Assembly (NCBI GenBank): GCA_038209745.1
Contig: JBBQXJ010000054.1
Span: 1 to 32,753 of the forward strand
Reading direction: 5' to 3'
Length of the DNA stretch: 32,753 bases
Source of the DNA: Verrucomicrobiota bacterium
GTDB taxonomy: Bacteria; Verrucomicrobiota; Verrucomicrobiia; Limisphaerales; CANJSG01
Shown one piece after another: positions 1 to 32,753 of this stretch. Made by a program: the position numbers and the translations under genes. Numbering within the stretch: the stretch's first letter is position 1; the number at the start of each line of letters is the position of its first letter. The notes under the pieces are model-generated. The model worked only from the letters and a program-made list of their open reading frames with translations. It searched no databases and was not told the origin of the DNA.

Positions 1-713
1 TTGGAACGGTCGTCGTTGGAACGGTCGTCGTTGGAACGGTCGTCGTTGGAACGGTCGTCGTTGGAACGGTCGTCGTTGGAACGGTCGTCGTTGGAACGGT
101 CGTCGTCGGAACGGTCATCGTCGGAACGGTCATCGTCGGAACGGTCATCGTCGGAACGGTCATCGTCGGAACGGTCGTCGGCGGAGCGTTCGTCGTCGGC
201 GGAGCGTTCGTCGGCGGAGCGTTCGTCGTCGGAGCGTTCGTCGTCGGAGCGTTCGTCGTCGGAACGGTGGTCGTCGTTGGAACGGTCGTCGTTGGAACGG
301 TCGTCGTTGGAGCGGTCATCGTCGGAGCGTTCGTCGTCGGAGCGTTCATCGTCGGAGCGTTCATCGTCGGAGCGTTCATCGTCGGAACGTTCATCGTCGG
401 AACGTTCATCGTCGGAACGTTCATCGTCGGAGCGTTCATCGTCGGAACGTTCGTCGTCGGAGCGTTCGTCGTCGGAGCGTTCATCGTCGGAACGTTCATC
501 GTCGGAACGTTCGTCGTCGGAACGTTCGTCGTTGGAACGTTCATCGTCGGAACGTTCGTCGTTGGAACGTTCGTCGTTGGAACGTTCATCGTTGGAACGT
601 TCATCGTTGGAACGGTCGTCGTTGGAACGGTCGTCGTTGGAGCGGTCATCGTCGGAGCGGTCATCGTCGGAGCGTTCGTCGTCGGAGCGTTCGTCGTCGT
701 TGGAACGGTCGTC
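1..713. repeat. 15-bp coding tandem repeat (consensus TCRTCGTYGGARCGK), roughly 47 units, with a few 12/18-bp in-frame variants
   Basis: Directly visible; all length variants are multiples of 3. Confidence 0.97.
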
Positions 714-1369
714 AGTTGGATGGTCCCCAACGCCGGCATTTGAGAGACGGGTGTTGATTGCGCTACGCTTTGCAACGGCAACGACAACTTGGAAACGGGC
801 TGCTTATCGAAGGACGAACCACGAATCGAGGACGGCAAGCGCGAAGCGTTGGAAATGGTTTTCGGAGGCGCCGCGCTTTTGGAAATACCACGACCAAACG
901 AAGCTCCGTCGATCGGCGTGGCTCCGGAAGCCGAAGCGCTCGTCGGGGTGATCGAAGAATCCGGCGGCAGGATCGATTGGATCGGCACCGACCAGACCAA
1001 ACAGCCCGCGATGACTTCCATCGGTATATTAACAGGAGGCGGTGGCAGTGGATCTTCAGAGACCTTGGCAGGGGAGGTTTCCGTTTTGTCGGATCCAGCG
1101 GTTTCCGAGGCCAAGCCCACAGCCGCATCGGTGAATGACAGGGCATTGGGCGAACCAGGCTGGACGACTAAGCCAATGAAAGAGGAAGGCTCATTCGGTG
1201 GAGGTCCGCCCGGGGCGCTGCTTTCCTTCGCGAACGGGGAGCCCGACTGGAGGCGCCCCTCCACCATGCCGGCGAAGTCTCCAACCGGAGATTTCGGCGT
1301 CGGCAAAACGGGGGTGGAACCGCGGGCTGGTACTGTGACCGGTTCGAACGACAGTGCGGCGGCGGTCAT
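2..1369 (-). CDS. Pro/Ser/Thr-rich protein with TT(T/N)(V/A)P pentapeptide repeats, probable flagellar hook-length control protein (FliK-like); 3' end runs off the window
   Basis: ATG at 1369 overlaps the upstream TGA (ATGA). Read by hand, the frame MTAAALSFEPVTVPARGSTP...QLTTVPTTTNAPTTNAPTMTAP stays open to the window edge. It follows fliJ and a MotE/YlxF-like gene, the usual position of fliK. The diagnostic C-terminal domain is not visible. Confidence 0.6.
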   Translation of the reverse strand, partial: MTAAALSFEPVTVPARGSTPVLPTPKSPVGDFAGMVEGRLQSGSPFAKESSAPGGPPPNEPSSFIGLVVQPGSPNALSFTDAAVGLASETAGSDKTETSPAKVSEDPLPPPPVNIPMEVIAGCLVWSVPIQSILPPDSSITPTSASASGATPIDGASFGRGISKSAAPPKTISNASRLPSSIRGSSFDKQPVSKLSLPLQSVAQSTPVSQMPALGTIQLTTVPTTTNAPTTNAPTMTAPTMTAPTTTVPTTTVPTMNVPTMNVPTTNVPTTNVPTMNVPTTNVPTTNVPTMNVPTMNAPTTNAPTTNVPTMNAPTMNVPTMNVPTMNVPTMNAPTMNAPTMNAPTTNAPTMTAPTTTVPTTTVPTTTTVPTTNAPTTNAPTTNAPPTNAPPTTNAPPTTVPTMTVPTMTVPTMTVPTMTVPTTTVPTTTVPTTTVPTTTVPTTTVPTTTVPTTTVP

Positions 1370-1971
1370 GGGGTCTTGGGTTTAGCTAGTTGGGTCAGAC
1401 GGAGGCGCTCGGACACTTGGGCCATGCGCTTGGCGGCGGCATCTCCCCTGCCCGCGATCTGGGTGAGGATCGGAGCCGACTGGGCGTCCTTCATGAACAT
1501 CAGGACCTTCACCAGGGTGATGTCATCCAGTCCGCCCATGACCTGGGCCGCCGCTGCGGGATCCATCTGCCCGTAGTTCTTGGCGAGCTTCTTGAGGTTG
1601 GACTGCTCGTCCTGGCGGATGGTGATGATGTTGTCGTCCAAATTTTTCCGCATTTCTTCGATGTGGCGGGTGATCTGGCTGATCTCCTCCTTTTCGGATT
1701 TGAGGCGCGCGGCGTAGACATCGAGCTCCTTCTCCCGGGTATCCAAGCCGTTTTGCCGCTCTTTCAGCTCCTTCACCATGTCTTCCAGATCGGGATTGAA
1801 GAATTCCCACGAGGGTCCGCGCACATTGGCCGGAGCACGGTTCGTGGCCGAGACCACAAGCGGGGGCGGCTTGAAGCTGGACTTGTTCGCGAGCAATACG
1901 GCCGACGTGGTGCCCAAATAGAGCAGCCCGCCGAGCAACATCACCACCCAACTGGAGGACAGAATCTTCAT
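1366..1971 (-). CDS. MotE/YlxF(FlbB)-like flagellar protein: N-terminal TM helix, coiled coil, MgtE_N-like C-terminus
   Basis: Hydrophobic N-terminus, heptad region, and LKKLAKNYGQMDPAAAAQVM...LMFMKDAQSAPIL motif; directly downstream of fliJ. Confidence 0.75.
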   Translation of the reverse strand: MKILSSSWVVMLLGGLLYLGTTSAVLLANKSSFKPPPLVVSATNRAPANVRGPSWEFFNPDLEDMVKELKERQNGLDTREKELDVYAARLKSEKEEISQITRHIEEMRKNLDDNIITIRQDEQSNLKKLAKNYGQMDPAAAAQVMGGLDDITLVKVLMFMKDAQSAPILTQIAGRGDAAAKRMAQVSERLRLTQLAKPKTP

Positions 1972-1977
1972 CGGGGA

Positions 1978-2436
1978 TCAGGCAAATTGCCCATGGATGT
2001 TTGGACCAAGCTGTCGCCGTGCCAGTTCGTCGAGCAGAGCCGCCTCCTCTCGCGCAGCGTCCCGGTCATAGACCGAGCGCTGACGATCATGGGCCTTGTC
2101 CACCGCTTCCCGCTGCTGTTTGGCGTGCACCAACGCCAACATGGCCTGCTGAAGTATCGTCTCCGCCCGGGCCAATACTTGTTCCTGACGGCGGATGGAT
2201 TGACGGAGGGTGTCGTGAAAAACTTGCCGGAGCCGGAGCCTATCTGCCTGGCACCCGGCAGACATTTCCCGTCGGGTCTCGTCGGCCAGGGCATCGTGCT
2301 CACGGCCAAGATCGGCCAACCGTTGCATCGCTTGCTCCCTCTCCAACAGGGCTTTGGCATACATTTCCGTCGCGGCCTGCTCCTGCCGTTTGCGGAGGAC
2401 ATGCAGGGCTTCCAGAGAGAATTTGAATCGCTTCAT
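1978..2436 (-). CDS. fliJ: Flagellar export protein FliJ
   Basis: MKRFKFSLEALHVLRKRQEQ N-terminus, coiled coil and ...REEAALLDELA C-terminus; start set at ATG 2436. Confidence 0.85.
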   Translation of the reverse strand: MKRFKFSLEALHVLRKRQEQAATEMYAKALLEREQAMQRLADLGREHDALADETRREMSAGCQADRLRLRQVFHDTLRQSIRRQEQVLARAETILQQAMLALVHAKQQREAVDKAHDRQRSVYDRDAAREEAALLDELARRQLGPNIHGQFA

Positions 2437-2455
2437 AACGGGCGAATCCGTGGAC

Positions 2456-2471
2456 AGCAGCCCTCGGGCCA
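2456..2471 (-). promoter_or_regulatory. Possible sigma-54 (-24/-12) promoter for the fliJ unit
   Basis: Minus strand reads TGGCCCGAGGGCTGCT against consensus TGGCACG-N4-TTGCW; GG and GC are correctly spaced, with 2 mismatches. Confidence 0.4.
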
Positions 2472-2614
2472 TGCTGCGCAAACGCTGAATTCTTCCTTCA
2501 GACAGCCAAATCTCCGATCCCTAGCACCTCCCAACCCCTCCCATTCCGTCGACCACGGATCGACTTTGGACTTTGGACTTCCGATCCGTCCCCTTCTAAT
2601 CGCCGGCCGAAACC

Positions 2615-3970
2615 GTGAATTCCATCAACACTACCGATGTCGCCGTCATCGGCGGCGGCGCAGCCGGATTCTTCGGCGCCATCGCCTGCGCCGAAGCCCG
2701 GCCGGGCACCCGCGTCCAGTTGCTGGAGCGAGGCCCCAACTTCCTCGCCAAGGTGAAGATCTCCGGCGGCGGTCGCTGCAACGTCACCCACCACTGCCTC
2801 GATCCCAAGCTCCTCGCCCAGCGTTATCCCCGCGGAGGGCGCGCGTTGATCGGTCCCTTCACGCGCTTCCAAGCCATCGACACGATCAAGTGGTTCGAGG
2901 ACCGCGGCGTCGCCCTGAAGACCGAAGCCGACGGCCGCATGTTCCCCACGACGGACAACTCCCAGACCATCATCGACTGCCTGATGGACGCCGCCCGGCG
3001 CTCGGGCGTGGTTCTCCGGCCAAACTGCGGCGTCGACCAAATCGAACGAATGGCCGATGGCGGCTTCCGCCTCGCCGTAGGCCGGGCATCCCTGCCCGGC
3101 AAGCCGGTCCTCCAGGCAGGCGAACAGATCCAGACGGCGGGTTCCTTCCCAAACTCGTCGGGCAGAGAGGTCCGGCCTGCGGAAACTCTCACCTGCCAAA
3201 AACTGCTCCTCGCCCTCGGCGGTTGCCGCGCCGAATCCGCCGCCGCGCTCGCGCTCCAGCTCGGGCATACCATCGAGCCGCCCGTGCCGTCGCTCTTCAC
3301 TTTCCAGGTCGCAGACAAACGACTGGAAGGCCTCGCCGGCGTCGCGGTCGATCCGGCCACCGTCACCATTCCCGGCACGAAGCTGAAGGAAACCGGCCCC
3401 GTGCTCATCACCCACTGGGGCTTCAGCGGGCCGGGCATCCTGCGCGCCTCCGCCTGGGGCGCTCGCGAACTCGCCCGGCGCAACTACACTTTCACCGTCC
3501 GCATCAATTGGCTCGGCACCGCCACGTTGGACGAAGCCGTCGCCCGGCTCATCCAGCTCCGCCAATCCGACGGCGCCAAACTCATCCGCAACGTCGTCCT
3601 GCCTCCGCTCACCGCTCGACTCTGGGAACGCATCGTCGCCGTCTCCGGCATCCCGTCCGAGACACGCTGGAGCGGACTGCAGAAGCCCCACGCCCTCGCG
3701 CTCGCCAGGCAGCTGGTGGAAGCGGAGTTCCAGGTGACCGGCAAAAGCCTGAACAAGGACGAGTTCGTCACCTGCGGCGGCGTGAAGCTGCCCGAAGTGA
3801 ACTTCAAGACCATGGAAAGCCGCGTCATTCCCGGCCTGCACTTCGCCGGCGAGATGCTCGACATCGACGGCGTCACCGGCGGCTTCAACTTCCAGGCCGC
3901 CTGGACCACCAGCTGGATCGCCGGCCGCGCAATGGCGGAAGCGTTCTCAACCACAGATGGACACAGATAG
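2615..3970 (+). CDS. NAD(P)/FAD-dependent oxidoreductase, HI0933/BaiN(YhiN) family
   Basis: VAVIGGGAAG, KVKISGGGRCNVTH, GRMFP, LITHWGFSGP, FVTCGGV and GEMLDIDGVTGGFNFQAAW motifs. Confidence 0.95.
   Translation: MNSINTTDVAVIGGGAAGFFGAIACAEARPGTRVQLLERGPNFLAKVKISGGGRCNVTHHCLDPKLLAQRYPRGGRALIGPFTRFQAIDTIKWFEDRGVALKTEADGRMFPTTDNSQTIIDCLMDAARRSGVVLRPNCGVDQIERMADGGFRLAVGRASLPGKPVLQAGEQIQTAGSFPNSSGREVRPAETLTCQKLLLALGGCRAESAAALALQLGHTIEPPVPSLFTFQVADKRLEGLAGVAVDPATVTIPGTKLKETGPVLITHWGFSGPGILRASAWGARELARRNYTFTVRINWLGTATLDEAVARLIQLRQSDGAKLIRNVVLPPLTARLWERIVAVSGIPSETRWSGLQKPHALALARQLVEAEFQVTGKSLNKDEFVTCGGVKLPEVNFKTMESRVIPGLHFAGEMLDIDGVTGGFNFQAAWTTSWIAGRAMAEAFSTTDGHR
3077..3180. repeat. GTAG-type REP doublet inside the BaiN-family CDS
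   Basis: GTAG-GCCGGGCA-TCCC-TGCCCGGC at 3077-3100 and a degenerate inverted partner at 3158-3180; coincides with a protein segment that looks foreign to the family. Confidence 0.7.
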
Positions 3971-4123
3971 ACACAGAGGGTTGGCCTGTAGCGGCGAACG
4001 GGACTCCACCGCCATTCAACGCCACCGAGAAGCTCTTCCACCGATCTGCTCCTGCAGCCTGGCCCATCCGCCGTGCCGCCTCCCCTTCCTTGAATCTGTG
4101 TTCATCTGCGTCCATCTGTGGTT
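3949..4123. repeat. 29-bp inverted repeat pair (AACCACAGATGGACACAGAT...), REP/MITE-like
   Basis: 3949-3977 matches the reverse complement of 4095-4123 at 26/29 positions; internal ACACAGAT sub-repeats. Confidence 0.9.
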
Positions 4124-4135
4124 AAACCCCTCCGC

Positions 4136-5443
4136 GTGCCGCCCCTGAAGATCATGCTCGTCGCCGGCGAGCCGAGCGGCGACCAACTCGCCGCCGAGCT
4201 CGTCACCGCTTTGCGCTCCGAGCTCGCGACGCGTTTTCCCGACCAAGAACCCGTGTTCTTCGGCGCAGGTGGACCCAAGATGGCGGCGGCCGGTGTCACC
4301 CTCCGGCTCGATCTAACCCAGCACTCGGTCATCGGCCTGATCGAGGTGCTGAAGCGCTATCGCCAGTTCAAACGCATCTTCGACGACCTCGTTTCCTATG
4401 CTTTGGAACAACGCCCCGACGTCGTCATCGGTGTCGACTTCGGCGGCTTCAACCTGCGCTTCGCCAAGGCGCTGAAAACGCGGATTGGTAGGGCGACGGC
4501 TCCCTCCGTTGGACAGGCTGACGACGGAGCGGCGAAAGCGGCTGCCGGACAAGGCCAAGGAGTCGCCGGAGAAGCCCCCTCATCGGCCGCAAGCACACCA
4601 GCGGCTCGGCAGGAGATGTCGTCCTACCTTTGGCGGCCCAAGCTCGTCCAATTCGTTTCGCCCCAGGTCTGGGCCTCGCGCCCCGGCCGCGCCGGGACCA
4701 TCGCCGCAACCCACGACCTCCTGCTCTCGATCTTCCCGTTTGAGAAAGCCTGGTATGCAAAAAGACACCCGAAACTGAAGGTGGAGTTCGTCGGCCATCC
4801 CGCCGCCGACCGTTTCGCCGGTCAAGGTTCGACGTTTGGTGTTGAGCGTTACGGGTTGACTGTTCCGGACTCAAAAATCCGGGTTCTCGTTCTACCCGGC
4901 AGCCGGCTTTCCGAACTGAAGCGGCACCTGCCCGTCGTTCTGGCCGCAGCAAAGCAACTACGCGCCCAAACCGGCTGCGACGTGTCGATGGTGCTGCCCA
5001 ACGAGGCGCTCACGGCCTTCGCGATGCCCTTCATCAAGGCCGTAGATTGCACGCTGGAAATCCAAACCGGCGGTCTCGAGGAAGAGCTCCGCCGGGCCAC
5101 CGTCGCCATCGCCTCCACCGGCACCGTCACGATGGAGTGCGCCTACTTCGGCGTGCCCACCGTCGCACTCTACAAGACCTCCTGGAGCACGTATCAGATC
5201 GGGAAACGCATCGTCACCGTGAAGTATCTGGCCATGCCCAACATCTTGGCCGACGAGATCGTCTTCCCCGAGTTCATCCAATCCGCCGCCACGCCTGAGA
5301 ACCTTGCCGCAGCAACTCTTGAGCTGCTGAACAATCCCCGCCGACGCCAAGCCGTGCAGGAGACGCTCGGCCGCATCGTCCGCTCGCTCGGCGAACCTGG
5401 TGCCGCCCGGCGCGCCGCCACCGCGGTGGCCGACCTTTTGTAG
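4136..5443 (+). CDS. lpxB: Lipid-A-disaccharide synthase
   Basis: IMLVAGEPSGD, VDFGGFN, FVSPQVWASRPGR, IFPFE, FVGHP, LPGSR, STGTVTME and AMPNIL...PEFIQ motifs. Start uncertain (GTG 4136, or 4118/4154). Confidence 0.95.
   Translation: MPPLKIMLVAGEPSGDQLAAELVTALRSELATRFPDQEPVFFGAGGPKMAAAGVTLRLDLTQHSVIGLIEVLKRYRQFKRIFDDLVSYALEQRPDVVIGVDFGGFNLRFAKALKTRIGRATAPSVGQADDGAAKAAAGQGQGVAGEAPSSAASTPAARQEMSSYLWRPKLVQFVSPQVWASRPGRAGTIAATHDLLLSIFPFEKAWYAKRHPKLKVEFVGHPAADRFAGQGSTFGVERYGLTVPDSKIRVLVLPGSRLSELKRHLPVVLAAAKQLRAQTGCDVSMVLPNEALTAFAMPFIKAVDCTLEIQTGGLEEELRRATVAIASTGTVTMECAYFGVPTVALYKTSWSTYQIGKRIVTVKYLAMPNILADEIVFPEFIQSAATPENLAAATLELLNNPRRRQAVQETLGRIVRSLGEPGAARRAATAVADLL
4487..4628. repeat. GTAG-type REP doublet inside lpxB, same family as the copies at 31843-32152
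   Basis: 4487-4503 GGTAGGGCGACGGCTCC is identical to 31843-31859. The reverse complement of 4601-4628 matches the 28-bp unit at 24/28. Confidence 0.85.
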
Positions 5444-5455
5444 CCATCTCCTGCG

Positions 5456-7183
5456 TCAGTCCCGCTTCAGACCCTTCAGCGTCGCCATCGAGTCCGCCTC
5501 CGACGCGGGTTTGCCCCGTCGCCACTGCACGATGCGCGCGCCGCGCAAAACGATCCCGGCCTTGTGCCGCGCCGATTCTTGGACGCCCTCGAACGCCAAC
5601 TCAAAGACCAGCTCCGGCTTCACCCCGAGAACCGGACCAAAGCGCCCGGTCGTCTTGGCCCGCACGAAAGCGTCCACCTCCTGGATCTCGGCGTCGGTCA
5701 GGCCGGATTCCGCCTTGGCCACCGGGACCAGTTCATCCCCGCGCCAGACGGCAAAGGTGAACTGCGTGAACAACCCGCTCCGCCTCTCATTGCCTTGTCC
5801 AGCGCCGACCAGAACGACATCGGCGGTGAACGGATCCACCCGCCACTTCCACCAGCCACCCCGGAGGCGCCCAATGCCATAGGTGGAACCGATACGTTTG
5901 AGCATCACCCCAGCCACACCGGATTCACGCGACCGCCTCCACTCCCTCTCCAGCTCGGCCCACGTGGAGAACGGGATCAAGGGTGAAATCCTCAGTCGCG
6001 ACGACGGCTCCGCGATCTTGTCACCCACTTCGCCATCGCTTGAAGGCGCTTCTTCTTCTCCCGCGCTGAACAAGAGTTCCAACTGCTGCGAACCCAAATT
6101 CGAAGAGCGGTTCACGTCGGCGCGCCGCCCGGACTCCGCCTCGGCGACCACTCGTTCCATCTCTGCTCGGCGATCCTCCAGATTCCGTTCCCGCCAATCC
6201 GCTCCGCCGGATTCCAGGAGATCGTGGGCCATGAAGACGGCCGGACACTGGCTTTGGATGGCCGCGTCCATTCGTTTCCGACCGAGCCGTTTTTGCAGGT
6301 CCGAAAAGGTCCCCGGCCGGTCTCCGCGCCAGACCAGGACTTCCCCGTCGAGCACGATCCCTTTCGCCAGATGCCGCCCCGCCTCCGCCAGTTCGGGAAA
6401 CGTTCCGGTCAGAAGCTCGTCGCCACGCGACCACAGAACCACCTCGGCCCCTCGCCGGATCAACTGCGCGCGAATGCCGTTCCACTTCCACTCGGCCCGC
6501 CAATGTTCGGCCGCGCCCAGATCGTCCGGCCGATGCTCCAGCGGCGACGCCAGGTGGAAGGAAAACGATCTAGCCGCTTCGCCCTCTGGATCTTCATCCG
6601 ACAGCAGCTTTCTGAACACCTCGGCCGTCGGAGCCAGTTGTCCCGAGAGCCGATGCGCCATGACGGATTGGCCCACGCCCGCAACGTGCGCCAACGCACG
6701 AACGACCCAGGTCCGCGCTCCACCGACCGGGAGAAAGCCGGTCATGAGCTTGTTCCACACGAACCGCTCCGTGTCTCCCAGCTCCCGCCACGTCCGGATC
6801 ACCAGACCACGCCGAGCTTCGTCGCTCATTCCGGCCATTGGCTGAAGCCGCTCTTCGACCAAGGACGACAGGCTCATCGTCGCCGCCCCGACCGTGCGAT
6901 CCGTCGCGGCCGGCACGAGCAGCGCCATGGTTTCCGCCAGATCCCCGACCGCTGCGCAGCATTCTTCCACCAACCACCCGGGCAGCCCGGCGGCGGCGGC
7001 TGTCCATTCGCGAAGCTCACCGTGGGTGACCGCCCTCTCGTGCTTTCGCCCCATGAGAAAATAGACCGCCCACGCCGCGTCGGCCAGCGGCGTTTCCGTG
7101 AAATACCGTTCCAACGCCGCGATCTGTTCGTCGGCGCGGCGGGCGTCATCGAGTTCGCGGAAGAGCCGGGCGAAACGCTTCAT
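5456..7183 (-). CDS. ATP-dependent DNA ligase family protein (DNA damage response type) with substituted catalytic motifs
   Basis: VGDLAETMAL, AEWKWNGIRAQ, LWSRGDEL, LDGEVL, WWKWR, FGPV and ELVFELAFEG match the family; motifs I, IV and VI deviate. Confidence 0.9.
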   Translation of the reverse strand: MKRFARLFRELDDARRADEQIAALERYFTETPLADAAWAVYFLMGRKHERAVTHGELREWTAAAAGLPGWLVEECCAAVGDLAETMALLVPAATDRTVGAATMSLSSLVEERLQPMAGMSDEARRGLVIRTWRELGDTERFVWNKLMTGFLPVGGARTWVVRALAHVAGVGQSVMAHRLSGQLAPTAEVFRKLLSDEDPEGEAARSFSFHLASPLEHRPDDLGAAEHWRAEWKWNGIRAQLIRRGAEVVLWSRGDELLTGTFPELAEAGRHLAKGIVLDGEVLVWRGDRPGTFSDLQKRLGRKRMDAAIQSQCPAVFMAHDLLESGGADWRERNLEDRRAEMERVVAEAESGRRADVNRSSNLGSQQLELLFSAGEEEAPSSDGEVGDKIAEPSSRLRISPLIPFSTWAELEREWRRSRESGVAGVMLKRIGSTYGIGRLRGGWWKWRVDPFTADVVLVGAGQGNERRSGLFTQFTFAVWRGDELVPVAKAESGLTDAEIQEVDAFVRAKTTGRFGPVLGVKPELVFELAFEGVQESARHKAGIVLRGARIVQWRRGKPASEADSMATLKGLKRD

Positions 7184-8211
7184 CCCCGTTCCTCATTCTC
7201 GTTCTCACGGGGACGCGAAGGAGCGTGATCTCCGCCGGACCGCTTCTCCAACGGCGCCGCCTCCATCCCCTGCTCCGTCAGCCATCGAACCACGCTGGCG
7301 GAGGGGCCGTGCGTGACGAGGACCCGCTCCGCGCCGGTCAGCCGGATCGCTTCCAGCAGACCCGGCCAATCCGCGTGGTCGCTCAACACGAATCCTCGGT
7401 CGAACGCCTGTCGCTTCCGCGCCGCACGCACCTGCATCCAGCCGGACGCGAACGCGCACGACACGTCTCCGAATTTCCGCATCCACGGCGTGTCGAAGGC
7501 GCTTTGTGGGGTGATGACCAATCCACGTCCGTCCGCGGCCCGAATCGACGCCGCCTCCGCCGACATCGTCGTCGGCAACGGCACTCCCGCCGCGCGATAC
7601 AGCGGCAAAAACGCCTCGACCGCGCTCTGCACGAAGATGGGACCGAGCGACGGATCGACGCCGGCCAGCAATCGTTGGGCTTTTCCGAGCGAGTAGCCAA
7701 AGAGCACGCTCGTGCGTTTCCCGGCTTGGTTACCGCGCCACCACGCGTTGATCTCGGCGAAGACTTCTTCCTGCGGACGCCAGCGGTAGATCGGCAGACC
7801 GAAAGTCGATTCCGTGATGAAGGTGTGGCAGCGGACCGGCTCAAAGGGGTCGGCCGTGGTATCGGGCTCCAGCTTGTAGTCGCCGCTGACGACCCAGACT
7901 TCGCCCCGATGTTCCACCCGCACCTGGGACGAACCAAGAATGTGCCCCGCCGGATGGAGCGAAACGCGGACCCCGTTGATCAACGTCGGCTCGCCGAACG
8001 CCACTCCTTCGATCCGCGCCCTTTTCCCGATTCGATGGCGCAGAAGATCCGCTCCCCGCGCTGCGCACAGATAGAGCTCGCTACCCGCCCGCGCGTGGTC
8101 GCTGTGCGCATGTGTGACCACGGCCCGAGGGACCGCCCGGCAAGGATCGACATAGAAATCGCCTGCCGGGCAATAGAGCCCGCAGGCGGTGTTCTGGAGC
8201 AGCGGCGGCAT
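7180..8211 (-). CDS. Ligase-associated DNA damage response exonuclease (MBL/beta-CASP fold)
   Basis: THAHSDHA, HPAGHILGS, SGDYK, ITESTFG, LSDHADW and VTHG motifs; 4-bp overlap with the ligase gene. Confidence 0.93.
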   Translation of the reverse strand: MPPLLQNTACGLYCPAGDFYVDPCRAVPRAVVTHAHSDHARAGSELYLCAARGADLLRHRIGKRARIEGVAFGEPTLINGVRVSLHPAGHILGSSQVRVEHRGEVWVVSGDYKLEPDTTADPFEPVRCHTFITESTFGLPIYRWRPQEEVFAEINAWWRGNQAGKRTSVLFGYSLGKAQRLLAGVDPSLGPIFVQSAVEAFLPLYRAAGVPLPTTMSAEAASIRAADGRGLVITPQSAFDTPWMRKFGDVSCAFASGWMQVRAARKRQAFDRGFVLSDHADWPGLLEAIRLTGAERVLVTHGPSASVVRWLTEQGMEAAPLEKRSGGDHAPSRPRENENEERG

Positions 8212-8262
8212 CGATCGGGGGTTCTGCCAGCCGATGATCGACTCGGGACAACCGCGCTGCGA

Positions 8263-9213
8263 TCAGCCGAGCGCCGCCATCTGCTGTCGGCCGTCCATCA
8301 TGTAGTCGAGGTAGCCTTCCAGACGTTCCTTCATCTCCAGACGGGGAACGATGGCGTCGATCAAGCCGCGATCCTTGAGGAACTCGGCGGTCTGGAAGCC
8401 GGGCGGCAATTCCGCCTGGGTCGTGTCCTTGATGACGCGCGCGCCGGCGAAACCGATCTCGGCGCCGGGCTCGGCGATGACCAGATCGCCCACGGTGGCG
8501 AAGCTGGCGATGACTCCCGCATAGGTCGGATGGGTCAGCACGCTGATGTAGGGGAGCCTGTTGCGGGCGTGATAGGCCAGCGCCCCACACGTCTTGGCCA
8601 TCTGCATGAGGCTGAACATGCCCTCATACATGCGGGCACCGCCGCTGGCACAGACGATGATCACCGGCAATCCACGGTCCGTGCCCGTCTCGATCAGGCG
8701 CGTCAGCTTCTCGCCGACCACGGATCCCATCGAACCGCCGAGAAAGGCGAAATCCATCACCCCGAGCGCCACTTTATGCGTCCCCATCCTGCCGACACCG
8801 GTGATGACCGCATCCTTCAGCATCGGGTTCTTTTTGCGGCTGGCGGCCAGCTTTGCCTCGTAGGAGACGGCGCCGGTGAATTTGAGGATGTCCACGCTCT
8901 CCATCAACGGGTCCATCTCCTCGAAGGAACAGGTCTCGACGAGGGAATGGATCCGTTCGTGCGAGCCGATCGGGAAGTGGTAGCCGCACTCCGGGCAGAC
9001 CTTGAGATTCTCGTCCAACTCCTTGTCGTAGATCATCCCGGAGCACTGCTTGCACTTGGTCCAGAGACCCTCGGGGATGTCCTTCCGGCGGCTCTTGGCC
9101 CCGCCGATCTTGGGCTTCTTGAGGAAGGTGGTGGCGTTCGCCGGCGGCGGCGTGACCGCCGGTTCGACGGTCTCAACACCGGGAACTTTCTTGTTAAAAA
9201 ATGTCGTGGCCAT
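8263..9213 (-). CDS. accD: Acetyl-CoA carboxylase carboxyltransferase beta subunit
   Basis: LWTKC..C...VCPEC zinc finger, FLGGSMGSVVGEK, SGGARM, FAGARVI and GFQTAEFL motifs. Confidence 0.97.
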   Translation of the reverse strand: MATTFFNKKVPGVETVEPAVTPPPANATTFLKKPKIGGAKSRRKDIPEGLWTKCKQCSGMIYDKELDENLKVCPECGYHFPIGSHERIHSLVETCSFEEMDPLMESVDILKFTGAVSYEAKLAASRKKNPMLKDAVITGVGRMGTHKVALGVMDFAFLGGSMGSVVGEKLTRLIETGTDRGLPVIIVCASGGARMYEGMFSLMQMAKTCGALAYHARNRLPYISVLTHPTYAGVIASFATVGDLVIAEPGAEIGFAGARVIKDTTQAELPPGFQTAEFLKDRGLIDAIVPRLEMKERLEGYLDYMMDGRQQMAALG

Positions 9214-9272
9214 GGTTGGAGGACGAAAGCTTCCTGCCGGCGCGAAGCGCCAGACCCGAAAGCGTGCCTAAG

Positions 9273-9300
9273 ACGATAAGGGAGGCCGCCGTCTTGGCAA
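9273..9300 (-). promoter_or_regulatory. Possible sigma-70 promoter for accD
   Basis: Minus strand TTGCCA-N16-TATCGT about 60 bp upstream of the accD start. Confidence 0.3.
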
Positions 9301-9372
9301 CGACGGAGAAAGGGGGGGCCAATCGGTCCTTGACGCAGATTTCGCTCCGCGAGGAAGGCAGGGATACTGGTT

Positions 9373-9795
9373 TCACCTCTCGTAGAAATACACGCCCTGC
9401 CGCAATTCCTTGGCACCATCAGGACTGACATAGTTTGAATCTCCGATCTCGAAACCTTTGGCTCCGAGAAACCCGCTTCCCCAAACGACCCCAACCCAAC
9501 CATTCGAGTTCATACCGTCCGGTGGAAACACAAAAACTTGGGGACCGAATCTTGGTGCCAGAGCCAGCAATTCGGGAGGAACATTGGTCTTCGATTGCGA
9601 GATCCGAAAACTTGTTCCGGCCGGATATTTCGCGACCAGGTTGGTCGCCCACGCTTGGAGATTGACGGCGCTCGCGGCCTTCTTTGCCCGGTTGTCGAAA
9701 AAGTGGTCAAACTCCCAAACAGGCCCAAAAGAATAGACCAGAAAACCCAATGCAATGAAGCCGACCGCAAGAACGGCAAACAGGACATTCTTCAT
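9373..9795 (-). CDS. Hypothetical protein with N-terminal signal/TM helix
   Basis: MKNVLFAVLAVGFIALGFLVY start; visibly lower GC than its neighbours; fills the comF-accD gap in the same orientation. Confidence 0.7.
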   Translation of the reverse strand: MKNVLFAVLAVGFIALGFLVYSFGPVWEFDHFFDNRAKKAASAVNLQAWATNLVAKYPAGTSFRISQSKTNVPPELLALAPRFGPQVFVFPPDGMNSNGWVGVVWGSGFLGAKGFEIGDSNYVSPDGAKELRQGVYFYER

Positions 9796-9851
9796 TTGGT
9801 TCGTATGTGAGTTAGGTTGGGCAATTTCCAACAAGTGGGTTCAGAGACCAT

Positions 9852-10628
9852 TCAAATCCCCCTCGCCAGCGTCCAGACCATCACTTCGGCCGCTCCCGCC
9901 TTCTTCAGGACCGCCGCACAGGCGCTGGTCGTCGCCCCGGTGGTCAGCACGTCGTCGATCACGACAAACCGTTTTCCCCGCAGATCCGGTTTGCCCACCA
10001 GCGCGAAGGCGCGGCGCATGTTGGTGGCCCGCTTCTCCCGTGAGAGCCGCGTCTGCGTGTCGGTGAAACGGGTGCGGCAGACCAAGCCGGCTTCGACCGG
10101 AATGGCACAGGCCAGAGCCAGTTGCCGGGCCAGTCGCTCGGCCTGGTTGAATTCCCGTTCGCGTTGGCGGGTGGGATGCAGCGGCACGGGCACGAGCGCG
10201 TCCCACCGTTCCTTGGCCAGCTCCGGCGCGGCCTCCCGGCGGAACAGGTCGGCGAGGAACGGTTCGTAGAAGAGATTGCCGTCGTATTTGTAGCCATGGA
10301 TCACCCGCAGCAGAGCCGGAGTGGCCACCACGGCGGACCGCGCATGGCTGAAGGCCAGGTCCAGATCCCGGCAGTTCGAACACTCGAAGGCCGCCGTGAT
10401 CTCCCCGGCAAACGGCAGCCCGCATCGCTCGCAGAACGGAGGCCGGATGAAGCGCACGCCGCCCTCCCGCTTCCAGCAGGCGGCACAGACATAGCCCTCG
10501 CCCCGCGTGGCGCGGCGCTCACGGCAGAGCTGGCACAGATCGGGGAACAGCAGCCCGGCGGCGGCCTCGATCCACGGTGTCGGAAACCTCACGCCTCCGG
10601 TTGTCTCCGCTGCCGCCGATTCCGCCAA
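9852..10628 (-). CDS. comF: ComF family protein (double zinc ribbon + phosphoribosyltransferase-like)
   Basis: CxxC pairs, VPVPLH..R..EREFNQAE and VIDDVLTTGAT motifs; exact start uncertain. Confidence 0.92.
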   Translation of the reverse strand: MAESAAAETTGGVRFPTPWIEAAAGLLFPDLCQLCRERRATRGEGYVCAACWKREGGVRFIRPPFCERCGLPFAGEITAAFECSNCRDLDLAFSHARSAVVATPALLRVIHGYKYDGNLFYEPFLADLFRREAAPELAKERWDALVPVPLHPTRQREREFNQAERLARQLALACAIPVEAGLVCRTRFTDTQTRLSREKRATNMRRAFALVGKPDLRGKRFVVIDDVLTTGATTSACAAVLKKAGAAEVMVWTLARGI

Positions 10629-10701
10629 GTCCGAAGCGCTCGTTTCCGCCTATTGCCAACCATTGCGTTTGGGCCCCAGATTGGGCCGGAGATAGGATCT
10701 T

Positions 10702-11568
10702 ATGACTTTTGATGCCGCCAGCCTTTCCGCGAGCAGTGGAGCCCCACAGCGATTCGGGCCGTATTATTTGCAGGAATTGATCAACACCGGCGGGCTGGCG
10801 GAGATCTGGGTCGCCACCGCCAGCGACGACCGGACGTTCGCCATCCGGCGGCTGCTCGAGCCGTTCCAGACCGGCTTCTCCAATCGCGCCGCCCGCCAGC
10901 GTTTTGAGAGCGGCTGCGAGGTCCACAAGGCCGTCCACCACCACGAGCTGATCATCGGCTACCACGACCACGGCAAGATCGACGGCGCGCCGTATTGCCT
11001 GATGGAGTTCGTCGAGTCCTCCAATCTCAAGCTGCTGCTCGCGCGCCAGGATCCCGTCCTCGGCGAATTCGTCGGAAACATCCTCATCGACATGGCCATC
11101 GCCCTCGAGCACATGCACGACTGCGGCTACCTGCACCTGGACTTCAAGCCGGAGAACGTCCTCGTCTCCCGCAACGGCAACGTGAAGCTGTGCGACTTCG
11201 ACCTGTCGCAGCCCAAGCCCGACAAGCCGAAGAAATCCTCCGGCATCTCCGGCACCCCGCTCTACATGGCGCCGGAACAGTTGCGCGGGGACGCCTTTGA
11301 TCACCGCGCGGACATCTTTGCTTTCGGCGTCTCGGCCTACGAGGTGTTGACCGGCGAGAAGCCGTTCCCCGGCGAATCGCCAGAAGACATCCAATCCGCC
11401 CACGCCTCCGGGCTCCTCGATCCGATCCGCGAATTGAACCCGGACGTCCCCAAAAAACTGGAGGCGATCATCCACAAGTGCCTCTCCATCGAGCCCGACG
11501 ACCGCTATCCCTACATGAGCGTGGTGGTGCGGGATCTCCAGACGGAGCTGTATGTGGACAGCCCGTAA
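10702..11568 (+). CDS. Stand-alone Hanks-type Ser/Thr kinase-like protein with atypical motifs
   Basis: LHLDFKPENVLV, KLCDFDLS, GTPLYMAPEQ and DIFAFGV motifs; no TM or sensor domain. Confidence 0.92.
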   Translation: MTFDAASLSASSGAPQRFGPYYLQELINTGGLAEIWVATASDDRTFAIRRLLEPFQTGFSNRAARQRFESGCEVHKAVHHHELIIGYHDHGKIDGAPYCLMEFVESSNLKLLLARQDPVLGEFVGNILIDMAIALEHMHDCGYLHLDFKPENVLVSRNGNVKLCDFDLSQPKPDKPKKSSGISGTPLYMAPEQLRGDAFDHRADIFAFGVSAYEVLTGEKPFPGESPEDIQSAHASGLLDPIRELNPDVPKKLEAIIHKCLSIEPDDRYPYMSVVVRDLQTELYVDSP

Positions 11569-11593
11569 TGGAAGCCAGAACGAAGACCTTTCC

Positions 11594-11652
11594 TTCGACG
11601 TTCCGAGTTGAGCGTTGGAAGTTCGATGCTCCGAACCTCGGACGCTGAACGC
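11594..11652. repeat. Degenerate 7-bp periodic repeat (NNNNGTT)n with inverted copies, between convergent genes
   Basis: TTCGACGTT CCGAGTT GAGCGTT GGAAGTT followed by inverted AACCTCG GACGCTG AACGCCC. Confidence 0.65.
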
Positions 11653-11662
11653 CCAAGACCGC

Positions 11663-12889
11663 CTACTCCGACCGCAGCGCATCCACCGGCGCCATGTGCG
11701 CCGCTCGCCACGCCGGCATGAAGCCGGAGATGATCCCCGTCACCATCGCCACACCCAGCGCCAACGCGATGATGCCCGGAGACAATGCCGCCGGCAGCGC
11801 CATGGCCACGAGCAGCGTCATCGGCGCGCAGATGACCAGCGCGATCACGCCGCCCATCAGGCAGAGCAGCACCGACTCGATCAGGAACTGGATCAGGATC
11901 GTGCGGCGCTTCGCTCCGAGCGCGCGGCGAACGCCGATCTCCCGCGTCCGTTCCGTCACGGACACGAACATGATGTTCATGATCCCGATGCCGCCGACGA
12001 AGAGGGACAGTCCGGTGATGAAAAGCCCCACCGCCGCCACCGTTCCTCCGACCTTGTTGAAGTTCTGGATGAAGGCGTCCTGCTGGTTGATCGCGAAGTC
12101 GTTCTTCCCGCCGGGCGGAATCCGCCGAACCTTGCGCATGATCCCCTCCAGTTCCTCCTTCGCGTCGTCGAGCTGCGCCAGGCTCGCCACCTTGACGTCG
12201 AGCCGCACGTCGGGCCGAGACACCATCTGACCGGCCATGGCCGTGACCGGGATGAAGACCACGTCGTCCAGGCTGAAGAGCCCGAGGAACCGCCCTCGCT
12301 TGGCGACCGTTCCGACCACCTCGAAGGTCATGTCGCCCACTCTCAGCCTTTTACCAACGGGCGTGTCTCGCGGAAACATGCGTTCCGCCACGTCGTTTCC
12401 GACCACGCAGATCGGACGCGCCCCCGCCACGTCGGCCGCCGACAGAAAACGGCCTTCGGACATGTCCATGCCGCCGGTGATCAACGACTGGTCCGTGGTG
12501 CCGATGATCGTCACCATGCCGCCGCTGCGACGCTCGAAGACGATGTTCTCCCGTGCCATGATCGTCGGCGCGATCGCCTTCGCGAGCGTGGCCTGCCGCT
12601 CCACCTCCCGCGCCTGGGCGAGCGTGATCTCGGGCCGGTTGCGCGATTTCCGCCACTCCCCCTCGCCCATGAACCAGCCGAAGCGCTCCACGTAGACCAC
12701 GTCGGTCCCGAGGATCGACATGCTCCGGAGAAAGGCGGCGTTCAGCCCGTTGATCGCCGTCGCCATCATCGTCACGGTCACGATGCCGATGACCACGCCG
12801 AGAGTGGTCAACACCGACCGCATCTGGTTCGCCTTTATCGCGGACCAGGAAATCCTCAGACCTTCCAGGATCTCGTTCCAGAAGCTCAT
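11663..12889 (-). CDS. MacB/FtsX-family ABC transporter permease
   Basis: [13 protein letters not shown] and [31 protein letters not shown] motifs; PVDALRSE C-terminus. Confidence 0.96.
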
Positions 12890-13605
12890 GCTGGCAGCGG
12901 CGGCGGGCCGGGCGTCACGGGTTTCTCCAGCCGCTCGTCGGCTGCGATCAGCCCGTCGCGAATGCGGAGAATACGGCGAGCATGCCGGGCGATCTCCTCC
13001 TCGTGCGTGACGAGGATGATCGTGTTGCCCTGGCGCGCCAGTTCCTCGAAAAGCGCGAGGATCTCCACGCCCGTCTTGGAGTCCAGGTTCCCCGTGGGCT
13101 CGTCCGCCAGCAGGATGGACGGGTTGTTCACCAGGGCCCGCGCGACCGCGACACGCTGGCGCTGGCCGCCGGAAAGTTCGTTGGGCTTGTGGTGGATGCG
13201 GTCGGCCAAGCCGACGTTTGCCAAGGCCACCAGAGCGCGCTCGCGCCGTTCCGCCGGAGGGACGCCGCCATAGATCATCGGCAGTTCGACGTTGTGCAGG
13301 GCGGACGAGCGGGCCAGAAGGTTGAAGCTCTGGAAAACAAAGCCGATCTCGCGGTTGCGGATCTCCGCCAGCGCGTTGTCGTCCATGTCGTCCACATTGT
13401 TTCCGTTCAGCGTGAACCGGCCGGACGTCGGGGTGTCGAGGCAGCCGAGCAGGTTCATCAGCGTGGATTTACCGGAGCCGGACGGGCCCATGATCGCCAC
13501 GTATTCCCCGCGCTCCAGATCGAGGGTCACATCGCGCAGGGCATGGATCGTCTCCGTGCCCATCTGGTAGCTGCGGGTGATGTTCTGGAGGGTGATGAGG
13601 CTCAC
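12886..13605 (-). CDS. ABC transporter ATP-binding protein (MacB/LolD-like)
   Basis: [28 protein letters not shown] and VTHE motifs. Confidence 0.97.
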
Positions 13606-14912
13606 GGGCGGGTCGTGCCGTTCACGGGTTTAGGATCCTCGACCTTGATCTTTTTTTCGTCTTCCAGCTCGCGGTTGATCGCCTTGAAACTGCCGGAAAC
13701 GACAGACTGTCCCTCGGTCACGCCTTCGGTGATCTCGGTATAGTTGTCGTCGCTGATGCCGCGCTTCACCGGTCGCATCTTGGCGACGCTGTTCTCGTCG
13801 ATGAAGACCACTTCGATCGGCTTGCGGGAGGGATCGTTCTTCCGCTTCTCCTCCAGCTCCTTCTCGCGGGGATCCTGAGGCTCCATCGCGGCCAGCGGGT
13901 TCTTCTTCGGTTCTTCCATGCCTTTGGGCAGGCGGGTCGTGACGCTCTGGATCGGCACCGTCAGGACGTTCGTCCGGTAGCGGGTCTCGATCAGCGCGGT
14001 CACGGACATTCCGGGCCGCAACTGGTCCTCCTTGTCCTTGATCAGGATCTTCACCTCGAACCGGATCGCCTCCTGGGAAGACGCCATTCCCGCGCTCTTG
14101 GCCGCGTTGGCGATTTCATAGACTTCGCCGGTGAACTTGCGGCCACGGAAGGCGTCCACCTCCAGCTTGGCTGTTTGGCCTTTTCCAATGAGAACGACGT
14201 CCATCTCGCCGATGTCCACCCGCGCCTCCATCGCGTTCAAGTCCGCGATGGTCATGATCTCCGTGCCGGCCATCATCGCGGTGCCGACGACGCGTTCACC
14301 CTTCTGGGATTTCAGCTTGGTCACCGTGCCCCCGATCGGCGCGACGATCGACGTCTTCAGCAGGTCCTCCTCGGCCCGGGTCACGGAGGCCCGCGCCATT
14401 TCGGTCTGTTGCAGCGCGGCGAGGAGCTGGCTCGACGCGACCTCGAACGACGTCTGGTAGTCCTGGAAGACGGAGTCGGAAACCAGCTTCTGGTCGTGGA
14501 GCTCACGGTTGCGGTCCATCTCCGCCTTGGCCTTGTCCAGGTTCGCCCGCGCGACGGCGATGGACGCCTCGGACGACTTGAGGCTGGCGACGGAGGAATT
14601 GCGGCTGGCCACGTAGTTGTCCGGACGGATCTTGAGCAGAAGCTCGCCCTTCTTCACCAATTGGCCCTCGATCACCGGCAGATCGATGATCTCGCCGCTG
14701 ACCTCGGGATTGATCACCACTTGCAGGACCGGCTGCACCTTGCCCGTGGCGACGACGATCTCGGTCAGGCTGCGGCGGCCCACCTTCTCGGCCTGGACGG
14801 CCAGCGCCATATCCCGTGATTTGACATAGCGGAATGCGCCGTAGCCCGCGCCGCCAAGCACGAGAACCACCAGCACGATAAGCCAACTGTAGGAACGTTT
14901 CGACTTGGCCAT
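13602..14912 (-). CDS. Efflux periplasmic adaptor subunit (MacA/HlyD family)
   Basis: N-terminal TM, lipoyl-like halves ([30 protein letters not shown]), helical hairpin and LRPGMSV. Confidence 0.95.
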
Positions 14913-15147
14913 GAAAGGGGACGTTCACGGTTCAAGGCAAACGTGCCAACTCCAAAAAGCCCGGTCCTTTCGAAAGACCCGCTCCCACCGTCGCACGCCG
15001 CCCTCCCCACGGAACGGAGCCGTCGCCACGAACGACACCACTGCGGATGTCGCCGCCGAAAATGGGAAAACCGGGTGTGGACGGTGATCGCCTTCGTCCG
15101 GTTCTTCTCCGCTAGGAAGCGAATGGTATCCACCCCCGATTCAATGG

Positions 15148-15249
15148 CCGCCACAGTCCCCGCACCGGGTGCTTGCGGTTGTCGCGAGCCATGGAGTAGG
15201 AATGCCTCTGTCGTGGGTTGGTGCCACTGGACGTTGCCACGCGTTTCAC
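15148..15249 (-). pseudogene. N-terminal 34-codon remnant of a tyrosine integrase related to 25270-26454
   Basis: VKRVATSSGTNPRQRHSYSMARDNRKHPVRGLWR versus VKRTETSGDTNSRRRHSYSKVLDNRKHPVRGLWR; homology ends abruptly and a stop follows at 15112-15114. Confidence 0.9.
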
Positions 15250-15329
15250 AAGGAAACGCTGTAGAAAAATGGGAAGCACCAACAACGGAGGACTGAAGAC
15301 GGCTATGTAAGTCCTTAGCGATCAGGGTT

Positions 15330-15368
15330 GCGCGAGTGGCGAAATGGCAGACGCGCCAGACTTAGGAT
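15330..15368 (+). repeat. attL: orphan 5' half of tRNA-Leu, a 39-bp perfect direct repeat of 26535-26573
   Basis: GCGCGAGTGGCGAAATGGCAGACGCGCCAGACTTAGGAT is identical in both places; identity stops 1 nt after the anticodon loop. Confidence 0.95.
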
Positions 15369-15491
15369 TCCATTTTTCGCGATTTCAAGAGGCTTCCATC
15401 CGTTGCTGAGACTTCAAGAGAATGCCCGTTTTTATTGGTCAAAATCAACTTCAAGCCCAGCCGTCGGCCCTTCCGGTGTTCGATGGCAAAG

Positions 15492-15511
15492 TGTAGCAAA
15501 AAGTGTAGCAC
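15492..15511 (+). promoter_or_regulatory. Putative integrase arm-type binding site, left end (tandem TGTAGCA)
   Basis: TGTAGCAAAAAGTGTAGCAC, identical to 26465-26484; 12-bp internal period. Confidence 0.75.
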
Positions 15512-15670
15512 GGACTGACGCGGGTTCTCGCTCCCTCTTCAGCCCGCCAGTGATGCCTTCCGGCGGACCCGCGCGCTCACGCGCTCTCCATGTAGGGACA
15601 AATCGGAGCAGGAACCGGCTGCGCGCCCCTGTGGCACCCGCGCTTCACACTTGAAACGTCGCACCAACAA

Positions 15671-16234
15671 TCAAACTGTCGCGCCGCTGCCAGTGGGGCT
15701 GAATTCTCCAGTCGCCTCCTTGTGACAAGGAAAAGGGCCGATGCTTGCGCGTTCGGTCCACCACTTCTTGGCCTTTGGAGCTTCTTCGCCTCGCTTCGCC
15801 GCATTTTTGTTCCGAAGCCCCAAAAGCCGGGCCTCGATCTCAGCCAGATGATTCAGGGCAGCCGCTTGCGAGCGGATCGTGTCGGGCGAAGGGCTCTCTT
15901 CTGAATTGATTCGCCGTTCAAGACTCGCTCGGATTAGGTCCACGAACCGAGCCGTCTCGCGGAAATGCAGCTCCTGTCGGTCCTTCAGCCATCGCTCTGA
16001 AATCGCTCCGCCTTCAACTGCGGGCGGCATCTGAGGAACCGGTGGCGGTCCAGGCAGCAGCCGCTCCAGCTCACGCTTGGCGTATTCTTGACGAAGCCTG
16101 CTCCAACTCTCAGTTCCGGCACGGCGCTCGACGGTTCCTCGATTGATCCCGTGACGGAGAGCGAGAGCGCAAAGGCTGCCTTTCCCGGTTACATAGTCAG
16201 ATCGGCACAAGGCCCACTTTTCCAGCGGTATCAT
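15671..16234 (-). CDS. HTH protein resembling phage terminase small subunit N-termini
   Basis: W...R.DYVTGKGSL..LA.RHGI...TV.RR...E.W pattern followed by helical segments; start set at ATG 16234. Confidence 0.55.
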   Translation of the reverse strand: MIPLEKWALCRSDYVTGKGSLCALALRHGINRGTVERRAGTESWSRLRQEYAKRELERLLPGPPPVPQMPPAVEGGAISERWLKDRQELHFRETARFVDLIRASLERRINSEESPSPDTIRSQAAALNHLAEIEARLLGLRNKNAAKRGEEAPKAKKWWTERASIGPFPCHKEATGEFSPTGSGATV

Positions 16235-16247
16235 ACAACAATAATGC

Positions 16248-16611
16248 CGCATCGATGCGACAAGCCAAACCAACACTCGTCTTCAGGGATGAATCGGGTT
16301 GCTCGCTCCCTATCCAATACGGTTCCAGCTCTCTATTCGTTCGGTCCCGTCTCGACCGAATCGGATGCGACACCGGTGTCGCCCGAGGCCGTTCCGGTTC
16401 CAGCTCTGTAGCCTTCTGGACAGGCCCTGCTCGAACTCCGTTCCGTTCCGGTTCCGAGCTGGTCCCGTCCAGTTCATTCCTGTTCCCATTCTGTGTCTGT
16501 CTCGGGTTCAAGGCAGGGTAAACCACAGCGCCACACTCACGGCTCGGCGGCTTTCACTTGTCGGGCCGGTTGTTGCCCGATGGGCGGCAGCTCTCAAGAG
16601 CGCCGCTTTTT
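16248..16611. other. Palindrome- and repeat-rich non-coding region, candidate replication origin
   Basis: Palindromes CGCATCGATGCG (16248-16259) and GCGACACCGGTGTCGC (16367-16382). Direct repeats CGGTTCCAGCTCT (16320, 16395) and CCGTTCCGGTTCC (16389, 16443). Hairpin plus T-run at 16584-16611. Adjacent to rep. Confidence 0.45.
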
Positions 16612-17109
16612 CGCAAGTGCCGAAAGGGCGTCTCTCCTCATGCGGTCCTGTTTGCGGATCACCATCCGCACGGACCGAGAGAGCGTCACCTGATCCACCG
16701 CGCCGTTGCGTTCCAGCGCATCTACGTCGTCCCGAATGGCGAACTTCGTGATGTAGGCGACTCCTTTCAGCAAGTCGCACACCGGTTGGATCTCTGCGGA
16801 ACCCTTGGTCTGGAGCTTCCATTCACCGTCAAGACGCAGGCAAAGGCTACGGGGGTCGGGAGCCTTGATGCCGCCGACCAAGTAATGGAAGTGCAAGCGA
16901 CCTCCTAAATCGCCGTATTCGCTGCGTAACGCGATCAAGAGACTGGAGTATGGCTGCCCTGTGATTTCGGCGATGCTCCGAAGATGCTGCCAAACCTGCC
17001 GATAGGAATGATTCGGACGGGGATTGGCCCCTTTGAAGGTCACGGCTCCATTGATGTCCCACCGGATTCGCTGCAACGCATACGCCTCCCCTGTAAAGGT
17101 CAGTTTCAC
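16594..17109 (-). CDS. Small HUH-superfamily rolling-circle replication initiator (Rep)
   Basis: Motif I-like AVTF, motif II EYGDLGGRLHFHYLV and motif III GVAYITK, in Rep order. GTG start at 17109 overlaps the upstream TGA (GTGA). Confidence 0.8.
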   Translation of the reverse strand: MKLTFTGEAYALQRIRWDINGAVTFKGANPRPNHSYRQVWQHLRSIAEITGQPYSSLLIALRSEYGDLGGRLHFHYLVGGIKAPDPRSLCLRLDGEWKLQTKGSAEIQPVCDLLKGVAYITKFAIRDDVDALERNGAVDQVTLSRSVRMVIRKQDRMRRDALSALAKKRRS

Positions 17110-17411
17110 GTTCCTTGCCCTCCGGCTCCGGGCGCTAAGGGCACCTTCACAATCTTCCCCCGGAGAATCGGCAATTCCCCTCCCATCAGGATGCCCGTCA
17201 CGGCGATGATGACAGTTTTGTCCTTCAGGGTTCCCCAACGTGCGTGAGCGTCTTCCTCGTCCAGCAACAGTTTGCAGACTCCTTGGATGGCGTGCTCTGC
17301 GGGTCGGCTCATGTCGGCCACCAAGAGCGAAGATTCCTTCCTTGCGGGCTGCGTCCTGCTGCGCGGCCAGTGGTGGAACTCCTCCACCATTACATGGAAA
17401 GCGCCGGTCAT
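17106..17411 (-). CDS. Small hypothetical protein (101 aa), possibly ssDNA-binding
   Basis: Translationally coupled on both sides (ATGA and GTGA overlaps); beta-strand-like pattern; function guessed from position only. Confidence 0.7.
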   Translation of the reverse strand: MTGAFHVMVEEFHHWPRSRTQPARKESSLLVADMSRPAEHAIQGVCKLLLDEEDAHARWGTLKDKTVIIAVTGILMGGELPILRGKIVKVPLAPGAGGQGT

Positions 17412-17698
17412 CGCTGCTCCTCCTCCGCCGCGCCCCTGGCTCTGCGTTCCTGAGTCGATTTCAGCGCCGCGCCGGCTGGTTCCTTCGCCAGCTCACCACG
17501 CAATGCTCGCGCGTCGAACTCCGCCAGCGAGCGCATATCGACAAAACAGCGCCCGGCGATGTTTACCAGGCGGATGTCGCCACGTTTTCCCATCCGCCAA
17601 AGCGTCGTGTCGGAGATGCCTCGATCTCGGCAAACAGCCGACGCGGTGCGGAGTTTGGTTTGTGGATGAGCAGAGAGACGCTCTTCTACGGGTTTCAT
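17408..17698 (-). CDS. Excisionase/AlpA-like winged-HTH DNA-binding protein
   Basis: LRTASAVCRDRGISDTTLWRMGKRGDIRLVNIAGRCFVD pattern. Confidence 0.8.
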   Translation of the reverse strand: MKPVEERLSAHPQTKLRTASAVCRDRGISDTTLWRMGKRGDIRLVNIAGRCFVDMRSLAEFDARALRGELAKEPAGAALKSTQERRARGAAEEEQR

Positions 17699-17728
17699 TT
17701 GGTGACATCCTACGACGGCACACAATTC

Positions 17729-17750
17729 CGTTCAGCGGAGCCGCTGAACG
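17729..17750. promoter_or_regulatory. Perfect 10-bp inverted repeat upstream of the xis-orf-rep unit (candidate operator)
   Basis: CGTTCAGCGG-AG-CCGCTGAACG in a 53-bp intergenic gap. Confidence 0.55.
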
Positions 17751-17751
17751 A

Positions 17752-18840
17752 TCACCCTTCTGCAAACATACGGCTCAACGCCTTGGACGCCTTCCCGGAG
17801 GCGACCAAGAGGGCGCTTTCTGAGCTGTATAGGGGCTTTCCTTCGTCCGGATAATCAACCGCCTCGATCAAAGAATGAGCCTCTTGGAGAGTATGTAGTT
17901 TTGTGAGTCTCAACGCTCCGAGCTGGCGAAGATGCTCTTGGGCACTGGCCACATTCTGCACCTTCAGCTCGGGGCCGGGTCTCTGCCGTTTGAGCCACCC
18001 GGAAAACTCCTTTTTGATCGTTTTGTCGGAGCGTCCCCAATTGACAATGAACTTCACCTCTTGATGGACAATCCCGTCCACCCACACACGTTCAAAGTTC
18101 TGGTCCCACTGCGCCCCCGCTGGCAGAGCCCCCCACCCTCCTTTGGCCTCAACGATGCCGGGCGTAAAAATATGCCCCGCAGCACTGGCGCGGACCATTT
18201 CCTCGACCTCGGCATCGCTCATTGGGCACGAATGTGCTTGGATGTACTTCTGGCGCGAAATCTCTACGGAATACTCGCGGCCAAGGGTCCAAATCCATTG
18301 CGCCAGCCGTTCGCGCGCCTCGAAGGCGTGAAACATGAAGAGGTCGAAGGCATTTTTCCGCACCCCCTCCGACTCGATTTCGAGCCACGGCTTCTCCGGG
18401 AACGGAGGAAAGACATGGAGGAACCATTTCCCGCTTCGTGCGTCCATTTCGGGAAAGGCTCCGCCGGCCTCTACCCGCAATTGCATCCATTCGGTCAATG
18501 AGTTGTCTGTTCCTTGGGTTCCGTCACCTCCGTCAGCGAAAACTTTCGCTTTGGTTCGCCAACTGCCGTCCCGAAGCGAACCGATGAACTCCCTGACACT
18601 GTCTTTGCAAGATGCGGCTGTTTTCAGGAGCGCCCTGGCCGCTTGCATGATCCTCGGATTCTTCTCCCGCCAAGCCTCCACTTTTTCACGGAACGCCTTC
18701 GACTCCCGCCCGAACTCATAGAGCAGGCAGGTCTCCAATTCGTCTTCGGGCACGCGGTCAAAGCGCCATTCAGGATCGGCGATGACAGCGGCAGCGGGCC
18801 TCAATTCCCGCCTCCCGGACTTTCTTTTTCCTCGCTTCAT
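17752..18840 (-). CDS. Hypothetical protein (362 aa), possible element regulator
   Basis: Long ORF; ATG 18840 overlaps the Mrr gene stop (ATGA); no recognised catalytic motif. Confidence 0.75.
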   Translation of the reverse strand: MKRGKRKSGRRELRPAAAVIADPEWRFDRVPEDELETCLLYEFGRESKAFREKVEAWREKNPRIMQAARALLKTAASCKDSVREFIGSLRDGSWRTKAKVFADGGDGTQGTDNSLTEWMQLRVEAGGAFPEMDARSGKWFLHVFPPFPEKPWLEIESEGVRKNAFDLFMFHAFEARERLAQWIWTLGREYSVEISRQKYIQAHSCPMSDAEVEEMVRASAAGHIFTPGIVEAKGGWGALPAGAQWDQNFERVWVDGIVHQEVKFIVNWGRSDKTIKKEFSGWLKRQRPGPELKVQNVASAQEHLRQLGALRLTKLHTLQEAHSLIEAVDYPDEGKPLYSSESALLVASGKASKALSRMFAEG

Positions 18841-19718
18841 AGTGGCAGCGTGAACCGGCAACGGGGATACGCGGAACAACCCCAGAACCGTTCTCCGACG
18901 TTTAGTCCTTTGCCTGCGGTTCTCAGCACCATGCGGGCTTCGCACTTGGGGCAGCGTTTCTCGGGATTGTTGAGATGGGTTTGAAGCTCCCCGTCATAGT
19001 CGAGGTCCAAGCTCGCCAGCAGAGAGAGGAGTTCCTTCTCGTCGAACAGCGTGACGCCGTTCCGTCCGGCCAATTCTTTCGCCTCTTGGGTGAAGCCGTT
19101 CAGCGTGACGAGCATTCCCGCGCCGACGCCATTGTCCTTCAATGCCCCGACGAATTCCCGCACCTGCCGCACGCCCACGTCCTGCCTTCGCCAGTGTTTG
19201 CATTGCACGGCCACGCGGTTGCCGCCCTTCTCCAGCATCAGGTCGATTCCTCCGTCAGGATGGGCTCCGCCCTTCCTCTCCACCGCATGGCCTTGCCGTC
19301 GAAAAACGTGCTGCATCAGCTTCTCGAACTGATACCAGTCCAAGGCCCGCAGCTTCTCTCGCCAGCGAGCTACGGTTGTCCCGCCTGTCTGCCCGTATCG
19401 GCCCAAGTCCCTCTGTGCGGGTTCTGGCAGAGTGGACCCTTCCCCCATGACGTTTCCCGAGCGAGGAGTCGGTCGGAGTGGCGCGAGGGAAGCAGAGTTG
19501 ATCGTTGCTTGCCTTCGGCGGGACCGGAACCACCAGACCGACAGGAGAACCACGAAGCCCAAACCCATGAGACCGAGCGTCACCACCACCAAGATCGAAA
19601 AGATCGAGTTCAACCGCTCGGCCAAGCCGCTGGTTCCCCCGGCCAAGGCAGCCAAGAGCGCGACTCCGGCAATCGCCTTGGCCGTGTCCTCCGCGTTGTT
19701 CCTTCGTCGTCTCTCCAT
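18837..19718 (-). CDS. Membrane-anchored Mrr-family restriction endonuclease with C-terminal topoisomerase-type C4 zinc ribbon
   Basis: N-terminal hydrophobic helices; LDWYQFEKL..., DGGIDL...AVQCKHW, VGVRQVREF, GFTQEA; CPKC...FWGCSAYPRC. Confidence 0.92.
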   Translation of the reverse strand: MERRRRNNAEDTAKAIAGVALLAALAGGTSGLAERLNSIFSILVVVTLGLMGLGFVVLLSVWWFRSRRRQATINSASLAPLRPTPRSGNVMGEGSTLPEPAQRDLGRYGQTGGTTVARWREKLRALDWYQFEKLMQHVFRRQGHAVERKGGAHPDGGIDLMLEKGGNRVAVQCKHWRRQDVGVRQVREFVGALKDNGVGAGMLVTLNGFTQEAKELAGRNGVTLFDEKELLSLLASLDLDYDGELQTHLNNPEKRCPKCEARMVLRTAGKGLNVGERFWGCSAYPRCRFTLPL

Positions 19719-19920
19719 GATCGCAGGCGGGGGAAACATCCCCAACCCGTCGTTTCATCGGCCGAAGGCCAATGGTATTTAGCGCGGATCGAAACACCCT
19801 TGGGCGGCTGGTTTGAGGCAGCCGAATCGGCTCAAGCAGGAATTCAGAAGCTCCGACCCATAATTGGCCACGCTGCTTGTGTGAAACAAACAAGGGGAAG
19901 GCCCACAAAAGACCAAGCAC

Positions 19921-20508
19921 ATGGACTCCTACTCAATGACCGTTCTGGTTGCCTTGTTCATAGGGCTGATGGTGGTGGTTGTGCAGCTCGACCGACTGCG
20001 CCGTGACAGGGCACACCAACACGAACAGACCCAAGGTCTTTTCCAGTCTTTCGTCCAAGCAGTGCAGGGAGCGCAATCGAGGAGCGAGGCGGTTTTACAG
20101 GAGAACGTGCTTCGCGTGGTTGCCTGCGTTGAAAGCCTTGGGAAACAGCTTTCCGAGAAGATCGAAACGGCGTCCCAAGAAACTCAGCGGATTGACCAAT
20201 CCATTGGGCAAAGCCAATTGGAACGAACGGAGTGGATGACCAACCGACTCCGCGAGGCACTTGGATCGGGCTTCAAATTAACCAGTGAAAGCTCCGAATC
20301 CCTTGGGAGCCTGCTCTCCGAAAAAATTGGGAAGGAAGCCGAATACATTCAACGGAGCCAGTCCGCGTTGGAGGCGCAGGGAGGAAAGATCATCAAGGCC
20401 ATCCACGAATCGGGCGAGCAAGTCACGGATGAACTCAAGGAAGGCACCAAAGCCATCGTTGATCTCAAAGCGAGCTTGGAAGAGTCCGTCAATTTTGAGC
20501 GGAGGTAG
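19921..20508 (+). CDS. Single-TM coiled-coil protein, first gene of the helicase operon
   Basis: N-terminal VLVALFIGLMVVVV followed by Q/E/S-rich helical heptads; 3-bp gap to the next ATG. Confidence 0.8.
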   Translation: MDSYSMTVLVALFIGLMVVVVQLDRLRRDRAHQHEQTQGLFQSFVQAVQGAQSRSEAVLQENVLRVVACVESLGKQLSEKIETASQETQRIDQSIGQSQLERTEWMTNRLREALGSGFKLTSESSESLGSLLSEKIGKEAEYIQRSQSALEAQGGKIIKAIHESGEQVTDELKEGTKAIVDLKASLEESVNFERR

Positions 20509-20511
20509 CAA

Positions 20512-21306
20512 ATGGCCGGAGTCTCCATTGTCTCCTATCTGCGTTATCTCCACGATGTAAACCGCAAGCTGCTCCAGCATGGCGGCCTTGAAAGCGTCCT
20601 CTACCGGAAACCGGCCAGCAAGAATCCCTGTTACCTCCAATTGGACCATCCTGATCCGGCCCGCCCACGGCACTTGCTTGCGACCTTGCGGCATATCGAG
20701 AACGCCGAAGCCAAAGGCTCCTTCTGGCGGCCATTGGTCGGGTTCGGTCTGATCGTCGGCCAGCTCGACACGCCCAAAGGCATCCGTCGCCTCTCCGCCC
20801 CATTGGCTTTTTGCGGTGCCAGTCTCGCGGAGGAGGAGGATCGGCCTTCCTCCGTCCAGATGATCCCGCAGTGGGATTCCATCACCCTCAACTACGACCT
20901 GTTGGCTTTTTTCCTGAAACAGGAAGCGGACGAGGAAGACACCAACGGAAGTTTGCTGCCCAAAGTCGGGCTCGACGCGAACACGCTTCGCGTTTTTACC
21001 GAAGCCGAAGAGGAGCTGGAACGTCACGCCTCCTCCGCGAATCCAGACCACCGTCTCACCCATGATGCTTTGTCGCAGACGATGAAATACATCCGCGACG
21101 GCGTGCCCGAGCTGCGCTCAATTGCTGTGCGCGGCGATCCCTATGACCATCGCCGTTTGGACAAGGAACTGGCCGAACTGACGCCACCGGTGTTCTTCGC
21201 GCATCGGTTCTTTTTCCTCGCGCCCTCGGCGGGCGAGCTGACCACGATGTCGGGACTCGCCACCCTGATCCGAAAGACTGAGAAGCCCAAGCCGAATGGA
21301 CTTTGA
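20512..21306 (+). CDS. Hypothetical protein, resembling the N-terminal (DUF4011-like) region of large SF1 helicases
   Basis: LVGFGLIVG...LSAPLAF...ITLNYDLL pattern; 11-bp overlap with the helicase start. Confidence 0.75.
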   Translation: MAGVSIVSYLRYLHDVNRKLLQHGGLESVLYRKPASKNPCYLQLDHPDPARPRHLLATLRHIENAEAKGSFWRPLVGFGLIVGQLDTPKGIRRLSAPLAFCGASLAEEEDRPSSVQMIPQWDSITLNYDLLAFFLKQEADEEDTNGSLLPKVGLDANTLRVFTEAEEELERHASSANPDHRLTHDALSQTMKYIRDGVPELRSIAVRGDPYDHRRLDKELAELTPPVFFAHRFFFLAPSAGELTTMSGLATLIRKTEKPKPNGL

Positions 21307-23923
21307 GAATTCACTGTTGGCGAAATTGTTCGAGGGCGTTCTGGAAGGGCGCTCCGTAGAATTCAAAACCGACCTCTTGCCGGTCGCAGAGGTCCAGAAG
21401 GCCATCGCGCTTCTGCCTATCAGCCTTTCGTCCAAACAAAAGCAGGCCGTCTCCCGCGCTTGGACTCACGAGGTTTCCTACATCCAAGGACCGCCTGGAA
21501 CCGGAAAATCGCACACGATCACGGCCATCATGTTGGCGGCGCTCTTCCTGAAAAAACGGGTGCTACTCGTCTCGCACAAAAAGCCCGCCATCGACGTGGT
21601 TTTCGACCGGCTCAAGGAATGTCTCGGCGAAGGCAGCGTCATCTACGCCTCCAACGACGTTGCCCAACGTCAGGCGATGCGCGGAACGCTGCAAAGCTGG
21701 CTGGATCGCGGGGACAATCTTCAATCATATGCGGAGCTGGATGCACTGCGCCGCGTTCGCAGCGAATACCGTGGGAAGGTGGAGCAGCTCAAGGCGGAGG
21801 TGGAAAAACTGGAAGGGTCGATCCGCAGCGCCCTACAGAGGGAACGGGACTTCTTTCACAGGCAGGAGCGGTTTCACAAAAACAGGACCGCGTATCTCAC
21901 CCGTTTTGAAACGCTTGGGGGCGATCTCAATCTTTCTTTGTCGGCCGATGTCGATCTAGCGAACGCGCTCCTTCCCGAGATCGAGCTTCAACTGGGCGAC
22001 GAACTGCACGCCAACGATGGCCGCATGAGCCGCAGTGAAACTCTGCGTCTCCGTCGCTTTTTCGTTGGCTTTGCCCGCCATTTTTTTGCCGATCACAAAC
22101 GGCTTGAACCTGGACTTGCGGCGACAAACTACGTCCGTGAACACCTCGACCTGACCTGTGAATTCCAGAGCGCCAGTGTCGCCCGTTCTCAAGTAAACCC
22201 GGACTTTCTCAGGGCAACACGAACCACCCTCGCGAAAAAGCAGCACCAACTGGAAGTGCAGCGTGCGGCCTTGGCCAAGGCGCACTTTGAGGCACATGTT
22301 GTGGGTAAGCTCCGCGAAACGGCTGATGATGTGCGGAAATTCGCCGGCATGATTCGCCACGCGAACCCTGCACTGATCGCGGAGAAGATGGAGGCCATCC
22401 TTTTCCCCAAAGTCATCGAGACACTGCCCCTATGGGTCGGGCAAATGCGCCACCTCGGCGAGTTTCTTCCGTTCGACGAGGATCTCTTCGATCTCATCAT
22501 CGTGGACGAGGCGTCCCAGGTGAACATCGCCGAAATCATCCCCGCGTTTTATCGGGGAAAACGCATCTGTGTCGTCGGTGACGACAAACAGCTCGGCCTG
22601 AACGCGGCGGGAGTGAACTTCGGATTCGGAGGGCAGTTCGAGGAACTCATCTGGCACAAACACTTCAATGGTTCCGGGGCGCTGTATTCACAGGCGGGCG
22701 AGCATTCGTTGTTGGTCAGCAAGCATTCGATCCTCGATTTTATCTGCTCAATGGACGACGGAAAGGTTCCAAAGACCACGCTTGACGAGCATTTCCGCAG
22801 CTTTCCGCAGCTCGCCTCCTTCACCAGTGAAGCGTTCTACAAAGCGGACGGCGGGCTTCGCCTGATGAAGGAAGTGCCGAAGAACCTGTCTTTGGAGTGC
22901 TTCAATTCGGTGGAAGTGGGCGGGGTCCGTGACGAGAAAACCAAGACGGTCGCCAACGAAATCGAGGAACTGTTGCGCTGGCTCACCAAGCTGATCCGTG
23001 GTCGGCACTATGAGCACGACCCGGCCTTGCGGGCGCATGGGTTCACCCACGAGCACCCGCCAACGCTCGGTGTGATCTCGTTCCTCACCAAACAGCGCGA
23101 CGCCATCCGGGAACGGGTTGAAGAGGTCTTTTCACCCGACGAAATCAGGAACAGCCATCTGATGATCGGCACGCCGGAAGATTTCCAAGGCAACGAACGG
23201 GACATCATCTTCATCACGCTGGGCCTGGACGGAACGAGCCGCTGGGGGAAAGGCCACTACGAGAACCCGAACCGGTTCAACGTCGCCACGAGCCGGGCCA
23301 TCCATTACACGCTGCTGATCTACGGCGGCATTCCGGCAAATGCCCGGCTCATCAAGTCCTACCTCGGCCATTTCGGCAAATCATGGCGAAGCAGAACTCC
23401 AGAGGAAGTGGCGAACGCCGCTTCGGCCAACGGGACGCCCCGGATCGGCGGCTATCGCTGGGATTGGAACCGGAAACTTCACCGGGAACTGTGCGAGTCC
23501 GAATTCGAGCACCGCGTCGCGGACGTGCTCGAACGGTTCGTGGAAGACCATGCGGGAAAGGCCAAGCTCCGCCTGTTCAACCAAGTGCAGGCCAGCCGCG
23601 CCTTGGGCGTCTCCAGTTGCGGGCAGAAGCGGCTCGATTTCGTCGTGCTGAACGAGGGCAACGGCGTTTCCGTGGCCGTCGAGGTGGACGGCCGGGACCA
23701 TTTCACCGAGGATGGACGTTCCTACTCCGAAGCCCATTTGGAGCGCGTGGACGTGCTCCGTCGGGCCGGATGGCGCATCATCCATATCCCCTACTATCTC
23801 TGGTGGCGGGATGGCTGGCTGGACGACACGGCCGACCCGGAGTTTTCGCGGGCGGTGTCAGAATTGTTCAGCGACTTGCGGGAAGCCTTGGAACTCCCGA
23901 GGAAAGGGCGCAATGGCTCCTGA
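21296..23923 (+). CDS. Upf1/DNA2-like SF1 helicase with coiled-coil insert and C-terminal Vsr/DUF559/MTES_1575-like endonuclease
   Basis: Helicase motifs IQGPPGTGKS, LLVSHKKPAID, IIVDEASQ, VVGDDKQL, LDEHFRS, TPEDFQGNERD and RFNVATSRA; nuclease motifs ESEFE..., RLDFVV, AVEVDG...H and LRRAGWRIIHI. Confidence 0.93.
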   Translation: MDFENSLLAKLFEGVLEGRSVEFKTDLLPVAEVQKAIALLPISLSSKQKQAVSRAWTHEVSYIQGPPGTGKSHTITAIMLAALFLKKRVLLVSHKKPAIDVVFDRLKECLGEGSVIYASNDVAQRQAMRGTLQSWLDRGDNLQSYAELDALRRVRSEYRGKVEQLKAEVEKLEGSIRSALQRERDFFHRQERFHKNRTAYLTRFETLGGDLNLSLSADVDLANALLPEIELQLGDELHANDGRMSRSETLRLRRFFVGFARHFFADHKRLEPGLAATNYVREHLDLTCEFQSASVARSQVNPDFLRATRTTLAKKQHQLEVQRAALAKAHFEAHVVGKLRETADDVRKFAGMIRHANPALIAEKMEAILFPKVIETLPLWVGQMRHLGEFLPFDEDLFDLIIVDEASQVNIAEIIPAFYRGKRICVVGDDKQLGLNAAGVNFGFGGQFEELIWHKHFNGSGALYSQAGEHSLLVSKHSILDFICSMDDGKVPKTTLDEHFRSFPQLASFTSEAFYKADGGLRLMKEVPKNLSLECFNSVEVGGVRDEKTKTVANEIEELLRWLTKLIRGRHYEHDPALRAHGFTHEHPPTLGVISFLTKQRDAIRERVEEVFSPDEIRNSHLMIGTPEDFQGNERDIIFITLGLDGTSRWGKGHYENPNRFNVATSRAIHYTLLIYGGIPANARLIKSYLGHFGKSWRSRTPEEVANAASANGTPRIGGYRWDWNRKLHRELCESEFEHRVADVLERFVEDHAGKAKLRLFNQVQASRALGVSSCGQKRLDFVVLNEGNGVSVAVEVDGRDHFTEDGRSYSEAHLERVDVLRRAGWRIIHIPYYLWWRDGWLDDTADPEFSRAVSELFSDLREALELPRKGRNGS

Positions 23924-24326
23924 AACGCTCAGGATTGTCCTTCTGGATGACGGGCCGGACCTGCTCGAACTTTACGAGGCCGTTATCCGAACCTATCCAT
24001 TTCCGACGCATCTCCAATTGTTCACGAACGGTCTTGAAGCATTGGAGGCGATGACACAAAAGCCTCCGCATCTACTCGTGATGGATTGGAATCGGGAATT
24101 CGACAACGGCGACATCATGCTGAAAGTCCTGGCGAAGCGGGGACTGACGTTTCCGGTGCTGGTTGCCTCCGGGTGGGCAACGGATGAACTCGTGCGCCAA
24201 AGCGTTGCCCCGTCTCAGACAGTCGCCCGGCTTCAAAAGCCCTTCGTATGCCAGGACTTCCTCGCCACCGTGGTCAGCCTGTTGTTCCAAGATCGGATCG
24301 CGAAACCGTTGATGCCGTCGGCTTGA
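23913..24326 (+). CDS. Single-domain response regulator (CheY-like receiver)
   Basis: IVLLDD, LLVMD (phospho-acceptor), VLVASG and LQKPF all intact; 11-bp overlap with the helicase stop. Confidence 0.88.
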   Translation: MAPETLRIVLLDDGPDLLELYEAVIRTYPFPTHLQLFTNGLEALEAMTQKPPHLLVMDWNREFDNGDIMLKVLAKRGLTFPVLVASGWATDELVRQSVAPSQTVARLQKPFVCQDFLATVVSLLFQDRIAKPLMPSA

Positions 24327-24462
24327 GCTTGGATTTGTCGCGAAGACATGCCGCTCACTGCAATCCCGAGTGGGTGGGTTTTTCTTGGCGCACATCGGTT
24401 TTCGCATGTATCTCTCTTTGGCGTCTGACTGGTTTTGCCGATCAAATGCCGGACAACAAACC

Positions 24463-24642
24463 ATGCCCTCAAAACGCCCCAAAATAGAATATCCGGCCGA
24501 GACCAAAGGGAGCCGGATCGCCGCCAAACTTCGGAAGGAAGCAAGCAAGCTGACGGCCGAAGAGCGGAAGTCCTATTTCGAGGAGGCGATGCAGATGATC
24601 TACGGGGGCACCAATGGCACGGTCCAAATCCGCAAGCCTTGA
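24463..24642 (+). CDS. Putative type II antitoxin (59 aa)
   Basis: Small charged ORF (MPSKRPKIEYPAETKGS...) directly upstream of and overlapping a PIN gene. Confidence 0.7.
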   Translation: MPSKRPKIEYPAETKGSRIAAKLRKEASKLTAEERKSYFEEAMQMIYGGTNGTVQIRKP

Positions 24643-25105
24643 CGTAAACGTCCTCTACGACTTGGCGTCGGAAGAGAAGTTCGCAAACGCATTTCTCAAC
24701 GAACTCCGCTTTCATGGGTGGATTTGCCGCGTTTCCCCCACGGCGATCCAAGAGATGTTTTTCCATCACAAGAGGAAAACGCCTCCGCAGTTTGCCTTGG
24801 CCGAAAAGACGCTTCGGAATCTCCAAGCGTGGAAGATTGGCCCTTTCGATCTGGTGCCGGTCGGTCATGGCATCACAGAACAGTTCGTTCGCAAGCTGAT
24901 CTACAAAGGCTTCTTGCCAGAAGACGAGGAAAACGACGGCTACATTCTGGCCGAAACGGCCTTGGTGGACATCCCGGTCCTTATCACTTCGGACAGCCAT
25001 CTGCTGAATATCCCACGCAAGAGCCTGTCTGCGGAGCTGGATGCATCCGACCTCCCCGACGTTCAAGTTTTCCGTCCTGACCAGTTCCTCAAAGTCATAG
25101 GCTAA
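24614..25105 (+). CDS. PIN-domain (VapC-like) ribonuclease toxin
   Basis: LDVNVL, VSPTAIQE, NDGYILAE and LITSDSHLL provide the acidic tetrad. Confidence 0.88.
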   Translation: MARSKSASLDVNVLYDLASEEKFANAFLNELRFHGWICRVSPTAIQEMFFHHKRKTPPQFALAEKTLRNLQAWKIGPFDLVPVGHGITEQFVRKLIYKGFLPEDEENDGYILAETALVDIPVLITSDSHLLNIPRKSLSAELDASDLPDVQVFRPDQFLKVIG

Positions 25106-25269
25106 TGGAAAAGACAAGCGTCAGCGACATAACAGGTTCTCTCTAAAAAATGGGTCCCATCCTCCGCCTGGTCTTTCGGGTTTCCCCCTCCCCCCCACCA
25201 CTCCGGCCGGACGGGTCCGAACCCAGGCACCGGACCCATGCCGGTTCCGTCCGCAGGGAAAAAACGGAT

Positions 25270-26454
25270 TCACCCTGCAACGGCGGAAGGAAACGGAACC
25301 ACCGTCGGGCCGAAGTTGAGCCGGGCGGCTTGGGCTTGGGCGTGTTCGTTGCTTAGATGGCCATAGACCTTGCCGATCAACACGCCGCCGTCCTTGTGGC
25401 CCACCCAGCGGGCAATGGTCATGTAGTCAATCCCGCTCATCACCGCGAACGAGATGAAGTGATGACGGCAGTCGTGGAAGCCGAAGCCGTCCAGCTTCGC
25501 CGCCGTCCGCGCCAGCTTCATGGATTCCCGGAAGGTGTGGGCGGCTTGGTCCTTCTCCCCCCGTTGCGGACTGGGAAAGAGCCATTCGGAGTCCGGCGCG
25601 CGTCGGGCGTGCATGTCGCGCAAGTGCGCCTGCAAAGGCGGGCTCAAATCGACGTGCCGCGCCTCCCGGTTCTTCGTGTCGCCGTCCGCGCCGATGGTCA
25701 CGAGTCGCCCGTTGAAATCGACGTCCGCCCAACCCACGCGCAAGGCTTCCTGCTCCCGTGCCCCGGACAGGGAGAGAAACCGGAGGTAGTCCGCCAGTTG
25801 CCGCCCGTTCTTGGACGCTTCCAGACCGGCCGCGCAGATGCGTTCGATTTCCGCCAAGGTGAAAAGCCGCCGGGATTTCTTCTCCACCCGCTGCCAAGCA
25901 ACGTCCTCGGTCGGAAGCGTCTTCAAATACCCGTCCCGCTTCGCCGCCTTGAGGACGTGGCGGAGACAAACAAGGGCGAGGTTGCATGTCCTGGGCGAGC
26001 GTCGGGCGCGAAGGGTGTTCAGAGCGCCCAGAACATGGCTCGGCTTAATCTTGTCGAGCCGCAGATGCCCCAAGGCGACGCGCCAGCGTTCGTAATGGGT
26101 CTTCTCGGTGACGAGGGTGTCCCGCTTCTTCCCCGTGCCCGCCAGCAAGGGCAAATACGTATCCGTCAGGTATTCGTCGAACGTCGGGGAGCGCCCGACA
26201 TGCCGCAGACGGTTCTCGTCCCGCTCGATGAGCAGCTTCCGAAGCTCCGTTTGGCCTTCAGAGGCGGTTGTCGCGGCCAGAGGCACCCAAGACAACTTCT
26301 TGCGCCCCGCTTCATCCTCGACCGTCACGCGGGCGTAGAACGAGCCATTGCGCCTCCAGAGCCCGCGAACCGGGTGCTTGCGGTTGTCGAGAACCTTGGA
26401 GTAGGAATGCCTCCGCCGTGAGTTGGTGTCACCGGACGTTTCAGTGCGTTTCAC
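25270..26454 (-). CDS. Tyrosine recombinase / integrase
   Basis: Catalytic set SGAR(R), TKN(K), HDCR(HxxR), VGH(H), KVY(Y). GTG start at 26454 is conserved in the remnant copy. Confidence 0.96.
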   Translation of the reverse strand: MKRTETSGDTNSRRRHSYSKVLDNRKHPVRGLWRRNGSFYARVTVEDEAGRKKLSWVPLAATTASEGQTELRKLLIERDENRLRHVGRSPTFDEYLTDTYLPLLAGTGKKRDTLVTEKTHYERWRVALGHLRLDKIKPSHVLGALNTLRARRSPRTCNLALVCLRHVLKAAKRDGYLKTLPTEDVAWQRVEKKSRRLFTLAEIERICAAGLEASKNGRQLADYLRFLSLSGAREQEALRVGWADVDFNGRLVTIGADGDTKNREARHVDLSPPLQAHLRDMHARRAPDSEWLFPSPQRGEKDQAAHTFRESMKLARTAAKLDGFGFHDCRHHFISFAVMSGIDYMTIARWVGHKDGGVLIGKVYGHLSNEHAQAQAARLNFGPTVVPFPSAVAG

Positions 26455-26464
26455 AAGGCAACAC

Positions 26465-26484
26465 TGTAGCAAAAAGTGTAGCAC
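26465..26484 (+). promoter_or_regulatory. Putative integrase arm-type binding site, right end, just upstream of the int start
   Basis: Identical to 15492-15511. Confidence 0.75.
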
Positions 26485-26534
26485 CGACAACGGAGGACTG
26501 AAAACGGCTATGTAAGTCCTTAGCAATCAGGGTT

Positions 26535-26618
26535 GCGCGAGTGGCGAAATGGCAGACGCGCCAGACTTAGGATCTGGTTCCGCAAGGAGTGGAGGTTCAA
26601 GTCCTCTCTCGCGCACCA
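26535..26618 (+). tRNA. tRNA-Leu (anticodon TAG) with encoded CCA; its 5' 39 bp form attR
   Basis: Acceptor stem GCGCGAG/CTCGCGC, anticodon arm CCAGA-CTTAGGA-TCTGG, long variable arm, T arm GGAGG-TTCAAGT-CCTCT, ACCA end. Confidence 0.98.
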
Positions 26619-26726
26619 ACCCTTCCAAGAATGGAAACCCCGGGGAAGCAGCACGGGGTCCGATTCCTGGACCCCTTCATCAAATTGTCACTCGGCTTTC
26701 CCGGATTCCACGGCAGTCTTTTTCCC

Positions 26727-28292
26727 GTGAACCCGTCGCCCGTTTCCCGTCGCCGATTCGGCAAGCTCCTCCTTGGTTCGGCTGCCGCAGGGTGGGCGAC
26801 GGGGTGTTGGTCGCCGCCGAATCCGGGGCCGGCTGTCGTGGTCGCGGAGCCGGCGCGACCCAAGATGCCCAGCGGTGTGATGTCCGGCGATGTGACCCTG
26901 GGCGGCGCGGTGCTCTGGAGCCGGTGTGATCGACCGGCGCGCATGATCGTCGAAGCGGCGACGACCGAATCGTTCCGCAACTCCCGGCGCTATCGGGGCC
27001 CGATCGCCGCTCCGGAGCACGACTTCATCGCCAAGTTCCCGCTGCCTGCCCTTCCTCCCGGAGAACGGGTCTTCTACCGGGTGCGGTTCGAGGATCTCTC
27101 CGATCCACGCCTCGTCTCCGAGTCGGTGACGGGCAGCTTCCGCACGGCATCGGTTCAACGCCGCGACGTCCGCTTCGTCTGGTCGGGCGACACCGTGGGC
27201 CAAGGCTGGGGCATCGATGCTTCGCGCGGCGGCATGACGATCTATGAATCGATCCGCCGGATGCAGCCGGACTTTTTCGTCCACAGCGGCGACACGATCT
27301 ACGCGGATGTTCCACTGAAGGCGGAGGTTCCCCTGCCCGACGGCTCCGTCTGGCGCAACCTGGTCACCCCGGCCAAATCGAAGGTCGCCGAGTCGGTCGA
27401 GGAGTTTCGCGGCAATCAACTCTACAACCTCGAGGATACGAACTTCCGCCGGCTCTGCGCCGAGGTGCCGCTCTTCGCCCAATGGGACGACCACGAGGTC
27501 CTGAACAACTGGTATCCGGGCGAGATCCTCGAGAACGCGGCCTACCGCGAAAAGAACGTCAGCGTGCTCGCCGGCCGATCCCGGCAGGCGTTTTTCGACT
27601 GCCTGCCCATCCGCGGCCAAAGCACGGACACGATCTACCGCACCATCGGCCACGGTCCGGAACTGGAGCTCTTCTTCTTGGACATGCGGACCTATCGCGG
27701 GCCCAACTCCACCAATCGCCAGGCCACCCCGGGACCGGAGACCGCCTACCTGGGAGCCAAACAACTGGAGCAGCTCAAGCGCCGGCTCAAGGCCTCCAAG
27801 GCGACGTGGAAAGTAATGTGCAGCGACATGCCGCTCGGACTCATCGTCGGGGACACCGGCGGCACGTTCGAGAACAGCTCGAATGGCAACGGCCCCGCCC
27901 TCGGCCGCGAACTGGAGATCGCGGATCTGCTCCGCTTCATGAAGCGCGAGCGCATCCGGAACGTGGTCTGGATCACCGCGGACGTTCACTACGCCGCGTC
28001 CCATTTCTACAATCCGGACAAGGCGCAGTTTCAGGACTTCGATCCGTTTTGGGAGTTCGTCAGCGGTCCGCTCCACGCCGGCACCTTCGGCCCCAACTCC
28101 CTCGACAACACCTTCGGCCCCGAGGTGCGGTTCACCAGCCTGCCGAAAAACCACCAAGGAGGGATGGGGCCGGCGGCCGGGCTCCAGTTCTTCGGGGTGG
28201 TGGATCTGAACGGAGAGACGAACGAACTCACGGTCAGCCACTACAACGCGGCCGGCGCCAAGCTCTGGTCGATCACGCTGCCGCCGGTGTGA
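26727..28292 (+). CDS. phoD: Alkaline phosphatase D family protein, Tat-exported (possible lipoprotein)
   Basis: SRRRFGK twin-arginine motif, HSGDTIYAD, QWDDHEV.NNW, LDMRTYR and TADVHY motifs; start set at GTG 26727. Confidence 0.94.
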   Translation: MNPSPVSRRRFGKLLLGSAAAGWATGCWSPPNPGPAVVVAEPARPKMPSGVMSGDVTLGGAVLWSRCDRPARMIVEAATTESFRNSRRYRGPIAAPEHDFIAKFPLPALPPGERVFYRVRFEDLSDPRLVSESVTGSFRTASVQRRDVRFVWSGDTVGQGWGIDASRGGMTIYESIRRMQPDFFVHSGDTIYADVPLKAEVPLPDGSVWRNLVTPAKSKVAESVEEFRGNQLYNLEDTNFRRLCAEVPLFAQWDDHEVLNNWYPGEILENAAYREKNVSVLAGRSRQAFFDCLPIRGQSTDTIYRTIGHGPELELFFLDMRTYRGPNSTNRQATPGPETAYLGAKQLEQLKRRLKASKATWKVMCSDMPLGLIVGDTGGTFENSSNGNGPALGRELEIADLLRFMKRERIRNVVWITADVHYAASHFYNPDKAQFQDFDPFWEFVSGPLHAGTFGPNSLDNTFGPEVRFTSLPKNHQGGMGPAAGLQFFGVVDLNGETNELTVSHYNAAGAKLWSITLPPV

Positions 28293-28307
28293 TTCTTGAC
28301 GTTCGAG

Positions 28308-28456
28308 CGAGAAGGAGCGCGGACGGTCACGTCCGCGAGTTGGAAGCCAAGCACGACAGACTTCGCGGTGTCTGCGCTCGCTCCGGCATCGGGAGAAGTT
28401 ACCAGCCTCGTTCTTCCGCTGATCCTCGCGGACGTGACCATCCGCGCTCCTTCTCG
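28308..28456. repeat. 32-bp inverted repeat pair (REP doublet-like) downstream of phoD
   Basis: 28308-28339 matches the reverse complement of 28425-28456 at 31/32; each arm has an internal CGCGGAC...GTCCGCG palindrome. Confidence 0.92.
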
Positions 28457-28619
28457 TCCAGGGCGCCAGCCTGCTTCCCGGGACAGGGCGCATTCATCAT
28501 CGCGCCGGGTGCGGCTTCCTTGAGGTTGGGCGGCACTTCGGCTCGCAGCTCGCCGTGGGCCCATCGCAGGGGCATCGACCACGGTCAGCACGCGGCTGCC
28601 GGAGCCGAAGTCCTCCAGC

Positions 28620-28830
28620 GAAAGCCATTCTTTACCGGCAGCGGACCTCGGCGGCTGCCTGTCCGTGCCGGGCACGAGCCGATTGCCATTGCTGTCGAAG
28701 ACAACCGCGTCGAACTGGGCGGGCTCCGCCTTGGAAAACTTTGGCCCATCCTGGGAGAATGTGAAGGTCCACCCAGTGGTGGCACCGATCGGCTTTAAGA
28801 TCTTCTCCGCGGAGCTGGTTCGACCGTTTG
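28620..28830 (-). pseudogene. Start-less fragment resembling a ThuA-like domain protein
   Basis: Hand translation SAEKILKPIGATTGWTFTFSQDGPKFSKAEPAQFDAVVFDSNG...GTDRQPPRSAAGKEWL recalls ThuA-family N-termini; no start codon upstream in frame. Recognised from memory only. Confidence 0.45.
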
Positions 28831-28876
28831 TTCGAGGCGCCGGCTTCCGTTTTGGTTCCCTGCCGCGAGGCGTCGG

Positions 28877-29812
28877 TCACACGCGCTCCCAGCCTTTTCC
28901 TTCGTAGACCGCCTTGGGAAAGGCCATGGGGAAGAAGATCTCCGCCAGCATCTCGACCGAATCGACCAGCCGCGGCCCGGGCCGATTGAAGTAGGCGTTG
29001 CCGTCCACGATGAAGACCTGACGCGCTTGGACCGCGGCCAAGTTCTTCCAGCCGGGACGATCGGACATCAACGCGATTTCCTTGCGCGTCCGGGCGCGAT
29101 CGAATCCGCAGGGCATCAGGAGCAGCACCTCGGGATTCGCCGCCCGCAGCGGCTCCCAGTCGAGCCACGGAGAATGTTCGCCGGCTTGTCCGAATAGATT
29201 CTGCCCTCCCGCCAGCTCCACCATTTCCGGGATCCAGTTTCCCGCAGCCATGAGCGGCTCCATCCACTCGATGCAGGCCACCGTGGGACGATGGTCCTGC
29301 TGGCAGACACGGAGGAGCACCTCGGCGACGCGCTCCTTCAGCTTGCGGATCGCCTCCCGCCCTTCGTCCGGCAATTGCAGCGCCTGGGCCACCGTCCGGA
29401 GATCGGACCACAGGTCCGTGAAGCGTTTGGGGGACAGCGCGACGACGGAAGGTTCCCACCCGATCTCCCGGGCCAACGCGGCCCGCAGATCCTCCTCCGA
29501 CACGGCGCAGACCTCGCACTGGCCCTGGGTCAGAATCACGCCCGGCTGCAGCCGGCGGAGCAGCGGCACCTCGATCTCATAGAGTGAAAGCCGCTTTGCC
29601 GAAGCCGACTTCACTTGCCGATCGATCTCGGCGCTCGATGCCTCGGGATCCAGGCGGGCGCGGGTGCAGACCGGCAAGGATCGAACCTCCGGCGGGAAAT
29701 CACATTCGTGGGAACGTCCGATCAATCGGCTCCGCATCCCCAACGCGCAGACCATTTCCGTGTTCGACGGAAGGAGAGACACGACTTTCGGCGGCAACGG
29801 GGGCGGCTTCAT
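28877..29812 (-). CDS. Cobalamin/iron-siderophore-binding protein (BtuF-like, no signal peptide)
   Basis: VVSLLPSNTEMVCALG, GRSHECDFP, QCEVCAV, EWMEPLMAAGNWIPE and YFNRPGPRLVDS motifs. Confidence 0.9.
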   Translation of the reverse strand: MKPPPLPPKVVSLLPSNTEMVCALGMRSRLIGRSHECDFPPEVRSLPVCTRARLDPEASSAEIDRQVKSASAKRLSLYEIEVPLLRRLQPGVILTQGQCEVCAVSEEDLRAALAREIGWEPSVVALSPKRFTDLWSDLRTVAQALQLPDEGREAIRKLKERVAEVLLRVCQQDHRPTVACIEWMEPLMAAGNWIPEMVELAGGQNLFGQAGEHSPWLDWEPLRAANPEVLLLMPCGFDRARTRKEIALMSDRPGWKNLAAVQARQVFIVDGNAYFNRPGPRLVDSVEMLAEIFFPMAFPKAVYEGKGWERV

Positions 29813-29891
29813 CGCGTAAGGGCATACGGCCAGACCACGCCGCGAGCAAGAATCCGCTGGTTCCAAGCTGCCGCCCGGTCAAGCCGCCGCC

Positions 29892-30659
29892 TCAAGTCCG
29901 ATCGGGAAAGCTCCCGGTCTGGGGCGGTCTCTCCTCCCCGCTCTGCATCAGATCCACCACGCCGGTATGGGTGATGAACCAAAAGACCAACCCCGCCGTC
30001 GTCATCAAGACCGCCGGTCCGAAAAGCGTCATGGGCCCGAACCGGCCTTCCGCAATCGCGCCCGCCCAGCCACCGACGCCGAACGACAGGACGAGCCCAC
30101 AGAGGAACGCCAGTTTGTAGCTTTGGATCTGCCGATGCCGCACCCAATGGCCGAGCATGACGCCGATGTCCGTCACCGTGCCCGTGACGTGCGTCGTGCG
30201 GATCATCAAGCCGCAATAGCTGCTGCTCATCGCGTTTTGTAGACCGCAGGCCAAGGCGATCAGCGGCAATCCAACACCCCTCGATCCGTCCATCAGGAGA
30301 ATCGACGCCAAGGCGAGCGCCGCTCCCTCCACCACCATGACCACGCCGTAGGCCCGACCCGGAATCAGTTTCCAGGCTCCGACGACGATGCCGGCCAGCA
30401 TCGCGCCCAGCACGAATCCGCAGACGATGCCCACGGAGGACGCCACATCGACCCAGCGTTCCGCGGCGGAATCGATGCTCAGATGCGACACCGTGCCGCT
30501 CATGTGGCTGACCGGACTGTGGAAGACGCCGAGCGCCGCCGAATTGACGAAGCCCGCCACACAGGTCAGCGCCATGGCTCCGGGAACGAGATGGCGGACC
30601 TTCCGAAAAGCTTCCTTCGGACTGATGGGTTGCGGATGGGAATACGGCATCAATGACAT
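29892..30659 (-). CDS. YoaK / DUF1275 family membrane protein
   Basis: AGFVNS...SHMSG and CGLQNAM...IRTTHVTGTVTD motifs; several TM helices. Start 30659 or 30650. Confidence 0.92.
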   Translation of the reverse strand: MSLMPYSHPQPISPKEAFRKVRHLVPGAMALTCVAGFVNSAALGVFHSPVSHMSGTVSHLSIDSAAERWVDVASSVGIVCGFVLGAMLAGIVVGAWKLIPGRAYGVVMVVEGAALALASILLMDGSRGVGLPLIALACGLQNAMSSSYCGLMIRTTHVTGTVTDIGVMLGHWVRHRQIQSYKLAFLCGLVLSFGVGGWAGAIAEGRFGPMTLFGPAVLMTTAGLVFWFITHTGVVDLMQSGEERPPQTGSFPDRT

Positions 30660-31072
30660 CCGATCCGATGTCGCCCTCCAGCATGGGGATGCCGGTCGGC
30701 TCCTGCAAATCGAGATTCGACGCGAGCCTTGCTCAGACCCTCAAAACCCCGACACCGAAGTTCAAACTCGATTTCCAGGCCAAATCGCGATTCCACCGGA
30801 CCCTGCGGATGGCGGCTGCGTTCCCCTCCCCCAGCAAGCTCATCCGGATCGATGCCCTCCGCGCCCTCTGGCCCGTTCCGGTCTCGCAGAAGACCGCGAG
30901 TGAAGAACCCGTGCCGAACGGACGCAACCCATGGGTCAGCGAAACCAAACCCCTGTCGCGCGCGCCTCGGACCGTGGGCCAACACCTCCACTCACGTTCC
31001 GCTCCGCGCCGGTAATACCCCACCCAACAAACCCTGCCGGACCCAGCCTCACCCTTTGACAAACCTCATAGG

Positions 31073-31093
31073 CGCTGCAGCGCATTGTTAGGC
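31073..31093 (-). other. Left half of an attC site (R'' and L''), truncated
   Basis: Minus strand GCCTAAC-AATGCGCTGCAGCG; the inverse core contains the cassette stop codon and is complementary to GTTAGGC at the cassette start. No matching right arm seen. Confidence 0.75.
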
Positions 31094-31477
31094 GCTGGTG
31101 TCATGGAAACTCGGTGGTGGTTGGCTGTTGTTTTCGACGGTCGCCGATTGCGCGATGACCTCCAAGCAACCGTAGTGGTCAAAATAAACTAACATATGGC
31201 GAAGGTCGGGCTGCAAGCGTTCCCTCTCTGTGGCTCGCGACTGTAACTCCCGAATCCAAGAGGAGTCGGGCTCCTCTTGCACCTTGCTGTATGCCCCGAT
31301 CATTGCCTCGGTTACACACGGGTCTGGAGCGAACCGCACCGCGACACACGAATGGAATCGAACACGAGTCCAACTGGCGTCGCTGTAATACCACAGATCC
31401 AGCGAGCCGAGCCGAAAAAGGACGACTGGTGCAGAGTCGCAACCACCAGTGCTATTGGAAAGCTGAATTGGAAGCAT
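31088..31477 (-). CDS. Integron gene-cassette ORF, hypothetical protein (129 aa)
   Basis: ATG lies 13 bp after the GTTAGGC core; TAA stop falls within the inverse core GCCTAAC. Confidence 0.8.
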   Translation of the reverse strand: MLPIQLSNSTGGCDSAPVVLFRLGSLDLWYYSDASWTRVRFHSCVAVRFAPDPCVTEAMIGAYSKVQEEPDSSWIRELQSRATERERLQPDLRHMLVYFDHYGCLEVIAQSATVENNSQPPPSFHDTSA

Positions 31478-31490
31478 GGTGTGCGGAGAC

Positions 31491-31510
31491 GCCTAACATT
31501 GTTATAGAGC
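31491..31510 (-). other. attI-like recombination site
   Basis: Minus strand GCTCTATAACAATGTTAGGC resembles the class 1 attI simple site (GCCCTAAAACAAAGTTRRRY); lies between the divergent intI and the cassette. Confidence 0.75.
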
Positions 31511-31604
31511 CGCGCTGCGCGCGGCTTATCCCGGCCGGTTGCAGCCTAGCTCCTTCTTCTTACTGGTGATTGTCAGCGATTTAGGGCAAAAGGCCAGTGA
31601 AAAG

Positions 31605-31828
31605 ATGCAGCCTAACTCGTTTCCTCCGTCCGATGGGCCTCCGCGTCCGCCCCGAGAGGGGTTGGTGCCCAATCCCAAGCTGCGGTTCATGGACCCGTGC
31701 CGGGAGGTGATGCGGTATCGGCTGCTGGCCAGGCGGACGGAGGAGTCGTATCTCCAATGAATCAGGGGGTTCATTGTTTGGAGCGGCAAACGGCATCCGC
31801 CGGAGATGGGGCGGTGGAGCTCCGGGGG
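31605..31828 (+). pseudogene. intI: Integron integrase N-terminal remnant (nonsense mutation, frameshift, truncation)
   Basis: PNPKLRFMDPCREVMRYRLLARRTEESYLQ*IRGFIVWSGKRHPPEMG then, frame-shifted, AVELRG. This matches the IntI SAM-like N-terminus, with the conserved Trp codon as TGA (31758-31760). Confidence 0.85.
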
Positions 31829-31842
31829 AGGTGTCCCGGAAA

Positions 31843-32152
31843 GGTAGGGCGACGGCTCCGGCCGAGCCGCCTGGCGGCGAACTCCTTTCTTGAATGCGAT
31901 TCTGGCAACTCCGGAGCGTCCCGCTGTCGCCAGAGCGGCGGTCCCGACGGCAGAAGGCGCAACGGCGGCTTGGCGGGAGCCAGCGCCCGACCATCGGCTT
32001 GGCTTCGCCGTCGCCGCGACGATCATTCTCGTGAGGTCGGATGAATGAAAGACGGGCGGCGGTGGCGTTTTTGGAGCATTCCGGAGTGGCCAGAGGAGCG
32101 GTTCCGTCGGCAGCGGATCAAACTGCGGCTTGGCCGGAGCCGTCGCCCGACC
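31843..32152. repeat. Cluster of three 28-bp GTAG-type REP units
   Basis: GGTAGGGCGACGGCTCCGGCCGAGCCGC at 31843-31870; inverted copies at 31965-31992 and 32125-32152 (the latter 26/28). Confidence 0.88.
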
Positions 32153-32156
32153 TTTT

Positions 32157-32555
32157 GCTCCGGTTAAAGCGAACAACGCCCCGGTTAAAGCGAACAATGC
32201 CTCGGTTAAAGCGAACAACGCCCCGGTTAAAGCGAACAACGCCCCAGTTAAAGCGAACAACGCCCCAGTTAAAGCGAACAATGCCCCGGTTAAAGCGAAC
32301 ATTGCTCCGGTTAAAGCGAACAACGCTCCAGTTAAAGCGAACAACGCCCCGGTTAAAGCGAACAACGCTCCGGTTAAAGTGAACAATGCCCCGGTTAAAG
32401 TGAACAATGCTCCAGTTAAAGTGAACAATGCTCCAGTTAAAGTGAACAATGCTCCAGTTAAAGCGAACAACGCTCCAGTTAAAGCGAACAACGCTACAGT
32501 TAAAGCGAACAACGCTCCAATTAAAGCGAACAACGCCCCGGTTAAAGCAAACAAG
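32157..32555. repeat. 21-bp tandem repeat x19 (GCYCCRGTTAAAGYGAACAAY)
   Basis: Directly visible, head-to-tail with no spacers; coding status unknown. Confidence 0.97.
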
Positions 32556-32753
32556 GCTCCGTTTCATGCGATGACTGGAGCAATTCACGCGGCGTTTCTT
32601 GCCGGGTGGGCTAAATTTGCCGGGGAGTTTGTGACCGGCTGCACAACCGATGTGCTTATCATCAGCGAGTTACGGTGGTGGCACGCTTCAAGTAGTGGTG
32701 GGGGGCAATAGCCCGTGCGTCGTTCTCTGATGGAGTTGTTCTTGGTCGGGGAG

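Follow-up and report, generated by a model that had tools for sequence, protein, structure and literature searches.

Tyrosine integrases of the P4 type adjoin tRNA-Leu genes in the usual orientation and have a short att region. Integrative elements with a reversed orientation of the target gene were reportedly described by Zhao and Williams in 2002. Together with the Islander database and the archaeal pTN3 these already document the reversed geometry, the novelty of which was overrated in the initial annotation of the locus described here.

The Islander database holds 159 islands with a 5′ tDNA fragment compared to 3760 with a 3′ fragment (159 of 3919, approximately 4%), as reported in PMC4383910. 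Recombination of the 5′-distal kind is described as "considerably less frequent" (PMC6563490). In archaea, attB for the pTN3-like integrases of the Thermococcales is a tRNA gene's 5′ half, that of tRNA-Leu in the case of pTN3, and expression of the restored tRNA is reported to come from the promoter region of the integrase (PMC8371274). Panis et al. (2010; PMC2951348) reported that integrase genes with a promoter overlapping the att region are negatively autoregulated, a divergent (OD) pair among them, and that this held for the OD and STI integrases tested. By their count SIT and OD together made up less than 8% of 1273 integrase-tRNA pairs, OD being rare. These classes concern gene orientation only and not which tRNA half the element supplies.

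The window analysed here is a stretch of 32,753 nt. The host of the 11-kb mobile element that it contains is a Verrucomicrobiota bacterium from soil or sediment, and the genome is a metagenome bin of 140 contigs. A single tRNA gene was called in the window by ARAGORN, tRNA-Leu(TAG) at 26535-26618 on the plus strand. The count of tRNA-Leu(TAG) genes in the whole assembly (140 contigs) is one. The features of the locus are as follows.

15147..15258, minus strand: remnant of the gene for an older, related integrase, limited to its first ~37 codons (tblastn; within a 222-nt repeat)
15259..15329, plus strand: relic spacer with a degenerate arm-site pair (15260-15283; arm-repeat copy at 75%) and a retained TAAGTC box (alignment to 26464-26534)
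15330..15368, plus strand: displaced tRNA-Leu(TAG) 5′ fragment, nt 1-39, attL core (exact match to 26535-26573)
15369..26534, no strand: element-specific DNA, 11,166 bp, with a repeat spacing of 11,205 bp (repeat coordinates; Logan contig)
15491..15510, plus strand: candidate P′ arm-type sites, GTGTAGCA twice with a 12-nt period, 123-142 nt from the crossover (count of GTGTAGCA in the window)
15671..16276, minus strand: ORF with an N-terminus resembling the small terminase subunit (phrog_1206, E 5.1e-9, aa 21-75; no Pfam match)
16594..17238, minus strand: ORF with a weak, below-cutoff likeness to replication-associated proteins (PF23343 REP_ORF2-G2P, E 0.0019, 18.9 bits against a cutoff of 27.8)
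18837..19745, minus strand: Mrr-type restriction endonuclease with a C-terminal zinc ribbon (PF04471, E 3.5e-30; PF01396, E 2.5e-10; PADLOC PDC-S02, ZorD nuclease domain, mREase_IV)
21296..23923, plus strand: SF1 helicase (AAA_11/AAA_12) with a C-terminal RAP/MTES_1575 nuclease-like domain, defence-protein-like (Pfam; PADLOC PDC-S37, E 2.7e-37; MkoA, E 3e-36)
23712..24326, plus strand: response-regulator receiver domain protein, real start probably within the ORF (PF00072, E 4.5e-8)
25270..26454, minus strand: tyrosine integrase (Int) of 394 aa with a GTG start (PF00589, E 3.5e-17; phrog_1, E 7.2e-52; 80 homologous loci)
26464..26483, plus strand: candidate P arm-type sites, CTGTAGCA and GTGTAGCA with a 12-nt period (repeat search; spacer comparison)
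26513..26518, plus strand: TAAGTC box, a candidate tRNA -10 element whose first base is 22 nt upstream of the mature 5′ end (spacer comparison; native tRNA genes)
26535..26618, plus strand: intact tRNA-Leu(TAG), the sole such gene in the assembly (ARAGORN; fragment match)

Nucleotides 1-39 of the tRNA are duplicated exactly on the plus strand, 11.2 kb upstream of the intact gene. This confirmed the earlier claim that the 5′ half is displaced and that the intact tRNA lies downstream of the element. No further copy of the 5′ 39 nt was found in the window with up to five substitutions allowed. The anticodon loop CTTAGGA is located at 26566-26572 in the intact tRNA and at 15361-15367 in the left copy. 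The copies remain identical up to 26573/15368, the first base in the 3′ strand of the anticodon stem, so the fragment ends just past the loop as annotated. The int gene starts at 26454 on the minus strand and the tRNA begins at 26535, giving the int-tRNA spacer of 80 bp that had been noted. The Pfam match to Phage_integrase is above the cutoff (63.1 bits against 27.1, aa 202-372). The translation contains AREQE, HDCRHHF, and KVYGHL in the order expected for catalytic motifs, and these may correspond to the catalytic Arg, His-x-x-Arg, and Tyr motifs of Int. PADLOC and PHROGs searches found no complete known defence system and no phage structural module. A small ORF at 17408-17725 is a candidate directionality factor.

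The layout is like that of the reversed-orientation class, listed in Islander under "5′ tDNA fragment". There is an intact tDNA with a same-strand 5′ piece upstream, the integrase gene lies within the interval, and the fragment boundary coincides with one of the recognised sublocations (class A, anticodon loop), giving an anticodon-centred site. In the suicidal integrases of the pTN3/SSV type attP lies inside the int gene, which is split on integration, whereas the int ORF of the window is uninterrupted and the tRNA half, with the att site, sits 80 bp outside it. The pTN3 systems are archaeal while this one is bacterial, and the likeness is one of layout.

Short repeats were present at both ends of the element. 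The exact sequence GTGTAGCA occurs three times in the window compared to 0.11 expected, and all three are at the two ends of the element. The paired 8-mers look like candidate arm-type integrase sites flanking an anticodon-loop core. Short candidate repeats on both attP arms, distinct from the core, are what the sequence of a heterobivalent (lambda-type) integrase system would predict. The candidate P arm-type sites overlap TACAGT, a -10-like box of the putative int promoter. An integrase promoter region that overlaps the att region and arm-type sites is also a feature of the divergent (OD) pairs and of autoregulated integrases such as KplE1 IntS (Panis et al. 2010). An exact 7-mer pair with a period of 12 was found in 34 of 49 homologous int-tRNA spacers. 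Seven elements had both ends available. In six of them the tandem pair of the spacer was repeated in the same orientation 123-147 nt inside the far end, and in the seventh (L026) paired sites were absent. The tandem unit varies among elements (GTGTAGCA, GTAGCACA, CTAGCACA, GTGGCACA) yet matches within each.

The region 15369-26573 was interpreted as an 11.2-kb integrative element with its own tyrosine integrase, inserted in reversed orientation in the sole tRNA-Leu(TAG) gene by exchange at the anticodon loop (probability about 0.85). The attP of such an element would consist of the int start, two arm-type sites, a spacer of approximately 50 bp, tRNA nt 1-38, element DNA, and two further arm-type sites approximately 125 bp on. 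Strands would be exchanged in or at the anticodon loop of 7 nt, at putative cleavage positions, and the loop at 26566-26572 is the presumed overlap region. On integration the 5′ half from the element and its upstream spacer would be joined to the 3′ half of the host gene to give the working tRNA, nt 1-39 probably being element-derived and nt 40-84 host-derived. The former 5′ half and its upstream region would be stranded at the far end of the element.

The integrase family was surveyed using the closest 60 (L017-L076) of 80 Int-homologue loci, in genome contigs. At 48 of the 60 homologue loci an intact tRNA-Leu lies on the strand opposite to int and points its 5′ end at the int start. The anticodons in these 48 loci were TAA (27), CAG (9), CAA (7), and TAG (5). 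An exact displaced fragment beyond the integrase was found at six of the 60 loci, comprising tRNA nt 1-38, 1-39, or 1-40 in elements of 5.5-10.9 kb. With 48 divergent arrangements and six exact 5′ fragments the survey bore out the 5′-half geometry. The ends at nt 38-40 in this element and in six independent relatives also support the earlier placement of a probable crossover in or at the anticodon loop. The six displaced fragments of the relatives carry no relic and the DNA upstream of them is unrelated. No displaced fragment was found within the available DNA at the other 54 loci. When five genomes were searched whole for a second tRNA-Leu(TAA) 5′-half copy, it was on another contig in three and there was none in two, so some integrases of the family may be immobilised remnants. 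In the sister lineages L054, L068, and L069 the tRNA faces int with its 3′ end. The family tree was a quick tree with SH-aLRT and no number of orientation or anticodon switches is claimed from it.

The flanking repeat is longer than the initial annotation had it. The 39-nt exact copy stands but the repeat extends to 222 nt (15147-15368 compared to 26352-26573) at 88% identity by alignment, and an integrase relic had been overlooked. Only 41 nt (15328-15368) are exact. Mismatches are spread throughout the 181 nt upstream of these without a mosaic pattern. The left copy encodes a relic of the integrase N-terminus corresponding to Int aa 3-37 at 74% amino acid identity (15252-15148, tblastn). As it holds the spacer and approximately 37 codons of an older integrase, the site was occupied earlier, and to judge from these remains the tRNA-Leu(TAG) site has been used at least twice by related elements. 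The stranded upstream region would here be the stub of the earlier related element (integrase codons about 3-37 and spacer). Integrase stubs also adjoin the 5′ end of tRNA-Leu(TAG) in two genomes of the same genus (G005 and G004). A third (G002) has no stub, and its homology to the window starts 2 nt before the tRNA.

A comparison with six congeners found no synteny conserved across the site, so none of them provides a clean empty site. G002 has the tRNA-PhoD side on contig C35 and the HlyD side, which runs into other genes, on C275. Neither linkage is kept in the other five. Sequencing run X4, from another study, was considered as an empty site. Its contigs covered 14300-15193, 15164-15368 (up to 15368 and no further), 26544-26618, and 26590-27300 and showed 0-7 differences, and the element bins were mostly uncovered, but missing cover is not evidence and this candidate was rejected. 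The nearly uncovered flanks in run X2 were discounted for the same reason.

Had the element entered through homologous recombination of its int-spacer-tRNA region with a resident 222-nt relic, this would account for the 88% identical stretch flanking it. We regard such a route as highly improbable. The right boundary at tRNA nt 39 is that of the six relic-free relatives (nt 38-40), the differences run throughout the 181 nt with no mosaic, and approximately 180 nt at 88% identity is a poor substrate. An assembly artefact, in which unrelated pieces were fused at a common tRNA sequence into a chimeric contig, has to be weighed in a 140-contig metagenome bin. The tRNA sequence is common to many organisms of the sample, and depth is 112-295 over 26452-26885 with many loose ends. 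Against this, int and tRNA are adjacent in 48 of the 60 homologue loci, in other assemblies, the arm-type pairs agree between the two ends of the element, and one independent Logan contig of 11,217 nt from the probable source run (X1) equals 15339-26555, the element from repeat to repeat. A chimera is hardly credible.

The element may instead be chiefly excised, perhaps as a multicopy circle, or reside in other hosts, with the integrated form a minority state or the choice of the assembler through the 41-nt repeat. Its attP would still carry the tRNA 5′ half. The element contig in X1 has a depth of 18.2 compared to 3.5-6.4 for the flanks, which is only a hint of extra copies as contig depth is not copy number, and Logan contigs of X2 match the element with 0 differences at a depth of 5-7. 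No Logan contig joined 15368 to 26574 or 26573 to 15369. At k=31, shorter than the exact repeat of 41 nt, neither attP nor attB adds a new word, and the integrated and excised forms share all words. The Rep-like match at 16594-17238 would suit a replicating circle but is under the Pfam cutoff. The contig of the window crosses both junctions, and its flanks differ at 12% over the 222-nt repeat, which longer words or read pairs can resolve. The integrated layout recurs with exact displaced fragments in six other assemblies. A mainly excised element is unlikely, and the integrated element is the preferred reading.

As an integrated element restores the 5′ part of the tRNA, the region upstream of the gene is replaced. 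The earlier proposal that the tRNA promoter comes from the 80-bp spacer is plausible. The gene is the sole tRNA-Leu(TAG), and in 26 of 49 spacers a TAA[CG]T box has its start between -23 and -21, while it is missing from the other 23. This position is like that in native tRNA genes, where TAAGTT-like boxes lie 17-26 nt upstream. On the other side, a sigma-70 consensus scan of 26300-26700 on both strands predicted no promoters and no terminators, and no -35-like hexamer was properly spaced from TAAGTC. Judged by its position, the TAAGTC box of the spacer plausibly drives the restored tRNA. The statement that the element "controls" tRNA expression exceeds the evidence. Int binding at the arm sites may autoregulate int, by analogy with the negative autoregulation that Panis et al. 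(2010) found where the promoter overlaps the att region. A bolder model has the arm sites between divergent int and tRNA promoters, Int occupancy setting both its own level and expression of the single-copy tRNA, and successive elements overwriting the tRNA promoter. We consider this model improbable. If true, an essential decoding function would be tied to the recombination machinery of the element.

The element itself is a further example of documented reversed tRNA integration and is ordinary for specialists. The family is less so. In the window and at the 48 loci it is the 5′ end of tRNA-Leu that faces int, with an exact second copy of the 5′ half in the window and at six loci, in contrast to the P4-type tRNA-Leu integrases. 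The reversed layout is the rule throughout this family of Verrucomicrobiota integrases and covers four tRNA-Leu isoacceptors. No publication on such a pattern was found, and as a clade-wide pattern it is new as far as the literature search reaches. Island finders that assume 3′ fragments would miss most Verrucomicrobiota elements of this integrase family. The survey yields a clean natural series, made up of 48 loci of one integrase family on the tRNA-Leu 5′ half with four anticodons, arm pairs that are lineage-specific and keep fixed distances, and sister lineages of the usual orientation. This series could help explain how the target orientation of tyrosine integrases is determined and how the promoter of a tRNA can be replaced by a mobile element with no harm done to the host.

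A single tRNA was predicted in the window by ARAGORN, a tRNA-Leu(TAG) at 26535-26618 on the plus strand. Its nt 1-39 occur again exactly at 15330-15368, with no other copy in the window when up to five substitutions were allowed. The anticodon loop CTTAGGA lies at 26566-26572 and the two copies diverge after 26573 and 15368, respectively, the first base on the 3' side of the anticodon stem. The integrase gene, int, starts 80 bp from the 5' end of the tRNA and the two genes are divergent. From the coordinates of the tRNA, the fragment and int, it is the 5' half that has been displaced, and the intact tRNA gene follows on the downstream side of the element, as the initial annotation had described. 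That annotation recognized the 39-nt match but overlooked the full repeat, which covers 222 nt at 88% identity (15147-15368 versus 26352-26573) and is exact for only 41 nt (15328-15368).

Features of the integrative element
15491-15510, two copies of GTGTAGCA, 123-142 nt inside the element's other end, candidate arm-type sites
15671-16276, terminase-small-subunit-like N-terminus
18837-19745, Mrr-type nuclease with zinc ribbon
21296-23923, SF1 helicase with nuclease-like C-terminus, resembling Mokosh MkoA and PDC-S37
25270-26454, minus strand, int, tyrosine integrase with GTG start (PF00589, E 3.5e-17; phrog_1, E 7.2e-52)
26464-26471, CTGTAGCA, int-tRNA spacer, candidate arm-type site
26476-26483, GTGTAGCA, int-tRNA spacer, 12 nt from CTGTAGCA, candidate arm-type site

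The homologue search for int gave 80 loci, and the closest 60 (roughly 40-79% identity, nearly all from Verrucomicrobiota bins) were surveyed. An intact tRNA-Leu on the opposite strand, with 34-123 bp between its 5' end and the start of int, was found at 48 of the 60 (anticodons: 27 TAA, 9 CAG, 7 CAA and 5 TAG). At three loci the 3' end of an intact tRNA-Leu faced int. Four contigs started inside int, so that the arrangement could not be judged. No intact tRNA-Leu was called at the remaining five; inspected by eye, two of these were reversed (L043, cut by the contig end, and L036, with the 5' half only), two lacked a tRNA-Leu and one, L064, had a truncated forward copy. In L064 (9700-9950) a tRNA-Leu(TAG) adjoining a forward-orientation family member extends from the 5' end as far as the T loop, where it is broken; ARAGORN calls no tRNA there and the 3' end was apparently not restored. 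Forward-orientation loci fell in lineages separate from two large reversed clades in a quick tree with SH-aLRT support only. In L054, L068 and L069 (and L061 and L065), at 40-46% identity, the tRNA-Leu 3' end points toward int or the tRNA is absent; these loci have their own tandem pairs (e.g., TGTGCCGGT twice), which lie within the predicted start of int or immediately ahead of it. As these sister lineages include members with the tRNA-Leu 3' end facing int, both orientations occur in one integrase family. Four loci (L021, L031, L034 and L050) pair a Verrucomicrobiota-type int and tRNA-Leu with bins labeled Bifidobacteriaceae, Baltobacteraceae, Acidiferrales and Sulfotelmatobacter, which may reflect binning contamination or cross-phylum transfer.

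An exact displaced copy of tRNA nt 1-38, 1-39 or 1-40 was present beyond int at six of the 60 loci, giving elements of 5.5-10.9 kb, and was not found in the locus DNA examined for the other 54. Five further genomes were searched whole; a second 5'-half copy lay on another contig in three and was absent from two. Six species-level genomes (L042-L047) carry nearly identical integrases (branch lengths 0-0.005) beside tRNA-Leu(TAA). Two of this set had no second 5'-half copy; the integrases may thus have spread very recently or be fixed remnants.

The right boundary of the displaced fragments was constant at tRNA nt 38-40, and in cases with unrelated DNA upstream, identity started with nt 1 of the tRNA. 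These two limits would place strand exchange where the identity block ends at the anticodon loop, mirroring the usual anticodon-centered sites described in the review PMC8371274. The initially proposed anticodon-loop crossover fits this anatomy, with the loop edge as the probable position.

The left repeat copy includes the entire 80-bp int-tRNA spacer and an int-gene stub (aa 3-37 at 74% identity), which stops at unrelated DNA beside an HlyD/ABC efflux operon. Judged from this spacer and stub, the "host" 5' half displaced by the window element had itself come from a related element inserted earlier, which persists solely as the stub. In two congeners int remnants abut the 5' end of tRNA-Leu(TAG): an internally deleted gene in G005 (aa 2-134 plus 366-398) and a stub in G004 (aa 1-59). 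In L036, the region upstream of a full int (1-260) has a spacer and tRNA-Leu(TAA) nt 1-38, followed by foreign DNA replacing the 3' half. Two reversed elements are thus arrayed in tandem there, corresponding in live form to the relic in the window.

Exact GTGTAGCA occurred three times in the 32.7-kb window against 0.11 expected, with no others. Both ends were available for seven elements (window, L026, L029, L031, L033, L072 and L074). In six, a tandem pair located upstream of the tRNA, at a distance of approximately 60-73 nt, was repeated in the same orientation 123-147 nt inside the far end; the shared design was not found in L026. The repeat unit varies by lineage (GTGTAGCA, GTAGCACA, CTAGCACA, GTGGCACA), yet matches within each element. 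An exact 7-mer pair with a 12-nt period was present in 34 of 49 spacers. Co-varying with the integrase at fixed distances around the core, the pairs look like lambda-like attP arm-type sites.

Since int lies on the other strand, the restored tRNA-Leu(TAG) cannot use the host's former promoter. It is the single such gene in a 92%-complete assembly and so presumably must be expressed. The initial annotation had proposed a promoter in the spacer, which contains TAAGTC at 26513-26518; in 26 of the 49 spacers a TAA[CG]T begins between -23 and -21, and the motif matched just twice at other positions of the 130 nt. In this genome the native tRNA genes have TTGCA/TTGAC, 17-18 nt and TAAGTT-like boxes 17-26 nt upstream, and the unoccupied tRNA-Leu(TAG) of the congener G002 has CTTGCC, 18 nt and TTAGGA. 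Against this proposal, no suitable -35 was found upstream of TAAGTC, the box was missing from 23 of 49 spacers and a sigma-70 scan around the spacer predicted no promoter on either strand. Conserved GTCAA, present in 30 of 49 spacers, reads TTGAC toward int. In the window, TTGTCG, 16 nt, TACAGT and 8 nt precede the GTG start in that direction; this would be a weak int promoter whose -10 lies in a candidate arm site, and the resulting mRNA would be nearly leaderless. Panis et al. (2010; PMC2951348) found negative autoregulation of integrase genes with a promoter overlapping the att region, one divergent pair included, and by analogy this is likely for int.

The element also encodes a receiver-domain protein and several ORFs without a match. 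No capsid or tail genes were found in it by Pfam, PHROGs and PADLOC profile searches, and by gene content it resembles a small integrative island carrying defence-like genes. Read-level evidence came from Logan contigs alone. In run X1, the probable source, one 11,217-nt contig corresponds to 15339-26555 at depth 18.2, with flanking contigs at 3.5-6.4. This is approximately 3-5x the flanking depth, contig depth not being equal to copy number, and may reflect extra copies or other carriers. In a second run, X2, the element was split between contigs that showed 0 differences. No Logan contig joins across the element; as the exact repeat of 41 nt is longer than k-1, the integrated element yields the same set of words as the excised circle together with the empty site. 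Long tandem arrays of 15-nt and 21-nt units (39-47 and 20 copies) at the two ends of the window, 1-~750 and 32073-32676, are probably coding repeats in large ORFs and are unrelated to the element.

The observation was confirmed and the initial interpretation was supported except for its claim of novelty. PMC6563490, citing Zhao and Williams (2002), documents the reversed target orientation as "considerably less frequent", Islander lists a 5' fragment in 159 of 3919 islands (PMC4383910), and divergent and SIT int-tRNA pairs together made up <8% of 1273 (Panis et al., 2010). Archaeal pTN3-like integrases, like the window element, use the tRNA 5' half as target, and their tRNA is expressed from the integrase side (PMC8371274). 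No paper on a Verrucomicrobiota tRNA-Leu integrase family turned up among the results listed by literature searches. Reversed integration of this kind was already known; the integrase family adds a useful clade-wide pattern.

Follow-up and report, generated by a model that had tools for sequence, protein, structure and literature searches.

A small membrane-protein gene precedes split and fused forms of a putative Hhe/ProA-like helicase-nuclease across several phyla

Genes A, B and C, found in a window of 32,753 nucleotides (the whole stretch of Verrucomicrobiota DNA analysed), form a conserved unit of three genes, not four. A-type genes map directly upstream of both the split and the fused forms of the helicase-nuclease across several phyla. 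On balance, the A-B-C cassette probably encodes a mobile, membrane-tethered helicase-nuclease of the broad Hhe/ProA kind, most likely engaged in anti-phage or anti-plasmid defence, to which gene D is a local addition. Hhe/ProA-type helicase-nucleases encoded by one gene are known, or are annotated, to act against phages, and we infer the defence function of the cassette from sequence comparisons.

Genes A to D are carried on an 11.2-kb integrative island associated with a tRNA-Leu gene (Table 1). The left end of the island is marked by the left copy of a 222-nt direct repeat, the right copy of which (26352-26573) spans the 5' end of the integrase gene and the 5' part of the tRNA. One Logan contig, from a DNA run, covers exactly positions 15339-26555, and the GC content ranges from 0.55 to 0.61 within the island versus about 0.64-0.66 outside. 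The four genes are co-oriented, and the ORF coordinates bear out the tight packing described in the earlier note: A and B are separated by 3 bp, while B and C, as well as C and D, overlap by 11 bp. The same note had placed the genes in an integrative element, between an Mrr nuclease and a PIN toxin-antitoxin pair. The context is as described, with the Mrr nuclease and with a phage-type integrase gene next to tRNA-Leu; in contrast, the PIN assignment is weak (E 0.037, 15.1 bits, below the cut-off of 23.6), and a family search with the preceding 59-aa ORF matched no family. The Mrr-type gene, which is divergent from gene A, encodes a protein that contains a TM segment in its N-terminal part and a Zn ribbon in its C-terminal part, and matches the PADLOC models PDC-S02 and mREase_IV. 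A promoter and terminator scan of positions 19500-25300 revealed no promoter-like sites, and 6 terminator-like sites versus 8.2 expected.

Table 1 Genes A to D and landmarks of the island.
Feature	Position	Strand	Description
Gene A	19921-20508	+	ORF, 195 aa
Gene B	20512-21306	+	ORF, 264 aa
Gene C	21296-23923	+	ORF, 875 aa
Gene D	23913-24326	+	137-aa receiver domain from internal ATG at 23913; frame open from 23712
Mrr-type (type IV) restriction endonuclease	18837-19745	-	Mrr_cat 104.9 bits, Zn_ribbon_Top1 40.4 bits
Possible toxin-antitoxin pair	24463-25105	+	59-aa ORF 24463-24642 overlapping 163-aa PIN-like ORF 24614-25105
Tyrosine integrase of the island (phage-type)	25270-26526	-	Phage_integrase 63 bits
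tRNA-Leu, attachment site, right end of the island	26535-26618	+	ARAGORN
Direct repeat, left copy, 222 nt	15147-15368		Repeat search; 88% identical to 26352-26573

Gene C encodes an Upf1-like SF1B helicase that has an all-helical insert and carries, at its C-terminus, a PD-(D/E)XK nuclease of the RAP/MTES_1575/Vsr type. The protein exceeds the cut-offs of the Pfam profiles AAA_11 (at 69.8 bits), AAA_12 (50.9) and RAP (33.3 against 24.2), and MTES_1575 scores 30.6 bits, under its cut-off of 38.2. Across 13 aligned orthologues, no variation is seen in the Walker A, DEASQ, GD-KQL, QGNERD and VATSRA motifs or in the D/E-V-D/H residues of the nuclease. The insert, of about 230 residues, occupies positions 122-352 of the AlphaFold model (pLDDT 87, pTM 0.88). 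The invariant motifs, the RAP score and the modelled insert uphold the earlier description of this protein, which listed intact Upf1-like SF1 motifs, a helical insert and a Vsr-like nuclease. Sequence searches of the PDB matched Sen1, Upf1, IGHMBP2 and DNA2, and the top Foldseek matches were Aquarius, SETX, UPF1, IGHMBP2 and DNA2, with E values down to 5.8e-17. Relatives are named "very-short-patch-repair endonuclease" in their sources.

The product of gene B is predicted to be a remote DUF4011-like domain, corresponding to the detached N-terminal domain of the helicase-nuclease. Its 59 homologues are all unnamed and contain no Pfam domains. A hhalign comparison with DUF4011 gave a probability of 82% (E 1.1e-5) when a wide profile was used but of 16% with a narrow profile; the DUF4011 reference alignment included 7 of 10 Hhe-type loci, as two (L037 and L038) failed the motif filter and L039 is nearly identical to L035. 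The PF13195 profile is weakly matched by 3 of 22 members of the B family (best E 0.0022), while gene B itself falls below the Pfam DUF4011 threshold and shows no PF13195 match at E<=10. The DUF4011-like partner proposed earlier is thus retained as a remote likeness, seen with the wide profile and in the three weak matches and not with the narrow profile. The predicted structure of B (pLDDT 75.6) found no usable match in the PDB (best E 0.12 with Foldseek, best Z 2.9 with VIA), which does not by itself make the fold a new one; a profile search of the PDB returned no matches at E<=10, and no usable match was obtained from the ESM Atlas. Domain B accordingly stands as a defined family for which no solved structural relative was found in these searches.

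A search with the B profile returned 119 matches, and 45 of these are proteins of at least 1,000 aa in which the B-like domain occupies residues 1-260. In the fused relatives, the length of which ranges from about 1,080 to 1,160 aa, the B-like domain is followed by AAA_11, AAA_12 and RAP/MTES_1575. Since B and C are colinear with these single-chain relatives of about 1,100 aa, the locus is a split form, B and C being the halves of a protein that most relatives make as one chain. The 45 fused proteins, in the same domain order, substantiate the suggestion made in the earlier note that the locus is a split version of a single-gene helicase-nuclease. Gene C follows gene B in all 25 loci in which the DNA continues past B. 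The A-B-C order recurs in 25 distinct unrelated contigs; hence, the features of the cassette are not due to chance.

The family comprises at least about 120 full-length protein clusters, the named ones being from Aquificota, Thermotogota, Bacteroidota/Ignavibacteria, Nitrospirota, Planctomycetota and Verrucomicrobiota, and includes proteins of cultured thermophiles listed under generic names. It was detected in 1 of 401 Verrucomicrobiota genomes and, within another class, in 6 of 301. The plasmid and phage collections yielded no full-length relative: phages gave no match at all, and the plasmid matches are half-length "AAA domain-containing proteins" (24-29% identity), carried mainly by Acinetobacter and Variovorax plasmids. 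An IMG/VR locus (L043), which lacks an A-like gene and whose helicase-nuclease is a different one that starts with another domain, was left out of all counts.

Gene A encodes a single-pass membrane protein. Its one TM helix, at the N-terminus, leads into an Arg-rich stretch and a helical spacer that varies in length, and the C-terminus bears a conserved motif of about 25 aa with SLEESVNF at its end. Because the Arg-rich stretch comes right after the TM helix, the spacer and the C-terminal motif are assigned to the cytoplasm. In 22 aligned orthologues, the length of which ranges from 75 to 195 aa, conservation is confined to the TM end and the C-terminal end. No family was matched in Pfam or NCBIfam, and the ESM Atlas returned unnamed clusters alone (best score 0.91, low recognition); neither these two libraries nor PADLOC contain a model covering A or B. 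Eight mid-length profile matches, inspected as potential natural A-B fusions, turned out to be truncated fused forms, none of which includes A.

Of the 29 related split loci, 27 have an A-like ORF (with a TM helix, a helical region and the C-terminal motif) upstream of B, and the other two offer too little upstream DNA; an A-like ORF also precedes the helicase-nuclease in all four fused loci examined (L042, L046, L047 and L051). Two further split loci (L048 and L049) also carry an A-like ORF upstream. A profile of A ranks the upstream ORFs of the four fused loci and of these two split loci 1-5 and 8 among 397 ORFs. Similarity to A proteins of the split loci is significant for two of these six ORFs; homology of the other four is suggested by position and architecture. 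The membrane-anchored helical subunit postulated earlier is therefore a conserved partner of the enzyme, in its split and fused forms alike. The presence of a dedicated single-pass partner next to a compact enzyme, whether the latter is encoded by one gene or two, points to the membrane as a site of action or of restraint.

We infer that the C-terminal helix of A docks on the B/C enzyme. By way of its flexible spacer, which varies in length, A would hold B/C against the inner side of the membrane. At this site, the 5'-3' motor might load on foreign nucleic acid, such as the DNA of an entering or replicating phage or plasmid, which the nuclease would then cut. Alternatively, A may keep the enzyme inactive until infection releases it. 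It is improbable, in our judgement, that A provides no tether, being either a small membrane protein that is unrelated or a regulator (for example an inhibitor, or the antitoxin-like partner of a toxic nuclease). The poor conservation of the sequence between its two ends would fit such a role, and other systems are known to keep helicase-nuclease effectors in check by means of small partners. However, the TM helix is kept in every A orthologue, including the minimal 75-aa form (L001), whereas a purely soluble inhibitor would have no need for it, and the A-B-C order with its short gaps does not vary.

Gene D differs from the other genes in distribution. Its product matches Response_reg (PF00072; 35.3 bits, cut-off 30.2), and residues D12, D13, D58, S86 and K109, read from the sequence, occupy the consensus positions of the receiver pocket, D58 being the phospho-acceptor. 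The earlier note regarded D as part of a four-part layout with membrane-level sensing and possibly a phospho-switch; in such a four-component model, D would be the integral switch that links what A senses at the membrane to the helicase-nuclease. The intact DD/D/S/K pocket is consistent with this proposal, as are the overlap between C and D, indicative of translational coupling, and the C-D-downstream junction, which recurs with an identical D sequence in a contig from a second run of the same study. However, D-like sequences are found in none of the 29 related loci, of which 10 distinct ones extend for 400 nt or more past C, and Response_reg matched none of the downstream ORFs scanned; a D-like gene is also absent from four extended loci of another class. 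Moreover, the genome that carries D contains no paralogue of it, a collection of 5.8 billion proteins gave no other relative at E<=1e-5, and no HisKA, HATPase_c or Hpt families were found among the island ORFs scanned against Pfam. As D is missing from the related loci and no homologue was detected elsewhere, a phospho-switch is not part of the conserved system, and an integral role for D seems very unlikely. The earlier note made conservation of the neighbours with helicase homologues a point to be checked; it holds for A and for the B-C pair but not for D. The four-part layout is not supported, and D is better described as a translationally coupled add-on unique to this island, which could at most modulate the system locally.

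The earlier note did not recognise the layout as a named system, and none in PADLOC-DB v2 or NCBIfam r20 matches it. The best matches of C are PDC-S37, MkoA, MkoC and Hhe in PADLOC, and ProA and Hhe in NCBIfam, and all are partial. Hhe (HheA) is reportedly the single-gene anti-phage system of Gao et al. 2020. A preprint describes Hhe as one gene encoding helicase and nuclease domains, and names T7 DNA-metabolism genes as candidate triggers (bioRxiv 10.1101/2024.10.10.617714). The cassette resembles Hhe in module order, with an N-terminal DUF4011-type domain, to which B may correspond, an Upf1-like AAA_11/AAA_12 helicase plus insert and a Vsr/MTES_1575-type nuclease. In particular, C has an Upf1-like SF1 core with intact motifs, a putative Vsr/PD-(D/E)XK nuclease and a modelled fold similar to UPF1, SETX and IGHMBP2. 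In contrast to the Hhe chain of about 1,800-1,900 aa, the two genes of the cassette total 1,139 aa, and the fused forms about 1,100 aa. Relative to the cut-off of 2,000 bits of the Hhe model (NF042953/PDLC02194), C scores 92.8 and the fused relatives 59.7-93.8 bits, and no DUF3320 was detected in the cassette by Pfam. The membrane-anchor gene belongs to the A-B-C family; it is found upstream of none of 10 giant genes of the Hhe type, although 8 of these have less than 500 nt of upstream DNA.

The defence profiles that score best with C and with the fused forms are ProA (NF058533, "anti-phage protein ProA"; 1,903 positions) and PDC-S37 (1,550 positions), the matches of which take in the helicase core together with a portion of the nuclease. 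C reaches 132.7 and the fused forms 106-135 bits against a ProA cut-off of 1,500, and the PDC-S37 match, at 126 bits, is partial; both comparisons are by profile score. Mokosh uses a PLD nuclease. The MkoA and MkoC profiles partially match the SF1 helicase core of C at residues 395-673 (95-123 bits), with the match confined to the second RecA-like domain, but neither a PLD nuclease domain nor an MkoB partner was found in the cassette by Pfam. The likeness to Zorya, in which the ZorAB membrane motor comes with the ZorC/ZorD nuclease-helicase, is conceptual: both pair a helicase/nuclease effector with a membrane-embedded protein that extends a long helical tail into the cytoplasm. Gene A weakly matches the ZorA tail in PADLOC and NCBIfam profiles (E about 1e-3, 15 bits), a similarity of helical composition. 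The A protein crosses the membrane with a single helix and lacks a MotA/ExbB channel domain, no ZorB/MotB or OmpA/MotB was found in the operon by Pfam, and the effector combines SF1B and Vsr-type modules instead of the Snf2 and Mrr modules of ZorC/ZorD. A search of the openly accessible literature found no description of the cassette. A-B-C probably represents a hitherto undescribed relative of the anti-phage helicase-nucleases that are encoded by single genes.

Flanking genes are different in every locus. As a raw share, about half of the loci place the cassette beside defence, toxin-antitoxin or mobile-element genes, and the others beside housekeeping genes; flank ORFs were called heuristically (longest ORF or GC3), so that small or unusual genes may be missed. 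For instance, the cassette adjoins a complete TerY/PP2C/STK triad (L023), a type II methyltransferase (L004), MNT/HEPN (L015), Phd or ParE/Phd genes (L009 and L075), a GajB-like helicase (L018) and integrase/primase elements (L016 and L014). Other cassettes are flanked by RlmN, adenylate kinase and ExbBD (L074) or by CTP synthase, SpoU and DnaG (L076), and nothing defence-like was found in the flanks of L020 and L025. Horizontal mobility of the cassette is indicated by its patchy spread, its differing flanks and the tRNA-Leu island.

These data also bear on whether the enzyme could be a non-defence accessory acting on DNA or RNA, either as a membrane-associated helicase-nuclease of repair, replication restart or RNA surveillance, like DNA2, AddAB or Sen1, or in the service of the mobile element itself, for instance by processing transferred DNA or keeping it out. 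Among solved structures, the closest folds are indeed eukaryotic RNA/DNA surveillance helicases (Aquarius, SETX, UPF1, IGHMBP2 and DNA2), several loci lie amid housekeeping genes such as UvrC, DnaG and CTP synthase, and the family occurs in cultured thermophiles. However, its patchy spread is unlike that of a housekeeping function, the flanks are never the same, and the cassette often adjoins toxin-antitoxin, restriction-modification or defence genes and integrases. Furthermore, the nearest profile relatives are defence proteins. A non-defence role thus appears rather unlikely, though it deserves more weight than the alternatives considered above for A and D. Kinship with defence systems, suggested by the best PADLOC and NCBIfam profiles and by the resemblance of B to DUF4011, argues for the defence reading.

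A bolder view, which we put forward tentatively and consider doubtful as a whole, is that A and the helicase-nuclease constitute a minimal and widespread immune module connecting membrane to nuclease, analogous to a one-helix Zorya. A might sense or mark the site at which a phage genome enters, or a perturbation of the envelope, and its conserved C-terminal helix might recruit or release the enzyme to destroy the incoming nucleic acid; on this island, the receiver would add control by phosphorylation. The analysis corrects the reading of the locus by placing the receiver domain outside the conserved machine. The cassette itself would represent a simple system, of two or three genes, for studying how a cytoplasmic nuclease motor is coupled to the envelope.

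The four co-oriented genes that the earlier note had grouped as an anti-phage operon encode a membrane-anchored small protein (A), a DUF4011-like protein (B), an SF1B helicase-nuclease (C) and a receiver-domain protein (D). ORFs and spacing are as reported there, with one 3-bp gap and two 11-bp overlaps. Related loci were collected by searching genomes with C (4 loci) and metagenomes with the B alignment (25 loci); five locus pairs are identical, giving 25 distinct loci. Gene presence in the 29 loci was scored by tblastn with the proteins of the window. C lies 3′ of B in 25 of the 29, the remaining four contigs stopping inside B. A was found in 16 loci by tblastn and, when the ORF immediately 5′ of B was read directly, in 27, in line with the membrane subunit that had been postulated; in the two loci with no A-type ORF, the available upstream DNA is no longer than 120 nt. 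Conservation of neighbours thus holds for A and C and fails for D, which was detected in 0/29 loci.

Positions of features in the window and in related loci
Feature	Locus	Position	Strand	Description
A	window	19921-20508	+	195 aa ORF
B	window	20512-21306	+	264 aa ORF
C	window	21296-23923	+	875 aa ORF
D	window	23913-24326	+	137-aa protein; ATG at 23913, frame open from 23712
Island ORF	window	15671-16276	-	no Pfam, NCBIfam or PADLOC family
Island ORF	window	16594-17238	-	no Pfam, NCBIfam or PADLOC family
Island ORF	window	17408-17725	-	no Pfam, NCBIfam or PADLOC family
Island ORF	window	17752-18945	-	no Pfam, NCBIfam or PADLOC family
Tyrosine integrase	window	25270-26526	-	next to tRNA-Leu
tRNA-Leu	window	26535-26618		adjoins integrase
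Direct repeat	window	15147-15368, 26352-26573		222 nt, 88% identity
TerY/PP2C phosphatase/Ser-Thr kinase-OB triad	L023	1658-5636	opposite to A-B-C	complete, immediately 5′ of A-B-C; PADLOC 312, 91 and 274 bits
A gene	L024	1347-1844		double C-terminal motif
Decayed cassette	L027	1691-2182		
Decayed cassette	L013	557-1072		
Helicase-nuclease gene	L043	4017-7073		1,018 aa

The receiver therefore drops out as a system component. D matches the Pfam family Response_reg (35.3 bits, cut-off 30.2), and D12, D13, D58, S86 and K109 are present in its sequence, at positions which we take to be the receiver consensus. None of the ten distinct loci with at least 400 nt past C carries a receiver domain, no D paralogue was found in its own genome, and no other relative occurs at E≤1e-5 in a 5.8-billion-cluster protein collection. 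Because D is missing in all these comparisons, it is an addition specific to the window locus. The C/D overlap suggests that D is co-translated with C in the window.

A proteins range in length from 75 (L001) to 195 residues (window) among 22 aligned orthologues. Conservation is seen in two parts: at the N terminus, where an Arg-rich stretch follows the TM helix, and in the last ~25 residues, ending in SLEESVKF; the middle region is rich in insertions and deletions. The A protein of locus L024 carries this C-terminal motif twice in tandem, as a result of a duplication of ~33 residues, and the motif would appear to act as a module. Two copies of the cassette are decayed. In L027, B (to approximately residue 134) reads in frame into C (from approximately residue 278), either through an internal deletion or because the contig is chimeric, and a single in-frame stop interrupts gene A in L013.

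C matches the Pfam families AAA_11 (69.8 bits), AAA_12 (50.9 bits) and RAP (33.3 bits, cut-off 24.2), and MTES_1575 below the cut-off (30.6 versus 38.2 bits). Its sequence matches in the PDB are Sen1, Upf1, IGHMBP2 and DNA2, and the structural model (pLDDT 87, pTM 0.88) retrieves Aquarius, SETX, UPF1, IGHMBP2, Sen1 and DNA2 as best Foldseek matches, with E-values down to 5.8e-17. The SF1 motifs and the long helical insert noted at first reading are borne out: helicase catalytic motifs and nuclease acidic/His residues, among them the Walker A Lys71 and the nuclease Asp781, Glu796 and Asp798, are invariant in 13 orthologues, and residues 122-352 are predicted to form an all-helical insert with helices of 61 and 51 residues. 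No Pfam family matches A or B. The B model (pLDDT 75.6) has no match in the PDB (best Foldseek E 0.12, best VIA Z 2.9). B profiles were compared by hhalign with the DUF4011 regions of seven proteins of the Hhe type. The 22-sequence profile reached a probability of 16% (E 0.0016); a 91-sequence profile including the N-domains of fused proteins aligned B residues 49-135 with a probability of 82% (E 1.1e-5). Pfam PF13195 is matched weakly by 3 of the 22 B proteins. With moderate confidence, B is regarded as a remote DUF4011 relative, as the earlier note had proposed.

The view that B and C represent a split helicase-nuclease gained support from relatives in which both are fused. A search of 1.84 billion representatives with the B profile gave 119 matches, 45 of which are at least 1,000 residues long and carry a B-like domain at residues 1-260. 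In ten full-length fused proteins that were scanned, the B-like domain is followed by AAA_11, AAA_12 and RAP/MTES_1575; two shorter matches (653 and 609 aa) feature the first helicase domain only. B-C is thus a split gene. For P0088, one of the fused proteins, 633 relatives were retrieved at E≤1e-20, of which the best 120 are nearly all full-length and have generic names only ('AAA domain-containing protein', 'RAP domain-containing protein', 'superfamily I DNA and/or RNA helicase/very-short-patch-repair endonuclease'); sources among them include Hydrogenobacter, Hydrogenobaculum, Persephonella, Fervidobacterium, Ignavibacteriaceae, Flavobacterium, Nitrospirae and Planctomycetota.

A-type ORFs also precede the fused genes examined. 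In the IMG/VR contig L042, a fused 1,086-aa gene has a 5′ ORF of 115-124 aa, which encodes a TM helix plus a helical region. Of 301 genomes sampled from the class that holds L001, six gave matches including the N-terminal domain; the gene is fused in G873, G605 and G822 (cut by the contig end in the latter) and split in G617, G675 and G577. In all six, an ORF of 75-201 aa lies upstream and encodes an N-terminal TM helix and the same type of C-terminal motif. A profile built from 22 A proteins was run on all 397 ORFs of six loci that had been left out of the profile. The six upstream ORFs rank 1-5 and 8. The position and architecture of A are thus conserved; sequence homology is significant by itself in just 2/6 loci (E-values 4e-8, 1e-3, 0.054, 0.11, 0.48 and 1.2). 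An A-like upstream ORF was seen in 0/10 Hhe-type giant genes, the upstream DNA being short in most of these loci.

Since fused (L074 in G873, L075 in G605) and split forms (L076 in G617, L077 in G675) occur within one class, either B and C were split or joined more than once, or the two forms are exchanged horizontally. The IMG/VR locus L043 encodes a helicase-nuclease with the same motor and nuclease and another N-terminal domain, with no membrane gene upstream. 'AAA domain-containing proteins' of Acinetobacter and Variovorax plasmids (H2-H40) share with C just the second helicase domain and the nuclease (~26-29% identity over ~50% of the query), and appear to constitute a further uncharacterised family of helicase-nucleases carried by mobilisable plasmids.

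In the window, the A-B-C cassette is carried by a discrete 11.2-kb integrative element, as evidenced by the integrase and adjoining tRNA-Leu, the direct repeat, a drop in G+C content (0.55-0.61 within versus ~0.64-0.66 beyond) and an assembly of one public sequencing run (X1), in which one contig of 11,217 nt corresponds exactly to 15339-26555. In this run the contig has a depth of 18.2, flanking contigs of 3.5-6.4; possibly several strains or hosts in the sample carry the island, or it exists in multiple copies, e.g., excised. Of the neighbours assigned to the element by the earlier note, the Mrr-type endonuclease scores 104.9 bits (Pfam), and the PIN-like pair is weak (E 0.037). The repeat spans approximately the first 175 nt of the integrase gene and the 5′ part of tRNA-Leu, extending beyond a short att core, and its left copy resembles a relic of a related element that integrated earlier at the same tRNA. 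The location of the island on the 5′ side of tRNA-Leu is unusual.

As anticipated, no described system in PADLOC-DB v2 or NCBIfam r20 matches the cassette in full. PADLOC-DB v2 yielded partial matches to helicase cores (PDC-S37, 126 bits; MkoA, 123; MkoC, 95; Hhe, 58). Against NCBIfam r20, C reaches 132.7 bits for ProA (cut-off 1,500) and 92.8 bits for Hhe (cut-off 2,000). Fused forms score no better than C against PADLOC/NCBIfam defence models, none of which matches A or B, and no description of the A-B-C cassette was found in the literature searched. A preprint (10.1101/2024.10.10.617714) reports Hhe as a single helicase-nuclease gene, with T7 DNA-metabolism genes as its candidate triggers.

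The family is patchily distributed, being present in 1/61 relatives, 1/401 genomes of the phylum of the window and 6/301 genomes of another class. Flanks vary between loci and, in raw occurrence, often contain defence, toxin-antitoxin or mobile-element genes. Mrr, the PIN-like pair and the integrase flank the cassette in the window. L023 has the complete TerY/PP2C/STK triad, L004 a type II methyltransferase, L015 MNT/HEPN, L009 Phd, L075 ParE/Phd, L018 a GajB-like helicase, and L016 and L014 integrase/primase or NERD/PrimPol. In contrast, L074 and L076 lie among housekeeping genes, and no defence-like genes were found in the scanned flanks of L020 and L025. Because of the kinship to Hhe and ProA, the patchy distribution and the variable flanks, we infer that the cassette may serve in defence.

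A and the helicase-nuclease form a widespread, unnamed two-component module, which consists of three genes when split and is akin to Hhe and ProA. In A, the TM helix and the Arg-rich stretch after it would orient the protein with its spacer and C-terminal helix on the cytoplasmic side, where this helix may bind B/C. The enzyme would thus be held at the membrane, where it may encounter foreign nucleic acid as this enters or replicates, or from which it may be freed on infection.
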